A stretch of 64,000 bases of DNA, taken from IMG/VR virus record IMGVR_UViG_3300027973_000043, positions 18,489 to 82,488 of that record, one strand, 5' to 3'. This document shows positions 1-64,000 of the stretch, in pieces. Position 1 is the stretch's first letter. Each line of letters begins with the position of its first letter. Position numbers and translations under genes: made by a program. The notes beneath the pieces are model-generated. The model did no database searches and was not told the DNA's origin. It saw nothing but the letters and a program-made list of their open reading frames with translations. The DNA comes from a virus.

Positions 1-1
1 A

Positions 2-52
2 CCCATAGATATTATTAACGGAGGAACACTATTACGCGATATTATAATCTAA
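2..52 (+). CDS. 3' end of a DUF1501-family protein (gene begins before the window)
   Basis: Frame 2 reads PIDIINGGTLLRDIII*, which aligns with RPVDIVRDGKILTDIIA* ending at 1202 and resembles DUF1501 C-termini. Confidence 0.6.
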   Translation, partial: PIDIINGGTLLRDIII

Positions 53-1032
53 CGATCTTTTGTTTCATTCTTTCCAATATGACAATTAATGCATAGAAGT
101 TGACATTTCTTAACTTCCTCGTTTATTTCGTCTATAGTTCTATATGATAATTCTTTTATATTTAATTCAAATTTTTTATCATACAAATGGTCAAACGATA
201 GTGTTGCGGTGTATTTGGAATTCCAGCCACATTCAGAACAAACATTTCCTAATTGTTCTATAAGAATTTCTTTTATTTGCTGTCCTTTTCTTATTTTTCG
301 TTTATTTTTAGCGTTTTGGTGCTCAATCACATGACAATTGTGACATAATAGCACACATTTATCTAATTCATTTAATATTTCATTCATTGAATATTTTAAT
401 AAGTTACTTTGATCTAGAGTAAATTTTTTATCCCTGATATGATGAAAACAATATTTAGATAATTCATCAAAATACGTCTTACATATTTGACAACAACCAC
501 CTTTTAACTGTACAAGTTCTTTTTTTATATTTATTGCGCGTTCTTTATAAACATGTTTTTTCGGTCTTTTACATTCTCGACAACAAAATATTTGTTTACA
601 AGAACCTTTAAAATAATTATCACAACTCTGACATTTTTTAGTGTAAATTTGGGTGTTGTTTTTAGTTCTTACTTCAGAGAGTCTATTATTTCTATGACAT
701 TGTTTAGAACAGAATTTCGATCTTATATGCGACGATACGAAATCCTTTTGACAAGAATCACATTTCTTTGTAAAATTTTTACGTGTTGTACTACATTTAG
801 TGGAGCAAAATAATTTACTTTCATGTGGTTTAGTAAAAAATTCGATTGAACAAGTAGGACATTTTTTTGGTATGTTTCTAATTTTATATTCTCCATTACA
901 TTTATTACTACAGAATTTGTTTACACGATCTTTTCTATAATATAATTTTCCCTTAATAGTACTCGATTGATATAAATCCATTTCTTTGTTACAATTTAGA
1001 CAGTTTGTTTTATAACTATGTAGTTCATCCAT
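49..1032 (-). CDS. HNH homing endonuclease with N-terminal Cys-rich zinc-finger repeats and two HNH modules
   Basis: Repeated CxxC...FCSxxC motifs; FHHIRD...KCVLLCHNCH and FDHLYD...KCQLLCINCH; likely start MDELHS at 1032. Confidence 0.85.
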   Translation of the reverse strand: MDELHSYKTNCLNCNKEMDLYQSSTIKGKLYYRKDRVNKFCSNKCNGEYKIRNIPKKCPTCSIEFFTKPHESKLFCSTKCSTTRKNFTKKCDSCQKDFVSSHIRSKFCSKQCHRNNRLSEVRTKNNTQIYTKKCQSCDNYFKGSCKQIFCCRECKRPKKHVYKERAINIKKELVQLKGGCCQICKTYFDELSKYCFHHIRDKKFTLDQSNLLKYSMNEILNELDKCVLLCHNCHVIEHQNAKNKRKIRKGQQIKEILIEQLGNVCSECGWNSKYTATLSFDHLYDKKFELNIKELSYRTIDEINEEVKKCQLLCINCHIGKNETKDR

Positions 1033-1046
1033 ATAGTTACTTATTT

Positions 1047-1202
1047 GGAAGAACTGCAAAAGTAAAAATATCTCCTGAAAATCTTGCAGCAACCATGTAT
1101 TCTCTTATGGGAATAAATTATGAGAAACGCTTAATGACAAGCGATTTACGTCCAGTTGATATTGTAAGAGATGGAAAAATTTTAACTGATATTATAGCTT
1201 AA
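1047..1202 (+). pseudogene. orphaned 3' fragment of a DUF1501 gene
   Basis: ISPENLAATMYSLMGINYEKRLMTSDLRPVDIVRDGKILTDIIA* resembles a DUF1501 C-terminus (compare ELNATIGYLLGI...RPFTV in 6393..7685); no N-terminal part is attached. Confidence 0.7.
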
Positions 1203-1385
1203 AAAGCGATTGGATCAGTTACTACAATTTCTCCTGTTGATGGACGCATCATAAAATTACCAGAATGTAGATCATATAAATGTGTTTTGTTATTTTTTTT
1301 CTAAAAATTTTCTAAGTCTATAAAAAGTTTTAAAAATTTCAAGATCTCTGTTAACGTTTTGTTCATAAAAATATTTAAAATTCAT
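1199..1385 (-). pseudogene. internally deleted, frameshifted paralog of the adjacent kinase
   Basis: Starts MNFKYFYE; after a frameshift in a poly-A run it reads YDLHSGNFMMRPSTGEIVVTDPIAF*, nearly identical to the C-terminus of 1417..2163. Confidence 0.75.
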
Positions 1386-1416
1386 AAAGTTATTTATATT
1401 ATACAATATAATCCTG

Positions 1417-2163
1417 TTAAGCTACAGGATCAGTTATAACAATTTCTCCTGTTGATGGACGAATCATAAAATTTCCGCTGTGTAGATCAAAAGCACAGTA
1501 TTTGTGGTTCATTTCTAAATACTTAGAAAGTTCATATAGTGCTCTAGCAAGAGGTAGATTATCTTCTATGAAAAACTCTACTCTTCTTAATAAGCGATCA
1601 TGATGGGATATTTTTTGTCTAAAATCTTTTTCAGGCGTATCTTGATTCTTTACAACGTAATATTGTTTCATAGAATTTTCGTCTTTTTTAACTTTGTTCA
1701 TAAAACCATCAACCACTGTTTCCAAAGAGCGATTTCCAATAGTGGTAGAAGATAGATAACCTCCGAAAGATAAAGCTAAATTATTTCTCCAATTTGAAAA
1801 ATTTGCTTTCTTTAATTTTTCAATTGCTACTAAACCTACATTATCTCCCTTTGGAATAATATCTATTGATTTAACTTTAACAATGTGTGGGTTGTTTTGA
1901 TGTCTTTCTAAAAAGCGAAGAAAAGCTAAATAACACTGATCAGTGAACAGTTTCATAACATAGTCTTTTTCTGGATGTTCAAAAACTTTTGCAAAACTAC
2001 CTGATCCTATTTCTTTCCAACCATTTGCTTTTAATCGGTCGTAAACCATGTCAAAATCTTCATTATCGTTTATATCTTCAGATGACGAAGAACTAAAATT
2101 TGCTGTATTGTATTCGTCACTTTCTTTTAAATATCTGTTAATATAAAAATCTTTGAATTTCAT
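1417..2163 (-). CDS. Ser/Thr protein kinase-like protein
   Basis: IGSGSFAKVF glycine loop, VMK lysine, DLHSGN catalytic loop, ITDP; start MKFKDFY at 2163 after TAATAAATA. Confidence 0.8.
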   Translation of the reverse strand: MKFKDFYINRYLKESDEYNTANFSSSSSEDINDNEDFDMVYDRLKANGWKEIGSGSFAKVFEHPEKDYVMKLFTDQCYLAFLRFLERHQNNPHIVKVKSIDIIPKGDNVGLVAIEKLKKANFSNWRNNLALSFGGYLSSTTIGNRSLETVVDGFMNKVKKDENSMKQYYVVKNQDTPEKDFRQKISHHDRLLRRVEFFIEDNLPLARALYELSKYLEMNHKYCAFDLHSGNFMIRPSTGEIVITDPVA

Positions 2164-2215
2164 AATTATATTTATTAGAACTTGACATAATAGCAGTATA
2201 AGAGTAAAGTCACCC

Positions 2216-2839
2216 ATGACTATTAACCAAGTTTGGACTGAAAAGTATCGCCCACAAAACATTGAAGACGTTATTTTAAATGACAAAGAAAAAGAGTATT
2301 TCTCTTCTCTTAAAGAAGTTCCAAATAATCTTCTTCTTGTAGGAAGTCCAGGCATCGGGAAGAGTACAATTGCAAAGATTCTTGCTAAAAAGTTTTCACC
2401 AAATTCTTACATGTATATTAATGCATCTGAACAAGGTAACATTGATACAGTAAGAAACTTGATTAGTGAATTTATATCTGTAATGAGTATTGACGGCAAT
2501 CAAAAAATTGTTATTTTAGATGAATGTTTGGAAGAAAATACTCTAGTTTCAATTCTAAAAGATGGGTCTGAACAAAAAATTCCCATTAAAGATGTTGACC
2601 CTGATAATGATTTGGTGAAGACGTATAATTTCGATTTATCTCGAATTGAATATAGACCGTTTTTTAAGATTGATAAAGGGGTTCAAGAAGTTTATGAAGT
2701 AGAATTTGAAAACGGAGAGTTTATTGTTTGTACAGAAGATCATAAATGGTACGTAGAAGACTCTATGACAGGAGAAATCACAAGAAAAAAATTAAAAGAT
2801 ATTATTTCTAATAATATTTTGGAAATTCTTACAGTTTGA
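2216..2839 (+). CDS. clamp loader subunit (gp44/RFC-like), N-terminal half fused to split intein N-fragment (2525-2836)
   Basis: WTEKYRP, Walker A GSPGIGKS, INAS, Walker B IVILDE followed directly by intein block A CLEENTLV and block B CTEDHKW, then a stop. Confidence 0.92.
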   Translation: MTINQVWTEKYRPQNIEDVILNDKEKEYFSSLKEVPNNLLLVGSPGIGKSTIAKILAKKFSPNSYMYINASEQGNIDTVRNLISEFISVMSIDGNQKIVILDECLEENTLVSILKDGSEQKIPIKDVDPDNDLVKTYNFDLSRIEYRPFFKIDKGVQEVYEVEFENGEFIVCTEDHKWYVEDSMTGEITRKKLKDIISNNILEILTV

Positions 2840-2874
2840 CGGAATATATATACTTGCTCATATAAATAATATAT

Positions 2875-3795
2875 ATGGGCGGAAATACATTACGAAGGCA
2901 AAATTATACTAAAGAAGAAATCGAAAATTTTTATAATTTATATAAAAACAAAAATATAGAATTTTATAACCCTATTACTGGAAAAATATTAAAAAATAAA
3001 ATAGCTTGGAAAGCTAGTCTTTCTGTAAAGATGTTTCCTGATTGTCTTCGTTATTTTTTATATCTAGACCATTCACCAGCATATAGTGAATATTCGGGGG
3101 AAAGATTGACATTTGAAGATTTTAATTTAAAGAGAGGCTTTTGTAGATTTTCTAAAGACGAGATAGATAAGAAAGTATGGACTAAAAACTATATTACTTC
3201 TGAAAAAACAAAATCTCTTTTATCTAAAAGAATTAAAGAGATTATGGATTCTGAACAGGGTATAGAAATAAGGAAAAAAATGACTGTTTCCCATAAAAAA
3301 TTCAATAATTCAGAAAGGGGAAAGCAGATACAAAAAGAAAAAGCTAAAAAACAATCAGATTATCTCAAAAAACAAATATTAGAAGGTAAATTTACACCAA
3401 ACGTTACAAATACATGGACACATTGGAATGCTCAAATTACTATAGATGATAATATTTATAAATTTAGAAGTTCATGGGAAGCGTGCTTTTGGTTCTGTAA
3501 TCAGCAGTTATTATACGAAAACATCAGAATCAGAAACGGAGACCGAGTTTATGTTAATGATTTTTATGATGAAAAAAATAGAATTTTATATGAGATAAAA
3601 CCAGTATCTCAATTTAACAAAGAGATCGAAAAAATAAACACTTTTATAAATTATTGTTTGAGTAATAATATGAAATTTATATGGATAAATGAGAATAATA
3701 TACATAATTTTTTAAATATTAATTTAATAAACAATAACGAATCTGCTAAAGAACAATACAAAAAGGTACAAAAATATGCAAAAATTAAGAATTAA
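2875..3795 (+). CDS. free-standing putative homing endonuclease (PD-(D/E)XK, TnsA-N-like C-terminus) between the split intein halves
   Basis: FRSSWE...VNDFYD...YEIKP motif; basic helical middle region; TATAAATA at 2861-2868. Confidence 0.7.
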   Translation: MGGNTLRRQNYTKEEIENFYNLYKNKNIEFYNPITGKILKNKIAWKASLSVKMFPDCLRYFLYLDHSPAYSEYSGERLTFEDFNLKRGFCRFSKDEIDKKVWTKNYITSEKTKSLLSKRIKEIMDSEQGIEIRKKMTVSHKKFNNSERGKQIQKEKAKKQSDYLKKQILEGKFTPNVTNTWTHWNAQITIDDNIYKFRSSWEACFWFCNQQLLYENIRIRNGDRVYVNDFYDEKNRILYEIKPVSQFNKEIEKINTFINYCLSNNMKFIWINENNIHNFLNINLINNNESAKEQYKKVQKYAKIKN

Positions 3796-4492
3796 GAATA
3801 TCAAAAAACTCGAAACACTATCACATGTATATGATTTGAGTGTAGGCGGAACCCATAATTTTTTCGTCGGACAAACAGGAATTATGACAAGTAATTGTGA
3901 TGGCATGTCGATGACGGCACAGCAAGCTCTTCGTTCAGTTATGGAAGATTATCTTGACTCTGTTAAGTTTATTCTTACAGCAAATTATCGAAACAAACTT
4001 ATTGAAGCATTACGTTCTCGTTGTCAAGAGTTTACTTTTACTTGTTCAGAAAAGCAAGTATTGCAAAGAATCGTAAATATTCTCAAATCTGAGAAAGTTT
4101 TGGTTCAAAAAGAAAATCTTGAGAACATTAGAGGTCTTGTAAAAGATCTTTTCCCTGATATTCGTAAAACAATCAACGAGTTGCAACGATGCTGCATCTC
4201 AGGAACATTCATTTATAGCAAGCAGTTAGGAAATGATTTTGCCAGAGAGATTAAAGAAAATCTGAAAGAGGGTAAAGACGTTTTCCAGATTCGTCAAAAG
4301 ATTGTAGATGAAAGTGACAAGTTCGGAAATGATTATCATAGTCTTATGAAAGACTTGTTCCACTTGTATGTAAGAGAGTGTAATAGTATTGCAAGTATTC
4401 TTATCAGCGAGTATATGTATCGACATTCTTTTGTAATGGACCCAGAAGTTAATTTCTCTGCACTATTATTCAATTTAAAAAGTAAACTCTGA
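3776..4492 (+). CDS. split intein C-fragment (40 aa, 3776-3895) fused to the C-terminal half of the clamp loader subunit
   Basis: VYDLSV..THNFF..IMTSN|CDGMS intein blocks F/G, then AQQALR, FILTAN, LRSRC (SRC motif), PDIRKTINELQ. Confidence 0.92.
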   Translation: MQKLRIKNIKKLETLSHVYDLSVGGTHNFFVGQTGIMTSNCDGMSMTAQQALRSVMEDYLDSVKFILTANYRNKLIEALRSRCQEFTFTCSEKQVLQRIVNILKSEKVLVQKENLENIRGLVKDLFPDIRKTINELQRCCISGTFIYSKQLGNDFAREIKENLKEGKDVFQIRQKIVDESDKFGNDYHSLMKDLFHLYVRECNSIASILISEYMYRHSFVMDPEVNFSALLFNLKSKL

Positions 4493-4497
4493 TTAAA

Positions 4498-6258
4498 ATG
4501 AAAGAAAAGAGTTATTTGGTAAGTATGTTATCAGGTATGCAAAAAATCTTAGTCATTTTAATGTTCTCTCTCTTTTCGGTATCTGCTTTTGCAACAAATG
4601 AATTAGACGGCGTTTTAAGAACTTATTACGTTAAAAATACAGTTAAAGGTAATGCAAAATTAACAGATGAATATACTTGGATTAAACGTGTTTATGTTGA
4701 TCTGGCAGGAAGAATTCCTACATATAATGAAATTGATACGTTTATAAAAGATAAAGATTCTCAGAAAAAAGAAAAGACTGTTGATAAAATATTGTTGTCT
4801 GAGGATTATGTTAATAATTATTATAATTTTTGGGCTGATATTTTTCGTATCAGACCTGAAAGACTTGCTGATGATGTAGCACTCTTAAAGTCATATCCTT
4901 ACATAGATTATGTAAAATCATTTGTAAGAAACGACAAATCCTACAAAGATTTTGTTTATTCTTTACTTTCTGCGGATGGTAAATTCTCTGACAATGGTGC
5001 TGCTGGATATATGCTTCGTGACAATGGTATGCCTCTTGACAATCTTGCTACAAGTTTACAGCTTTTTATAGGCAAAGACTTAGCTTGTGCGCAGTGTCAC
5101 GATGATCCATTTCAAGACTATACTCAAATGCAGTTTTATCAAATGGCATCTTTTTTTAACTCTTTAGATACAAGAGAAAGAAGAAAAGAATATAATGATA
5201 TTATTAAAAAAGTAGATAACGAGATTAAAGAGATTACAAAAAAAGACCGTATAGACAATAATGTTCGTCAATTATTATCAGCAAATCTTTTTAATTTAAA
5301 AGATGATGATAATAAAACATTAAAACTTCCTCATGATTATAGGTATAAAGATGCAAAACCTTTTGACGTTGTTGAACCAAATACACTTGACAGCAAATTT
5401 AAAAGTATAAAAGAAAATAAAAGAGATGTTGCTTCTAAATGGATTGTTGAACACGAAGACTTTACACACTCTATTTCAAATAGAGTGTGGGCGAATATTG
5501 TAGGAAAAGCACTTATAGTTCCTGAAACAAACTTTATTTTATCAGATTATCCAGAAGGTGAAGTGTTAACTTTTCTTGGAGATTATTTCAAACAACATAA
5601 CTACAGCATTAAAAGTCTTCTTCGTCTTATATCAACCAGTGACTTTTATAACAGAGAAGCATATACTGGAAAAGATGAAAGTTATGCTTATCAATCTATA
5701 CTTGTAAAAAGAATGAATGCATACCAGATTTGGGACAGCATTTTAACTCTTGTAGTTCCTGATGTAAATTATAGTCGTTTTTCTTTTTCTGAATATTCTA
5801 ATCTTGTAAAAATTGATTGGAAAGATATTAATGGAAAATATCTTCTTCAAAAAGTTGAAGACCTTCGAAACTATGATCGTCTAATTAATCAAAAATTTTT
5901 AAAATATAAAAATATAGATTTGGTGCGTGCATCATATCTTATGAATCGTAACTCTTTTGTAGGTCAATTTTTAAAAGAATATGGCAGTAGTGATCGTGTT
6001 CTTATTGACTCAAGTAATGACAAAGGTAGTATAACACAAGTTTTAACTATTATGAATTCACCAATCGTTGAACTTTTAATAGATAAAAAAAGTCAAATTT
6101 ATCAAAACTTCTCAAAAGATAAACAAAAGGACAGCTTGTTTTTAAGTATACTAAGTCGTCCTAGTAAAGTTGACGAAAGAGTAATTTTATCAAAAACTCA
6201 AACAGATGATCTTGTATGGGCTTTGATTAACTCAAGAGAATTTTTATTTAGAAAATAA
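4498..6258 (+). CDS. DUF1549/DUF1553 (PSCyt2/PSD1-type) protein with signal peptide and CxxCH motif
   Basis: WIKRVYVDLAGRIPT, CAQCHDDPF, QFYQMASFF, NRVW, DLVWALINSREFLF; hydrophobic N-terminus ending SAFA (likely start MQKIL). Confidence 0.88.
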   Translation: MKEKSYLVSMLSGMQKILVILMFSLFSVSAFATNELDGVLRTYYVKNTVKGNAKLTDEYTWIKRVYVDLAGRIPTYNEIDTFIKDKDSQKKEKTVDKILLSEDYVNNYYNFWADIFRIRPERLADDVALLKSYPYIDYVKSFVRNDKSYKDFVYSLLSADGKFSDNGAAGYMLRDNGMPLDNLATSLQLFIGKDLACAQCHDDPFQDYTQMQFYQMASFFNSLDTRERRKEYNDIIKKVDNEIKEITKKDRIDNNVRQLLSANLFNLKDDDNKTLKLPHDYRYKDAKPFDVVEPNTLDSKFKSIKENKRDVASKWIVEHEDFTHSISNRVWANIVGKALIVPETNFILSDYPEGEVLTFLGDYFKQHNYSIKSLLRLISTSDFYNREAYTGKDESYAYQSILVKRMNAYQIWDSILTLVVPDVNYSRFSFSEYSNLVKIDWKDINGKYLLQKVEDLRNYDRLINQKFLKYKNIDLVRASYLMNRNSFVGQFLKEYGSSDRVLIDSSNDKGSITQVLTIMNSPIVELLIDKKSQIYQNFSKDKQKDSLFLSILSRPSKVDERVILSKTQTDDLVWALINSREFLFRK

Positions 6259-6392
6259 TATGGAAGAAATATTAATACTTCAAGAAGAAGAAAACGCAAG
6301 AAAAGAAAAAAGATTTTACGATTCTATTGTAGCTGCATCAAGTTACATAGAAAATAATAAATCTAAAAATATTGAAGATATAGAACAAAATT

Positions 6393-7685
6393 ATGGAAAA
6401 AAACCTCAACCTCAGTTGCTCTCTTGGTAGAAGAGATTTCATCGAAAAACTCGCATACACAACATTTGGTGTTAGTGTATTAAGTACTCCTTCTTTAGCA
6501 GAAAATGTTTCTTCTGCTTTTTTCGGCAAAGCTAAACACATTATTTACATTTATAACAATGGTGGTATGAGTCATTTAGATTCATTTGATCCTAAAGGTG
6601 AAAATGTAATGGGTGGCGTTAAAAGTGTTCAAACAAGTGGAGACTTTCAAGTTTCTGAATATTTCAAAGAATTAGCAAAGCACGGTGACAAGTTTTCTCT
6701 ATTAAGAGGAATGACATCTAAAACAGGCGCACACTCACAAGGTCAATATCTTATGAGAACTTCTTATAATAAAAACGGTTTAACAATTCACCCTGCAATG
6801 GGTGCAATAAGCTCATATCTATTAGGCAAAAGTCATGATAGCATTCCTGATAATATTCTTATCTCTGGTGATAATGATCATCCAAGAGAAGGTTATCTAG
6901 ATAAAAAATTTACTCCTCTTCCTATTATAAATCCAAACGAAGGACTTCGTTTTAGTAAATTGTCTGTTAGTGAAAGTGGTCTTAACAATAGACTCAGCGT
7001 GTTAAATGCTCTTGACAGAAATTTCCGAGAAGGCTATGGAGTAAAGGATGTTAATTCGTATAATGTTCTTTATGATGAAACTCTTAAACTTTTAAAAAGT
7101 GAAGACTTAGACTCTTTTGATCTTACCAAAGAAACCCCTGAAAATCGTGACCGTTATGGACGTAGCAACTTTGGTCAAGGTTGCCTTCTTGCTAAACGCT
7201 TAATCTCTCGCGGAGTGCGTTACATAGAGATTGGTGACGGTGGCTGGGACATGCACAATGACATTAGCACAGCAATGACTAACAAAGCAGAATACTATGA
7301 TAAAGCATTAGCTTCTCTTTTTAGTGATTTAAGTGAAAGTGGATTATTAAAAGAAACTCTTGTTGTAATTGCAACAGAGTTTGGTAGAACAATAGATTCT
7401 AAAAACGAGAATAATTTACTTGGTTTAAATAAAAATGAAGGTCGTGACCATCATCCAAGTGCTTTTTCATGCCTAATTGGTGGATGTGGTCTTGGTGGTA
7501 AGGTTGTTGGTAAAACCGACGAGAATGGAAGTAAGGTTGTAGAACGTCCAACTGAAATTGGAGAACTTAATGCAACGATTGGGTATCTTCTTGGGATTAA
7601 ACATGATCACGTATGGATGAGTCCAAGTAACCGACCATTCACAGTTGGTAATAAATCTGAACCTATAAAAGAATTAATAGGATAA
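6393..7685 (+). CDS. DUF1501 family protein with Tat-like signal
   Basis: RRDFI, GGMSHLDSFDPK, YGRSNFGQGCLLAKRL, GWDMH, TEFGRT, GRDHHP. Confidence 0.92.
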   Translation: MEKNLNLSCSLGRRDFIEKLAYTTFGVSVLSTPSLAENVSSAFFGKAKHIIYIYNNGGMSHLDSFDPKGENVMGGVKSVQTSGDFQVSEYFKELAKHGDKFSLLRGMTSKTGAHSQGQYLMRTSYNKNGLTIHPAMGAISSYLLGKSHDSIPDNILISGDNDHPREGYLDKKFTPLPIINPNEGLRFSKLSVSESGLNNRLSVLNALDRNFREGYGVKDVNSYNVLYDETLKLLKSEDLDSFDLTKETPENRDRYGRSNFGQGCLLAKRLISRGVRYIEIGDGGWDMHNDISTAMTNKAEYYDKALASLFSDLSESGLLKETLVVIATEFGRTIDSKNENNLLGLNKNEGRDHHPSAFSCLIGGCGLGGKVVGKTDENGSKVVERPTEIGELNATIGYLLGIKHDHVWMSPSNRPFTVGNKSEPIKELIG

Positions 7686-7690
7686 AAAAG

Positions 7691-7718
7691 AAAACCCACT
7701 CAATTGAGTGGGTTTTTT
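7691..7718. terminator. bidirectional rho-independent terminator
   Basis: AAAACCCACTCAATTGAGTGGGTTTTTT between convergent genes. Confidence 0.8.
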
Positions 7719-7719
7719 A

Positions 7720-8211
7720 TTAAATTAATTTTTGTACATCATCATCCCAAACATCACCTTCAACAGATTTTAAGGTTTGGTATTTAGGTGAATAAACATC
7801 TACTGATACTGTTGATATATTATAATTATCTATTATTTTTGTGATTGCTCTTTTTTGTGCATATGTAGGTTTTCTTACATATGATAATACTAAGAGATCA
7901 GTATTAATCCTAGCCCATCTTATTGCTCCAGCTTCGCTCATAAAATGAATCATATATTTACTTGAACCTAAGTTGTTTTCTTCAATTTCTATTTCTTGTA
8001 AAGATGGGTATTCGTCACTATCTGGAAAGTATGCAAAGTTTATTTCTCGATGATCTTGTCCAGAACCTAAGTTTAAAAAACTACCATCTTGGTAAATATA
8101 TCCACGAATATTAGGTTCATCGTCCGAACCGAATATTTCTCTTGCATTATTTTCTGCTAGTCTTCCTTCAATACTTTCTTTTACTAAATCGTATAGTTCT
8201 TTAAAATTCAT
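7720..8211 (-). CDS. hypothetical protein, putative head-internal protein
   Basis: Start MNFKELYDLVKESIEGRLAE. Confidence 0.6.
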   Translation of the reverse strand: MNFKELYDLVKESIEGRLAENNAREIFGSDDEPNIRGYIYQDGSFLNLGSGQDHREINFAYFPDSDEYPSLQEIEIEENNLGSSKYMIHFMSEAGAIRWARINTDLLVLSYVRKPTYAQKRAITKIIDNYNISTVSVDVYSPKYQTLKSVEGDVWDDDVQKLI

Positions 8212-8215
8212 AACT

Positions 8216-9007
8216 TTATTGTACTTGTATTTTCCGAATAATTTCAGGGGTATATTTTTTAACCCATTCAAACCATTTTTCGTCTTCTACGTTTGGATTT
8301 TGTTTTATAGCATTTATCAATTGTTGAGCTACTTGATTTGATAATATTTGTCCAAACGAAAGCTTTTTACCACTAGCATCAGGTTTATCCACACCATGAT
8401 GGTGTGTTCTATCTCCTTGGATTATACCGTTACTATTTAACCAATCTTTAACTATACTCTCAATCTGAGGTTTTAATTGTGCATCGTAATAATAAACTTT
8501 AAGACTATCATTATGTGCTAAAAATACATCTAAAAGTCTATGGGTTTTATAACTTATAGGAACCCCACTATCATTTGATAATTTGGATAATGCAGCATCT
8601 AGTTGTCCAAGTTTACTCCAGAATTTAAGTATATTATTTTTATCTTTTGCGATGCTTATGTAATAATTATAAGTTCTGTCTCCGCTTTTTCTTGGTAAAT
8701 TTTTATTTAAATTTCTTTGACTCCAAACACCATCTGTATCAAAAACTTTTGATGAGAAATAATTTTTCCATTGGTCACTTTGCTCTTGAGTAAAACCTGT
8801 ATTTCTGTGTGCGCCAACAGAACCTCCAACATCTCCTACAATTAGTTTATAAAAAGGATTATCATATTCTGTTAATGTTTTATTGCTTTTTATTTTTTGA
8901 ATAAAGCTCATAATCATAGATTTATGTCTTTCAAAATCAAAATTTTGTGATTCTGATAATACACATAATTTATTTTCGATTATATCGTAAAACTCGTTGA
9001 ACTTCAT
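8216..9007 (-). CDS. hypothetical protein, putative head-internal protein
   Basis: Start MKFNEFY...LSES after TAAATA. Confidence 0.6.
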   Translation of the reverse strand: MKFNEFYDIIENKLCVLSESQNFDFERHKSMIMSFIQKIKSNKTLTEYDNPFYKLIVGDVGGSVGAHRNTGFTQEQSDQWKNYFSSKVFDTDGVWSQRNLNKNLPRKSGDRTYNYYISIAKDKNNILKFWSKLGQLDAALSKLSNDSGVPISYKTHRLLDVFLAHNDSLKVYYYDAQLKPQIESIVKDWLNSNGIIQGDRTHHHGVDKPDASGKKLSFGQILSNQVAQQLINAIKQNPNVEDEKWFEWVKKYTPEIIRKIQVQ

Positions 9008-9011
9008 ATAG

Positions 9012-11537
9012 TTATTTAATATAGAAAAGAACAAATTTAGATTCTCCTGTATCAATTTCTGCTAATTTTGTCAAGTTATTACCACTTAAACGACTAGCTT
9101 TTCTAGCAGAGTCAAATAAACGTATAGTATCACTTAATCCGTTGAATGTTATATATTTGTATCCTCTATTACTAATACGATTTAATAATGTGTTTAACAA
9201 CGGTTTTACATGTAAACGATAAGGTTTATCAACAACAAGATTAGAAACGTAAAATGTATTTTTTGGAGTACATATATTTTCTATTCCATTATTAATAACA
9301 GATTGTTCAAATTTATCATCGAAAAAGGTAATTTCACTAGTGTCCACGTATTCTAGCATATTATATTCACTATTCACATCCATACGATAACCATAACCAT
9401 AACCTACTAATTGGTTTGAGTCATCAAATATACCTTCTCCTATAAAACCGCTCATTGTTGAATCTCTAATTACTGAACTTGCATCTGCTGCATAGTCTGA
9501 TGAGAAATTTCTATCTTCAATACTGTTTATATTTGTTGAATTAGAACGAATTACATCTGTTGAGAGAGAATTTAGTGTTGCTTCTGTTAAACTTTGTTTG
9601 GCTTCTGTAAGACTTTTATTAGAATACTTTGGAGGTTCTGCAATACTTTGTAATATAATAGGTGGAATAACTTGACCGTTTAATGATACATATTTGGCAT
9701 AATCATAAGAATATTCTGGATTTTCTGCAATACTTTGTAATATAATAGGTGGAACATTTTGACCTTTTAATACATCTCTGGCATAAAGATAAGAATATTC
9801 TGGACCTTTTGCAATACTTTGTAATATAATAGGCGGAACATTTTGACCTTTTAATACATCTTTAGCATAATTATAAGAATAAGATGTATTTTCTGCAATA
9901 CTTTGTTCTATAATAGGCGGAACATTTTTTCCTTTTAATACATCTTTAGCATAATTATAAGAATAATATGTATTTTCTGCAATACCCTGTTCTATAATAT
10001 CTGGAACATTTTGTCCTTTTAATACATCTTTAGCATAATTATAAGAATATTCTGGACTTGTTGCAATACTTTGTAATATAATAGGCGGAACATTTTTTCC
10101 TTTTAATACATATTTGGCATAATTATAAGAATAATATATATTTTCTGCAATACTTTGTTCTATAATATCTGGAACATTTTGACCTTTTAATACCTCTTTA
10201 GCATAATAATAAGAATACGCTGGATCTTTTGCAATACCCTGTTCTATAATATCTGGAACATTTTGTCCTTTTTCTAATACATTTACAGCATAATCATAAG
10301 AATATTCTGGACCTTTTGCAATACTTTGTAATATAATAGGTGGAACATTTTGTCCGTTTAATACATCTCTGGCATAAAGATAAGAATACTCTGGATCTTT
10401 TGCTATATTTTCAAAATATCTTTCCTTTTGTTTTTCAGAGAAATATTTTTCAGTCAAATCATAAGGAATAATTTTTTGTAATTCAGAAGCTAATAAAAGT
10501 AATTTTTCAAAATCTTTATCATTTACATTTTTTTCAATTATATTCCAATTATCAGAGTCAAACTGATCTGTTTGAATATACATTTCATAATCTTCATATC
10601 CTGATAATTTAACAAAACCAATGTCACCTTCATCAATAGATTGAAATCTTTTTTCTTTTTCACCGTATGGTATAAATTGAAATACATTTTGATTAAACGG
10701 TTTTTGTAACATAGGAAATTTATTCTCTAATTCTTTTTCAGATATATTATATAAATCTTCAATCTGTTTTCCTGAAGGTTCTACAACAGTATATCCGAAT
10801 GTATTACTACTACCTTCTTCATTTCCCATTGCATCAATAACAATTAGTTCATTTTCTTTTCTATTTTTAGGTATAATGAAATATGTAGTCATTCCTAAAT
10901 TTTGCATTTTACCCATTCTATATTTCCAGTAATAATTACCAGACTTTGTAGAAATACAAAGATTAGTATTTCTTCCATAATAAATACATTTTTGTTTAGA
11001 ATCTGCTTTAAAAATAGTTATACTATTATCTTCATAAACTTTATCTTCTTCTTCGTTCATTATTTTTCCACTAAATTCTTCTTTTTTTTGATAGCGATGA
11101 ATAGTTTCTATTAATTTTATTGTTTTACTTTTAATTAATTCTAACTTTTCTGCCTTTTTATCAGGTTTGAATAATCCTTTGGATTTGATTTCGTTTTGTA
11201 AATTTATTACATAATCTGATAATAATTTTTTACCCACAGATGTTTCTGAGTTTAGATAAGCAGAATATTCTCTTTTGATGTTTTCTATAGATAAACCGAT
11301 ATTTTCTCCAACCATATACACATATGTTAGTGCAACAAGATCAGAATCTTTTTTAGCTTTTTCTCTACCTTCATCAACTCTTACATTATTATAAATATCT
11401 AAAATTTTATCAACATCCTCTGGTGGTAAACCATTGTTATTAACTATTTTTGTTATTTGATTAACTGATGATGTATAATCTTCTGCAATAATAGTTTGTG
11501 GAAGAAAAACATTGAAATAAAATTCCTTGAAAGTCAT
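9012..11537 (-). CDS. 841-aa protein with about nine 28-aa helical repeats and a possible GNAT-like C-terminal domain
   Basis: Repeat PEYSYxYAKDVLKGQNVPPIILQSIAx; N-terminus MTFKEFY...IIAE; C-terminal FYVSNLVVDKPYR...GYKYITF. Confidence 0.7.
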   Translation of the reverse strand: MTFKEFYFNVFLPQTIIAEDYTSSVNQITKIVNNNGLPPEDVDKILDIYNNVRVDEGREKAKKDSDLVALTYVYMVGENIGLSIENIKREYSAYLNSETSVGKKLLSDYVINLQNEIKSKGLFKPDKKAEKLELIKSKTIKLIETIHRYQKKEEFSGKIMNEEEDKVYEDNSITIFKADSKQKCIYYGRNTNLCISTKSGNYYWKYRMGKMQNLGMTTYFIIPKNRKENELIVIDAMGNEEGSSNTFGYTVVEPSGKQIEDLYNISEKELENKFPMLQKPFNQNVFQFIPYGEKEKRFQSIDEGDIGFVKLSGYEDYEMYIQTDQFDSDNWNIIEKNVNDKDFEKLLLLASELQKIIPYDLTEKYFSEKQKERYFENIAKDPEYSYLYARDVLNGQNVPPIILQSIAKGPEYSYDYAVNVLEKGQNVPDIIEQGIAKDPAYSYYYAKEVLKGQNVPDIIEQSIAENIYYSYNYAKYVLKGKNVPPIILQSIATSPEYSYNYAKDVLKGQNVPDIIEQGIAENTYYSYNYAKDVLKGKNVPPIIEQSIAENTSYSYNYAKDVLKGQNVPPIILQSIAKGPEYSYLYARDVLKGQNVPPIILQSIAENPEYSYDYAKYVSLNGQVIPPIILQSIAEPPKYSNKSLTEAKQSLTEATLNSLSTDVIRSNSTNINSIEDRNFSSDYAADASSVIRDSTMSGFIGEGIFDDSNQLVGYGYGYRMDVNSEYNMLEYVDTSEITFFDDKFEQSVINNGIENICTPKNTFYVSNLVVDKPYRLHVKPLLNTLLNRISNRGYKYITFNGLSDTIRLFDSARKASRLSGNNLTKLAEIDTGESKFVLFYIK
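9640..10410 (-). repeat. coding tandem repeat, 84-bp unit, about 9 copies
   Basis: GCAATACTTTGTAATATAATAGG(T/C)GGAACATTTTG recurs with a period of about 84 bp. Confidence 0.9.
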
Positions 11538-11553
11538 ATTTCTATTTATTATT

Positions 11554-11991
11554 TTATAGCAACTCCTCTGATCTTAGATATATATCTTTTACTTTTGGAC
11601 CATTGCTATAATGACTTATCATATCATCGTCAGGACGCATTCTTGGGTTTATTTGTCTTGCTGCTCTGGCTATTTTAAGTGCATCTTGTCTAGACAAGAA
11701 TCTTCCTTTGGAAGTGGTAAAACCATCTTCGAGAATATCGTTTATTATTGTATAACCATCTTTTTCGTCTTGAAGTTCTCTTATTCCATTTAAGAATTTA
11801 TCGGTTATACTTTTAGGAAACCATCCCTTTTCCCATGCAGAGGTTTGTGCATCATAGTGAAAGGCTCCCTCTATTATTTCTCCTGTTTTTTTATTTCTAA
11901 TAGCAGCACTTGAGATAGATTCTTCTGGCGTTATCTTTGCTCCAGTTATAGATAAATTTTCATATAATAAGAAGAACGTTTTAAATCTCAT
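11554..11991 (-). CDS. hypothetical phage protein
   Basis: Start MRFKTFFLLYE; GFTTSKGRFLSR motif. Confidence 0.6.
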   Translation of the reverse strand: MRFKTFFLLYENLSITGAKITPEESISSAAIRNKKTGEIIEGAFHYDAQTSAWEKGWFPKSITDKFLNGIRELQDEKDGYTIINDILEDGFTTSKGRFLSRQDALKIARAARQINPRMRPDDDMISHYSNGPKVKDIYLRSEELL

Positions 11992-12015
11992 AATTTTGTT
12001 TATCCTGTAAAGTCT

Positions 12016-12423
12016 TTATTCATGAGTTTGAGAAAAAATAATTAATTCTCCCAACACTTCAATCAAACCTACAATTTTTTGAAATTCTGTTTGTTGCATT
12101 TTGATAGTGCCGTCCATAGCATCATTTAATTGGTTAGTAAGTTGTTTTAATTGCTTTTTTGCTTGAGCTATATCAAATTTACCATTTGCGGCTTTTTTAT
12201 AATATGGTAATTTTACTTTGAAGTGATGATATGTTAGCATAGCAGGACCACCTTTTTCATGTGCCGCATCAGCTATCTTTTCAGCACCAGAATTACGTTT
12301 TTCTGCAAATTTTTGAAATGCATCTTTTTGCGTTTCTTTTTTCTCGCTCTCAGAACATAAACTTTCGCCTAATTCTCTAGAATAGGTTTTTGAAAAATTT
12401 AAATAAAAATCATTGAAATTCAT
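12016..12423 (-). CDS. hypothetical protein
   Basis: Start MNFNDFY after TATAAATAGAAAT. Confidence 0.6.
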   Translation of the reverse strand: MNFNDFYLNFSKTYSRELGESLCSESEKKETQKDAFQKFAEKRNSGAEKIADAAHEKGGPAMLTYHHFKVKLPYYKKAANGKFDIAQAKKQLKQLTNQLNDAMDGTIKMQQTEFQKIVGLIEVLGELIIFSQTHE

Positions 12424-12454
12424 ATTTCTATTTATAAAGATAAATAGAAATATG
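12421..12454. promoter_or_regulatory. back-to-back late-type promoters forming a perfect 15-bp inverted repeat
   Basis: CATATTTCTATTTAT-AAAG-ATAAATAGAAATATG; the same 15-mer precedes the gene starting at 11537. Confidence 0.7.
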
Positions 12455-12754
12455 GACGACCCTCTTGCAACAATCTATGAGAATAATATGCTTCGTGGTA
12501 TTGGAGCAGCACTAACGCTTGCTACCTCTCCACTTGCTGCAAAAGATTCTCCGCAAGATTATAAAACTGCTGCTTCTCAAATTGCAAATTATATTAAAAC
12601 TTTTGATTCACAAATAAATTTGACAAATGATGCTAATAAAAGAAATAATTTATTAAAACAAAAAGAAAATGAAATTTCCCGTTTAAAATTTATAATTAAT
12701 AAACTTCGTGAAATGGGAGTTTCTGATGATGAAATAAGAAAATTAAATAAGTAA
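12452..12754 (+). CDS. hypothetical protein with a signal-peptide-like segment after an IYE site
   Basis: MDDPLATIYE-NNMLRGIGAALTLATSPLAA. Confidence 0.55.
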   Translation: MDDPLATIYENNMLRGIGAALTLATSPLAAKDSPQDYKTAASQIANYIKTFDSQINLTNDANKRNNLLKQKENEISRLKFIINKLREMGVSDDEIRKLNK

Positions 12755-12759
12755 AAGAT

Positions 12760-13143
12760 ATGTATCTTCAACCAAGCACAAGCATAAGTTATAATGACCG
12801 CAGAGAATTATTTGCATGGGAATTAATGACAGGCGGACACGGACAAGTTTATTTGAGTGGAGCAGGAACTTTTACTCCTAGTACATCTTCTTTTGTATTT
12901 TATAAAATAGACTTCTTAGCAAATTCTGTTGTTTCTAGTGCAGGATTTCGTTCTATAGCAGACGATAATAAAACCTTAATCTATCAAGTAAATGGATCAA
13001 GCTTTACAAATGTTGCTTTCACTTCTAGTCAAACATGGTTTGCACCATTAACAAGCATTACTCTCGCAAGTGGTAAGGCGATTGCTTATCAATATTCTAA
13101 GTTCCCACCAGAGGACTATATTTGCTCATCTTCTTGTAGATAA
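12760..13143 (+). CDS. hypothetical beta-rich protein, possibly structural
   Basis: Ser/Thr-rich ORF after ATAAGTA. Confidence 0.5.
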   Translation: MYLQPSTSISYNDRRELFAWELMTGGHGQVYLSGAGTFTPSTSSFVFYKIDFLANSVVSSAGFRSIADDNKTLIYQVNGSSFTNVAFTSSQTWFAPLTSITLASGKAIAYQYSKFPPEDYICSSSCR

Positions 13144-13145
13144 TT

Positions 13146-13283
13146 ATGGCTGGAAAAAAAGATGCATGTTATCATAAAGTAAAAGCACGTTATCGGGTAT
13201 TCCCTAGTGCTTATTCAAGCGGTGCTCTTGTGCAGTGTCGTAAGAAAGGTGCAAGCAATTGGGGAAAATCTAAAAAGAAATGA
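13146..13283 (+). CDS. small basic protein (not in ORF track)
   Basis: MAGKKDACYHKVKARYRVFPSAYSSGALVQCRKKGASNWGKSKKK*, resembling small conserved proteins of T4-like aquatic phages. Confidence 0.7.
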   Translation: MAGKKDACYHKVKARYRVFPSAYSSGALVQCRKKGASNWGKSKKK

Positions 13284-13528
13284 ATCAATTTGACAGTTTT
13301 GTAAATTCTATCTTAGGAGAAGAAAGTCTTCATGACTGGTTTTCTCATAAAAGTGGCGGAAAGCCAGGATGGGTAGACTGTAAAACTAAAAAACCTTGTG
13401 GACGACAAAAAGGCGAGAAGCGTAAAAGCTATCCCGCCTGTCGTCCTACACTTTCTCAGTGTAATTCTTCTATGAAGAAAAAGAAAAGTTCTAAAAGAAT
13501 ATCTTGGAAATCTAAAAAGAAGAAGTAG
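13280..13528 (+). CDS. small basic Cys-containing phage protein
   Basis: SLHDWF...GWVDCKTKKPCGRQKGEKRKSYPACRP; ATGA overlap with the upstream ORF. Confidence 0.7.
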   Translation: MNQFDSFVNSILGEESLHDWFSHKSGGKPGWVDCKTKKPCGRQKGEKRKSYPACRPTLSQCNSSMKKKKSSKRISWKSKKKK

Positions 13529-13757
13529 TTTTCTTTCCTTCTTTTTCAATTATGTATTCGTTTTTACGAATATTAATTATAGTTTTTTCTACATAACCTT
13601 TTATAAGACTACTCTCTAGATATATAAAAGGAAATAAAGTTTGTTCATCACGAACAACATGAAAGTAAATATTTTTGAAATTTTCTATTTCGTCAGGTTC
13701 AACCTGTGCATATCCGTCACAGAGAGATGTTATGTTTATATGTTGTGATTCATTCAT
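13512..13757 (-). CDS. hypothetical protein
   Basis: Likely start MNESQ overlapping the upstream stop. Confidence 0.5.
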   Translation of the reverse strand: MNESQHINITSLCDGYAQVEPDEIENFKNIYFHVVRDEQTLFPFIYLESSLIKGYVEKTIINIRKNEYIIEKEGKKTTSSF

Positions 13758-14052
13758 GTTTTGTAATTTGGTGAATTTTTTCGTCCAAAAAAATAGTAGT
13801 TCTTTCAAATAAAAAGGCAAATGCACTACCAGCAAATGTTAATAAGAACATTTTAGAAGGAAAAACAATAGTTGAGAAAAAAGCTGCAACCCAAAATCCT
13901 GTACAAAGAGAGCATTTAATTAAGTCTTTTAGAAAAGAATTTTTATTAAGTGTTTGGCGAATACGAAGCTTGTCCATAATTGTTGAATGAACAATTATAA
14001 ATGTAAGACCTGCTGTTGCGAATAAAAAAAGAAATAAATCTGTAATAGTCAT
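13750..14052 (-). CDS. small membrane protein (DUF1360-like)
   Basis: Hydrophobic helices and LIKCSLCTGFW motif. Confidence 0.65.
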   Translation of the reverse strand: MTITDLFLFLFATAGLTFIIVHSTIMDKLRIRQTLNKNSFLKDLIKCSLCTGFWVAAFFSTIVFPSKMFLLTFAGSAFAFLFERTTIFLDEKIHQITKHE

Positions 14053-15044
14053 TTTAGTTTAAAAAATTTAAGAACTTTATCGAATAGTTTTTGAAGCTTT
14101 GAAAAGCTAGCAATTGATTGAATTGTTACAACTTCCCCAAAAATACTTTCAGGATTTACAATTCCCCAACCGCTGTGATTGTCCCAGCCTTTATTCTCTA
14201 CATCAATTGCAGTACTATATAACATTTTCTTAATTTCGTCAACAGTTAAATTTTTATTTTCTGCTTTATATTTTGAAATAATAAGAGCAACAACACCAGT
14301 AATAACAGGAGTTGCCATGCTTGTTCCGCTCAGAACCGCATAACCTTTGTTAAGATATGTTGAAAGAATTTTATCTCCTGGTGCCATAATATCTAATTCT
14401 TTTCCCCATGAAGAAAACTTTGAACGATCTTTTAAAATTGTATCAGAATAAGAACCAACTGTAATTACTTCTTCATATTTTGCAGGATAAAGAATGTTTT
14501 CTTCACCATTATTACCTGCTGCACAAACTACTACAGTTCCGTTCGAAACTAGTTTTTTAATAACCTCATGAACTTCTGGCATTGGATCTGGACCGCCAAG
14601 GCTAAGATTAATTACATCAGGACATATTTTTAAACAATACTGTAATCCTTTTAAAATGCTATCATTTTTACTACGACCATTTTTATCTAACACTTTTCCT
14701 GTAATAATTGTAACTTCAGGCGCAATACCAACAATGCCTTCTGTGTTGTTTATTGCACCAATCGTGCCGGTGCAGTGACATCCATGGCCAATATAAGAAT
14801 CAAATATATCTTCTCCGTCAATAAAAGACTGACATTTACTTAAGTCTATGTTTTTCATCAAATCAGGATGATCTATTGGACAACCAGTGTCTAGAACCAT
14901 TACTTTTACTCTTTTACCTTTACTTTTACTCCAAATTTTTGGTATATTTAAATCTCTCACATTTTGAGGATAAATCTGAGATAGTACATGAGCACTACCT
15001 ACATCGTGAATTTCGTATCGGGGAAGAAAACATTCGTTGGGCAT
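14049..15044 (-). CDS. subtilisin-like serine protease (peptidase S8)
   Basis: Triad motifs VLDTG, HGCHCTG, SGTSMATP; AAGN oxyanion hole. Confidence 0.95.
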   Translation of the reverse strand: MPNECFLPRYEIHDVGSAHVLSQIYPQNVRDLNIPKIWSKSKGKRVKVMVLDTGCPIDHPDLMKNIDLSKCQSFIDGEDIFDSYIGHGCHCTGTIGAINNTEGIVGIAPEVTIITGKVLDKNGRSKNDSILKGLQYCLKICPDVINLSLGGPDPMPEVHEVIKKLVSNGTVVVCAAGNNGEENILYPAKYEEVITVGSYSDTILKDRSKFSSWGKELDIMAPGDKILSTYLNKGYAVLSGTSMATPVITGVVALIISKYKAENKNLTVDEIKKMLYSTAIDVENKGWDNHSGWGIVNPESIFGEVVTIQSIASFSKLQKLFDKVLKFFKLK

Positions 15045-15089
15045 GAAAATATTTATTCATGCCCAACGATTGTATAGATTTTTTATAGA

Positions 15090-15431
15090 TTAAAACTTTT
15101 TATTTCCGTGCTTATAACTTCTAGTCTTATTCATTTCGATTTTTGCTACTAATGCTTCTGCAATACGATATTTTCTTGCTGCTGTAAAATCCATTATACG
15201 AATTATAACGTCAGCTAACTCTGCTTCTGCTCCACTAAATTCAGGAATCTTATCATCAGGAGGATTATCGTTTCGCAATGCTTCAAGAGCTTCTGAAAGC
15301 TCAGAATGAATAAGAGCTATAAGTTCTCCGTCGTTTCGGTCATTTTCCCACCAGCCTTTTTCTTTAGCCGTTTCATGAACATTTTTGGATATAATGTTAA
15401 AGGTTTCTATAAATGTTGTATTTGTATTCAT
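15090..15431 (-). CDS. MazG-like nucleotide pyrophosphohydrolase
   Basis: LIHSELSEALEA...ELADVIIRIMD. Confidence 0.85.
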   Translation of the reverse strand: MNTNTTFIETFNIISKNVHETAKEKGWWENDRNDGELIALIHSELSEALEALRNDNPPDDKIPEFSGAEAELADVIIRIMDFTAARKYRIAEALVAKIEMNKTRSYKHGNKKF

Positions 15432-15463
15432 AAGTTTGTTTTTTTTTGTTTTTCTCGGCAATT

Positions 15464-16147
15464 TTATTTATGGTTTAATTCTGTTTTCTTTTGATGAATC
15501 ATATCAACGCATTTAAAAAAACCAGCTCCGTCAATTAAATTATCTCTTTTTGGTTGAAACTTTTCACGGGAAAGTTTCACACCAACCATCATAAGTCCAA
15601 CCGTTTCTGGTGAAATGTCTGGAAGACCAAGTTGCATTCCCCATACTCTGCCAATGTCAGTAAAATTATCATAAGGATGACCATATAATGACTGACGATC
15701 AAAGCTTACAAGATGATCTGCAATTTCGCAAATACTTTTTTCATGTTCATCTTTTTTAAGCTCTAAAACATCAAGATTTTCGTTCCAACATTTAAGACCC
15801 ATTAACTTTGCTGCATGAAACTCAAGATTAGCGCCTTTACTATTTTCCCAATCATTTAAGAAAACTACTGCATCTGCTTTTGAAATCATTTTAAGTGATT
15901 CACGAATGTAATAACTGTAATGATGACCCGTTTCACCATTTGCAATTTCAGCAGGATTAAAAATGAAAGAATAACCAATTTCACGCAAAAGGCTTTCTAT
16001 CTCATAGAACTTTGGGTAATTATACTCTGGAAGACCTGTCATAGGTCCAGCGATATAAATTTTATAATTTTGATTGCAATTTACAATATCTCTTAAATTC
16101 ACTGTTTTTTCCTTTCTTATTAGTTTTTTTAATTTTTTTGATAACAA
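15464..16147 (-). CDS. DUF4406 (nucleoside deoxyribosyltransferase-like) fused to a DUF6378-like domain
   Basis: IYIAGPMTG...NPA...WENSKGANLE; DRQSLYGHP...KLSRE...DNLIDGAGF; start codon uncertain. Confidence 0.75.
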   Translation of the reverse strand: MLSKKLKKLIRKEKTVNLRDIVNCNQNYKIYIAGPMTGLPEYNYPKFYEIESLLREIGYSFIFNPAEIANGETGHHYSYYIRESLKMISKADAVVFLNDWENSKGANLEFHAAKLMGLKCWNENLDVLELKKDEHEKSICEIADHLVSFDRQSLYGHPYDNFTDIGRVWGMQLGLPDISPETVGLMMVGVKLSREKFQPKRDNLIDGAGFFKCVDMIHQKKTELNHK

Positions 16148-16418
16148 TTTCTTCTTTTTTATTTTGCAATAAATAAGAAGAAAAATAGGTTTTTTGTAAA
16201 AAAAAGTAATATTTAATACATAAATCTAATAAAGAAAAATTTAACGGACGATATGAATGTATAAACGAATCAGGAGAAGGATTGAGAATATCCTGGTATT
16301 CTACATTCTCTACTTCGGAATCAGGATGTTGTTGTTGTTTAGTTTTTTTCACAGTTTTGGAGTTTTAAAGGAAATCTGAGTAATATATTTTATTATACAC
16401 ACACCTCAACTTACTAGA

Positions 16419-17198
16419 TTAGAGGAAATTGTCAAGTTTATCTTTTAATTTTGTGTAACAATATAATACTGCAAAGTCCATAGGCTGTAAATCTATATAG
16501 TTTCTAATTTTTGTTGAATTGACATCTGCACCTATTTGCTTTTCTGATACATCACCGTCATTATCTATACTTAAACTTGCAAATTTATCAATTTTAAGAA
16601 TTTGTAAATAATATAAATCTGAACCTGTTTCTGTCTGAACAACATTATAAATTCCATTGTTCTTGTTTTCTAACAAAGTTAGTAAAGCTTTTTCTAAGTC
16701 TGGAAGATAAGTGTGACAATCCATCCAGTTTTTAGGAACATCACTATGTGTTATTTTTACAAGCCAGTTATCAGAATGATAATATTCGCTAAAAGGATTT
16801 TTTATTCGAAGTATAAGTCCGTTACTTTTTTCAATAAGAACTTCGGCTAATCGCTTAGTTAATAAATAAGTGCTTGAAGTATTTAATTCGGTTAAATCTT
16901 CTTTTGTATTGTTCCACTCGTAGTTACCTTTGTATAGTTCAGCAGTGGAAATATAAACAAATGGAATTTTCTTTTGTTTTGTATAATCTAAAATATGCGA
17001 AGGAATAGAGTAATTAACTGTTAGTAACTCAGCAAAATTTCCTTCTCTCATTTCTTCACAATAAATTACCGCAGAGTATTGATCTAAACGGTCAATTGAA
17101 TCATAAACCCATTGCCAAGATACAACTTCAAAGTCTGGATTATTTTTAAAGTATTCTGAAACTATATTGTTTCCTATTAAAAGATATTTTTTTTTCAT
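16419..17198 (-). CDS. divergent NAD-dependent epimerase/RmlD-like protein
   Basis: FVYISTAELY, YLLTK (YxxxK), LILRI, GIYNV; glycine-rich NAD motif is degenerate. Confidence 0.65.
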   Translation of the reverse strand: MKKKYLLIGNNIVSEYFKNNPDFEVVSWQWVYDSIDRLDQYSAVIYCEEMREGNFAELLTVNYSIPSHILDYTKQKKIPFVYISTAELYKGNYEWNNTKEDLTELNTSSTYLLTKRLAEVLIEKSNGLILRIKNPFSEYYHSDNWLVKITHSDVPKNWMDCHTYLPDLEKALLTLLENKNNGIYNVVQTETGSDLYYLQILKIDKFASLSIDNDGDVSEKQIGADVNSTKIRNYIDLQPMDFAVLYCYTKLKDKLDNFL

Positions 17199-17201
17199 AT
17201 G

Positions 17202-17789
17202 TTAATCTTCACAAGTTGCACACCCAAACATAGTATTTACTGGATAGATGGTATCGTTGTAATAGTCGTCCAGCCAAACTAAGGATTTTCTCTCAAATTC
17301 AGAATTTTTATTATTTTCTGCAACTAATTTACATAAATAAATATAATATTCGTCTGAATATATTCTTTTAGATAAATTTATATCTTTATGTAGAAGTTGC
17401 ACGTTATCAATAGTATAACCTTTTTTAGAATCTATTCTATCAACAGAAGCCGTTGATAATTTAAATACGTTATGGAATTGGATATATGTACCTGTTAAAG
17501 CGCATTTTTTATTCTGTTTAATCCATAAGTCTAAAATATCTTCTTCGGTTATATCACATATCCTGTTTTTAGATTTCGCGTGAACTTTTATCTGATTAAT
17601 AATTCTCTTAGGAATAACTCCTGTTTTTGATAGCTCTATTTTTTTCTGAATATTTAAAGTAGTAGCTCTAGAATATATCGAAGATAGCGTTTTTTGTAAT
17701 TTTGTTGCACAAGCCTTAGCTCCTATTCTTTCATAATTTTCAATTATAAAAGAATCTTCTTCATTATTCCATCTTTGTTTAGATTTCAT
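17202..17789 (-). CDS. HNH-like homing endonuclease downstream of nrdB
   Basis: KCALTG...SVDRIDSKKGYTIDNVQLL...N..K. Confidence 0.75.
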   Translation of the reverse strand: MKSKQRWNNEEDSFIIENYERIGAKACATKLQKTLSSIYSRATTLNIQKKIELSKTGVIPKRIINQIKVHAKSKNRICDITEEDILDLWIKQNKKCALTGTYIQFHNVFKLSTASVDRIDSKKGYTIDNVQLLHKDINLSKRIYSDEYYIYLCKLVAENNKNSEFERKSLVWLDDYYNDTIYPVNTMFGCATCED

Positions 17790-17791
17790 TT

Positions 17792-18850
17792 TTAAAATTC
17801 GAAATTTAAATCCATTGAATCAAGATCGTTACTAATCTTTCCCTTTTCGTAGTCTAATATAGGTTTTTCTTGAGGAGCCACATCAATTTCATCCGAATTT
17901 ATATATTCCTTGATCCAACTTCCCATTGGGTTTTTCTTTGTTTCGAAAATTTGGTCGTACCCCATTGAACGAAGACGAATATTGGCCAACCATTCAGGAT
18001 AACTTTGAAGTTGCTGAAGAGAAAGACCTAATAACGGACCCCGACTACATAAATATGTAGCCCAATCCTTTTCATGCTGAACAGCCATTTTATAAAATTC
18101 ATAAATTAAATTTTCGTTTTGATTAATTATATCAGAAAAACCTTCAGATGGATCAGTTTTCCATCTACGAATGATATTTTGTGTAATGGCTACATGTAAA
18201 TCTTCATCTCTATTAATAAGCTTGATAATATCTGCATTTCCCTTCATAAGACCACGACTACCAAACCAGTAAGTACATGCAAAACTTACATAAAATAATA
18301 TACCCTCTGCTATTTGTAGTGAGAGAACCGTTTTAAATATCTCTTCTTTCGGAGAATTACCCACGGACGACAGTAATTTATCAAATTGCTCAGTGAGTTG
18401 AGAAGCACGTTTCATTACTTCTTCATTTTCATAAATGCTATCAAAAAATTCACTTGGTTTTTTTACAATGTTTCTAAGAATATGCGTATAGCTCTCGGAA
18501 TGCGTATTTTCCATAAGCGTCCACCAATTCATAGCAAACTCTAATTCAGAATTTGAAACATATTTTTTAAGACTTTCAATAGTTCTCGAAAGACAAGAAT
18601 CGCCTACTGTCTGAAAGGATAGATTATTTACAAAAACAAATCTTTCTGTTTCTGTTAAATTTTCAAACTGCGCTCGGTCGTTAGAAATAGGAATTTCATT
18701 AGGTTGCCAGTAATTTTTTCGTTGATTCTCGTAAGATTTTTGAAATTCTGGATATTTTACAATATCGTATCTCTGCAATCCTAAGTCTTCGCCAAAAAAC
18801 ATTGGCTGTTGTAAAATATCTACTGGTTTTTTATTTAGTACTGTGTTCAT
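17792..18850 (-). CDS. nrdB: ribonucleotide reductase class Ia beta subunit
   Basis: YWQPNEI, DS, ENTHSESY, EGILFYVSF, RDEDLH. Confidence 0.95.
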   Translation of the reverse strand: MNTVLNKKPVDILQQPMFFGEDLGLQRYDIVKYPEFQKSYENQRKNYWQPNEIPISNDRAQFENLTETERFVFVNNLSFQTVGDSCLSRTIESLKKYVSNSELEFAMNWWTLMENTHSESYTHILRNIVKKPSEFFDSIYENEEVMKRASQLTEQFDKLLSSVGNSPKEEIFKTVLSLQIAEGILFYVSFACTYWFGSRGLMKGNADIIKLINRDEDLHVAITQNIIRRWKTDPSEGFSDIINQNENLIYEFYKMAVQHEKDWATYLCSRGPLLGLSLQQLQSYPEWLANIRLRSMGYDQIFETKKNPMGSWIKEYINSDEIDVAPQEKPILDYEKGKISNDLDSMDLNFEF

Positions 18851-18861
18851 ATAGTTTGATT

Positions 18862-21129
18862 TTAAAGCGTACAGGCTCCACCTGCACATTCGGATTGATT
18901 ATCTTCAAGTTCAGCATTTGCTAAACTATCTTTTTTCTTTTTGGTGTTGCAATAATAAAAAGTTTTTATCCCATAGTGTGTTGCCATCATATGTTCTTTT
19001 AATAAAACACTTAAAGGAATATTGCTATCTGGATAAACTTCGCTATCAAAATACATATTGAAACTACTAGACATATCTAACCATTTAGAAATAACCGCAT
19101 TAAGTTTTATTAATTTTTCGTTATTTTTAATGTCAGATTTTTTAGTATAAACATGTTTATATTTTAAATTTGGAACAATTTGAATTGCGGTCTTTTCTAA
19201 AGAACTCTTTTTTATAATGTACGATGTTATGGGTTCAACTCCGTTTGTAGAACCTTGAACTACACTGCTGCTTTCTACAGGCATTTGCGCAGTTAATGTC
19301 ATATTTCTCATACCATATTCTGATATGTCTTTCATCAATCCAGTCCAATCTAAATTGTTACTTTTAACTAATTTATCAACGTTCTTACAATACAAATCTA
19401 GAGGACTATATTCTCCTTTATGATATTTCGAACGATGAAAATGAGGAGCAGGTCCATCAATTTTAGCTAATTGTGTACTAGCATCCATCAAATAATATTG
19501 TTGCTTCTCAAAAAATTCATTTGTCAATTCGAGTGATTCTTGACTCTCATGATTAAAACCTTTAGATGCTAACCACCCAGCAAAATTAGTAACTCCTATT
19601 CCTAATGATCTTTTATTTTTTGCAAAATTTTCACATCCCTTTACTGTATATTCTTGAATGTCAATAAGATTATTTAAAGTTTTTACGATTAACTGACACA
19701 CTCTACGGTGATGTTCGTCATTTTTAATTTTTAGCATATTAACACACGCTAAAACACAAACCCCAATTTCTGCTTCTGGATCATTTGTAAATCTCTCTGC
19801 TTTTAGCGGTTGTAGTATTTCCTGACATAGGTTACTCATCTGAATAGTGTCTTTCCATGGAGAATACTCGTTGGAATGATCAACATTGAGTATGTAATAT
19901 CTAGCAGTTTCTAATCTTTCTGTCATTAGCATTGTAGCCAATCCATCAGATCCTATAGACTGAACTTCTATACGTGGTATTGTTTTATCGTTTTCGTACT
20001 TGATATACAAATTATCAAAATCTGGTGTTCCAAAAACCTCGTATAAATCAGGAACATCTTTACTAGAAAATAGTGATATTTTTTGTTTATTTTTAATGCG
20101 GTTCCAGAAAATATTAGATATTCCTATAGAATAATCTAAGTGATGAACTCTGTTTTCATGCGTTCCTTGGTTATTCTTCAATTGCAGAATAGTCATTATC
20201 TCTGGATGAAATATAGGAAATGTTACTGTTGCTGCTCCTCGTCTTGCACCACCTTGCTGACATGCCTTGATAGTTTCTTGATACATTTTTAGCCATGCTA
20301 CAACACCACTGTGTAGCGTCTCTCCGTTTTTAATGGTGGAGTTGATTGGACGAAGACGGGATAGGTTAAAACCTACACCAAATTTATCACATGTCACCAT
20401 TCCCATAGTAGTATTAGCGGCAAACAGGCTATGTTTTGTGTCCAAAATATCTATGAGACAGCAACTACTATAAGATTTTACTGGAGTTCTTGCACCAGCC
20501 AAAACAGGAGTTGGCCAATTAACTGAAAAATTCTTACTTGTTTCTATATAAAAATTCTTAATCCAATTTATTCTATCTTCCTTTTCATTGGCAAAAAGAG
20601 ACATAGCCATTCCTATAATCTGAAATTGCGGAGTTTCCAGAATTTGTTTAGTTTTTCTATTTTGAATAAGATATTTACTCATTAATTGAGTTAATCCGCC
20701 ATAAGGAAATAAGAAATCTCTGTCATGGTCAATCATCTCGTTTATTTTGTTGATTTCTTTTTCCGAATATTTCTCTAAGAGAGAAGAGTCATAATACTTC
20801 TGACTTATTAAGTTTTTTAAAAAATCTAATAATTTTGGAGGATTTTTACCACCCCATACAATTTTTCTTAGTTTATAATTTAAGAGATTAGCTGCAACTT
20901 TTTCATAATTTGGAGAATCAATAGTTATAAGGTCTTCTGCCGAAGCAATAAGCGCATCATGTATAGATTCTGATGTTATAGAATCTATAATTGAAAGTTT
21001 AGCTTTAACAATAATATCTGTTACATTAACATCTTTTATATTTTCGGTTGCCCATTCTAAGACTTTATTGATCTTGTTTGCGTCAAATGTCTCTCTTTTT
21101 CCATCTCGTTTTATAATTGTTATATCCAT
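18862..21129 (-). CDS. nrdA: ribonucleotide reductase class Ia alpha subunit with ATP cone
   Basis: IIKRDGKRE, PTPVLAG, SSCC, SNLCQEI, MPVESSS, KTFYY, CAGGAC. Confidence 0.97.
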   Translation of the reverse strand: MDITIIKRDGKRETFDANKINKVLEWATENIKDVNVTDIIVKAKLSIIDSITSESIHDALIASAEDLITIDSPNYEKVAANLLNYKLRKIVWGGKNPPKLLDFLKNLISQKYYDSSLLEKYSEKEINKINEMIDHDRDFLFPYGGLTQLMSKYLIQNRKTKQILETPQFQIIGMAMSLFANEKEDRINWIKNFYIETSKNFSVNWPTPVLAGARTPVKSYSSCCLIDILDTKHSLFAANTTMGMVTCDKFGVGFNLSRLRPINSTIKNGETLHSGVVAWLKMYQETIKACQQGGARRGAATVTFPIFHPEIMTILQLKNNQGTHENRVHHLDYSIGISNIFWNRIKNKQKISLFSSKDVPDLYEVFGTPDFDNLYIKYENDKTIPRIEVQSIGSDGLATMLMTERLETARYYILNVDHSNEYSPWKDTIQMSNLCQEILQPLKAERFTNDPEAEIGVCVLACVNMLKIKNDEHHRRVCQLIVKTLNNLIDIQEYTVKGCENFAKNKRSLGIGVTNFAGWLASKGFNHESQESLELTNEFFEKQQYYLMDASTQLAKIDGPAPHFHRSKYHKGEYSPLDLYCKNVDKLVKSNNLDWTGLMKDISEYGMRNMTLTAQMPVESSSVVQGSTNGVEPITSYIIKKSSLEKTAIQIVPNLKYKHVYTKKSDIKNNEKLIKLNAVISKWLDMSSSFNMYFDSEVYPDSNIPLSVLLKEHMMATHYGIKTFYYCNTKKKKDSLANAELEDNQSECAGGACTL

Positions 21130-21277
21130 GATTAATTTATTAGTACTCGTAAATAAGTATAAGCTACTTACTTTCTATAATGTCTTTTACATTACCATAA
21201 AAATGAAAAAAAATACACTATTAAATAAGGTTTTTTTCTCATTTTTTATCCAAAAAAAGCTAAAAAAGTTAAAAAAA

Positions 21278-21309
21278 GAGGAGTCTTAGATATTTATCTA
21301 AGACTCCTC
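21278..21309. terminator. strong hairpin after rIIB
   Basis: GAGGAGTCTTAGATA-TT-TATCTAAGACTCCTC perfect inverted repeat with an adjacent A/T tract. Confidence 0.75.
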
Positions 21310-21325
21310 CTTAAACTTTTTCTTT

Positions 21326-22321
21326 TTAATCGGTCAGGTATACATAATAACCATCTTCAAATTCTTGCCAATAATAACCAAGAACATCAAGAGCATCAAG
21401 CACTCGTTGACGAGAAGGATATTCAGGAGAGAAAGAATTTTGAATCTTACGAATAGAAACACTTTCCTCACCTTTTTCAAGCTGACGAGTCAAATATGCA
21501 TAAATACGATCAACAAATTCGTCACGATTTTCATCAGAAACACTTTTCATAGGAGTATTGTCTTCGGAAACTGCAAGTGCAGTAATTTCAGAAATATATT
21601 CACTTACAACAGTGTATGCACTTACACGACACTTCTGACAATTATAATCACTTGGAACGCTTACAACGTCTTTTGGATTTACTTTTACTACAACTATTTT
21701 ACCTTGGGAGAAACTAGAAGCATAATCATGGCTACCAACATGTAAACCGTTTGAACAGTGATTTGCACGATTATCATCAACATCACGACGAAGAACTTCA
21801 ATTTCTTCGCCAATTCCGTTAAAGATGTGTCCTTGTTCATCAACTTCACCTTTAAGAACTTTTGTATCTTTGTTGCCATTAATACTCCAGAAGTTATTTA
21901 AAAGACCTTTATAAGCAAGAAAACAACCATCTTCTGTAAGAGGAAGTTCCTTATATGCAAGGAAATCATACAATTCGTTTACGCTAGTTTGCGATGGATT
22001 GTCACGAAGATTTTTCCAAAACTTTTTAAACAAATTTATAGGAAGATCTTGAGCTACAAGATCTAAAACCTTTTTGGCAAGAATAGGTGGAAGCTTTTCA
22101 CCTTCAAGGTAAACATCTTGATCTTTAACTTCAAAGTCTTTTTCTGTTTGAAGACTATTATTGCTAGAAGAAATAATATCTTTTACAGCAGACTCTTGCT
22201 CATCTTCTGGAAGATCAAAACACTTAATGATCTTTGAGAAGCGAAAGTCTGTTTTTCCAACTTTTGTTGGTTTGTTGTCAAAGAATAATACGATGCTTTT
22301 GCTGTTGATGATGTATTGCAT
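21326..22321 (-). CDS. rIIB: rIIB-like protein
   Basis: LPLTEDGCFLAYK, CSNGLHVG, VKVNPKDVVSVPSDY...KCRV; follows rIIA. Confidence 0.85.
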   Translation of the reverse strand: MQYIINSKSIVLFFDNKPTKVGKTDFRFSKIIKCFDLPEDEQESAVKDIISSSNNSLQTEKDFEVKDQDVYLEGEKLPPILAKKVLDLVAQDLPINLFKKFWKNLRDNPSQTSVNELYDFLAYKELPLTEDGCFLAYKGLLNNFWSINGNKDTKVLKGEVDEQGHIFNGIGEEIEVLRRDVDDNRANHCSNGLHVGSHDYASSFSQGKIVVVKVNPKDVVSVPSDYNCQKCRVSAYTVVSEYISEITALAVSEDNTPMKSVSDENRDEFVDRIYAYLTRQLEKGEESVSIRKIQNSFSPEYPSRQRVLDALDVLGYYWQEFEDGYYVYLTD

Positions 22322-22357
22322 GGGATTTAATATACTATAGGTTTATGTGTCTGTCAA

Positions 22358-24274
22358 TTATTTTAGTGTGAGAATTTTACGAAGGTCTTTTCGAGAAATA
22401 TATTTGTTGAACCAATGACTTTTACTTTCACGTTGCATAGTTTCAAAAATAATTCCACGCAAACTCTTTTCATCAATAAGTTTTTTACAAATATTACTAG
22501 CTTTGATTAGAAACTTTTTATTCTTTAAAAATTTCTTTTTGAACTTATCCTGTTCACTAAAAGAAAAGAAATTAAAAGTAACTAATTCTGTCATTTTATT
22601 AAATTCTTTTTCTTGATTTGTCTTTTCTTCAATCTTTTTAATTACTGCTAAATATTCTGGTGAATGTGCTTTAAACCAACCAAGCTCAATTAAAAAATTA
22701 AACATGTTTCCACTTAATGTTTTTACTTTATTAGTAGTTGTAGAAGTATTTTCAATTGTAAAACGATTTAAATTATTAAAATTTACCCAATCAGTATTTT
22801 TTAATTGTTCTTTAGCTTCATTAATATCTTTTGCTTCTGAAAGATTCAGATCTTTTCTTACGTAGTTATGAATCTCAAGAGCAGTACCTATAAAATCTCT
22901 AGAACGCCAATCAGAACTAAAAACGACTTTTGCTTTAAAAGTGTTAATAGATATTTGATTTTTATTAGTTTTAGGCCAATTAAAAAATGAGCTTTTTACC
23001 TTTTTGAAAAGAAAAAGTTCTTCTAATTTTTTCTTATCGTCTTCACTGCATCGCTCATAATATGCATCAGTAACATACATATAACACTTACTCTTAGAAA
23101 TTACATGATTGCAAAACTTTTTAATCCAATAATCTTTACTGTCTTTATTTGGAATAAGAGCAACAATTTTCTTGTTATCTTTTTCTTCAATTTTAAGACT
23201 TACGGTAACTTGCTTTAAATCACGAAGAAGATGATAAAGGTTTGGATAGAGGTCTGCTTTTTTAAAATCAAAAAACTTACCGTAAAGATACATTTCGTTA
23301 ACGTTAGCTAACAGTTCTTCAACAGAAAGAAGAGATTGTTTTTTTGCATCCTCATTGTAGATATGGTTAATGTGATTTTTAATAGATTCGAGGTTTCTCT
23401 TGTTAGAAACAGTATCTTCAAAACTTTCACGGGAAATTGGAAGACTCATTTTTCCAATAGGAATTTCTACCACAAGAAAATGATTTTGTTTCATCAAAAC
23501 ATTTAGAGTAATTTGAACAATACTATCAGTTTTATAAATGACTTCTCCCATTTTATAATAAACATCAGCACAATAGGTAGATTTTGGATTTTTTTTATAA
23601 AGTTTAAACAAAAATCCATTATTTTCAACTGTTTCAACAGGAGAAAAAGGAACATTAAGTTCATCATTATAATAAAACTCAATATTTTTGCTGCAAGTAT
23701 CTACTACAGAAAGTGTACATTTGTAAAAATTACTAATACTAGAAGGTTCAACTTCTACAGAAATTTCAAGACCAGTTTCATTCGTTGGTTCTTCACTAAT
23801 CTTCATAATCTGACCAACAGGAACACCGTTTTTGCCTCCACCAAGAACACAAGTGTAAAGAGTGCAAACACCGTTGTGAAAGCTTTTAACATAAAAAGAA
23901 TCAGTGTAGCAGTGTGCTGCTTTAGAACCTAATCCAAAGCAACCTGATTGTTTATTATCTTCTCTTTTAGAACTCTTGAAATACATTCCAAACACATTAC
24001 GAACATCATTTTCGTTCAATCCCATAGCATAATCACGAACAGAAAATACATTGTTTACTAAACGAACTGTAACAGGTTTTTCGATATTGTATTTAACGTG
24101 CTCATCAAGAGCATTTGTAATATATTCACGAACAACAGCAAGTACTTTGTCGCTATAAATCTTGTCACGAAGAAAGTAACAAGCTTGGTCCATTCCAGAA
24201 GAATCCATTCCCATTACAGAACTTGGCATTTCTTCGGAGACGATAAGAGGATTTGTAGTTAGCTGCATTTTCAT
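22358..24274 (-). CDS. rIIA: rIIA-like protein (GHKL ATPase N-terminus)
   Basis: IYSDKVLAVVREYITNALD, VRDYAMG, GCFGLGSKA, SRES. Confidence 0.88.
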   Translation of the reverse strand: MKMQLTTNPLIVSEEMPSSVMGMDSSGMDQACYFLRDKIYSDKVLAVVREYITNALDEHVKYNIEKPVTVRLVNNVFSVRDYAMGLNENDVRNVFGMYFKSSKREDNKQSGCFGLGSKAAHCYTDSFYVKSFHNGVCTLYTCVLGGGKNGVPVGQIMKISEEPTNETGLEISVEVEPSSISNFYKCTLSVVDTCSKNIEFYYNDELNVPFSPVETVENNGFLFKLYKKNPKSTYCADVYYKMGEVIYKTDSIVQITLNVLMKQNHFLVVEIPIGKMSLPISRESFEDTVSNKRNLESIKNHINHIYNEDAKKQSLLSVEELLANVNEMYLYGKFFDFKKADLYPNLYHLLRDLKQVTVSLKIEEKDNKKIVALIPNKDSKDYWIKKFCNHVISKSKCYMYVTDAYYERCSEDDKKKLEELFLFKKVKSSFFNWPKTNKNQISINTFKAKVVFSSDWRSRDFIGTALEIHNYVRKDLNLSEAKDINEAKEQLKNTDWVNFNNLNRFTIENTSTTTNKVKTLSGNMFNFLIELGWFKAHSPEYLAVIKKIEEKTNQEKEFNKMTELVTFNFFSFSEQDKFKKKFLKNKKFLIKASNICKKLIDEKSLRGIIFETMQRESKSHWFNKYISRKDLRKILTLK

Positions 24275-24376
24275 AGGCGCGAATAATATAAAGAGGAAAG
24301 AAAGGTTGTCAAATAAATAAAATCATGAACTTTAAAACATCAAAAAAAAAATAAATACTATAAATACATATATCAT

Positions 24377-25137
24377 ATGGATAATTTATCTCTAATATAC
24401 GAAAATAGTTTACATAATAGAATTCGTCGCGATGTCGTTCAAGAATTTATATATCAAAAAACTAATAACAAACATCAAAAAGCAGAATATATGATTGAAC
24501 ATGTATTAAATGTTTCAGAGTTAGAATATTAACAGAACAAGGATTTTTAAAGAAAATAGGTCAAGGTGTTAAAAATATTGCTAAAAAAGCTGCACCTTAT
24601 GCAGCAGCAGGATTAATGGCAGCAGGTGCAGCAAGAGGTGAAACTCATATGGAAAATCCGCAGGCAATGAGAACTAATCAATATCAAGAACAAGATTTTA
24701 GGGTTAAATCTTTTGAATCCCAGGTGGAATCTTTAAGAGAAGTGGAGCAGAAATGGTCCGGGGTTTTAAACGAAATACAAAGAATAAATCGAAACCTGAC
24801 ATTGTCCAAGAGAAATAATCCTGAACTCGAACTTCGTCAAAGAGAAAATATTTTAAAATTACAAGACGTACGCAATAACATAATTATTGGATTTACTGAC
24901 GATATTGAACAGGAAAATGAAATTCGTCGCGAGTACAATGAATTGCGTCCCGAGGACAGAAAACCAGAGTTAACCGTGTCTGTAAAAAGATTAAATCAAA
25001 TTATAGAAGGTATGAAGTTAAATACTTCTAATTTTGATAATTTGGGAGATTATGTTGATAAAATGTCTAAAGCAGTTAGTGCATTAGAACAAGAAGCGAT
25101 GAACATCCAAAAAATAATAGGTGGGAATGGATACTGA
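24377..25137 (+). pseudogene. frameshifted gene; 5' part stops near 24530 and the C-terminal frame contains the 24616..25137 ORF
   Basis: MDNLSLIYENS... ends ELEY*; the shifted frame continues ILTEQGFLKKIGQGVKNIAKKAAPYAAAGLMAAGAARG. Confidence 0.6.
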
Positions 25138-25297
25138 AAGTAGCGCGTTGAACTGAGAAAGATAGTAGAAAATACTATAAGTACATATATCATATGGATA
25201 ATTTATCTCTAATATACGAAAATAGTTTACAAATCACCGCAATTGTAATATAAATATAAATATCATACCGTTCTTTTAAACTTACAAAAATCTAAAG

Positions 25298-26518
25298 TCA
25301 TATTTTTAAGATATACACTCTCGATTTTTTGTTAAATTCTTCGTTCAACGACGGGCTAACCAAACTTGCGTTTGATGAACTCCCATCTCCAGAAGCGTCA
25401 ATTCGGGAAGAACTTTCCCTATAAATTTGTTTTAGATTCAAACTCGCATTTAAATCTCTGTCTATTTTCATATCGCATACCTTACATTCAAATATTCTGT
25501 CTGTCAACTTCAAATCTGAATTTTTCCATCCACAACATGAACATAGTTTAGAACTAGGATAAAAAGTATCTGCAAAGATAACTTTTCTATTATTCCATTC
25601 TGCTTTGTAAATGATTTGACGGCGAAATTCGTGAAGTCCAACATCACTAATAGCTTGCGCCAAACAATGATTTTTCATCATATTGCTCACTTTCAAATCT
25701 TCCAAAACTATAACTTGGTTTTCGTCTATAATTTTAGAAGTGATTTTATGCAAGCAATCTTTACGAATGTTTGATATGTGAAAATGTAATTTCGCTAATT
25801 TTTGTTTTGCTTTTCCATAATTTTTACTTCCTTTTTTCTTTCTGCTTAATTGTCTTTGTTTTCTTTTAAGTTTCTTTAAATTATTTTTAAGTGCTTTGGG
25901 ATTTTCATAAGCTGTCCCGTCTGAGCAAGTAGCCAGAGTTTTAATCCCTAAATCTATCCCTATTACCTCGTTCTTAGCGTCAGAATGCTCTCTGTCGGGC
26001 GTTTCTACTTGAACTGATACAAACCACTTACCCGCTCGTTTGGAGACTGTAGCAGACAATATTTTACAATCAGTAGGAATATAATCTTTCTCCGCTAATT
26101 TAAGTTTTCCAATTCTAGGTAATTTAATACAACCAGATTCAACCGAAATTACTCCATCCAATCTAAATGATTGCTTTTCGTTCTTTTTGGATTTGAATTT
26201 GGGGAATCCTTTCTTACCTTTGACCTTTTTCTTGCAACGGATGAAGAAATTTTGAAATGCTTTGTCGCAATCTCTTAGTGCATTTTGCGGCGAAGTCTTG
26301 CTTGAATTATACATCCAAGGAACATCTGATTGTTTTAGCTTGTTTAACTCTCTATGTAATTCAATAGCATTAGGAATCTTTTCTTTTTTATCAAACGATT
26401 CTTTCTTATTAGATAATGCCCAATTATATGCCCATCTAGCACAACCAATATGCTGCAATAACAAGTTTTGTTGCTTGTTATTGACATCTAGTTGAACTTT
26501 ATAGGCGCGTAAAATCAT
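25298..26518 (-). CDS. tnpB: RNA-guided endonuclease TnpB
   Basis: HTH N-terminus, RuvC GIDLG / VLEDL / DRDLNAS, zinc finger CSCC...CKVC; catalytic residues intact. Confidence 0.95.
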   Translation of the reverse strand: MILRAYKVQLDVNNKQQNLLLQHIGCARWAYNWALSNKKESFDKKEKIPNAIELHRELNKLKQSDVPWMYNSSKTSPQNALRDCDKAFQNFFIRCKKKVKGKKGFPKFKSKKNEKQSFRLDGVISVESGCIKLPRIGKLKLAEKDYIPTDCKILSATVSKRAGKWFVSVQVETPDREHSDAKNEVIGIDLGIKTLATCSDGTAYENPKALKNNLKKLKRKQRQLSRKKKGSKNYGKAKQKLAKLHFHISNIRKDCLHKITSKIIDENQVIVLEDLKVSNMMKNHCLAQAISDVGLHEFRRQIIYKAEWNNRKVIFADTFYPSSKLCSCCGWKNSDLKLTDRIFECKVCDMKIDRDLNASLNLKQIYRESSSRIDASGDGSSSNASLVSPSLNEEFNKKSRVYILKI

Positions 26519-27240
26519 TTTAATCTTTCTAAACAAATATCGTAATACTCTTGTTCCTTTTCAATCCCAATGAATTGACGATTGAGATTTTTAGCGGCAA
26601 GTAAGGTTGAGCCTGAACCAGCACAATTATCAAGAATTAATTCCCCCTCATTACTATATGTTTTAATCAGATACTCTAAAAGTTCTACGGGTTTTTGAGT
26701 TGGGTGCAACTTTCCGTTACGATTTGGGACAACTTTAAAATCTAAAACAGAACTAGGTTGAACAAAATTTGGGTCATATTTCTTTTTGATTTTATCTAGT
26801 TTTACATGATTAGAATCGCCACAATAATGGTCATAATTATAACAAGCCTTGCCAACACCAACTCGCTCTTTCATAATAGGGTTATATGTAGGTTGTTCGC
26901 GATGGAAAACAAGAATGTCTTCGTGATATTTCATTGGTCTATACTTTGCCGCCGACATTCCAGTTGGAACGTTCTTATTCCAAACTAAAGGATACTTAAA
27001 ATTTTTTCTGTTGGATAGTATCAAATCCGTGGTAAATGGTTGACTGGCAAATAATACAACTGCCGCATTAGACTTGCATATTCTGTTGTATTGTTCCCAC
27101 AATTCATCAAACGGAATAATTACATCCCATGCACAAGAAATAGTGCCATATGGTAAATCACATAAAATCATATCTATGCTCCCGTCTGGAATATTTTTCA
27201 TCAACTCTAAACAATCTCCATACCAAATTTGTTGTTTCAT
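26515..27240 (-). CDS. DNA N6-A/N4-C methyltransferase (beta class)
   Basis: GDCLELM, DLPYG, HPTQKP, LDNCAGSGST. Confidence 0.93.
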   Translation of the reverse strand: MKQQIWYGDCLELMKNIPDGSIDMILCDLPYGTISCAWDVIIPFDELWEQYNRICKSNAAVVLFASQPFTTDLILSNRKNFKYPLVWNKNVPTGMSAAKYRPMKYHEDILVFHREQPTYNPIMKERVGVGKACYNYDHYCGDSNHVKLDKIKKKYDPNFVQPSSVLDFKVVPNRNGKLHPTQKPVELLEYLIKTYSNEGELILDNCAGSGSTLLAAKNLNRQFIGIEKEQEYYDICLERLK

Positions 27241-27869
27241 TCTGCCTCCTCCTTTTCTTTCTTTTTACGGTTCTGACTTGAACGCCTTCCGTAAATTTTC
27301 GCCGAAAATGATGCCATCAAAGATAGAATATCTTCCACCAGTTCGTTTTCAAAACTCTTACTCATTACCTCTTCAACCTTCTCAATCCTAACTCCATAAG
27401 AATTAAAATAAGACAAAAGATAATTAAAACAAAATCTCGACAATCTATCTTTATGTTCAATTAAAACCACATCAATTTCTTTCTGCTCAACCAATTCAAA
27501 GAGTTTCTGCAATTTCTTACGATTATCATTCATTCCCGAACCAACTTCGTCAAAAACAGCAATGATAGAATAACCGCGCTTTAATGCTTCCGTAGTCATT
27601 CTGCCAACTTGTCTTTCTAAATCACCTTTGGTCTTCTGCTCATGCGAGCTAACGCGACAATAAATGCCCACACGCTTACCATCTGACACTTTAACGGGTT
27701 CTACATAGATTCCTGCCAACTTCTCAATATCGGCTCTATAATAACGTCTATGACCACCTTCTGTATGAAATGGTGTTAATTTGCCTTCACGCTCCCAATT
27801 TCTAAGGGTTTCGTCAGAAACGCCCAAAATAGATGCAGCATCGCTGATTGATAGAATCTTTTTATCCAT
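27237..27869 (-). CDS. tnpA: IS607 transposase (serine recombinase)
   Basis: MerR HTH (TLRNWE..G...GGHRRY), YCRVSS, DEVGSG, DRLSRF, ELVED...FSAKIYGRRS. Confidence 0.95.
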   Translation of the reverse strand: MDKKILSISDAASILGVSDETLRNWEREGKLTPFHTEGGHRRYYRADIEKLAGIYVEPVKVSDGKRVGIYCRVSSHEQKTKGDLERQVGRMTTEALKRGYSIIAVFDEVGSGMNDNRKKLQKLFELVEQKEIDVVLIEHKDRLSRFCFNYLLSYFNSYGVRIEKVEEVMSKSFENELVEDILSLMASFSAKIYGRRSSQNRKKKEKEEAE

Positions 27870-28038
27870 TTTTGTCTATCAATCCTTTCTGTTGAAATAT
27901 TCTAAACCATTCGTCATAGATTCGTTGAAATTCCTCTATTGTTGGGACTTCATCTAATTCAAACGGAATATCATGGATAACTCCATCATCTGTTTCAAAT
28001 TCTGTTGTTGTAACTCTTGTAATCATTTTTGGCTTCAT
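27862..28038 (-). CDS. 58-aa acidic ORF at the start of the IS607 operon (not in ORF track)
   Basis: MKPKMITRVTTTEFETDDG...LIDKNG*; overlaps the tnpA start. Confidence 0.55.
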   Translation of the reverse strand: MKPKMITRVTTTEFETDDGVIHDIPFELDEVPTIEEFQRIYDEWFRIFQQKGLIDKNG

Positions 28039-28515
28039 ATATATTTACACTAAAAGTTTAGATTTTGGAAGAAAAAAGTGAAAATATTTTAACTTTCTTT
28101 AGATATTTTAGATTATCGGGTAACTGTTGTCAACCCGCCACGCCTCTCCACGATGCGAAATTTGGCGGGTTTTTTATATCAAAAACATTAAGCAATAAAA
28201 AATCCTTTTACAGAAAACATTTAAATTATGAGTGATATATATTGGCTAAACAAGGACTCTAAAGCTTTTTTACTTTTTTCTTTCTGCTTTTTTTCATAAC
28301 TTCCTGATTGAGGCGAATTTGAATATTTTTAACTTTTGAATTTAAAATGTTGCATTGTGTAGAATATCCCGGTGCATAGTGTGGACGACCTCCGCTCACT
28401 GAAACATATTTCTTTCGGCATTCATTTAATTCGTCTTGAATTTCTTTGTATTGAACTAATAATTCTTTAATAGCAGGAGAAGAATTAAAATGAATAATGT
28501 TCAAAAGATTTTTCA

Positions 28516-29022
28516 TTAAATTTTACAGATAAAAACATTTTTGTGAGAGTTCAGAAAAATCTTCTCGATAATTTCTTCTACAAGATTCCAATCAGCACCA
28601 CCAAGACCACATCCAATTTTATATGGAATATAAATGTCTGTTAATGTATTGGCTACATCTTCTAAACCAATACCACTAAAATAAATAGTTTCTTTATCAT
28701 CACCATAGAAATTTGTACTTGCGATTCTTTTGAAACCTGTAATGAGTGCAGAGTATTCTGTTTGTTGTTCTTTTGTTCCAATATTGTCTTGTCCAAACAA
28801 ATTAGCAACAATAACATTATGAGCTACATTCACTTGAAACACGCTTCCTAATAGCATAATTGGTAGTTTTTGACGTTTGATATGAGCACGATATTCATCA
28901 GCGTTTTTGGGCCATTTGTGTGCAATTGCACCTGCAAGTCCACCAACTGCTCCAATGCAATTAACAGAATGAACGATTACTCCTTTATCTACTGTAAGAA
29001 TGTCTTTATTGATTATATTCAT
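28516..29022 (-). CDS. macro domain (ADP-ribose processing) protein
   Basis: DIL...IVHSVNCIGAVGGLAGAI, ANLFGQ, PYKIGCGLGGADW. Confidence 0.88.
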   Translation of the reverse strand: MNIINKDILTVDKGVIVHSVNCIGAVGGLAGAIAHKWPKNADEYRAHIKRQKLPIMLLGSVFQVNVAHNVIVANLFGQDNIGTKEQQTEYSALITGFKRIASTNFYGDDKETIYFSGIGLEDVANTLTDIYIPYKIGCGLGGADWNLVEEIIEKIFLNSHKNVFICKI

Positions 29023-29483
29023 AAATTTAAAAGTTTTTTATTTTCCATAATATTTCCAACCACTTCCATAGTTGGCAGCGGAGTAAATGGCCATGAACTA
29101 CTTTCCGTTCCATCAAAATGAAGAAGCACCCAACCATAATGCTCCCATGCTACTAAGTCAACAAAATCTGCTTTTGGATCATCAAAATAGTATTTAACAA
29201 TGTCACCTTCATAAATTTCAACTCCTTTGGGGTCTTTTAATCCAGTGTATTGCTGGATAACATATCTTGGTTCTTTGATTAGTTTTCCATCTTCCCAATA
29301 ATAATCATTAGCAGGTGAAGCAGAAAAATTCTCACCATTCTCGTCGCAAGTTTCAACATAATCAACAACATTACCTGTGAATGGGCAAATTGTCCAATTG
29401 CTGTTGCAATGAAAACTGCTGCTGTTTTCTAGCCACTTTTTATTCTGTTTATCCCAAATGCGGAACTTTATTTGTCTATTCAT
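29019..29483 (-). CDS. YopX family protein
   Basis: IKFRIWDK...QQYTGLKD..G.EIYEGDI...EVVGNI. Confidence 0.9.
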   Translation of the reverse strand: MNRQIKFRIWDKQNKKWLENSSSFHCNSNWTICPFTGNVVDYVETCDENGENFSASPANDYYWEDGKLIKEPRYVIQQYTGLKDPKGVEIYEGDIVKYYFDDPKADFVDLVAWEHYGWVLLHFDGTESSSWPFTPLPTMEVVGNIMENKKLLNL

Positions 29484-29913
29484 TGTTTTTAAAATAGTCA
29501 GGATTTTCACAAACATTACCAACGACTTCTACATCAATCCATGATGGATCATAATCAGGTGAAAATATACAAGCGTCTTTAGGTAGAAACTCTATAAGAG
29601 GATTTGATGCTAAAGAAAACCCCCCAATAATAAAGTCAATAGGTCCAGTCACCATTCCAGCGTTACAAATATCACCTTCGTAGATTTCTTTTCCATTTTT
29701 ATCTTTTAATCCAGTGTATTGCTGTAGAATGAAACGATCACCATAATCTTGCAGAATAATATCTCCATCATAAGAGCCATCTTCTCTTTGAACTCTTTCC
29801 CAAAAGAAAATTTGACCATGCGAGGTATCAAAAAATGGATCACGGTTTGTCCATTCGGCAAATTGTTTTAATTGTTTATCCCAAGTGCGGAATTTTAGTT
29901 GTTTATTATTCAT
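29476..29913 (-). CDS. YopX family protein
   Basis: LKFRTWDK...QQYTGLKDKNGKEIYEGDI...EVVGNVCENP. Confidence 0.9.
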   Translation of the reverse strand: MNNKQLKFRTWDKQLKQFAEWTNRDPFFDTSHGQIFFWERVQREDGSYDGDIILQDYGDRFILQQYTGLKDKNGKEIYEGDICNAGMVTGPIDFIIGGFSLASNPLIEFLPKDACIFSPDYDPSWIDVEVVGNVCENPDYFKNNE

Positions 29914-30286
29914 TGTTTTTAAAATAGTCAGGATTTTCAAAAATGTTGCCAATAATTTCTGCTTCTCCAATCCAGCCTCGCCACAATGCATGTTCTCCAT
30001 GTGTAAATGACGCATAATCTTCTGAGTACGAGATTGCTTCAGTGACTTCTTGATCAGCATATTTGCAGGTAAGAATATCACCTTCGTAAATGTCATTACC
30101 TTTGGAATCTTTTAATCCTGTGTATTGCTGGATAACATAATCATTTTCTAGCAAAACATCATCATAACCGCCATGATAAACTAGACCCACCAAAGAGATT
30201 GCTAAGCGTTTATGTGAAGCATCCCATTCATAAATCCACTCTTTATTCTGTTTATCCCAGATGCGGAATTTTAGTTGTCTATTCAT
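29906..30286 (-). CDS. YopX family protein
   Basis: LKFRIWDK...QQYTGLKDSKGNDIYEGDI...EIIGNIFENP. Confidence 0.9.
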   Translation of the reverse strand: MNRQLKFRIWDKQNKEWIYEWDASHKRLAISLVGLVYHGGYDDVLLENDYVIQQYTGLKDSKGNDIYEGDILTCKYADQEVTEAISYSEDYASFTHGEHALWRGWIGEAEIIGNIFENPDYFKNNE

Positions 30287-30584
30287 TTGTTTCCTCCTTT
30301 ATTGGCCATTCAAACATAGAGCGGTGAAAGAAATGGTCACCTTCAATTTCATCCAACCAAACAGCGCACCAGCTAGAGTAAACTTTACATTTACGAACTG
30401 TATAAATTTCTCCAGCCTTTAAGTTGTCTTTAGCAAATTGAATAACATTGGTGAAGTGTGGATAGAACATTCCTTCAGCATTTTTGAATTTTACTTTATC
30501 ACCAACGTTGGGCCATTTGCTTTCTTGCAAATGCTTAAACATTTCTAGGTTGTTATTCATTTGTTCAGTCATCGGTCAAAAGGA

Positions 30585-31022
30585 TTAAAGTTTCTTCAGC
30601 TTTTCATAATATTCTGCCATCATATTATACAGCAAATGATTTGGAACCGCTCGTTTATAACCATCAGCGTGCCATTCATATCCCAAATAATATACACAAA
30701 ATTGGGAAACTGCGGAACTGCGCGAGACGCCCGCCTTACAGTTGACCACCACATTTTTACCCTGGTGTGCCAATAAAAAATCCACAATTTCTTTCGCATC
30801 ATATTCAGTAGGAGGATAAAAATACTCACTTAATTCAATTCTTTGAACTGGTGCAGTTAGATCCCAGAATCGTATTTTTAAATTGGGTATTTGATCAAGA
30901 ATCGAATTTTGAATATGTGGTTTTTCCGGTTCTTGAATACTAATCCAAATATTTTTATCTGGATCAACCGGGGGTTTCCAATTGACAGCTTCTATTCTAG
31001 ATATGTTATTAATAATAGGCAT
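30585..31022 (-). CDS. protein-tyrosine/dual-specificity phosphatase-like protein
   Basis: CX5R motif NCKAGVSRS. Confidence 0.85.
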   Translation of the reverse strand: MPIINNISRIEAVNWKPPVDPDKNIWISIQEPEKPHIQNSILDQIPNLKIRFWDLTAPVQRIELSEYFYPPTEYDAKEIVDFLLAHQGKNVVVNCKAGVSRSSAVSQFCVYYLGYEWHADGYKRAVPNHLLYNMMAEYYEKLKKL

Positions 31023-31463
31023 ATTATTTTACATAATTTTCGTTCATCATCAACCATTCTAGAATTAACCAACAGCTAATATTCTGACTGACTGATAAAA
31101 ATATTGCGTCCCTAGTATCTGAATATTTCTTATTCAACCAAAATGTCTGCATCGGATTGATACAAATATCACAATATTTATAAAGATCTTGACAAATGAT
31201 TTTACAATCATCAAAATAATCATCTAATGTTATTTCATTTTCTTTATATTCATCCAAGGTTATATTGTCTATAAAATTATCAATTAGAGGTCCGATAACC
31301 TCAAATTTAAAATCTTCGTCTACTAATGTTCTATCTCTTATTTCTTTCCAGTTCATGTTCTCAGTTCTATTTGTTGTGTCAATTTCCATTAAAGGATTTT
31401 AACACAGTTAGAACTGTTTGTCAACAAGAATCTCCGTGACCTTTTGTATGATTAAACATGTAT

Positions 31464-31703
31464 TCATTGCGGATATAACATGTTCGCCTCAGAATGACAC
31501 TCTCCCAAGAAAGCATCGAGCGTTGGCTGATTGTCTTCCGTGAACTCAAATTCCGCCGCTTCCCGCATGATGCGATAGTAGGCGATAATTCGGGGTCTGT
31601 GGAGCGATCCCTGCTTGACCAGATTTCGGCATATCCACCTCAAAAGAAGGCGAACAAGTCGGTCGAGGACAAAGGGCGGGGCGGGGCGTGTTGGAGTTTC
31701 CAT
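31464..31703 (-). CDS. GC-rich hypothetical protein, probably recently acquired
   Basis: Clearly higher GC than the flanks; the 3' end runs into a duplicated 56-bp segment. Confidence 0.6.
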   Translation of the reverse strand: METPTRPAPPFVLDRLVRLLLRWICRNLVKQGSLHRPRIIAYYRIMREAAEFEFTEDNQPTLDAFLGECHSEANMLYPQ

Positions 31704-31720
31704 GTGGTTATAGAAAAGTT

Positions 31721-32155
31721 TTAAATTAAATTCGTTGTATATTTTTCTAAGATACCGGATAAACCTTCTACGTCAGTCCTATAGTCAATAAGCAACTGAC
31801 TACCCTTTTTAATATCTTTTGACGTTTGAAACCTCATTATTTTTCTATTATTCCATTCAATCAAATTATAGAGTACATTTGCATCATCACTGTGATTAAA
31901 TATCTCACCATCACCCAAGACTAAGCAGTCTTGTTTTGTATTTTTGTCAAAAACAAAGGTATAACACTTTAAATCTGTTTCATTAACTCTTGCGGTATCA
32001 CTTGGAGACAAGACTAAAATTTCACAATCTGATACAATCTCGCCTTGCTTGATGTCTCTCTCGGCAATAATGCCTCGTTCCATGCCTTCAATTATTTGAA
32101 TAGAGTAAATATGCTGCATAATCTTTTTATGTATAATATTTGAAAATCTACTCAA
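31721..32155 (-). CDS. SET domain protein (lysine methyltransferase-like)
   Basis: RGIIAERDIKQGE, IFNHSDDAN, DIKKGSQLLIDY. Confidence 0.88.
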   Translation of the reverse strand: MSRFSNIIHKKIMQHIYSIQIIEGMERGIIAERDIKQGEIVSDCEILVLSPSDTARVNETDLKCYTFVFDKNTKQDCLVLGDGEIFNHSDDANVLYNLIEWNNRKIMRFQTSKDIKKGSQLLIDYRTDVEGLSGILEKYTTNLI

Positions 32156-32735
32156 TAGTAGAGTATCTTAATCTTTCTACTTCTTTTGGAGAAAGAGTTG
32201 CATACCAACCACCATTAATACATTTAATTCCTGGCTCTCCTGTGTTTTCACAAGTTTTACTACATAGATATTCTGCAAAACTGACCATGCCAGCAACTTC
32301 TTTGTTGCCACCAGAGTAATAGAATCTTAAATCAGATAGTTTTGATTTAATCTGATTAATTTTTACTTCTGGTGGGTAAACTTTGTTGTATTTGACACAT
32401 TTGTAATATTGTTGACGAAACTTCTCGACAAATGCAAAAAATGATTTGTTATACTCCCATTTATTATATTTTGGAAAGAATTTAATGAAATATTTATAAC
32501 CCCAATTAAGAAAATCTGAACAACCTTTCCAAAAGTAATATTTGTTATTGATTACTACTCTTTTTGTATGAAAAGAATTTTTTGTATATGATGTGATAGC
32601 ACCACATAAATTGTCAATAATAGTATGCCAGCCGTTAGGCGCAGATACACCACAAGGACAATCCAAACTTCCATCCTCTTTTTTATAAAAGAGGTCTGGA
32701 TATTTTTCCATTAAATATTCTTCAAAGTTTTCCAT
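32148..32735 (-). CDS. hypothetical phage protein
   Basis: GW...QIKSKLSDLRFY...S.KTCENTGEPG...GWYATL. Confidence 0.65.
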   Translation of the reverse strand: MENFEEYLMEKYPDLFYKKEDGSLDCPCGVSAPNGWHTIIDNLCGAITSYTKNSFHTKRVVINNKYYFWKGCSDFLNWGYKYFIKFFPKYNKWEYNKSFFAFVEKFRQQYYKCVKYNKVYPPEVKINQIKSKLSDLRFYYSGGNKEVAGMVSFAEYLCSKTCENTGEPGIKCINGGWYATLSPKEVERLRYSTIE

Positions 32736-32797
32736 ATTTTATATTACTCCAAAAAAAGGCTTTTGTCAAAAGAAAAAAGGGGATTTCCCCCCTTTTT

Positions 32798-33064
32798 TTA
32801 CTTTGTTGATACAGTTGATGATTGTGTTTGAACTGTTCGACGGGGTGTGTATCGAACACCAGTAGAAAAAGAACCGTATGGTTCTATACCAAACACGTTT
32901 GTAGATGCACGACCAGAAACTTGGTAGCCATTTTCAACACGCTCAGTGTTGAAGCCTACAGAAGCACTAGAACGTGCTTTCTCAAGCACTGCATTTGCAG
33001 TATCTTTTACTGATGAGCAAGATACAAACATTAGGGTTGTTACGAATAATAGTAATTTTTTCAT
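32798..33064 (-). CDS. putative lipoprotein
   Basis: MKKLLLFVTTLMFVSC lipobox. Confidence 0.65.
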   Translation of the reverse strand: MKKLLLFVTTLMFVSCSSVKDTANAVLEKARSSASVGFNTERVENGYQVSGRASTNVFGIEPYGSFSTGVRYTPRRTVQTQSSTVSTK

Positions 33065-33432
33065 AGACTTTAACTTATCACTTTTTGAGTTATTTTCAAG
33101 TTATTTTTTTATAATTTTTATACAAAGAAACAGATGTTGTATTATCATTACACATCTTCTAGAATTTCTTCATCATTTTTTAATAAATTTTGCTTAAACA
33201 TTGGTTCAAGTTCATTATTAGAATCACGAACTCCTACTACATTAACCATTTTTGATCGCATTAAAGAAAGAAGCGATTCTTTCACTATTGCTTTACCAAA
33301 CCAATCTTTTAAAAAGATTTCTTCACTTCCTCTAATCTCAAATTTATGAACACATTCCATAAGGTGTTCATATAGTTCTGGGTCTGCTTGTTTTAGTCCG
33401 TTATCAATGTCGATGTCTTTCATAGAGTTGTA

Positions 33433-34167
33433 TTATATAGAGGAATCAGGGCTTGTCAACACAAAATATTGATAATGTTCATGAATACCTAAGCATTTGA
33501 AAGTCGTATTTTCGTACTGAGTGGTTAAAGATTTGTGAAAATGTCCATAACAAAACCACTTAGGTTTAGTCCATTCCCAAAGTTTATCCATAGATTGACT
33601 TTCAATAATCAAATCATTGATTAAATCAGGGTCTTGATCGCACCAATACTTAATATTATCAAATCCCTTGAATGCACCACAAACGGATGGGCGTGTATGT
33701 GTAACAACCAAGTCATACTCTCGATCTTTGTAAGGAAATTGATCTTCTAGCTTGAGGTTGAAGTTTTCGTCACTCCACCATGTTTTACCTTCTATTCGAA
33801 AGCGACGATCAATGCTCACTGCACCACCAACAAGCAGAATACTTTTATCAAGTAGATCAAGTTCTGAATAGTCTTCTAATAATGTAATATTACTAAAATC
33901 AAATGGATTATTTGTTTGGTTGAAATAAGATGGATTACAATGATTACCTCTAATCATATATAAATGAAGATTATTTTTAAATAAAGTTTCTTGTAAAGGT
34001 TTTATTAATCTTTTTTCTTCATTTGGATGATGAAATCCAAATCCGGTATCACCACATTGAATTATATATGCGTCAGTATAACCGTATCTTTTAATATCGT
34101 AGTTCAAACGTGGGAATTCCCCGTGTATGTCTCCGACAAGAATAATTTGATCTTTAGTGTCTTTCAT
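33433..34167 (-). CDS. calcineurin-like metallophosphoesterase
   Basis: GDIHG, GD, RGNH, VTHT, GHFH. Confidence 0.92.
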   Translation of the reverse strand: MKDTKDQIILVGDIHGEFPRLNYDIKRYGYTDAYIIQCGDTGFGFHHPNEEKRLIKPLQETLFKNNLHLYMIRGNHCNPSYFNQTNNPFDFSNITLLEDYSELDLLDKSILLVGGAVSIDRRFRIEGKTWWSDENFNLKLEDQFPYKDREYDLVVTHTRPSVCGAFKGFDNIKYWCDQDPDLINDLIIESQSMDKLWEWTKPKWFCYGHFHKSLTTQYENTTFKCLGIHEHYQYFVLTSPDSSI

Positions 34168-34223
34168 GACAAATATTTAAATGAGATATTATAATAGAGC
34201 AAGAGATATTATCAAAGCTCATA

Positions 34224-34733
34224 TTATTTGATCATTAAGTAGTTATGCAGCATAATATCATTAGGCTTTGGAACTAATTTATCTGGAATTCTCGCATCAT
34301 AGATTTCTTTTTTTGCTCCGTGCATAGTTTTTCCGTCACGTTCACATTTTGCAATGATAACTCCCGCAGGACTTCTACTGTATCCAGCAAAGCAATGAAC
34401 CAACAAGTGTTCATCAGGAGACAAACTACGAATAAACTCAAGCAATTTTTGTATATATGTTTCGTTCGGTGCATTTTTTGTACCATTTGGGTTGAATTTA
34501 ATTGAATCAAAAGTTTCATCATCAAAGTCTAACATTAAGTATTTCTTACCTTCACGAAACTTTTGAGACAAGTAATGACCAAGAGAAATGATTACATCAT
34601 AATCTTTTGCATATTTCTCTGCATTAGCAAAGTCTGTGTAGTGGTTAATTGTGTTTATGTTATTTAATTCTAATTTACTCTTTAGTTCCACTAAGTTTTG
34701 TAAAAATGTCAAGGACTTTCTTTTGAATTTCAT
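34224..34733 (-). CDS. second PTP-like phosphatase
   Basis: HCFAGYSRS CX5R motif; start uncertain. Confidence 0.82.
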   Translation of the reverse strand: MKFKRKSLTFLQNLVELKSKLELNNINTINHYTDFANAEKYAKDYDVIISLGHYLSQKFREGKKYLMLDFDDETFDSIKFNPNGTKNAPNETYIQKLLEFIRSLSPDEHLLVHCFAGYSRSPAGVIIAKCERDGKTMHGAKKEIYDARIPDKLVPKPNDIMLHNYLMIK

Positions 34734-35742
34734 TCTGACTCAGTTCAAGAAGATTATACTTAGGAATATTTTTAATTTCCTTCATAATATTACCAACTAG
34801 CTTACCATCTTTTTCAGTTAAATTAAACCACTCCATTACAAGCTTGCCATTAACTTTTTCTTTAATTACTTTACTAACTTCATAAAGCAATCGAAAACCG
34901 TCAACGGTACGTTGTAGTTGTGGATACTTGCACTGCATAATCAAACTATATTCATGTTTGCTGCGGAATGGTTCACCAACTTTGTTAGAGTCTGATACAT
35001 ATTCAACGAAGCGCATATACATGCCCCTCTTTCTATTCCTCGTTCTATTTATATGATTTAAATTTTCTAATAAAAATAACTCTTTGTTGAAATATTTTGA
35101 ATCAATTACAAAATCAAAAGCATCTTCTTCTGTATCAAAGCCTCTCTTCCAAACATCATAATCAAAACCTCCAATTTTACAAATCTCTTTCATATCTCTT
35201 GTTAATACAACTTTCTCGTAGATATGATCACTGTCACTCCATTGAAGATTGTTATCAACCAAGCCTTGACGAATCCAGAATGAAAGACCAGAGTGACCAA
35301 AATGTAATCCCATTTTGTGAAAGACTCTGCCCATTAAATTAGATGTGTCGCCCCAAGAACAATAGTTATAAGAAGATTCAAATTCATCTTCGGGATAAAA
35401 CGTGACATCTACCTGAAAACTTTGGTATGGAAAAGAATAGACGTTACTATTCTTATAAGGCTTATATCCAAATTCTTTTTCTAAATATTCTGAAAAGTCT
35501 TTGTAATCTTTCCAAGAAATCAAAATTGACGGATCAGAATAACATTGAACCAGTATATCTAAATCACCATGAGTATCTTTATTTCTGAGAGATGGAGCAA
35601 CTGCTACACGATTAAAACATGGTCTGTTAACTTTCATATCTGAATGAAACTTGTTAATAAGTTTATGTTTCATTATTTCATATTCATCAGTAGGAATACG
35701 TTTTTCTGGAAGATTCCAAGTTTTAAGTAAATTGCCTCCCAT
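34675..35742 (-). CDS. nucleotidyltransferase-fold protein
   Basis: MGGN start, HGDLDILV, FQVD (Pol beta-superfamily-like motifs). Confidence 0.6.
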   Translation of the reverse strand: MGGNLLKTWNLPEKRIPTDEYEIMKHKLINKFHSDMKVNRPCFNRVAVAPSLRNKDTHGDLDILVQCYSDPSILISWKDYKDFSEYLEKEFGYKPYKNSNVYSFPYQSFQVDVTFYPEDEFESSYNYCSWGDTSNLMGRVFHKMGLHFGHSGLSFWIRQGLVDNNLQWSDSDHIYEKVVLTRDMKEICKIGGFDYDVWKRGFDTEEDAFDFVIDSKYFNKELFLLENLNHINRTRNRKRGMYMRFVEYVSDSNKVGEPFRSKHEYSLIMQCKYPQLQRTVDGFRLLYEVSKVIKEKVNGKLVMEWFNLTEKDGKLVGNIMKEIKNIPKYNLLELSQNEIQKKVLDIFTKLSGTKE

Positions 35743-35794
35743 AATATTTAATTTGTTCTCTTAAACTTAAAGAGTTTTCGCTTCTTGTCAACAG

Positions 35795-36487
35795 TTAATA
35801 TCCAAAAGCTTCAATAGTGTATTTGAAAGGATTACCCTCAATGTTTTTAACAAGATCAAGCATTGTAGCTGCAATGTCACGAATTTCTTTTTGAGCATCT
35901 GGCTTGTTGCGAAGCTCCAAGAAGTGATAAAAACTTCTCCAATTGAACATTACATCAGCTTGAATCTGAGAATTGTATGTTTTGAAGAATCGAGCACTTT
36001 CTTTTGAGCGTTTGCGACCAAGAACAGGTTCAAGGTCTTTGAGACATTGGTGATATAGTTTGTTACCTAATTCAGTATAATCCGCAAGAATTTTACACCA
36101 AAGTTCTTTTTCTGGTAGTGGTTCAGCACACCATCCAATCATATCAATATTGTGAGCTTCACTAGAAATGATGTCTTTCCAATCTTCAGGAATGTAATAC
36201 TTATCTTCCTTCAACTCTTTATACCTAGCACTCTCACCATTGATTGAAACGCCAACTCGGTGCTTGAGTAAATGAATATGACTTGCAATGTCACAATCCA
36301 CAAGAAAATGAAGAGAAGATTTTTCAAAAGGTGTATGATGTCCATGATCTGCAAGCATTTTTAGTACGTTAGGAATGCGCCCACGTTTGTCATCTGTAAG
36401 GTCACGACTTGTAGAGGTCCAGGCAGAACATGCGTGAATTTCGTCGCTGCCATAATGTCCTAAAAGGATAATGTTATTGTTTGTCAT
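35795..36487 (-). CDS. thyX: flavin-dependent thymidylate synthase
   Basis: HHTPFE, KHRVGVSINGESARY, NWRS..HFLELR, AQKEIR. Confidence 0.9.
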   Translation of the reverse strand: MTNNNIILLGHYGSDEIHACSAWTSTSRDLTDDKRGRIPNVLKMLADHGHHTPFEKSSLHFLVDCDIASHIHLLKHRVGVSINGESARYKELKEDKYYIPEDWKDIISSEAHNIDMIGWCAEPLPEKELWCKILADYTELGNKLYHQCLKDLEPVLGRKRSKESARFFKTYNSQIQADVMFNWRSFYHFLELRNKPDAQKEIRDIAATMLDLVKNIEGNPFKYTIEAFGY

Positions 36488-37106
36488 ATTTTGTTTCATA
36501 AATGTAATGATCTGAAGTTTCAATCTTACGACTGTTTTCAACTGTATAAGTATTTGTATCAATTAGATACCCAGGATTTTTTTCAATTCTATTTTTTATC
36601 CATGCATCATCATACCAGAGCACTCTGTTGTTAGGATAAGCAAAATAATTACCTTCATCCATTTTAAATACATGAGCACATTTATGTTCTGCTGTTTCAG
36701 AAAAATTTACATCTGTAGCACCAGATTTATTTTCCCAAGACCAATCAAGAGTAAACATATAAACGCCTTGTAATTTATCATGTTTGTATGTTATCAATTC
36801 TGCACGAAGACCTGATAACCGTTGTCTCACTTGAACATCAATATATGGAGAAAAACAATCCCAATGCATATGCTCATTTAAAGGTCTTACTGGAGCATCT
36901 GTTTTCCAACAAAATGCATTAATAGGTCTGCGTGTCCAGTTGACTCCATTTTCAAGAAAAGCTTCAAATAGTGGTGTTCGTTTTTCAATAGATGCCACGC
37001 TATGTATATCACATAACGTGAAATCTCCGTGACCTTTTGTATGATTAAACATGTATTCATTGCGGATATAACATGTTATGACAGGAATATTATGATTAAG
37101 ATACAT
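36474..37106 (-). CDS. conserved hypothetical phage protein
   Basis: LENGVNWTRRPINAF, WDCFS, YMFTLDW, EHKC, AYPNNR. Confidence 0.7.
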   Translation of the reverse strand: MYLNHNIPVITCYIRNEYMFNHTKGHGDFTLCDIHSVASIEKRTPLFEAFLENGVNWTRRPINAFCWKTDAPVRPLNEHMHWDCFSPYIDVQVRQRLSGLRAELITYKHDKLQGVYMFTLDWSWENKSGATDVNFSETAEHKCAHVFKMDEGNYFAYPNNRVLWYDDAWIKNRIEKNPGYLIDTNTYTVENSRKIETSDHYIYETKYDKQ

Positions 37107-37281
37107 AAATATAATTCATTTCTATTAAACTAATATACTCTATTCGTTGCTAATAGCATTTTCACTTTTATTTAAAAGTGTTTTAATTTTTAAAATTAAA
37201 GGTGTAATTTTTTTACACCAATTACAAGAGCAATTTTTATTATTCATAGTATATTATATACTATGAATAATGTCTGTCAAC

Positions 37282-37641
37282 TTAATTTAAGGAAAGAAGA
37301 TATAATAATCGGTTAAATTCACCTTCAATTTCATCTTTAATATTTAATAAATCTTTATCTTCTTCTTTTAATACAGTTGTCAACTCTTTCATGAGTTGAT
37401 CACGAAAACCTTTAACTGTTTCTTTAATATCTCCAGCATATGTTTCTGCTTTAATAATATATTCAGGAGCATTTGTTGGACGACCGTATTTTCCGTAATA
37501 AACTTCTACAAAAGAATCAAACAATTCATCAAGATTTTCATATGCTTTTTGTAATGCTTTATGTTCAGCATAACTTGTAGTTTGCCAATGAAATATTTTT
37601 AATTGAGAAATTGTTGTAAGAAAAGGAGTAAGACGAACCAT
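37282..37641 (-). CDS. ferritin-like/DUF5856-type protein
   Basis: FHWQTTSYAEHKAL...DSFVEVYYGKYGR...YLL. Confidence 0.75.
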   Translation of the reverse strand: MVRLTPFLTTISQLKIFHWQTTSYAEHKALQKAYENLDELFDSFVEVYYGKYGRPTNAPEYIIKAETYAGDIKETVKGFRDQLMKELTTVLKEEDKDLLNIKDEIEGEFNRLLYLLSLN

Positions 37642-39540
37642 ACTTTTATTTACTAATTATTCTTCTTGTTTCTCTTCTTCATCTTCTTCTTCTGAACTTT
37701 CATCAGAAATCAAATCATAAACAAAGTCAGATACTTCTTCAATAAATTCCTTCCATTCATCTTCATCTGATGGCGAAATACTTTGAAATTCTTCTAAAAT
37801 TTCATCATAGAAAACAACAGATTCATCTTTTAATTCAATTGCCAAATTGACAAATTTATTAATTTGACGATTAGTGATTTCTATTCCTGAATCATCTGCA
37901 AGATTTTCTAAATGGGATTTTAATTCATCTTTATTCATACTGTTTGATTTTATTTACCTTTTAAATACAAAAAAGCGTCTCTAGATTTTAGTCAAGAGAC
38001 GCTTTTTTTATTTTTTTAAGCAGAAAGTTCTGCTGATGTATAAACTAAAACAGAATTAGAATCTTCAAAAGGATCATCACTCTGATTTGATTGTTCATTT
38101 GAACTTGAAACTTCAATAGAAGTATTAGAAAGTGCTTCAATTAGCACTTCATCTTCTTGAACAGAAGTTTCAGCTTTAACTGTTTCACTATGATTCTTTT
38201 TCGCCTTTACAGTGCATTTGAGAGCCTTGGCAACATTAAGATGAATGCCATACTTCATAACAGCTTGTTCAGGAGATAGTTCTTCATCAGTAATAAGACG
38301 ACGACCTGCACGACTTACATAAGAAGAATCAAGTTCCTCATTTGTAATACCGTAGCGGGTTGCCAACACGGCGAACTGCTTAGGGTTTGTCTTGACGATT
38401 TCTCCTGTCACCTTGCAAGTGAAGGAATAGCGGTTTTCGGGGTTTGATGGTTTAGCCATATGTTTGTTTTGTTTATTTGTTATAGTCTTCCGTAATGGAA
38501 TTAATATATTATAACATATAAAAAGGGGTTGTCAAAAGCTTTTTAATACTAAAATCAACATTTTATTGTTAAAACTTTAAAAAATAAAAAGACGAGTATT
38601 TCTACTCGTCTTTTTATTAATTTAATATTTTATTACAAATACTTGTTAAGATTATTTCGAACCAGTTATTTTATTTGTCTGCTGTATCAAAAATTTTAAC
38701 CAACTCAAAATCTTTGATAAGATTCTCTGCTGGTTCTATATCAACATTGATCCATAAAAAGTAATCAGTATCTTGAGTATTCATTGTAGATGCTCCAATG
38801 TCATAATACATCTTGCCTGTAGCATAATCTCGCTCATCTCTCAAGATGCAGACATAATGAGAATTTTTTGCAGCTAGACATAATTGTAAAATTTCTTCAA
38901 CAGTTTTGTTGGTGGGTCGTCTGCACGAAGATTCACAACAATTCAATTCATCAACTCTAACATCAAAAGCAACACTCATAGCTTTGCGTAAGAAATCTTC
39001 TTTTGCATCAATGGCGTATAGTTTATAAGCTGCTTGTCTAATTTGATTCATAGTTTAACGGTTAAAAAGAGATTTTAGCTTTGCTTCCAAGAATAACTCC
39101 AGATACACTGTTAGGAGCATTTAGCTTTACAGTGATTGTGTTATCATTCATATCAGCACCATCAATAGTGCAATCTCGAAGATTAGTTTCTGAACTTTCG
39201 TTATTATCTATACTTTCCCATTTAATATTGTGCAATACTTTACGCAGTTTTTCTTTAAACCAATCAAGTTCTTCTTTTGTCATATGTTTATAAATTTAAT
39301 AATTTGTTTTTTAATTCTTCTTCAAAAGTCATTTCAAGCCACTGAAAAGGACGTTCAGGATCAAATAAATGACTCATATAATGTTTGTTGTTTTTAAAAA
39401 TACTACATGTATCAATTAATACATCTTCAAAAATATCCCTATAACAATAAATGGAACATTGTTTTTTCTCGAAAACTACTTCATAACCATTTTTACGAAG
39501 AAATTCTGCCATTTCTTCTCTTGTAAAATTTATATTCATA

Positions 39541-40707
39541 TTAGAATCCTCGATTTTGACGAATAGGAGTGCCTGTTAAAACTGAACCGTTACGATGTTT
39601 AATTGTAAATCCTTTTCGATTTTGTTCAAAAAATACAATATCGTTACCATTCCACTGAAAAAATTTACCTTTTTCAGCACTTTTATCTTTTGAGTAAAGA
39701 AAGCAGTGTACACTTGGATATTGTGAAGTGTCTTTACAGTAATCATCAAATGGTTTACAATATAATGATATATAAACACTGTCAGTAAAAATACAAAGAT
39801 TATCAAATTCTTGTTTGTTTTCTAAAGACAACTCTTCATCATTCATTAAAGAATAACACAAGTCATTTGCACGTTCAATTTCATTTTTGTCTTTAAGACT
39901 TTTCTTTGGAATTGCTATTTTAGTAGTTAATTGAACAGTATATGTATCAGGGCGTTCTACACAAACATTAAAGAACTCTGAAAAGTCTTTTGGTAGTTCG
40001 TTGTAAAGATTACATTCATCAATTATACAAACAAGAGAATCAACAGATAATTGTGGTAAAATAGATAATTGGTTTTTAACAATTTCAGCATTGTTTTTAA
40101 GTTTTAATCGGTCATCAATAATCTCACAAATAAGTTCTTCTGAAAGAAAATCATAGTGTTTATGATAACGCACACGGCTAGGACGAGAATTAAAAAACTC
40201 TCCAATATCAGATGAATTAGATGTTAGTAAAAATAAATGTCTAGATTTTGCAACACCATCTAATACACTCAAGAAAAAGTTTCGAGACTCCTCACTGTCA
40301 TAAATCTTTTCAAACTCATCAATAAAAATAATTGACGGGGTTTTAATACTTTCAAAAAATTCCAAAAAATTACAATCGTTAAAAGCTTCTGTTAAAAGAA
40401 TAATAGGCATATTACTTTTAACACAAATAGATTTCGCTTCTACAGTTTTACCAGTGCCTTTTGGGCCAGAAAGTAAAACTCCCATACCTTTTTTAAAAGA
40501 CTGATATGTATTTAATACTCGATCTGGAAAATTAGAATTGCCGTAAATTTTCTTTGGTAAATCCATTTTTTCACGTTCAATCAAATGAAATCCTTTTAAT
40601 TGAGAGTAGGAAATTGCATAATTTCCAACTTCTAAAGAACCTTTAATACTTTCTGCATCAAGAATAGATGTTATTTTACCGTTTTTAATATAGTGAGTTT
40701 CAGACAT
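39541..40707 (-). CDS. AAA+ ATPase
   Basis: GPKGTGKT, IFIDEFEK, SRPSR. Confidence 0.9.
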   Translation of the reverse strand: MSETHYIKNGKITSILDAESIKGSLEVGNYAISYSQLKGFHLIEREKMDLPKKIYGNSNFPDRVLNTYQSFKKGMGVLLSGPKGTGKTVEAKSICVKSNMPIILLTEAFNDCNFLEFFESIKTPSIIFIDEFEKIYDSEESRNFFLSVLDGVAKSRHLFLLTSNSSDIGEFFNSRPSRVRYHKHYDFLSEELICEIIDDRLKLKNNAEIVKNQLSILPQLSVDSLVCIIDECNLYNELPKDFSEFFNVCVERPDTYTVQLTTKIAIPKKSLKDKNEIERANDLCYSLMNDEELSLENKQEFDNLCIFTDSVYISLYCKPFDDYCKDTSQYPSVHCFLYSKDKSAEKGKFFQWNGNDIVFFEQNRKGFTIKHRNGSVLTGTPIRQNRGF

Positions 40708-40789
40708 ATTTTATAGTATCATATTTTATCATGTTTGCAAGAGAAAAAAACGTCTTTAAAATTTTAAAGACGTTTTAACATTTAATACT

Positions 40790-42133
40790 TTATTCGGTTT
40801 GTGAACTTTCAACAGTTTCAATATCAACTTCACCAGAGTCAAGTTGCTTGCTTTCATTTTCTAAAAAGTTAAAGCTCTTTAATTTGTAAACTTCCCAGCT
40901 ATTAGGAATGTCTTTTCTTAACACAATACCTTCCGCCCATACGTCCTTCTGACAAAGTTTACACTTCTTTTCAAGATAATCTCGAATGAGGTTATTTAAG
41001 AAGTTTTCGTGCCAATGTTTTTCTGTAGAAAGTTCAGGATATAAATCCTTAGCTTTACCACTATAATGAAGAAGAGGAGTCTTTAAACCATAACGAGTAC
41101 AATATTCCGTCATTTGAGATGGTGAAAGCTCAAAAACATCACCATCGGTATTTGTATAAGTCATTCGATAAACAAAATAATCAAGAGAGCCTTGTGGACA
41201 AGAATAATCGTAATCGCGCTGAATCATACTTCCAGTTGGAGTATAACCAACAATTTCGCCGTAAGCTGAATAACCCTTTTTTAAATGTGGATAAAGCTTG
41301 TCTGCAACAATCTTCCAAACATCAGTATCATAAAAATTGTTATTTTCTTTACCATTATCCATGATTTTATTTTTGATAACGCTACGAGAACTATAGATTA
41401 ATCCGTATTCGGTTTCAACTACATTCAATCTAAGAAATTTACCAATTTTATCAAGAAGTGAAAGCTTCTTTTTAACAATAACATTAGAAACTACAAAAGA
41501 AGTACCATGATACTTTTCGGTAATATTGATAAAATCATCTGGATTAATTTTATCAATATTACGCTTCAACTGTTCAGTAGAAGGATGGAAATGGAATTGA
41601 TTTTCAACAAGACGAGAAATGTATTTCTTAACATTACCTCTTGTCTTTTTCTTACCAGCTTCACCAAAGTTTCGCATTCCTTTTGGAATGTATTTCTTGC
41701 AAAAATAGTGTTCAAAGAAAAGGTCAAAATCACTTCCGACATATTTTTCAGTGATTTCAATCTTTTGATTCAAAATATCTTTAGCAAAAGATTCAAGCAG
41801 AGAAACAGGAACTATATATCCTTCAGATTTTTCACCACGTAATTTTACTGCTTTTACTCTAGAATTTTCTTCAAACAGACCTTTTTGTTCTTTAATACGA
41901 TTAAGTTCTTTATCACGAAAAGAGTTTGTGTAAGAAAGAAACTCTTTTGAGATTGCACACTCAAGAGGAAAATAACAATAAATTCCATTTTCAGCATTAA
42001 TACCAGTAATAACATTATTACCGAAAAGAGATGTTACTTTGAGCTTATCAGCATTAGAATGCTGACGAAAATTTTCGATTTTAACAATAGATGCTAAATA
42101 ATTAGGACTGTGATTTTGTGATTTATTGAACAT
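40790..42133 (-). CDS. RNA ligase (Rnl2/DRB0094-like)
   Basis: HSNADKL N-domain, motif I TEKYHGTS, GEIVG, EGIVL, KLKS. Confidence 0.85.
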   Translation of the reverse strand: MFNKSQNHSPNYLASIVKIENFRQHSNADKLKVTSLFGNNVITGINAENGIYCYFPLECAISKEFLSYTNSFRDKELNRIKEQKGLFEENSRVKAVKLRGEKSEGYIVPVSLLESFAKDILNQKIEITEKYVGSDFDLFFEHYFCKKYIPKGMRNFGEAGKKKTRGNVKKYISRLVENQFHFHPSTEQLKRNIDKINPDDFINITEKYHGTSFVVSNVIVKKKLSLLDKIGKFLRLNVVETEYGLIYSSRSVIKNKIMDNGKENNNFYDTDVWKIVADKLYPHLKKGYSAYGEIVGYTPTGSMIQRDYDYSCPQGSLDYFVYRMTYTNTDGDVFELSPSQMTEYCTRYGLKTPLLHYSGKAKDLYPELSTEKHWHENFLNNLIRDYLEKKCKLCQKDVWAEGIVLRKDIPNSWEVYKLKSFNFLENESKQLDSGEVDIETVESSQTE

Positions 42134-43065
42134 ACTACACTATAATAAAGGTTAAATTTTTGTCAATGTTTATTCTATAATTTATGAGAAACTTCTTCTA
42201 AAAGCATTTCTTTAGACTCAATTTTTATGTTTTTTGATAATTTGGTAAAAGGTGCATAAAAAGAATCAGTTGCAAATTTTTCTGAAACTTCGAGAATTTC
42301 TCTTTCATATTCTACAGTTGCATTTATTTTGTAGTATTTATAAAATACAATTTCTCTTGGATCAGAGATTTTTACACATTCATAATTCTCAAAAACGTAG
42401 CAACATGATTCATCACTAATAATGTTGATAATATCAATTACACGAACAAGACTATTTTTCTTTTTAGCAGCTTTGCCAAGCCGAATTAAAAGTTTTTTAA
42501 AACGACGTGAATCATTATTTTCAAATTTTAAAATACGTTCTAAATTATTTTCATTAGCACAATAAGCACCATATTGAAAAAAGAATTTTTTAATTTCATT
42601 TATTCTATCTAAAAATAGAATGTTTCTTCTCTGAAGATCTTTTTTTAGGTGTTTTAGTTTACGTTTAAATGGAATATCTTTCATTAGTTTAAAGTTCTAT
42701 TGTTCCAGACATTAATTGCTTCTGAGTGCCATTCTTTTGGTATAAGCATTGTTTCATTTTCTTTTGAAACAGCATAAATTTCTTCTCCAACAAAAAGCAA
42801 AACTATTTTCTTGGAGAAGAAATTAAAAATGAAATTACCTTTTTCCATTTTTGGATTTATCAATCTGACTTGGATGCCTTTTGGTAATTTTCCAAGTTCG
42901 CACATTGTTTCGCTTTTTACGATCAATTGCTACTGCTGGTTCTTGAAAAGCATAAGCACCATGGTTAATTTTAGTAACGGTTGTGCCTGCTCCACCATTA
43001 CAGGAAGCTAGACCAAGTTTCTTTAGTTGTTTTTGTTGTTTATTCATTTTATTAAAAATTAAAAT

Positions 43066-43458
43066 TTATTCTGTCCACAGTATACTCTTAAAATTAAGAC
43101 TGTCAAGAATCTTTTGACAATTACCACAAGGTTTCGCCATCATTGGTTCTCCACTTTTTGAAAGACGAACATTAAAAAGTACCAATCCTGAAAAATCACT
43201 GTTTCCGAAGCGATTAATATACTCACGAATTGCTACAATTTCAGAATGAAATCCAGCTACATATTTTTTAGAATTTTCTTTTAATGCGGTATAATGTCCA
43301 AACTTATGATAAGGATGTAATTTATCATAAGAATTAACACCTGTAATAAAAAGTTGATTTTTATTCAAAATGTAAGAGAAATGTAAGTTTCTACCAGTTC
43401 TCAAATTTTGAAGACTTTTAGAAATTTCAATTAACCTTTGACGGCGATAAGAATTCAT
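43066..43458 (-). CDS. zinc-dependent deaminase-like protein
   Basis: HSE...AKPCGNC. Confidence 0.75.
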   Translation of the reverse strand: MNSYRRQRLIEISKSLQNLRTGRNLHFSYILNKNQLFITGVNSYDKLHPYHKFGHYTALKENSKKYVAGFHSEIVAIREYINRFGNSDFSGLVLFNVRLSKSGEPMMAKPCGNCQKILDSLNFKSILWTE

Positions 43459-43630
43459 TATTTTACACTTTTATAAGCTTGCATATAGTAAATACAATCA
43501 GGAAACTCAGGTTCTTCTGAGTTTATTGCAGCATACATACCTTCTGTTTGCATTTTCTTAATGTATTCAGGGGATACTTCGATTTCGATTAATGTTTCGT
43601 TCATATATTTTGTTTAAATGAGAAGTGAGG

Positions 43631-44008
43631 TTATTGCAAATTTTTAATGTTGTCAAGATTTTTCTTTGCTTTTTCGAAAAATGTTAAACTGCCTTTAATG
43701 CCAGAGCTATATCGAAAATAAAAATTTTTGTTATTTCTAATAACAAATCGAAGTAATCTTTTACCATATCCTTTTTTTCGGTAATTAGGTTTGATAAAAA
43801 TTCCAACATTTACATCAAAAAAATTATTTAATACTAAACAAGAACCAATTGGTTTTTCGTTTTCATATAAAATATAAATTGATTTTACTTCATAAAAATT
43901 TTCTTTCAACCATGTTGAAAAACTCCATGTTGGAACATATAGATAATTTTTATGAATTATTTTTTTAGCTTCATTTAATTTTTCATTAGAGTATTTTTTA
44001 ATTTTCAC
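43631..44008 (-). CDS. GNAT acetyltransferase-like protein
   Basis: FIKPNYRKKGYGKRLL acetyl-CoA motif A. Confidence 0.7.
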   Translation of the reverse strand: MKIKKYSNEKLNEAKKIIHKNYLYVPTWSFSTWLKENFYEVKSIYILYENEKPIGSCLVLNNFFDVNVGIFIKPNYRKKGYGKRLLRFVIRNNKNFYFRYSSGIKGSLTFFEKAKKNLDNIKNLQ

Positions 44009-44120
44009 TATAGAATTTGTTTTTGTTTTTGTTTTTGTTTTCGGAAGACACCGAAGGATAAGCTTTTTAAGCGTCTGTGCAAGTTATTTTTTTTAGTTTT
44101 TAGTTTTTGGTCAAAAACTG

Positions 44121-44148
44121 TTGACAAGTAAAGAAAATATTATATTAT
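44121..44148 (+). promoter_or_regulatory. sigma70-type early promoter at the strand switch
   Basis: TTGACA-16-TATTAT, ATG 6 nt downstream. Confidence 0.7.
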
Positions 44149-44651
44149 AGAAATATGAAAATTTGCACTTTTTCTGAAACAAATGCTTCATTTTTTGAAG
44201 CAGAATATTCAAATGGTATCAATGCTAGTAAAGAAGTATCTGTTCATGGTGTAGAAATAACCAATAATCAATTATTTTTTAGAGGATATGATGACAACGG
44301 CATTCTTCATAAAATGAATCCACTGCATTTATTTTCAAAGGAAACAGGTAAGCAAATGATTAACACATTCGTATAAATTTATGTCAACCACATTACAATT
44401 AAAAGAACAGTTCCGTTACTCAATTTTTGATTGCCAATCAAAAAAAGAGTGGTATCAAGTATCCAAGCCCCGCAAGACTTCCAAATTTTGGAAAGATAGT
44501 TATGTTGTGTGGGATAATTTAAACAACAAGAAAGTAAACTAATGAAAAAGAATTCTAGTGGTTTTATTCATTCTTTGGAAACCAATGAAGTCTAAATGGT
44601 ATTCAAAAATTTGGTAAACTGGTTAACATTCCCTATAATTTACGGTATAAT

Positions 44652-45584
44652 TTGAATATGAAAATCGAAACAAAAATAAATGATTTGAAGAACTTCCTTA
44701 TCTTGAAAGAAACAAAGATTAAGTTGGAACGCCATACTAACAAAGCCAAAGATCAATTTGAATTCGCTCTTTCCCAAGATAAGAAAGACGATAAGCTTGT
44801 TGAGACTATTAATCTAGTCAGGTCTTTCAAATCAGACTTTTATAAACAAGAGACTGCATTTAAGAAAATTCCTAAAGAACGTCGTGATTTAGTCTACCTA
44901 ACTCATAAATGGGCACTTGATGTTGCTAAACAGGTGTGTTATATGGGAAGATGTTATTCGGGTGATACGTCTTTTTATTACTCTATTATTGATGGTCCTT
45001 CTGATGCACATACAACGACTGATAGTGGAGATCAATATTCCCGTAAATGCACGTTTCGTAAAACTGATGCATCACATAATGTAAAAATTGATGCGAATGA
45101 TATTCCTTTTATGTGGGAAAATCAAAATGTGATGAAACTTTCGGATAGTGATGGATTACCGTTGATTTCTTTTAAACCTAATGGACAAGCTGTTTGGGTG
45201 CAAACAAAGGTTAAGTCTATCGTGGCAGTAAATGGTTGGATTTGTTGGAATGAGACAATGTGTTATCATTCTACTAAATCCTATGCTGATGCAGAAAAAG
45301 GATTATCTAAGAAGATCAAACTTGCACAGGAAGAACGTAAACGCCAGATCAATGCTAAGAAAGAAGATCGTAGAGCAAGGCTTATTGCACGTCTATGTAA
45401 GAATGTTAATGCGACGTTTGAAGATGCTCGTTCTTTGGGATATTGTGAACCAGGAATCCGTAGTTTTCAACAAACATATAATATCAGTAATCAAGCAACA
45501 TTGCAAGAATTGATGGCGACTAAAAATCCACTGGCTGTTAAACTGGCAATTACTGTTGCACGTAAAATTAAACGTAGTGTTTGA
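44652..45584 (+). CDS. hypothetical protein
   Basis: Long ORF behind a sigma70-like promoter; C-terminal DARSLGYCEPGI. Confidence 0.6.
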   Translation: MNMKIETKINDLKNFLILKETKIKLERHTNKAKDQFEFALSQDKKDDKLVETINLVRSFKSDFYKQETAFKKIPKERRDLVYLTHKWALDVAKQVCYMGRCYSGDTSFYYSIIDGPSDAHTTTDSGDQYSRKCTFRKTDASHNVKIDANDIPFMWENQNVMKLSDSDGLPLISFKPNGQAVWVQTKVKSIVAVNGWICWNETMCYHSTKSYADAEKGLSKKIKLAQEERKRQINAKKEDRRARLIARLCKNVNATFEDARSLGYCEPGIRSFQQTYNISNQATLQELMATKNPLAVKLAITVARKIKRSV

Positions 45585-45689
45585 CATTCCCTATAATTTG
45601 TGATAATATCTTCCAACATAAAAGAACTTCAATTAGATGAATCAAAAGGTGTAGAAAACATTCGTATTAAAGATTAAAAAAATAAAATT

Positions 45690-46088
45690 ATGAAAGAAAC
45701 AATTGCACAACTATTAAAAGTAAAAGATTTTCCATTCCTTATTAAAAATAAGAATAATAAAGAAATCTATTTTGAAGATTCAAATGGATTTTGGTATAAG
45801 TGTGAGTATAACTTGAATGGTAAACAAATCTATTCTGAAGATTCAGATGGATATTGGAATAAGCATGAATATGACCAGAATGGTAAAGAAATCTATTTCG
45901 AAGATTCAGATGGATATTGGATTAAGTGTGAGTATAACTTGAATGGTAAAGAAATCTATTTCGAAGATTCAGATGGATATTGGTTTAAGCGTGAGTATAA
46001 CTTGAATGGTAAAGAAATCTATTTCGAAGATTCAGATGGAACTATCATGGATAACCGAACAGAAATTATTGAAAATACTTTATGTTGA
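45690..46088 (+). CDS. 21-aa beta-hairpin-repeat protein, satellite copy with truncated C-terminus
   Basis: YNLNGKEIYFEDSDGYWxKxE repeats; same N-terminus as the array genes. Confidence 0.85.
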   Translation: MKETIAQLLKVKDFPFLIKNKNNKEIYFEDSNGFWYKCEYNLNGKQIYSEDSDGYWNKHEYDQNGKEIYFEDSDGYWIKCEYNLNGKEIYFEDSDGYWFKREYNLNGKEIYFEDSDGTIMDNRTEIIENTLC

Positions 46089-46694
46089 CATTTATAGTTA
46101 AGTTATTTTACTTTTTATACTCTTGGTGCATCATGAAACTTTTTAAGTTTCTGTGGTATTATAAATTTATATCAACTCTTTGTAAGAATAGTGCAACAAG
46201 AAATTGTAAAAGAGCCGAAGAAGCTTTTAATGAATTTTAATATGAAAATTAACGCAAAACAATCAGTCTATAATGGTGTAAAGGTCATCCCTTGCATTGT
46301 GACTACAGAATTTAGAAATGAAGTATCTAAACGTCTCAAATCAAAAGGAATGGATGTGATTACTATTGAACACGGCGGAATTTTCTTTGCTGGTGATTCG
46401 CCTGATGAAATTGATATGGGAGATTTAGAACAATACATTTATCATTTGACTTAATTTTAAACTGGTTAAGATTAATAATAATGGAAATAACTGAAATTAA
46501 AGAAACTACAAAGTACAAAGCTATTTCTTTTGAAAAAGAAGAAAAAGTTTATTTAGAATGTGCTTCTTCCAAACTATCTGGAAATTATTCACTATTTTAT
46601 TATAGTGACGGTTACTTGACAGCATATAACGAAGATGATAAAGTGGAGAACTACTTTACAGTAGAATATTTTAAAACTAAATTCCTTAAACAAC

Positions 46695-47633
46695 ATGAAA
46701 TTCAATAATTGGAACCTGTGCTGTATCAGTAAAACACTGTCTGATAACGGCAATAACTTTAAAACCATGACTCTTACACAGTTCAACAAACAGTCTCCCA
46801 AAGATGCTTTATCTGAACTATGTTCGCGTATTTTACACAACTTTAAAAACACCGAAAAAACAATTCGGTTTTGCCAGCTTAATAATATCTCTGGCTATCG
46901 TCTTTCATCTTCACTCTGTCCTATCATTACTCATGACAGTGTAAACATGCAGGTTTGTGATTTGCCTAACTTTTCTGATATTCAAGAAGTATGCTCTCGT
47001 ATCAAAAATTTACTGGCAATTCAGCCAATAAAAATTTCTGCTCATCCAAGTGAATACATTTCACTTTCTACTAGTGACGAAAATATTCTCAAAAACACTT
47101 TTCGTGACCTAAATCAGCATGGCGAGATTTTTGATTTGCTGGGTTTGCCTCTTGATTACTCTGCACCAATGAACATTCATGTGCGTAAAGACGGTAATAC
47201 GTCTGACATTGTATCTTCTGTTATGCGTAACTACGACCGTTTATCTGATAATGTTCGTAAGCGTTTAGTTTTTGAAAATAATGACAATAAAAACGGCACA
47301 TGGAGTGTGCGTAATTTGGTTAGACATTTTCATGAAAAATATAGTATTCCTATTACTTTTGACACTTTACACCATTATATTCTCCCTGATGGCTTAAGCG
47401 AACGTGATGCATTTGAACTTGCATATTCAACATGGGGCAGCTATACTCCTGTGTTCCATTACAGCGAGGGTATTATAGAAAATGGTGTTATTACTCGTAA
47501 GCATCGTGACATGCCAACTAATGTTCCTCATAATTATAATCCTAATGTTTTTTGGGACATAGAACTTAAATTTAAAGATTTAGCAATTTTTGAGCTTCGC
47601 CGCTTAAAAGAATTAAATTCGCCCATTTATTAA
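46695..47633 (+). CDS. uvsE: UV damage endonuclease UvsE
   Basis: YRLSS, SAHPSEY, NIH, RLVFENND, ITFDTLHH, FHYSE, HRD, DIELKFKD. Confidence 0.9.
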   Translation: MKFNNWNLCCISKTLSDNGNNFKTMTLTQFNKQSPKDALSELCSRILHNFKNTEKTIRFCQLNNISGYRLSSSLCPIITHDSVNMQVCDLPNFSDIQEVCSRIKNLLAIQPIKISAHPSEYISLSTSDENILKNTFRDLNQHGEIFDLLGLPLDYSAPMNIHVRKDGNTSDIVSSVMRNYDRLSDNVRKRLVFENNDNKNGTWSVRNLVRHFHEKYSIPITFDTLHHYILPDGLSERDAFELAYSTWGSYTPVFHYSEGIIENGVITRKHRDMPTNVPHNYNPNVFWDIELKFKDLAIFELRRLKELNSPIY

Positions 47634-47891
47634 AATCACATTAAATAATAATTAAATAATTATGTTAAATAATATTCAAAATATAAATTCTGGTTGTCTT
47701 CAACTTATTTTAACTATTTTAGTTCTTTCTGCACTATTTTTCGGATTGCCTACCCCTTGGGGAATCTTTGAAATTGATTTGTTGCCTCCAGGAATTTATC
47801 TCAATCGTTAAAAAGGGTGTGATGTATGAAGCTTTGAAAGATATTGTTGAAGAATCTTGCGAAGAAAACGTTGGTAAGATTGCAGGTGATG

Positions 47892-48523
47892 CATTAAAAG
47901 TAGTTGATAAATTGTGGGATAAACTCTATAGTAAAGAACAAGTATGACTATTGAAGATAAATAATATTATGACCTTTAATCAATTATACAACAAAATAAT
48001 CAACGAAAACACTGCACCAAAAAGATTTTATCATGGTAGTATGACTGAACTTCCAGTGGGAACTATACTAAAACCCAATGATAATTATGAAGAAAATTGG
48101 TCAAATACTTATTTTTATTCTGTTTTGGAATATTATAGACCAAAAGATATGCTATCACATAAGAATAGTGTTTTTATGTGTGGAAATGACGAAGATGTTG
48201 AGTTAGCGGGCGGTGGAACAGAATATCTATTTGTAGTAGAACCTTTAGGTAAAGTCGAGCGACATGATGTTAATTGGAGTTCTGAAATATCCGTGTTAAT
48301 GTCGGATGGGTTAGAAATAGATGATCCTGAAGTAATTGAGGCTGCTGCGAATTACTGGAACGGAACACCGCATTATAATGAGCAAGTTTGGGAATACCTA
48401 ACACCTTTTGCTAAGATTATTTCTGTCGAAGAATACTAACTATGTTAAGAGCATATACATTAAAAGTAGTTGATAAATTGTGGGATAAACTCTATAGTAA
48501 AGAACAAGTATGACTATTGAAGA
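47892..48523. repeat. 66-bp perfect direct repeat (47892-47957 and 48458-48523) flanking the ART-like gene
   Basis: CATTAAAAGTAGTTGATAAATTGTGGGATAAACTCTATAGTAAAGAACAAGTATGACTATTGAAGA present twice. Confidence 0.92.
47969..48439 (+). CDS. Arr-like ADP-ribosyltransferase-fold protein
   Basis: FYHGS..LPVGTIL.P, VFM, YLFVVEPLG, EYL; start MTFNQLYNKIINE after ATAAATA. Confidence 0.6.
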   Translation: MTFNQLYNKIINENTAPKRFYHGSMTELPVGTILKPNDNYEENWSNTYFYSVLEYYRPKDMLSHKNSVFMCGNDEDVELAGGGTEYLFVVEPLGKVERHDVNWSSEISVLMSDGLEIDDPEVIEAAANYWNGTPHYNEQVWEYLTPFAKIISVEEY

Positions 48524-48616
48524 GAAAACAATTAAACTAGCAGAAGCAGCGGGATTTACCGACATTATGCTACCTATGGGCGTTGACAAATCTCTAGAAA
48601 ACGTTAAAATAAAAAG

Positions 48617-48713
48617 TCCTATCGAATTCAACCCTATTGGTAAAGTGTCCGTAGTAAATATGGTGTGGTGAAATGTTCAGAATTGAACGCCATTAGGGTT
48701 GAATTCGATAGGA
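48617..48713 (+). other. perfect 20-bp inverted repeat enclosing 57 nt, between a sigma70 promoter and the repeat-gene array
   Basis: TCCTATCGAATTCAACCCTA ... TAGGGTTGAATTCGATAGGA; TTGACA-16-TAAAAT at 48583-48610. Confidence 0.8.
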
Positions 48714-48732
48714 AATTAAAAGCAATTTTATT

Positions 48733-49182
48733 ATGAAAGAAACAATCGCGCAATTTTTAAAAATAACAGATTTTCCTTTTCTTATCAAAGAAAAGAATAA
48801 CAAAGAAATCTATTCTGAAAAATCAAATGGATATTGGTTTAAAAAAGAGTATGATTTGAATGGAAAAGAAATCTATTATGAAAACTCAGATGCATACTGG
48901 ATTAAGCGTGAATATGACCAGAATGGTAAAGAAATCTATTTTGAAGATTCAAAAGGATATTGGAATAAGAATGAATATGACCAGAATGGAAAATTAATCT
49001 ATCGTGAAAACTCAGATGGATATTGGTCTAAACGTGAACATGACCAGAATAGTAACGTAATTTATTATGAAAACTCAGAAGGAACTATCATTGATAACCG
49101 ACCAAAGGTTATTGAGTTGACTTTAGAAGAGATTGCAGATAAACTTGATATGAATGTAGAAAACATTCGTATTAAAGATTAA
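48733..49182 (+). CDS. 21-aa-repeat protein, array copy 1
   Basis: MKETIAQ N-cap, repeats, IELTLEEIADKL..NVENIRIKD C-cap. Confidence 0.9.
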   Translation: MKETIAQFLKITDFPFLIKEKNNKEIYSEKSNGYWFKKEYDLNGKEIYYENSDAYWIKREYDQNGKEIYFEDSKGYWNKNEYDQNGKLIYRENSDGYWSKREHDQNSNVIYYENSEGTIIDNRPKVIELTLEEIADKLDMNVENIRIKD

Positions 49183-49194
49183 AAAAATAAAATT

Positions 49195-49644
49195 ATGAAA
49201 GAAACAATAGCACAATTTTTAAAGGTAACAGATTTTCCATTCTTTATTAAAAATAAGAATAATAAAGAAATCTATTCTGAAGATTCAGATGGATATTGGT
49301 TCAAGCATGAATATGATCAGAATGGTAATCAAATCTATTTCGAAGATTCAGATGGATCTTGGATTAAGTGTGAGTATAACTTGAATGGTAAAGAAATCTA
49401 TTTTGAAGATTCAAATGGATTTTGGTATAAGCGTGAATATAACTTGAATGGAAAAGTAATCTATCATGAAGATTCAAAAGGATATTGGTTTAAGCGTGAG
49501 TATGATCAGAATGGTAAACAAATCTATCATGAAGATTCAAAAGGAATTATCATGGATAACCGACCAAAAATTATTGAATTGACTTTAGAAGAGATTGCAG
49601 ATAAATTAGGATTGAGTGTAGAAAACATTCGTATTAAAGATTAA
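49195..49644 (+). CDS. 21-aa-repeat protein, array copy 2
   Basis: Same architecture as copy 1. Confidence 0.9.
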   Translation: MKETIAQFLKVTDFPFFIKNKNNKEIYSEDSDGYWFKHEYDQNGNQIYFEDSDGSWIKCEYNLNGKEIYFEDSNGFWYKREYNLNGKVIYHEDSKGYWFKREYDQNGKQIYHEDSKGIIMDNRPKIIELTLEEIADKLGLSVENIRIKD

Positions 49645-49656
49645 AAAAATAAAATT

Positions 49657-50106
49657 ATGAAAGAAACAATTGCACAACTATTAAAAGTAAAAGATTTTCC
49701 ATTCCTTATTAAAAATAAGAATAATAAAGAAATCTATCATGAAGATTCAAATGGATTTTGGTATAAGTGTGAGTATGATCAGAATGGTAATCAAATCTAT
49801 CGTGAAGATTCAAATGGACGTTGGTTCAAGCATGAATATGACAAGAATAGTAATTTAATCTATTCTGAAACCTCAAATGGATTTTGGAATAAGTGTGAGT
49901 ATGATCAGAATGGTAATCAAATCTATTATGAAGATTCAAATGGATATTGGTCTAAGCGTGAATATAACTTGAATGGAAAAGAAATCTATTTTGAAGATTC
50001 AAATGGAACTATCATGGATAACCGACCAAAGGTAATTGAATTGACATTACAGGAAGTCGCAGATAAACTAGGATTGAATGTAGAAAATATTCGTATTAAA
50101 GATTAA
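49657..50106 (+). CDS. 21-aa-repeat protein, array copy 3
   Basis: Same architecture as copy 1. Confidence 0.9.
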   Translation: MKETIAQLLKVKDFPFLIKNKNNKEIYHEDSNGFWYKCEYDQNGNQIYREDSNGRWFKHEYDKNSNLIYSETSNGFWNKCEYDQNGNQIYYEDSNGYWSKREYNLNGKEIYFEDSNGTIMDNRPKVIELTLQEVADKLGLNVENIRIKD

Positions 50107-50118
50107 AAAAATAAAATT

Positions 50119-50820
50119 ATGAAAGAAACAATAGCACAATTTTTAAAGGTAACAGATTTTCCATTCTTTATTAAAAATAAAGATGAAGAAGAAATCTATC
50201 GTGAAGATTCAGATGGATTTTGGTATAAGTGTGAGTATAACTTGAATGGTAATGTAATCTATTATGAAAACTCAAATGGATTTTGGTATAAGTGTGAATA
50301 TGACTTGAATGGTAATGAAATCTATTATGAAAACTCAGTTGGACGTTGGTCTAAGCGTGAATATGACCAGAATAGTAATGTAATCTATTCTGAAACCTCA
50401 GATGGATATTGGTCTAAACGTGAACATGATCAGAATGGCAATAAAATCTATTCTGAAAACTCAAAAGGATATTGGATTAAGCGTGAGTATAACTTGAATG
50501 GTAATCAAATCTATTATGAGAACTCAGATAGATTTTGGTATAAGTGTGAATATGACTTGAATGGAAAAGAAATCTATTATGAAGATTCAAATGGACGTTG
50601 GTCTAAGCGTGAATATAACTTGAATGGAAAAGAAATCTATTTTGAAGATTCAAATGGATATTGGATTAAGCGGGAGTATGACCAGAATGGCAATAAAATC
50701 TATTATGAAAACTCAAAAGGAACTATCATTGATAACCGACCAAAAATTATTGAATTGACTTTAGAACAGATTGCAGATAAACTAGGATTAGATGTAGAAA
50801 ACATTCGTATTAAAGATTAA
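50119..50820 (+). CDS. 21-aa-repeat protein, array copy 4 (four extra repeats)
   Basis: 233 aa = 149 + 4x21. Confidence 0.9.
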   Translation: MKETIAQFLKVTDFPFFIKNKDEEEIYREDSDGFWYKCEYNLNGNVIYYENSNGFWYKCEYDLNGNEIYYENSVGRWSKREYDQNSNVIYSETSDGYWSKREHDQNGNKIYSENSKGYWIKREYNLNGNQIYYENSDRFWYKCEYDLNGKEIYYEDSNGRWSKREYNLNGKEIYFEDSNGYWIKREYDQNGNKIYYENSKGTIIDNRPKIIELTLEQIADKLGLDVENIRIKD

Positions 50821-50833
50821 AAGAAATCTTTTT

Positions 50834-51295
50834 ATGAAAGAAACAATAGCACAATTTTTAAAGGTAACAGATTTTCCATTCTTTATTAAAAATGCAGATA
50901 ATAAAGAAATCTATTCTGAAAAATCAAATGGATATTGGTTTAAAAAAGAGTATGACAAGAACGGTAACGAAATCCATTTTGAGAACTCAAATGGATATTG
51001 GTTTAAAAAAGAGTATGATTTGAATGGTAACGAAATTCATTTTGAAAATTCAAGTGGATTTTGGTCAAAGAGTGAGTATGATAATAAAGGTAATTTAATA
51101 TATTATGAACACTCAGATGAATATTGGGTTAAGAATGAGTATGATAGTAACGGTAAATTAGTTTATTTTGAAAACTCATATAAAAACTCAAAAGGAACTA
51201 TCATTAATAAACGTCCAAAAATTATTGAGTTGACTTTACAAGAAATTGCAGATAAACTTGGAATGGATGTAAATATTCTTCATATCAAAGTTTAA
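50834..51295 (+). CDS. 21-aa-repeat protein, array copy 5 (most diverged)
   Basis: Same caps with more substitutions. Confidence 0.9.
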   Translation: MKETIAQFLKVTDFPFFIKNADNKEIYSEKSNGYWFKKEYDKNGNEIHFENSNGYWFKKEYDLNGNEIHFENSSGFWSKSEYDNKGNLIYYEHSDEYWVKNEYDSNGKLVYFENSYKNSKGTIINKRPKIIELTLQEIADKLGMDVNILHIKV

Positions 51296-51330
51296 AAAAA
51301 CTTTTAAAGTTTTTTCTGATAAGTTAAAAC

Positions 51331-51918
51331 ATGACTCGAAATGAATTTATCGGAAAAGTAGCTGTTGAGTGCATCGAAAATGATGTTTCTTTAAAAATTA
51401 TTCAAAAAGAAAAAGTTGGTAATTATGGCGGATGGTTCGATTCTAATAAAAAAGAACTTGTTTGTGCATATAAAAGTATAAATGGATTTGAAATATTAAT
51501 ACATGAATACCATCATTTTCTTCAATGGAAAAATAATCCTAAGTTTTGGAAAAAGTGTGAAGCAGATAAATGTCCATTTCTTAATTGGGTAGAAGGAGAA
51601 GAAACATCTAAAAATAAACTAACTAGAGCATTTAATAAAGCAATTGAATTAGAAAGAGATTGCGAAATTAATTCTATAAATTTTATTAAAAAACATAATT
51701 TAGATGTTAATTTAAAACAATATATTTTAGAAGCAAATGCTTATATTTATTCATATCATTATGTGAAAAAATATAGAAATTGGCCTCTAAAAACAATTTA
51801 TACAGAAAACGTAATTGAAAAAATGCCTAAAAAAATTCTTTCTTTTGAACACTATAAAAAAGGAGTTGATGAGAAAGGTAACAGTATTATATCATTTTAC
51901 GAACAACTCTCTAGTTAA
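51331..51918 (+). CDS. zincin-like metallopeptidase domain protein
   Basis: LIHEYHHFLQ ... ELERDC. Confidence 0.6.
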   Translation: MTRNEFIGKVAVECIENDVSLKIIQKEKVGNYGGWFDSNKKELVCAYKSINGFEILIHEYHHFLQWKNNPKFWKKCEADKCPFLNWVEGEETSKNKLTRAFNKAIELERDCEINSINFIKKHNLDVNLKQYILEANAYIYSYHYVKKYRNWPLKTIYTENVIEKMPKKILSFEHYKKGVDEKGNSIISFYEQLSS

Positions 51919-52026
51919 AATTATTCTCGTTTTATTCTTTATATTTGGTATATTAATGTATGTTTTAAAATAAGTAATTTTATGTTACTATTTTTTTCTA
52001 GAATTAAAAAACTTATAAATAAAGTT

Positions 52027-52704
52027 ATGAGTGATTCTATTACTAAAAAGAAAGATAAAATACAAAGCATTTTAAATGTTTTTGAAACTGGAAAACCTGA
52101 TGGTGATTACAGTAACGTGACAATTTTTTCCGATGGGCCAAAAGGAATACAACAAATAACATACGGCAAAAGTCAAACAACTGAATGGGGAAATCTTAAT
52201 AAATTAATTAAATCTTATTCTAACAAAAATGGCAAACATAGTGAGTTTTTTAAACCTTATGTAGATAAGATTGGCAAAATCTCACTAGTTAATGACGAAA
52301 AGCTTATAAACGAGCTTCGTGAAGCAGGTAGTGACCCTGTAATGAGAGAAGCACAAGATGATTTTTTTGATGAACATTACTGGAATCCTGCACTTGAATT
52401 TTTCAAAGAAAATGGTTTTACACAACCTCTTTCAATGCTTATAATTTATGATTCTTTTATTCATTCTGGAGGAATCTTAAACTTTTTAAGAACTCGTTTT
52501 CCTGCAAAAACTCCGTCTAAAGGCGGAAATGAAAAAGAATGGACTATACAATATTTGAATATTCGTCACTCTTGGTTAGCAAATCATTCTAATCAGATTT
52601 TAAGAAAAACTAAATACCGAACAAAAGATATGCTTTTTGCAATTTCTCAGAATGATTGGAACCTTGATCGTTCTTTTACTGCAAATGGCGTTATTGTTTC
52701 TTAA
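52027..52704 (+). CDS. chitosanase-like (GH46) glycoside hydrolase, possible lysis enzyme
   Basis: NVFETG, DG...ITYGKSQTTE, DPVMREAQD.FFDEHYWNPA, IYDSFIHSG. Confidence 0.8.
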   Translation: MSDSITKKKDKIQSILNVFETGKPDGDYSNVTIFSDGPKGIQQITYGKSQTTEWGNLNKLIKSYSNKNGKHSEFFKPYVDKIGKISLVNDEKLINELREAGSDPVMREAQDDFFDEHYWNPALEFFKENGFTQPLSMLIIYDSFIHSGGILNFLRTRFPAKTPSKGGNEKEWTIQYLNIRHSWLANHSNQILRKTKYRTKDMLFAISQNDWNLDRSFTANGVIVS

Positions 52705-54869
52705 AAAATATTCATTTTATAACTTTATATAATAGTATATTTTTGTTATTGACAAATCACAATTTAAAGATATATTCATAGTATGAAAAAAGGAAGAGCC
52801 GTCGAATCAATTCATTCTCTTATTACTTTTGATATGACAGATGAAGAGAAAAGCCTTTTTGAGAAACAATTAATTCAAAAAAATGAAAGAAACTTTGGAA
52901 GAAAAATTATTACGTTTGAAAAAAGAAAAAGAAAATCTTATTCTTGAAAGATATTATTCATTAAAAGAATTTGACAGAAAGCTAGACGAATATGATTCTC
53001 AAATTTATCATATTTCACAAGAATTTAATCGCATTCAAATCGCATTATCAAATTAAATAGTTGACACAAACAATAAACTCGCTAATATAATATTCTTATG
53101 AAAACTAATACCGAACGTTCAATCACAGAGCTAGAAGCTGCACAAAACTATCTTTTTAGAGAAATTCCTGTAATAGGCAAGTCGCCAAAGTTTCAATGTG
53201 TAATTGATAAGTTGGAAATGCCGTTGCTGCCGCTTCTAAAAAGTAATGTAGAAGAAAGAGCAAAATTGAGAAAAAGCGGAATTGTTCGTTTTGTAATAAA
53301 AGGTACTTGTAAAAAAGTTAATGTTTTTGTAAAAACTTTTGCAGATGCTATTGAGCAAGAAAAACAAAAACCTTTTTATTCTTTTCTATACACATTAGAA
53401 ACTACGGAAGACGAAAAGTTTACCATCGAAGATAAATTTATTACTCATAAATAAAACCAATTGATTTGTTATCATACGAAGATGAAAAAGAAAGTACATA
53501 AAGTTGGAACTATTCGTGATCGCGATTTAAAAAAGAAAATTCGTAAAGAACTTCCTTTACCTCCTCAAAAGCATAAAAGTGTTAAAGATTACAATCGAAA
53601 TCCTAAACATAAAGAAATAGAAGAAAAAGAATGAATCCTCTTAATAACAATGGAAAAACCGACGTTTTCTGGCGAGACATTCAAGAAGATGATTCAATTT
53701 TTCTTGAATGTAACAAAACAAGAACAATTCTTATTATAACAAATGTAATGAATTCTTTTTTATATCCTCGCGTAACAGAGGCGAAATATGTTGACATTTC
53801 AAATAATCGTGATTATACTTTTGATGAAATTGTGTTATTTTACGCTTTTATAACATAATAAAAGCAATAAAAATAAATAAAATTCTTCAACAAAAACTAA
53901 AAGTAATTTTTTTAAAATTTTATTTTTTTACATTACTTTTTTATATTTTTTATTGTAATAAAAAATATAAAAAATAATTCAGTGAATACAAGGGCAGAGC
54001 GAAAAATGTCATTCATTAAAGAATGAATAATTACGAAATGCTCCAGATAGTCTAATTATGGCAGTTAGACAAGCTTTAGATAAAACAAATGAAAATTTTT
54101 AATAATTTGTTGGATAAGCAAAAAGAAGATTGACGAAGTATGAAAACATTTGATGTCACACTTGAAGGATTTGATCCTAATACGGATGAAACCGACCATC
54201 TAGTTAAATGGATTAATGCTCCATCTATTGAAACTGTAAAAGATTTTTGTAGTCAAATGAATTGGAAATATGAATCAATTACCGAAATGGAATATTACTG
54301 GCCATTAACAATTGATGATGGCGTTGATTATATTCTTGACGAAGTATAAAATTGAAGTATATTGTATTATGAAGCTACCTCGCCCTATTTTGGATGAATT
54401 TCGCCGCCACAATATCAAACTTGAGTATGGTTGTGGAAAAACTACCCATTTTCATATTCGCATTTTTGAAAAAGTTATTGATCCTAAATTTATTGAACCG
54501 GGAGAGAAAAAATGGGCTGTTCAATTTGCATATAAACCTACTTTTGATCGGTGGGCAAATTCTACCAATTTTGAAACCGAAATTTCTTATTATCCAGAAA
54601 AGAATCAAAGATATTCTGTAGGAGAATTGCGCGGTAAACGTAGGAAACAATATATTATTCCTAAACTGGACAAAGAATTGGCATGGTGTTTGAAATGTGC
54701 AAAATCAGGAATTTTTGATTTTAATACTTATTTTGGAGTGATTGAAACTCCGCATTTTATCTATTGACAGATTATAAAATCGAAGTATATTGAGCCATGA
54801 CCTTTATCTACCTTGCGGACAGCGAGTTAACTGAATTTGAGCAACATTTGCTTGACAACAAGAATAGAA

Positions 54870-55508
54870 ATGAAAATTTTTAATAATTTATTAGATAAGC
54901 AAAAAGAATATACTTTCCTTGTTAGTGGAGGAGTTGATTCTATTTCTTCATGTCACTGGTTAAGCCAAAGAACTAGATTAAAAATCAAGGTTCTTCATTT
55001 TAACCATAATTGGCAACCTGCTAATAAACAAATGGAAGAATCAGTTAGAGACTTTTGTTCGGCGCATAGTTTACCATTCCAATTTATTACAAGGTCGGTA
55101 GAGCAATCTATAGGTGAGCAGACCGAAAACGATTTCAGACAATGGAGATTGGCCTATATGGCTGAACAAACAGGGCATACTAATTATGTGACTGCTCATA
55201 ATTTGGGAGATTGTGTAGAACAATTTTTTATGAATTTCCTCAAGGGTTGTCCAGAATATAAACCAATTCAGGAAAAAACTATTTTTCCCAATTTTACGAT
55301 TTATCATCCTTTTTTGTTGACAACCAAAGAACAGATGGTAGAATGGGCAGAGAAAAACGATTTAATGAAATGGGTGGTATTTGATCCAACAAACAATGAT
55401 TTAAAATATCAAAGAAATTGGGTTAGACACCAGATGTTGCCCATGATTGCTGAAAAAACTAATTTAGAAACTGTAGTTAGACACAAATTTTACCAAAAGA
55501 AAATATAA
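54870..55508 (+). CDS. tilS: tRNA(Ile)-lysidine synthetase, catalytic domain only
   Basis: PP-loop SGGVDS, HFNH, R..R, TAHNLGDCVE, HPFL, DPTN..LKYQRNWVRH. Confidence 0.85.
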   Translation: MKIFNNLLDKQKEYTFLVSGGVDSISSCHWLSQRTRLKIKVLHFNHNWQPANKQMEESVRDFCSAHSLPFQFITRSVEQSIGEQTENDFRQWRLAYMAEQTGHTNYVTAHNLGDCVEQFFMNFLKGCPEYKPIQEKTIFPNFTIYHPFLLTTKEQMVEWAEKNDLMKWVVFDPTNNDLKYQRNWVRHQMLPMIAEKTNLETVVRHKFYQKKI

Positions 55509-55861
55509 TGAATTTTTTATGGATTATCCAAAACATTTGACAAACCAACAGAAATAGAGTAATATAAAATATGAATAAACAATTTAATGTTCTTGATACG
55601 GTGTTAATGCCTGAGCCTAACGAAAGTGATGCTTGGACCTATGGCGGATTCTGTGCAGTAGTTGCTGATATTCGCGAAAATGGTAATCTAATTGTCGAAG
55701 ATCAAGACTCGGATTTTTGGGAAATTGAAGCTGAACGAGTCACTAAAGTTGAAGAAGAGTTTGACAAAGAGCTAAAAGATGATAAGTTAAGATAGTTAAA
55801 GGGAAGATTTTCCCAAGTTTGATTTAAACTGTTCTTTGACAAAATTTTTGTTAGTGTTAAT

Positions 55862-56323
55862 CCCCTTGTGGCGGAATTGGCAGACGCATTATAACGGTGC
55901 ATTTATAGAGAAATCTATATCTAAATGGTGTAAATTCAATGAACGGTTAATTTTAGATGTATGCAAGAGCGCATAAATGACGGTAAAAGTCCGTAAAACT
56001 CTAAAACTCCCAACGTTGAGCGAAATCTTAAATGACGTTAAATCTAGTATGGTGTAATTAATAAAGCCTTATGTTATCAGTTACTATCCAGACTAGGAGA
56101 TAAGGTTAATATAAGGAGACGTGCAGAGACTATAATCACCCATCTAATTTAGAAATAAACTAAAAGATGAAAGCATAGTCCAGCACACAAACAAAACGGT
56201 AAAACTTGAAATGTAAGTAATTACAAATTAAACGTTTATGGCGGTGAAAACCGTAGTTGTGATGCAGACTTAAAATCTGATATTCGTAAGAATGTGCAGG
56301 ATCGTGGCCTGTCAAGGGGACCA
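55862..56323 (+). tRNA. tRNA-Leu(UAA) interrupted by a group I intron (exons 55862-55889 and 56265-56323)
   Basis: Joined exons: CCCCTTG TG GCG GAATTGGCAGA CGC A T|CAGA CTTAAAA TCTGA, long variable arm, GCAGG ATCGTGG CCTGT CAAGGGG A CCA. Confidence 0.88.
55890..56264 (+). ncRNA. group I intron (375 nt, no ORF)
   Basis: P1 GCAU/GUGC with U.G at the splice site; R GTGCAGAGACTA (56121-56132); S AAGCATAGTCC (56171-56181); terminal G. Confidence 0.85.
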
Positions 56324-56507
56324 ATTAAATAAAAACTTTATTGAGAAATATTAGGTTAATTTGTTGGATAGAGTAATATAAAATGGAGATAAGCGGTAGG
56401 TAACGGGCCGTTAAAATATGATAGGATTTGAATAATCGCCAATCATTAAACCAAAAGACTATATTCTGAATTAAGATGGTAGTTCGATCTTCTCCTAAAT
56501 TTTAAAT

Positions 56508-56592
56508 GTGTTAGCGGCTAAGTTAGAGAGTAGCGGCAGACTGTAAATCTGTTCCTTCGGGTGAATAGGTGCGAATCCTATCTAGCACACCA
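56508..56592 (+). tRNA. tRNA-Tyr(GUA)
   Basis: GTGTTAG/CTAGCAC acceptor, GCAGA-CTGTAAA-TCTGT anticodon arm, long variable arm, encoded CCA. Confidence 0.88.
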
Positions 56593-56695
56593 AATTTCAA
56601 AAAGTTAGTTGACAAAGTTTGTTTAGATGTTAAGTTAAAGAGTTAGCGGAATTGATTTCCAAGTTATTAAACTCGTTCTTTGTTAGTAGAAAAAT

Positions 56696-57003
56696 CTTTC
56701 GCTACCTTAAAGGTGAAAGGGGCGGTTTCATTATAAAATAGTGACTTTTAACAGTAATGTTAATCGAAAATCGGAAGAATTGCTGGAAACCTGAACATGT
56801 AATGATGAAGGCAATCAGCAGCCGAGCTTGTGAATTCTAAAAAGTAACAAGAAGGTTCAACGACTAGGGAATGAGTAAGAAAACAATAAGTCTCAATAGC
56901 CTCCGAAATCCTAGTAATAGGATTATGATATAGTCTAGGGAGTTTAGAAATAAACACAAACCAGAAACCGTTTATCTGTGTTCGAGTCACAGGCGAAAGA
57001 CCA
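56696..57003 (+). tRNA. tRNA(CAU), probably Ile2 (or Met), interrupted by a group I intron (exons 56696-56731 and 56965-57003)
   Basis: CTTTCGC TA CCTT AAAGGTGA AAGG G GCGGT TTCAT|AA ACCGT TTAT CTGTG TTCGAGT CACAG GCGAAAG A CCA. Confidence 0.88.
56732..56964 (+). ncRNA. group I intron (233 nt, no ORF)
   Basis: P1 UCAU/GUGA; P AATTGCTGGAAA, Q AATCAGCAG, R GTTCAACGACTA, S GATATAGTCT; terminal G. Confidence 0.9.
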
Positions 57004-57966
57004 GTCCTAAGAAATTCATCTACTTTCACGTAGTTTAGGATGTTAAGACGAATAAAATCGTTGAACCAAAAGATGAATATAATAAAATAATTAGTTGTCA
57101 AAAACCCCAATTTCTAACCTATATTACAACATGAGCCAATATTTCTTTAACATAACTAAAAATAAACCTACCAAAAAAGAAGCAAATCGCTGGAACCGTA
57201 TTTCCAGAAAATATGGTGGCGCATATGTGGAGATTAATAGGAAACAAAATTCTTGTATTTCTATTAATAACGGAAACTATCAGGGATGGTTCGCTATTCC
57301 TAATAGAGGAAGTCCATTTGACCAGAATACTCAAAATGACATTCTGAACGAAATTAATAGTTAGTTGACAAACCCCATTTCTAACCTACATTCTAATATG
57401 TTCATCTATCTTCAAAATCTTTATTACACTCTAACTAAAAACGAACAAGCCTTGCTAGTTCTTAAATATAAGAAAATCGCAAAACTAAGTCAAAAACTTT
57501 ATCAAGCAAGATGCAAGAATCTTAGTTGGAATAAAAGTCTTCACATAGAAGAAAAAATCAAAAAGCTAATAATTCAAATTGATGAACTTATCACTCCAGA
57601 TGATATTCAATCCGAAAAAATGAATTTAACAGATGCGCAATTAAATGATATAGATTTTTATATTGATACAATTAGCTTCTGGAATAAGCAGTCTAAAGCA
57701 TTGGCAGACTTGCAAAAGCTGTTTATCTAAATAATCAAATTGTTTGAATCTGATAAACATAGAAATAGATTATATTTAGTTATGAAAGTTGATAGACCTA
57801 CTTTATTTTTTGGTGCTGGATTATCCTTTGCTTTTGGAATTATCGGAAAGTTTGTAGATCATGCACCGATTGAACAGTGGAATGGTAAGTTTGAAACCGG
57901 TTTTATCCTGTTATATCTTGCCCTAGCACTCAAAAACGACTAGACGAGTAACAAATTTCTATTAAT

Positions 57967-58044
57967 GCACCGGTGGCTCGAATGAATTAGGCGTCTTCCT
58001 TCTAAGAAGATTTTATGGGGGTTTGAATCCCTCCCGGTGTGCCA
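57967..58044 (+). tRNA. tRNA-Arg(UCU)
   Basis: GCACCGG/CCGGTGT acceptor, TCTTC-CTTCTAA-GAAGA anticodon arm, encoded CCA. Confidence 0.88.
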
Positions 58045-58132
58045 ATTTTGATGATTCGCGAGTGGAGATTATTGGTTGTGATAATCCAGAAGAATAGTTG
58101 ACAAACTGACAATTTAAGAATATACTAAACAT

Positions 58133-58843
58133 ATGAACATCGAAATAACAAAAGAATTGGTCGCCAAAATTGACGAAACACTGTCACATGGTCTATCACA
58201 TGGGCTAGGAAACCCGATTCCTGGCCAGATGTGCGTTGAAGCCGCAATATGCTATTCACTCGGATTGGATCATTCAGATGATCCAAAATGTGTAGATAGT
58301 GCTATCCGAGCGTTGAAGATTCGTCTAAATGATTCAAGTTGGAGTTCCGATTTTGCACGGTCGAGAGGAATGCGAAATCTGGCAATTCTCCAATTGGGAA
58401 CAGATGATAACTTTGATCGAAAAGAATTTTTAGAAAAACTGGCGATGTTTACCTGCACGGATTTTCTTCCATATTTTCTATCAAAACAAAATTATTTTTG
58501 GTTTACTCCAAAATTAAAAAATGATTTAGTTGGTGCAAAAACATTAGCAAATGCAAAAAATGCTTATGCTGCTAATGCTGTTTCTGCTTCTTATGCTGCT
58601 AATGCTTCTTATACTGCTTATGCTGCTTATACTGCTAATGTTGCTTATGCTGCTGATAATGCTGCTAATGCTGCTTATGCTGCTTCTTATGCTGCTAATG
58701 CTGCTAATGCTGCTTATGCTGCTTCTTATGCTGCTAGTGCTGCTAATGCTACTAATGATGCTGATTTTTATCTGAATTATTTTGCAAAAGGGGTGGAAAA
58801 AATCCTGATCAATATGAATGTTCCTGCAAAAGATTTTATTTAA
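58133..58843 (+). CDS. hypothetical protein with an Ala/Tyr/Asn low-complexity repeat
   Basis: MCVEAAI...HSDDPKCV N-domain; AYAANAA repeats at about 58560-58760. Confidence 0.7.
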   Translation: MNIEITKELVAKIDETLSHGLSHGLGNPIPGQMCVEAAICYSLGLDHSDDPKCVDSAIRALKIRLNDSSWSSDFARSRGMRNLAILQLGTDDNFDRKEFLEKLAMFTCTDFLPYFLSKQNYFWFTPKLKNDLVGAKTLANAKNAYAANAVSASYAANASYTAYAAYTANVAYAADNAANAAYAASYAANAANAAYAASYAASAANATNDADFYLNYFAKGVEKILINMNVPAKDFI

Positions 58844-58997
58844 ATAAAAATAATAAAGTTGCACTTATTTAAAAAGCCTGTATTATGGTGTTGTATGCAA
58901 AACGAACTAGAATCAAACCTAGTGGAACCAAATGACTATCAAAAAATATTCGACCTGTAACAAGACCTTAAAAAATAAAAAAACCACTAAATAAATC

Positions 58998-59381
58998 ATG
59001 ATCACCTTCAAACAATTCTTTGAATCCTACAGAATGGAAGACCAAACCTTCTCCGATAACAACGGCACCTACTCCGTACCACGAATAGTCAACTACGCAG
59101 AAAAAAATAAGAAAATAAAAGAAATACCAATCTCTAAACTTCTTCATAACCTAGAACCATCTCCACACGAAGAAGGATCAGAACTACCCGGTCATCCAGA
59201 ATTTATCGAAAGAGCCAACCAAACTGACCTCAAATACCCAATCATCATCGTCAAATACCCAGACGGCCTCTTTATAGCTGACGGTGTACATAGACTAGCA
59301 AAAGCTCACTCACTAAACCACGAAACCATCAAAGCCTATACCATTAACCAAAAAGAACTAGAAGATCTAAAAACAAAATAA
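58998..59381 (+). CDS. ParB-N/Srx-like domain protein
   Basis: DLKYPIII...IADGVHRLAKA; start MITFKQFFE. Confidence 0.7.
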   Translation: MITFKQFFESYRMEDQTFSDNNGTYSVPRIVNYAEKNKKIKEIPISKLLHNLEPSPHEEGSELPGHPEFIERANQTDLKYPIIIVKYPDGLFIADGVHRLAKAHSLNHETIKAYTINQKELEDLKTK

Positions 59382-59831
59382 AATTATTTTTTTATACTAA
59401 CCCAACATCAAATGTTGACTTTGTGATCTAAAATGGTATTATATGAATATGAAATATCAAAAAGATAATCCCCGCGCAAAATATAAACATGGAGAAATTG
59501 TTTATTATTACGATGAAAATTATAAAACACACCAGAATGGCTGCAAATTTGTGGTTGATGAAAGTATGACAGAAGATTTAGGTAGAAATAGGACATATTA
59601 TAGAGGTGTATTAAATCTTGACGGGAAGACCATTAATATATGTGCAATGGACGAATGCTTTTTAACACCAACGAAGAAATAATTATATGAATTGGAATGA
59701 CGCAATACAGCAATTAGCTAAGACTAATTTTTCTACCGAAGATGACCCATTTGCCAAATATTTTAAAGAAGTAGAAAAGAATCCTGCTTATTGGAAAGCC
59801 TTGGCAGACCTTAACGAGGAAGAAGAATTGG

Positions 59832-60689
59832 TTGCCAAGGCAAATAAACATAGGTGCAAACGGATTGGAATTGTTGGTGACAGAAAATAAAAAATGTAAT
59901 ATGAAACTGAAAAACGATCTTCCAAAACTTCCTGACGGTGAAATTGACTTATCTAAAGTCGATATATCGAACGACTTTATCCATTTTCCTCCGCTATATC
60001 AGACACCCGAAGATATTGCGAAGTTTATTCAGGATAATAACTGTGATTTTCCTATCATTATGGAACTTCTAAATCGTCGTAAGAATAATAAACTCGATAT
60101 TACACCAGCAGAAGACAAATTCTATTTTGATAATTTATTCAGCTATGTTTATGATGTTTTTAGAATTCCTGTTCCCGAAACAACCGAACAAATGATTAGT
60201 TGGCTAGAATATATTTCTGATAGTTTGTTGAAAACTGGTTTCAATCAGACTAAAAAGGATTCTTTTGAAAGTGCTGGACGTTCATTTGATATGATGAAAC
60301 GACAAGATGAATTTTTCAAAAACTATGATGGAAAATTGAGTAAGAAGGCCCGCAAATCCGTTTTAGTCGATATTAATTGCTATGCTGAAATCCTGACAGA
60401 TGATCCTGAATATTATAATAGAAATTCTGAAAGGGTGGTTGAACAGTTTTGGATTAAATCGGATCGTTATGCAGGACAACCAGTAATTGTTGGTGACGAA
60501 GCATATATGCGTGTTTGGGTATATGATGACCATGTATATATTTTTGGGTGTGATGATATGAGTTGGTCTTTTAATTCTTCCAAGCCAGAAGAACTTGCCG
60601 ATTTTGTAAAATATTTGAAACAAGCGGCTCCAGTCTGGAACTTCTGTTTTCCAAAACTTATCAACAAAAAACTTGAATTTACAAATTAG
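59832..60689 (+). CDS. hypothetical protein
   Basis: Long ORF; likely start MKLKND. Confidence 0.55.
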   Translation: MPRQINIGANGLELLVTENKKCNMKLKNDLPKLPDGEIDLSKVDISNDFIHFPPLYQTPEDIAKFIQDNNCDFPIIMELLNRRKNNKLDITPAEDKFYFDNLFSYVYDVFRIPVPETTEQMISWLEYISDSLLKTGFNQTKKDSFESAGRSFDMMKRQDEFFKNYDGKLSKKARKSVLVDINCYAEILTDDPEYYNRNSERVVEQFWIKSDRYAGQPVIVGDEAYMRVWVYDDHVYIFGCDDMSWSFNSSKPEELADFVKYLKQAAPVWNFCFPKLINKKLEFTN

Positions 60690-62923
60690 GTTAAAAATCG
60701 AATTGACTAAAGCACTGGATACTGCCACAATTACACTCCTATTTCTTTGGAACAAGTTAGGGAAATTATGAGTCAAAAGAAATTTAAACTGGTGGATAAA
60801 CATAAAGTCATTGACAACGATTAACCTTGATGTATAATAAAGCATGAAAATCTTAATTCGTATTCTGGCTTTTTGTTTGTTTATTCCTTCCCTTCTTTTG
60901 TGCGGAATTCCGTTTCTATTGGTGAATGATCCTAACGATGGCCGAACACGGGAAGAATGGAAGAACCATATGTATTCTAAATGGTATCTTAAACCATATT
61001 TTTGGTGCTTCTTACATTCTATTTGTGCTGGAGACTGGAATAAAATGAAAAGGTAGTTGACAGAAAATATTTAAATAAAAATAATAAAATTATCAAACTA
61101 ATCACATTTTTAGAATAACTTATGAATAAACATGTTATCGGAACCGCGATTGATGATTTTGAAAAAGAAATCAAGAAAGATGTAGCGATTTCTGCGGTAA
61201 ACGTAATGAAGCGCGTTTTTATACTTTTTCGTGTTAATGAATCTTTGGAAGAACCTGTCGAATTTGAAAAGCTACTTCAATACATGGCAGAAGATTTTAA
61301 AGAATGGGCAGAAAATAATAAAGTAACAATTGACCTACCTGAAAAAGGTGTTAGTTTGGTTAAAAATAATTAATATTTTATGAATGATTTTATTTGGGTA
61401 ATCGTTGGATTTAGCTCTAATTATATTCGGGGACAGATTGAAAACCTTGAACTAGAAGAGCAGTATCGACATATGGTAGATAAATCTAGGTTTGTCTTGC
61501 CTCCCGAAGTGCAGGAAAAACGATTGCGAAACATGCTTAACAAGCCGTCCAATCGGGGTTATTTTTTGTCTAAAGAACTGGCGGTTGAAACAATCGAAAA
61601 TAATTGTGAATATATTCAAGAACTTGGATATTATACCTATCTTTTGATTGAAAAACATGGGGCAAATATTATTGAAGGGCATTATTGGCATGAATCAGAT
61701 GGGGAAACATGGTTTAAATTGTCAGACGATTTTACACGTTATGAACCGTGTGAAAAACCTGATTGTTTAGTCGGAGTCGTAAGTTTCGCTTGATTAGAGT
61801 CTAATTCATGATACAATAAGATGAATAAAGAAGAACCTCCAAAATTAAGATTCATAGACCTCCGAACTACCGAAGAAGGTTATGAACCAATTATAGAAAG
61901 ATATGATGATGGAAGTCCGAAATCAGTGATTTATTGTCCGTATATGCCCGTAAATTTAGAAGAGGTTCAAGAATGGCACAGACAGAATAAAGCAAGTATT
62001 ACGTAATCTTTATATGAATAAAGAACAATTTGTATTAAATTTTTGTCGGGCGTGCGAAATAACTCAAATATGAGTAAAAGAACGGTTATTAACATGATAT
62101 GAAAGAAGCCTCATATTTTCTCAAATTTGATATATTGTTAATGTAACAAAATATATAATTTCAAAACTGGTGAATACAGGGGCAGAGAGACGGATAAAAA
62201 AATAAAATAAGTGTTTGACGAATAACTGTTATTGATGTAAATTAGAACATGGAAAAGAAACAAAAGATTTATAAGTAGGTGTTGCGTATGCCCAACTCTG
62301 ATTTTTATATGGTATCATATCAATATGGAGAAACCGGAATATTGATTAATGATACAAATAATGGATTCGGTTATACGGAAGAAGAAGCGTTTAAAACAAT
62401 AAAACAATAAAATAATATGAAAACATGGTATCATGCAGTTTGTGAAAAATGTGGAGAGTGCAAGGTTGTGTTAGTGAATGATCCTAAGACTACGGCAGCA
62501 TATGTTACGGATGAAGAAAATCAAAGTATTTTTTCCTTTATGCTTAGTCATTATGGTTGCCCACCACTAAAAATTGTTTGGAGGGACGAAGAACTAGATG
62601 AATTGCGCGAACAGGGATATTTTGATTCTTTTGCAAATCCTTGGGACACGATTAAAAGGCAAGATAAAATGTTGACAGAAGAATAAAACGGAGTAAGGTG
62701 TATTATGAAAGAACTACGTGCAATACGAATCTCTGTGACTAGCGAAGATGGAGAACTTCTGGATACTATCATGATTGAAATTCCTGATGATTCTTCTATG
62801 CGATATATTGCAATTCGGCCCGTTAATTATTCTATCGGACAACGTGAAGGCGAAGAAATTTTAGATATTGGAGCGTAATGAAGTAATTGATTGACAAATA
62901 GCTGAATTCTAGTAATATAAGTC

Positions 62924-63649
62924 ATGAACAATCCGAACGAAAAAATCCTTGTTAAGTTGGAAAAATTGATTGCCCTTAGCGGTTCATCGAACGAACATGA
63001 AGCTAGTGCTGCCATGGAAAAGGCTATTGAACTGGCTACTCTACACAATATCGAATTGTCTAGGGTTTCTTCCAATTATTCTTCTGATCAAATTGAAAAG
63101 GAAGAAATGGAAACGAACAAAGCAAGGTTGCCAATTACTCAACGATTTGTTTCTAATATTATTAAGAAATATTTTGAAGTTGAAATTATTACTGGCGGTA
63201 ATCGTTCGATTGGACGCAAAATTTATTTTGTTGGAAAAAAAGACAAAATCGAATTTGCCAAGTTTTTGAATGAATATCTTACAAATACTTTTTTCAATCT
63301 TTGGTATAAATTTTATGAAAACAATCCACAAGTTACGGTTAAAACTGCTAGGGAAAGCTATTTTTGTGGACTGTGGCAAGGTCTATCTAAGAAGCTAAAG
63401 GATATGCAGGAAGCAACGGAAAGCACTATAGCAAGCGACTTGCAGGCTAATTATAGCCTAATGCTGGTGAATTCGTCTGAAATGCTTAAACAAGCTATTA
63501 ACAAGTTTTTTCCAGATGTTGTTTATAAAACCGGAAAATCAGTTAATAATTATAATGCATTGGTTGCAGACAAAGGTTATAGTGATGGACAGCAAATTAA
63601 TATTCATTCAGGTTTGACTGATTCAAATAAAAATTATTTGTCTGCTTGA
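62924..63649 (+). CDS. DUF2786-containing protein
   Basis: KLEKLIALSGSSNEHEASAAMEKA N-terminus; RESYFCG; GYSDG. Confidence 0.75.
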   Translation: MNNPNEKILVKLEKLIALSGSSNEHEASAAMEKAIELATLHNIELSRVSSNYSSDQIEKEEMETNKARLPITQRFVSNIIKKYFEVEIITGGNRSIGRKIYFVGKKDKIEFAKFLNEYLTNTFFNLWYKFYENNPQVTVKTARESYFCGLWQGLSKKLKDMQEATESTIASDLQANYSLMLVNSSEMLKQAINKFFPDVVYKTGKSVNNYNALVADKGYSDGQQINIHSGLTDSNKNYLSA

Positions 63650-63903
63650 CTAATAGACTAATCAGAGCTACAATTAGCCATGGACGAATTTAGAAAACTT
63701 CAAAAGCAGGAATGTCTGAACGGGGGCACGAAAGAACTGAAATATGGCTGTTCTTGCTGCCGAAAAATTAAGAATATCCAGGAATTTAGAAAGTGGGCTA
63801 GAAAGCTCGCTAAATCCCGATTGAAGAATCAAGATAGAAAAGACTTGACAGAAACCAAGATTGAGTTAATATAAAGACGATCAAAGATTAAAAAAATAAA
63901 ATT

Positions 63904-64000
63904 ATGAAAGAAACAATTGCACAACTATTAAAAGTAAAAGATTTTCCATTCCTTATTAAAAATAAGAATAATAAAGAAATCTATCATGAAGATTCAAATA
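63904..64000 (+). CDS. start of a seventh 21-aa-repeat gene copy (cut by the window end)
   Basis: 63883-63999 matches the junction and start of array copy 3 (about 49636-49752). Confidence 0.85.
   Translation, partial: MKETIAQLLKVKDFPFLIKNKNNKEIYHEDSN

What the first reader, a model, noticed from the sequence alone, without database searches (positions are those of the whole stretch)
55862..56323. Group I intron in the anticodon stem (27/28) of tRNA-Leu(UAA)
Seen: removing 55890-56264 gives a full cloverleaf in which exon-1 T27 pairs with A43; the anticodon loop CTTAAAA lies intact in exon 2; P1 has the U.G pair and the intron ends in G. Known: the cyanobacterial/plastid tRNA-Leu(UAA) intron lies inside the anticodon loop, as do most bacterial tRNA group I introns; the R element GTGCAGAGACT resembles that IC3 type. 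Inference: an insertion site I do not know to be described, likely missed by standard tRNA finders.
Basis: partly seen in the sequence, partly recalled or inferred. Interest (0 to 1): 0.82.

Follow-up and report, generated by a model that had tools for sequence, protein, structure and literature searches.

The report
Self-splicing intron in tRNA anticodon stem
A lake-water phage's leucine tRNA gene is interrupted by a self-splicing-type (group I) intron that sits inside the anticodon stem, not in the anticodon loop where all such tRNA introns described so far lie, so standard tRNA finders miss the gene.

Summary
Removing 55890-56264 (375 nt) joins 55862-55889 to 56265-56323 into a class II tRNA-Leu(UAA) cloverleaf. 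ARAGORN (default and, on the whole contig, with its intron option) and the Rfam tRNA model miss the gene.

The insert is a group I intron. Rfam gives only 26.2 bits, under its cut-off of 50. A covariance model built from six other phage tRNA introns, without this one, matches it end to end at 116.2 bits and puts the terminal G at 56264. The family's helices covary strongly.

Five other distinct metagenomic lineages carry the intron at the same 27/28 site, with fully compensated, different tRNA stems. Relatives sit at 33/34 or 34/35 of phage tRNA-Leu(UAA), and the guide sequence differs with the site. The 22-nt stretch across the predicted junction is contiguous in 70 uninterrupted phage tRNA-Leu genes.

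Splicing itself is not shown. I found no description of a tRNA group I intron outside the anticodon loop; the one broad survey tests loop positions only.

This scan's earlier notes report the same site on another phage (e1-5740575). It is a new variant of a known kind.

The parts
55862..55889 (+). tRNA-Leu(UAA) exon 1: acceptor 5' strand, D arm, A26 and U27 (first base of the anticodon stem)
   Evidence: Sequence; ARAGORN cloverleaf of the exons joined by script
55884..55902 (+). P1: exon bases 55884-55889 (ACGCAU) pair with the internal guide 55897-55902 (GGUGCAU region). U55889.G55897 is the wobble at the 5' splice site. Two of the three D-stem 3' bases (55886-55887) are taken up by P1
   Evidence: Local fold; the guide differs with the insertion site in relatives
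55890..56264 (+). Group I intron, 375 nt, no ORF of note
   Evidence: Rfam RF00028 26.2 bits; family model R1 116.2 bits, full length; ORF list
55904..55919 (+). P2 hairpin UAUAGA-GAAA-UCUAUA (GAAA loop)
   Evidence: 9 of 9 P2 pairs have changes on both sides in the family
55927..55930 (+). P3 5' strand GGUG, pairs with CACC at 56137-56140 (pseudoknot with P7)
   Evidence: Sequence; GGTG/CACC invariant in 19 of 19 members, so no covariation either way
55935..55941 (+). P4 5' strand UUCAAUG, pairs with CGUUGAG at 56014-56020
   Evidence: 3 of 6 scored P4 pairs have changes on both sides
55945..56010 (+). P5 (GG 55945-46 with CC 56009-10) with a peripheral extension, about 55948-56007
   Evidence: helix 3: 2 of 2 pairs covary; a DNA relative in run X3 has GTTAAA in place of 55948-56007 (table 5c)
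56021..56124 (+). P6 (inner pairs 56026-29 with 56114-17) with a long peripheral extension
   Evidence: helix 5: 4 of 4 pairs covary; the X3 relative has a 15-nt hairpin in place of 56027-56116
56121..56140 (+). R element: J6/7, P7 5' strand (G56126, bulged A56127, GACUAU 56128-33), J7/3 and P3 3' strand CACC
   Evidence: Sequence; this exact 20-mer recurs in 18 viral loci; P7 pairs
56141..56169 (+). P8 hairpin
   Evidence: helices 8 and 10
56175..56181 (+). P7 3' strand AUAGUCC. G56128-C56180 next to bulged A56127 is the expected guanosine-binding pair (by recall of the Tetrahymena P7 layout)
   Evidence: helix 6: 99.1% of cells paired
56186..56261 (+). P9 domain: closing helix CACAA 56186-90 with UUGUG 56257-61, inner hairpins, and GCGGU-GAAA-ACCGU at 56241-56254
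   Evidence: Sequence; (helices 11-13). The closing helix is shifted in register relative to the family (read by eye)
56264..56264 (+). Terminal G (omega G) before the 3' splice site
   Evidence: Aligned to the family's terminal G by model R1
56265..56323 (+). tRNA-Leu(UAA) exon 2: C28-A31, the intact anticodon loop CUUAAAA, the 3' anticodon-stem strand, long variable arm, T arm, acceptor 3' strand, A73 and CCA

Best explanation
This is a phage tRNA-Leu(UAA) gene interrupted by an ORF-less group I intron between positions 27 and 28. That is inside the anticodon stem, between its first and second base pair.

Inferred mechanism:
1. The precursor is transcribed as one RNA.
2. The intron core folds (P2-P9, with peripheral extensions on P5 and P6).
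3. The guide GGUGC(A)U at 55897-55902 pairs with exon bases ACGCAU. This forms P1 with the U27.G wobble and borrows two bases of the D-stem 3' strand.
4. A free guanosine attacks after U55889.
5. G56264 then enters the guanosine site in P7, and U27 is joined to C28 (56265).
6. The freed exons refold into the cloverleaf, where U27 pairs with A43.

Shown here: the anatomy, family membership, the conserved site and the conserved tRNA. Inferred: catalysis, the exact phosphodiester bonds, and self-sufficiency without a protein.

The intron belongs to one family that also occupies 33/34 and 34/35 of phage tRNA-Leu(UAA), 33/34 of tRNA(CAU) in Verrucomicrobiota, and the T loop of a phage tmRNA. The stem site is therefore most likely a derived retargeting of a loop intron through a changed guide sequence.
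For: - Exons joined by script give a tRNA-Leu(taa) cloverleaf in 6 of 6 distinct 27/28 lineages (window, L015, L033, L042, L044, L048). Their acceptor stems differ and are fully compensated.
- Model R1, built from six other introns, scores the window at 116.2 bits over its full length, with the terminal G at 56264.
- Family covariation on 19 sequences: 91.6% of cells paired against 74.4% when shuffled and 31-39% when slid; 35 of 52 pairs change on both sides.
- P1 with a U.G wobble is predicted in 12 of 13 introns. The guide is GGUGC at 27/28, GGGUC at 33/34 and UGAGC at 34/35, each matching its own 5' exon.
- The 22-nt stretch across the predicted junction is contiguous in 70 viral contigs, and all 70 are uninterrupted tRNA-Leu(taa) genes. 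One (L157) equals the window's joined exons over nt 4-44.
- L019, a 33/34-site gene, carries ACGCATCAGACT uninterrupted. That is the empty 27/28 site.
- An independent DNA sample (X3) holds the same split gene with 9 other letters over 55819-56394. One of them turns an acceptor T-A pair into T.G, which keeps the pair.
Against: - No spliced RNA was seen. The two metatranscriptome runs gave contigs only inside the intron (55902-56159 and 55902-56197). These reach neither predicted end and no exon.
- Rfam's curated model is below its cut-off (26.2 against 50).
- Within the six 27/28 lineages P1 is identical, and P3 is invariant family-wide, so neither has covariation.
- P10 is at most one base pair (by eye).
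- L015's core does not group with the other five, and a test rejects one clade of all six (p-AU 0.006).
- P1 competes with the D stem, which could hinder folding.
- All members are uncultured metagenomic sequences.
Confidence: 0.8

Rival explanations
1. The intron is real but no longer splices, or needs a factor that is absent. The gene would then be a disabled tRNA-Leu, kept only by recent insertion.
For: No spliced read; sub-threshold Rfam score; large extensions in P5 and P6, and a register-shifted P9 closing helix in the window.
Against: Six diverged lineages keep both the ribozyme core and a fully compensated tRNA, which is not expected of a dead gene. The core motifs and terminal G are intact. 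In the part of the genome that is held, no other tRNA-Leu was found, but the record is only 31% complete by CheckV.
Confidence: 0.09
2. It splices, but at bonds shifted by one or a few bases. That would give a tRNA with a slightly different anticodon stem, or the same mature sequence through another bond.
For: ARAGORN also accepts neighbouring end pairs (55890/56264 and 55892/56267). In L015 a 1-nt shift gives the identical mature RNA.
Against: Only 55889/56264 has both U before the 5' site in a wobble with G and G before the 3' site. The family model puts the terminal G there. The product equals uninterrupted genes.
Confidence: 0.06
3. It is not an intron. The two tRNA halves are separate remnants, or are joined by a protein pathway (endonuclease plus the phage RNA ligase), and the ribozyme-like insert is incidental.
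For: The phage encodes an RNA ligase (40790-42133, phrog_968). Earlier notes of this scan describe ribozyme-less inserts in other phage tRNAs (e1-144097, e1-5683590; unchecked by me).
Against: The insert is a full group I ribozyme whose guide matches this very exon and whose terminal G abuts exon 2. This precision would be unexplained.
Confidence: 0.03

Closest known systems
[quoted passage not shown]
   Same: Same host tRNA species and same ribozyme class. ORF-less. U.G wobble at the 5' site and a terminal G. Phage relatives of the window's intron occupy exactly this 34/35 site (L013, L017).
   Different: The site is 7 nt upstream, inside the stem. The anticodon loop is intact in exon 2. The guide pairs with D-arm and position 26-27 bases instead of anticodon-arm bases. 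The host is a phage. I did not compare it directly with a cyanobacterial or plastid sequence.
Group I introns in the T loop of bacterial tmRNA genes (343 cases in Williams 2020)
   Same: A group I intron in a tRNA-like fold outside the anticodon loop. One phage tmRNA (L168 and 7 identical copies) carries an intron of this same family in its T loop.
   Different: The host is tmRNA, not a decoding tRNA, and the site is in a loop, not within a helix.
Other bacterial tRNA group I introns (tRNA-fMet, tRNA-Ile2(CAU), tRNA-Arg(CCU) and the 17 further classes of Williams 2020)
   Same: Small ORF-less ribozymes in tRNA genes. Here, 32 of 36 full-length hits in GTDB genomes, mostly labelled Verrucomicrobiota/Opitutaceae, are tRNA(CAU) genes split at 33/34 by this family.
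   Different: All are in the anticodon loop. The survey's pipeline tests loop positions only.
Archaeal tRNA introns at non-canonical positions, including stems (bulge-helix-bulge type; review PMC4090602, abstract seen in a listing)
   Same: Introns that interrupt tRNA stems and are missed unless searched for.
   Different: They are removed by a protein endonuclease and ligase, not by a ribozyme, and have no group I core.
'Enigmatic' introns of Lak megaphage tRNAs (Devoto 2019, PMC6784885; passages read)
   Same: Introns in phage tRNA genes. The authors wrote that, to their knowledge, none had been reported before.
   Different: Their sites were predicted with eukaryote settings of tRNAscan-SE.

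Membership tests
Group I intron (Rfam RF00028) | Score at or above Rfam's gathering cut-off (50 bits) | tested here: not met
   26.2 bits, E 5.5e-4 in a 2.7-kb search, 55878-56189. No match at the gathering threshold.
Group I intron (Rfam RF00028) | Conserved core helices P3-P8 in the canonical order, supported by covariation | tested here: met
   RNAalifold on 6 relatives recovers P2, P4, P5, P6, P7, P8 and P9; 28 of 52 pairs are compensatory. On 19 members, 91.6% of cells pair and 35 of 52 pairs change on both sides, against slid controls of 31-39%. P3 GGTG/CACC is present but invariant.
Group I intron (Rfam RF00028) | P1 with a U.G wobble at the 5' splice site, formed with an internal guide sequence | tested here: met
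   U55889.G55897 plus three Watson-Crick pairs. The guide changes with the insertion site across the family.
Group I intron (Rfam RF00028) | Terminal G before the 3' splice site | tested here: met
   G56264, aligned to the family's terminal G. All 13 delimited introns end in G, but the boundaries were chosen under that rule.
Group I intron (Rfam RF00028) | Guanosine-dependent self-splicing | not testable with these tools
   No spliced contig in 2 RNA runs. Needs a bench test.
Phage/bacterial tRNA intron family defined here (model R1) | Full-length match to a model built without the query | tested here: met
   116.2 bits, E 4.9e-34, model positions 1-218 of 218. The neighbouring tRNA-Met intron scores only 22.4 bits.
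Classical bacterial tRNA group I introns (subgroup IC3) | Insertion in the anticodon loop | tested here: not met
   The loop CUUAAAA and 4 of 5 stem bases on the 5' side lie in exon 2. The break is at 27/28.
Classical bacterial tRNA group I introns (subgroup IC3) | IC3-type architecture, judged against a reference IC3 intron | not tested
   No cyanobacterial, plastid or Azoarcus sequence was compared. The IC3 label rests on Williams 2020 citing a database and on recall.
tRNA-Leu, class II | Cloverleaf with long variable arm, anticodon UAA, A73 | tested here: met
   ARAGORN on the joined exons: 87 nt, Leu(taa). The T loop is unusual (AUCGUGG).

The most novel reading that the evidence does not exclude
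One family of small ORF-less group I introns moves between nearby sites of the same phage tRNA (27/28, 33/34, 34/35) by changing its guide sequence, presumably through reverse splicing. The stem site is a derived jump. There the ribozyme must unfold the D stem to splice, so that tRNA folding is gated by splicing. This would be a natural series of short-range intron retargeting events within one 87-nt RNA. It could also serve the phage, for instance by timing tRNA-Leu supply or by hiding the precursor from host anticodon nucleases.
Probability: 0.3. Interest if true: 0.75.

Novelty: new variant of a known kind. Interest (0 to 1): 0.62.

Why it matters
Every tRNA group I intron in the papers I could search lies in the anticodon loop, and the discovery pipelines (ARAGORN's intron option, tFind) look only there. 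A conserved stem site shows that the loop rule partly reflects how people searched.

It also means that phage tRNA inventories, and codon-usage arguments built on them, miss genes such as this UUA/UUG reader.

It further offers a compact natural system for studying how a ribozyme's guide sequence is retargeted. The same tRNA and the same intron family occur at three sites. In one of them, P1 has to compete with a tRNA helix.

Tried and rejected
- GenBank phages (blastn, distant mode): no match to the first intron. Hits covered only tRNA-Tyr and the core of the second intron.
- The search of earlier findings by place: nothing.
- Pattern GGCAKACGCAT...GTGCAT: 22 loci. Only L015, L033 and L042 are the intron; the other 19 are chance.
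- Pattern ATGCAGACTTAAAATCTG: L015 and L043. L043 is a chance match with no tRNA.
- The narrow 27/28 pattern in 185,579 species genomes: 0 matches. This shows only that this exact form is absent there.
- Read laying: no joint 55889>56265 in any of 4 runs.
  - RNA contigs of X4 (depth 56.7) and X17 (depth 6.3) lie inside the intron only, and both begin at 55902. The tool rates such a shared end as a weak hint at most.
  - Exons had no RNA cover. The tool says this proves nothing, and contig depth cannot rank genes. I draw no conclusion on expression or splicing from it.
  - The X3 joints 55848>56590 and 56623>56361 were not explained.
- Promoter scan: 8 sites against 10.7 expected, so no support for a promoter.
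- Single-sequence MFE fold (z -3.45): recovers P2, P7, P8 and the GAAA hairpin but not the full group I fold. Not used as evidence.
- P3 and an extra P7 pair. One search stopped on an assertion, because a lone pair of the stored structure occupied a P3 column. One search removed that pair but indexed the extra P7 pair to the wrong motif occurrence. I dropped the P7 addition. P3 proved invariant, so it carries no covariation.
- One clade for all six 27/28 introns: rejected (p-AU 0.006). Five of the six group together (support 85/87). The tree has 183 columns and only 2 well-supported branches, so order and direction of events remain open.
- The exon contexts were read by eye, not confirmed with ARAGORN, except the tmRNA. 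L187 (second hit) and L192 stay unresolved. So do the host genes of L008, L010, L016 and L014.
- tRNAscan-SE was not available.
- Supplements are closed, and Table 1 and Fig. 3 of Williams 2020 and Table S6 of Devoto 2019 are images or supplements. They could list a case that I cannot see.

Full report
SOURCE. The window is bases 18489-82488 of an 82,488-base IMG/VR virus record, 30.6% G+C, rated 31% complete by CheckV. It encodes a ribonucleotide reductase large subunit, an RIIA-like protein, an RNA ligase and a transposase. Near-identical DNA occurs in freshwater and lake metagenomes. No close relative is among GenBank phages.

THE OBSERVATION. In one search the sequence reads ...CCCCTTGTGGCGGAATTGGCAGACGCAT (55862-55889), then TATAACGGTGCAT..., and 375 bases later ...GTAGTTGTGATG (ending at 56264), followed by CAGACTTAAAATCTGA... 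up to CAAGGGGACCA (56323).
- ARAGORN in default mode finds only tRNA-Tyr and tRNA-Arg in the window.
- With its intron option, run on the whole contig, it still misses this gene.
- The Rfam tRNA model misses it as well.
- When a script joins 55862-55889 to 56265 onward, ARAGORN calls an 87-nt tRNA-Leu(taa) with a long variable arm.
- The 5' strand of the anticodon stem (CAGA) exists only downstream of the insert. The break therefore cannot be in the loop. It lies after U27, the first base of the stem, which pairs with A43.
- In a blind trial of all T/G end pairs around the core, the pairs that gave an 87-nt Leu(taa) with the junction in this region were 55889/56264 and the 3-nt-shifted 55892/56267, which makes the same mature RNA. 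A 1-nt shift (55890/56264) gave an 88-nt Leu(taa), and four further calls in this region had other anticodons.

IS THE INSERT A GROUP I INTRON? Rfam's Intron_gpI model gives 26.2 bits (E 5.5e-4 in 2.7 kb) at 55878-56189, below its cut-off of 50. On that test alone membership is not met.

I therefore looked for relatives. The 20-mer at 56121-56140 recurs exactly in 18 IMG/VR loci. All 18 resemble the window around the core, and most lie in tRNA clusters.

Six short relatives (196-218 nt) align well. RNAalifold recovers P2, P4, P5, P6, P7, P8 and a three-part P9, and 28 of 52 pairs show compensatory change.

A covariance model (R1) built from these six, without the window, then matches the window over its full length (55881-56266). 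The score is 116.2 bits, E 4.9e-34, and the terminal G is aligned at 56264.

On 19 family members:
- 91.6% of cells form standard pairs, against 74.4% after shuffling and 31-39% when the 3' partners are slid;
- 35 of 52 pairs change on both sides.
This alignment was fitted to the model, which favours the structure somewhat. The MAFFT-only alignment points the same way. P3 (GGTG/CACC) is invariant in 19 of 19, so it says nothing either way.

The window's intron is long because of extensions on P5 and P6. A relative in DNA run X3 has 6 and 15 bases in their place (table 5c).

THE SPLICE SITE. Folding the last 8 exon bases with the start of the intron pairs U55889 with G55897 and gives three further pairs.

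A narrow pattern (exon end, guide, start of P3) finds:
- 3 other viral contigs;
- 8 metagenome contigs;
- none of the GTDB species genomes.
Of the 8 metagenome contigs, the 4 that are complete all give tRNA-Leu(taa) with the same junction. The other 4 are cut by an end.

After removing near-duplicates there are six lineages: the window, L015, L033, L042, L044 and L048. Their introns are 196-381 nt long. All 6 of 6 joined genes fold as tRNA-Leu(UAA). Their acceptor and T stems differ and are fully compensated, and L033 has a G-C pair where the window has A-U in the anticodon stem. This is the pattern of a working tRNA, not of a relic.

RELATIVES AT OTHER SITES. The same intron family splits phage tRNA-Leu(UAA) genes:
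- after U33 (L004, L005, L018, L019);
- after U34, the classical site (L013, L017);
- and a tRNA-Ile(UAU) after U34 (L021).

The cores align closely, while the guide differs: GGUGC at 27/28, GGGUC at 33/34 and UGAGC at 34/35. Each is complementary to its own 5' exon, with a U.G wobble predicted in 12 of 13. The exception, L017, has a long insertion in the P1 loop.

L019 carries ACGCATCAGACT uninterrupted up to its own 33/34 intron, so it holds the empty 27/28 site. The 22-base stretch across the predicted junction is contiguous in 70 viral contigs. All 70 of 70 are uninterrupted tRNA-Leu(taa) genes, and L157 equals the window's joined exons over bases 4-44.

WHERE ELSE THE FAMILY OCCURS.
- A degenerate core pattern finds 44 contigs of GTDB genomes, mostly labelled Verrucomicrobiota/Opitutaceae.
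- R1 matches 39 of them.
- Of the 36 full-length hits, 32 resolve as tRNA(CAU) genes split after U33. Four were unresolved, and none was at 27/28.
- A second viral scan gave 36 new loci.
- Of 24 distinct R1 hits that I inspected, 21 show anticodon-loop junctions by eye.
- One, present as 8 identical copies, is the T loop of a phage tmRNA, confirmed by ARAGORN.
- Two are unresolved.
So the stem site is rare: 3 of the 56 viral loci sampled, plus the window's own record.

TREE. On 183 core columns, with P1 left out, five of the six 27/28 introns form one group (support 85/87) nested among loop-site introns. L015 falls elsewhere, and a test rejects one clade of all six (p-AU 0.006). Most branches are weak and the root is unknown. 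I therefore take only this much: the stem-site introns belong to the loop-site family, and the site may have been taken more than once, or cores may have recombined.

RNA EVIDENCE. Two lake metatranscriptome runs hold contigs inside the intron only (55902-56159 and 55902-56197). No contig joins the exons. The tool itself warns that this shows neither transcription nor absence, and I count it as no evidence on splicing.

LITERATURE.
- Hausner et al. 2014 (PMC3984707; passages) state that all phage introns known then were in protein-coding genes.
- Devoto et al. 2019 (PMC6784885; passages) call their Lak phage tRNA introns the first reported in phage tRNAs.
- Williams 2020 (bioRxiv 10.1101/2020.01.27.920355; main text read) raises the classes of bacterial intron-split tRNAs from 4 to 21. 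His pipeline tests only the eight positions around the seven anticodon-loop bases. He notes T-loop introns in tmRNA.
- The tRNAscan-SE 2.0 paper (PMC8450103; passages) says the program was not designed to detect group I introns.
- Nine searches found no tRNA group I intron outside the anticodon loop. The library lacks most subscription journals, and supplements are closed.
- That splicing of the Anabaena intron needs exon pairing in the anticodon stem (Zaug, McEvoy and Cech 1993) is known to me only from its title in a reference list and from recall.

EARLIER NOTES OF THIS SCAN (AI notes, not independent evidence).
- e1-5740575 reports the same 27/28 site in a tRNA-Leu(UAA) of another phage.
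- e1-5322806 reports a 25/26 site.
- e1-5883550 and e1-5883570 report Leu introns after U33.
- e1-5689683 and e1-5689693 report tRNA(CAU) introns after U33.
I reached my reading before seeing them. They agree with it.

VERDICT. This is a genuine member of a group I intron family, at a conserved and so far undescribed position inside a tRNA helix, in phages. Splicing and the exact junction remain inferred. I give 0.8 for the mechanism as stated.

Noticed in passing
window 56696-57003: A second split gene: tRNA-Met/Ile2(CAU), exons 56696-56731 and 56965-57003, with a 233-nt group I intron (56732-56964) after U36, in the anticodon loop. Rfam gives 79.4 bits, but family model R1 only 22.4 bits, so it is a different intron lineage. 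ARAGORN with its intron option miscalls it tRNA-Leu(cag). Its core resembles unannotated stretches of Shewanella phage 1/4 and Vibrio phages.
   Followed up: partly
L004, L005, L018, L019 against L013, L017 (coordinates): Phage tRNA-Leu(UAA) genes carry this intron family at two different loop sites: after U33 (guide GGGUC) and after U34, the classical site (guide UGAGC).
   Followed up: partly
L052-L092 (GTDB genome contigs): 32 genomes, mostly labelled Verrucomicrobiota/Opitutaceae, have a tRNA(CAU) gene split after U33 by an intron of the same family (GGACT | ... G | CATAATCC).
   Followed up: partly
L168:10595-10816 and 7 identical copies (L171, L173, L174, L181, L184, L187, L188): A phage-encoded tmRNA whose T loop is interrupted by an intron of this family. 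After joining, ARAGORN calls a 389-nt tmRNA with a tag ending ...ALAA. This is a known kind of site for tmRNA.
   Followed up: partly
L008:8945-9140, L010:5353-5537, L016:5803-5987, L014:10328-10557: Family members (97-139 bits to R1) for which no split tRNA could be reconstructed. Their host genes are unknown.
   Followed up: no
window 56299-56305: The T loop of the spliced tRNA-Leu reads AUCGUGG, with A at position 54 and U at 58 instead of the usual U54/A58. L019 (ATCGTGA) and L048 (ATCATCC) are similar.
   Followed up: no
window 55801-55844 and 56671-56686: A G+C hairpin (55801-55814) followed by TGTTCTTTGACAAAA (55830-55844) precedes tRNA-Leu, and CGTTCTTTGTTAG precedes the split tRNA-Met. 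Another reader of this scan (e1-6131163) called these boxB/boxA-like leaders. A TTGACAAA-type word also recurs before downstream ORFs (about 56606, 57093, 57362, 58096). The promoter scan was not above chance.
   Followed up: no
window 55902: Contigs of two metatranscriptome runs from two studies both begin at 55902, 12 nt inside the intron, just after the guide sequence. The X4 contig has depth 56.7 against 3-4 for neighbouring contigs. This is a weak hint of a stable intron-derived RNA end.
   Followed up: no
window 28134-28170: Rfam abiF RNA match (44.1 bits, cut-off 37) in a 65% G+C stretch of a 31% G+C phage. A transposase-like ORF lies at 25298-26536.
   Followed up: no
window 40790-42133 (- strand): An RNA ligase ORF (phrog_968, E 6.9e-51) in a phage whose tRNA genes carry introns. 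It may serve tRNA repair rather than splicing.
   Followed up: no
window 55848/56590 and 56623/56361 (run X3): A DNA contig of another sample joins 55848 to 56590, skipping tRNA-Leu and tRNA-Tyr, and another goes back from 56623 to 56361. This may be recombination between the repeated leader words. Unexplained.
   Followed up: no
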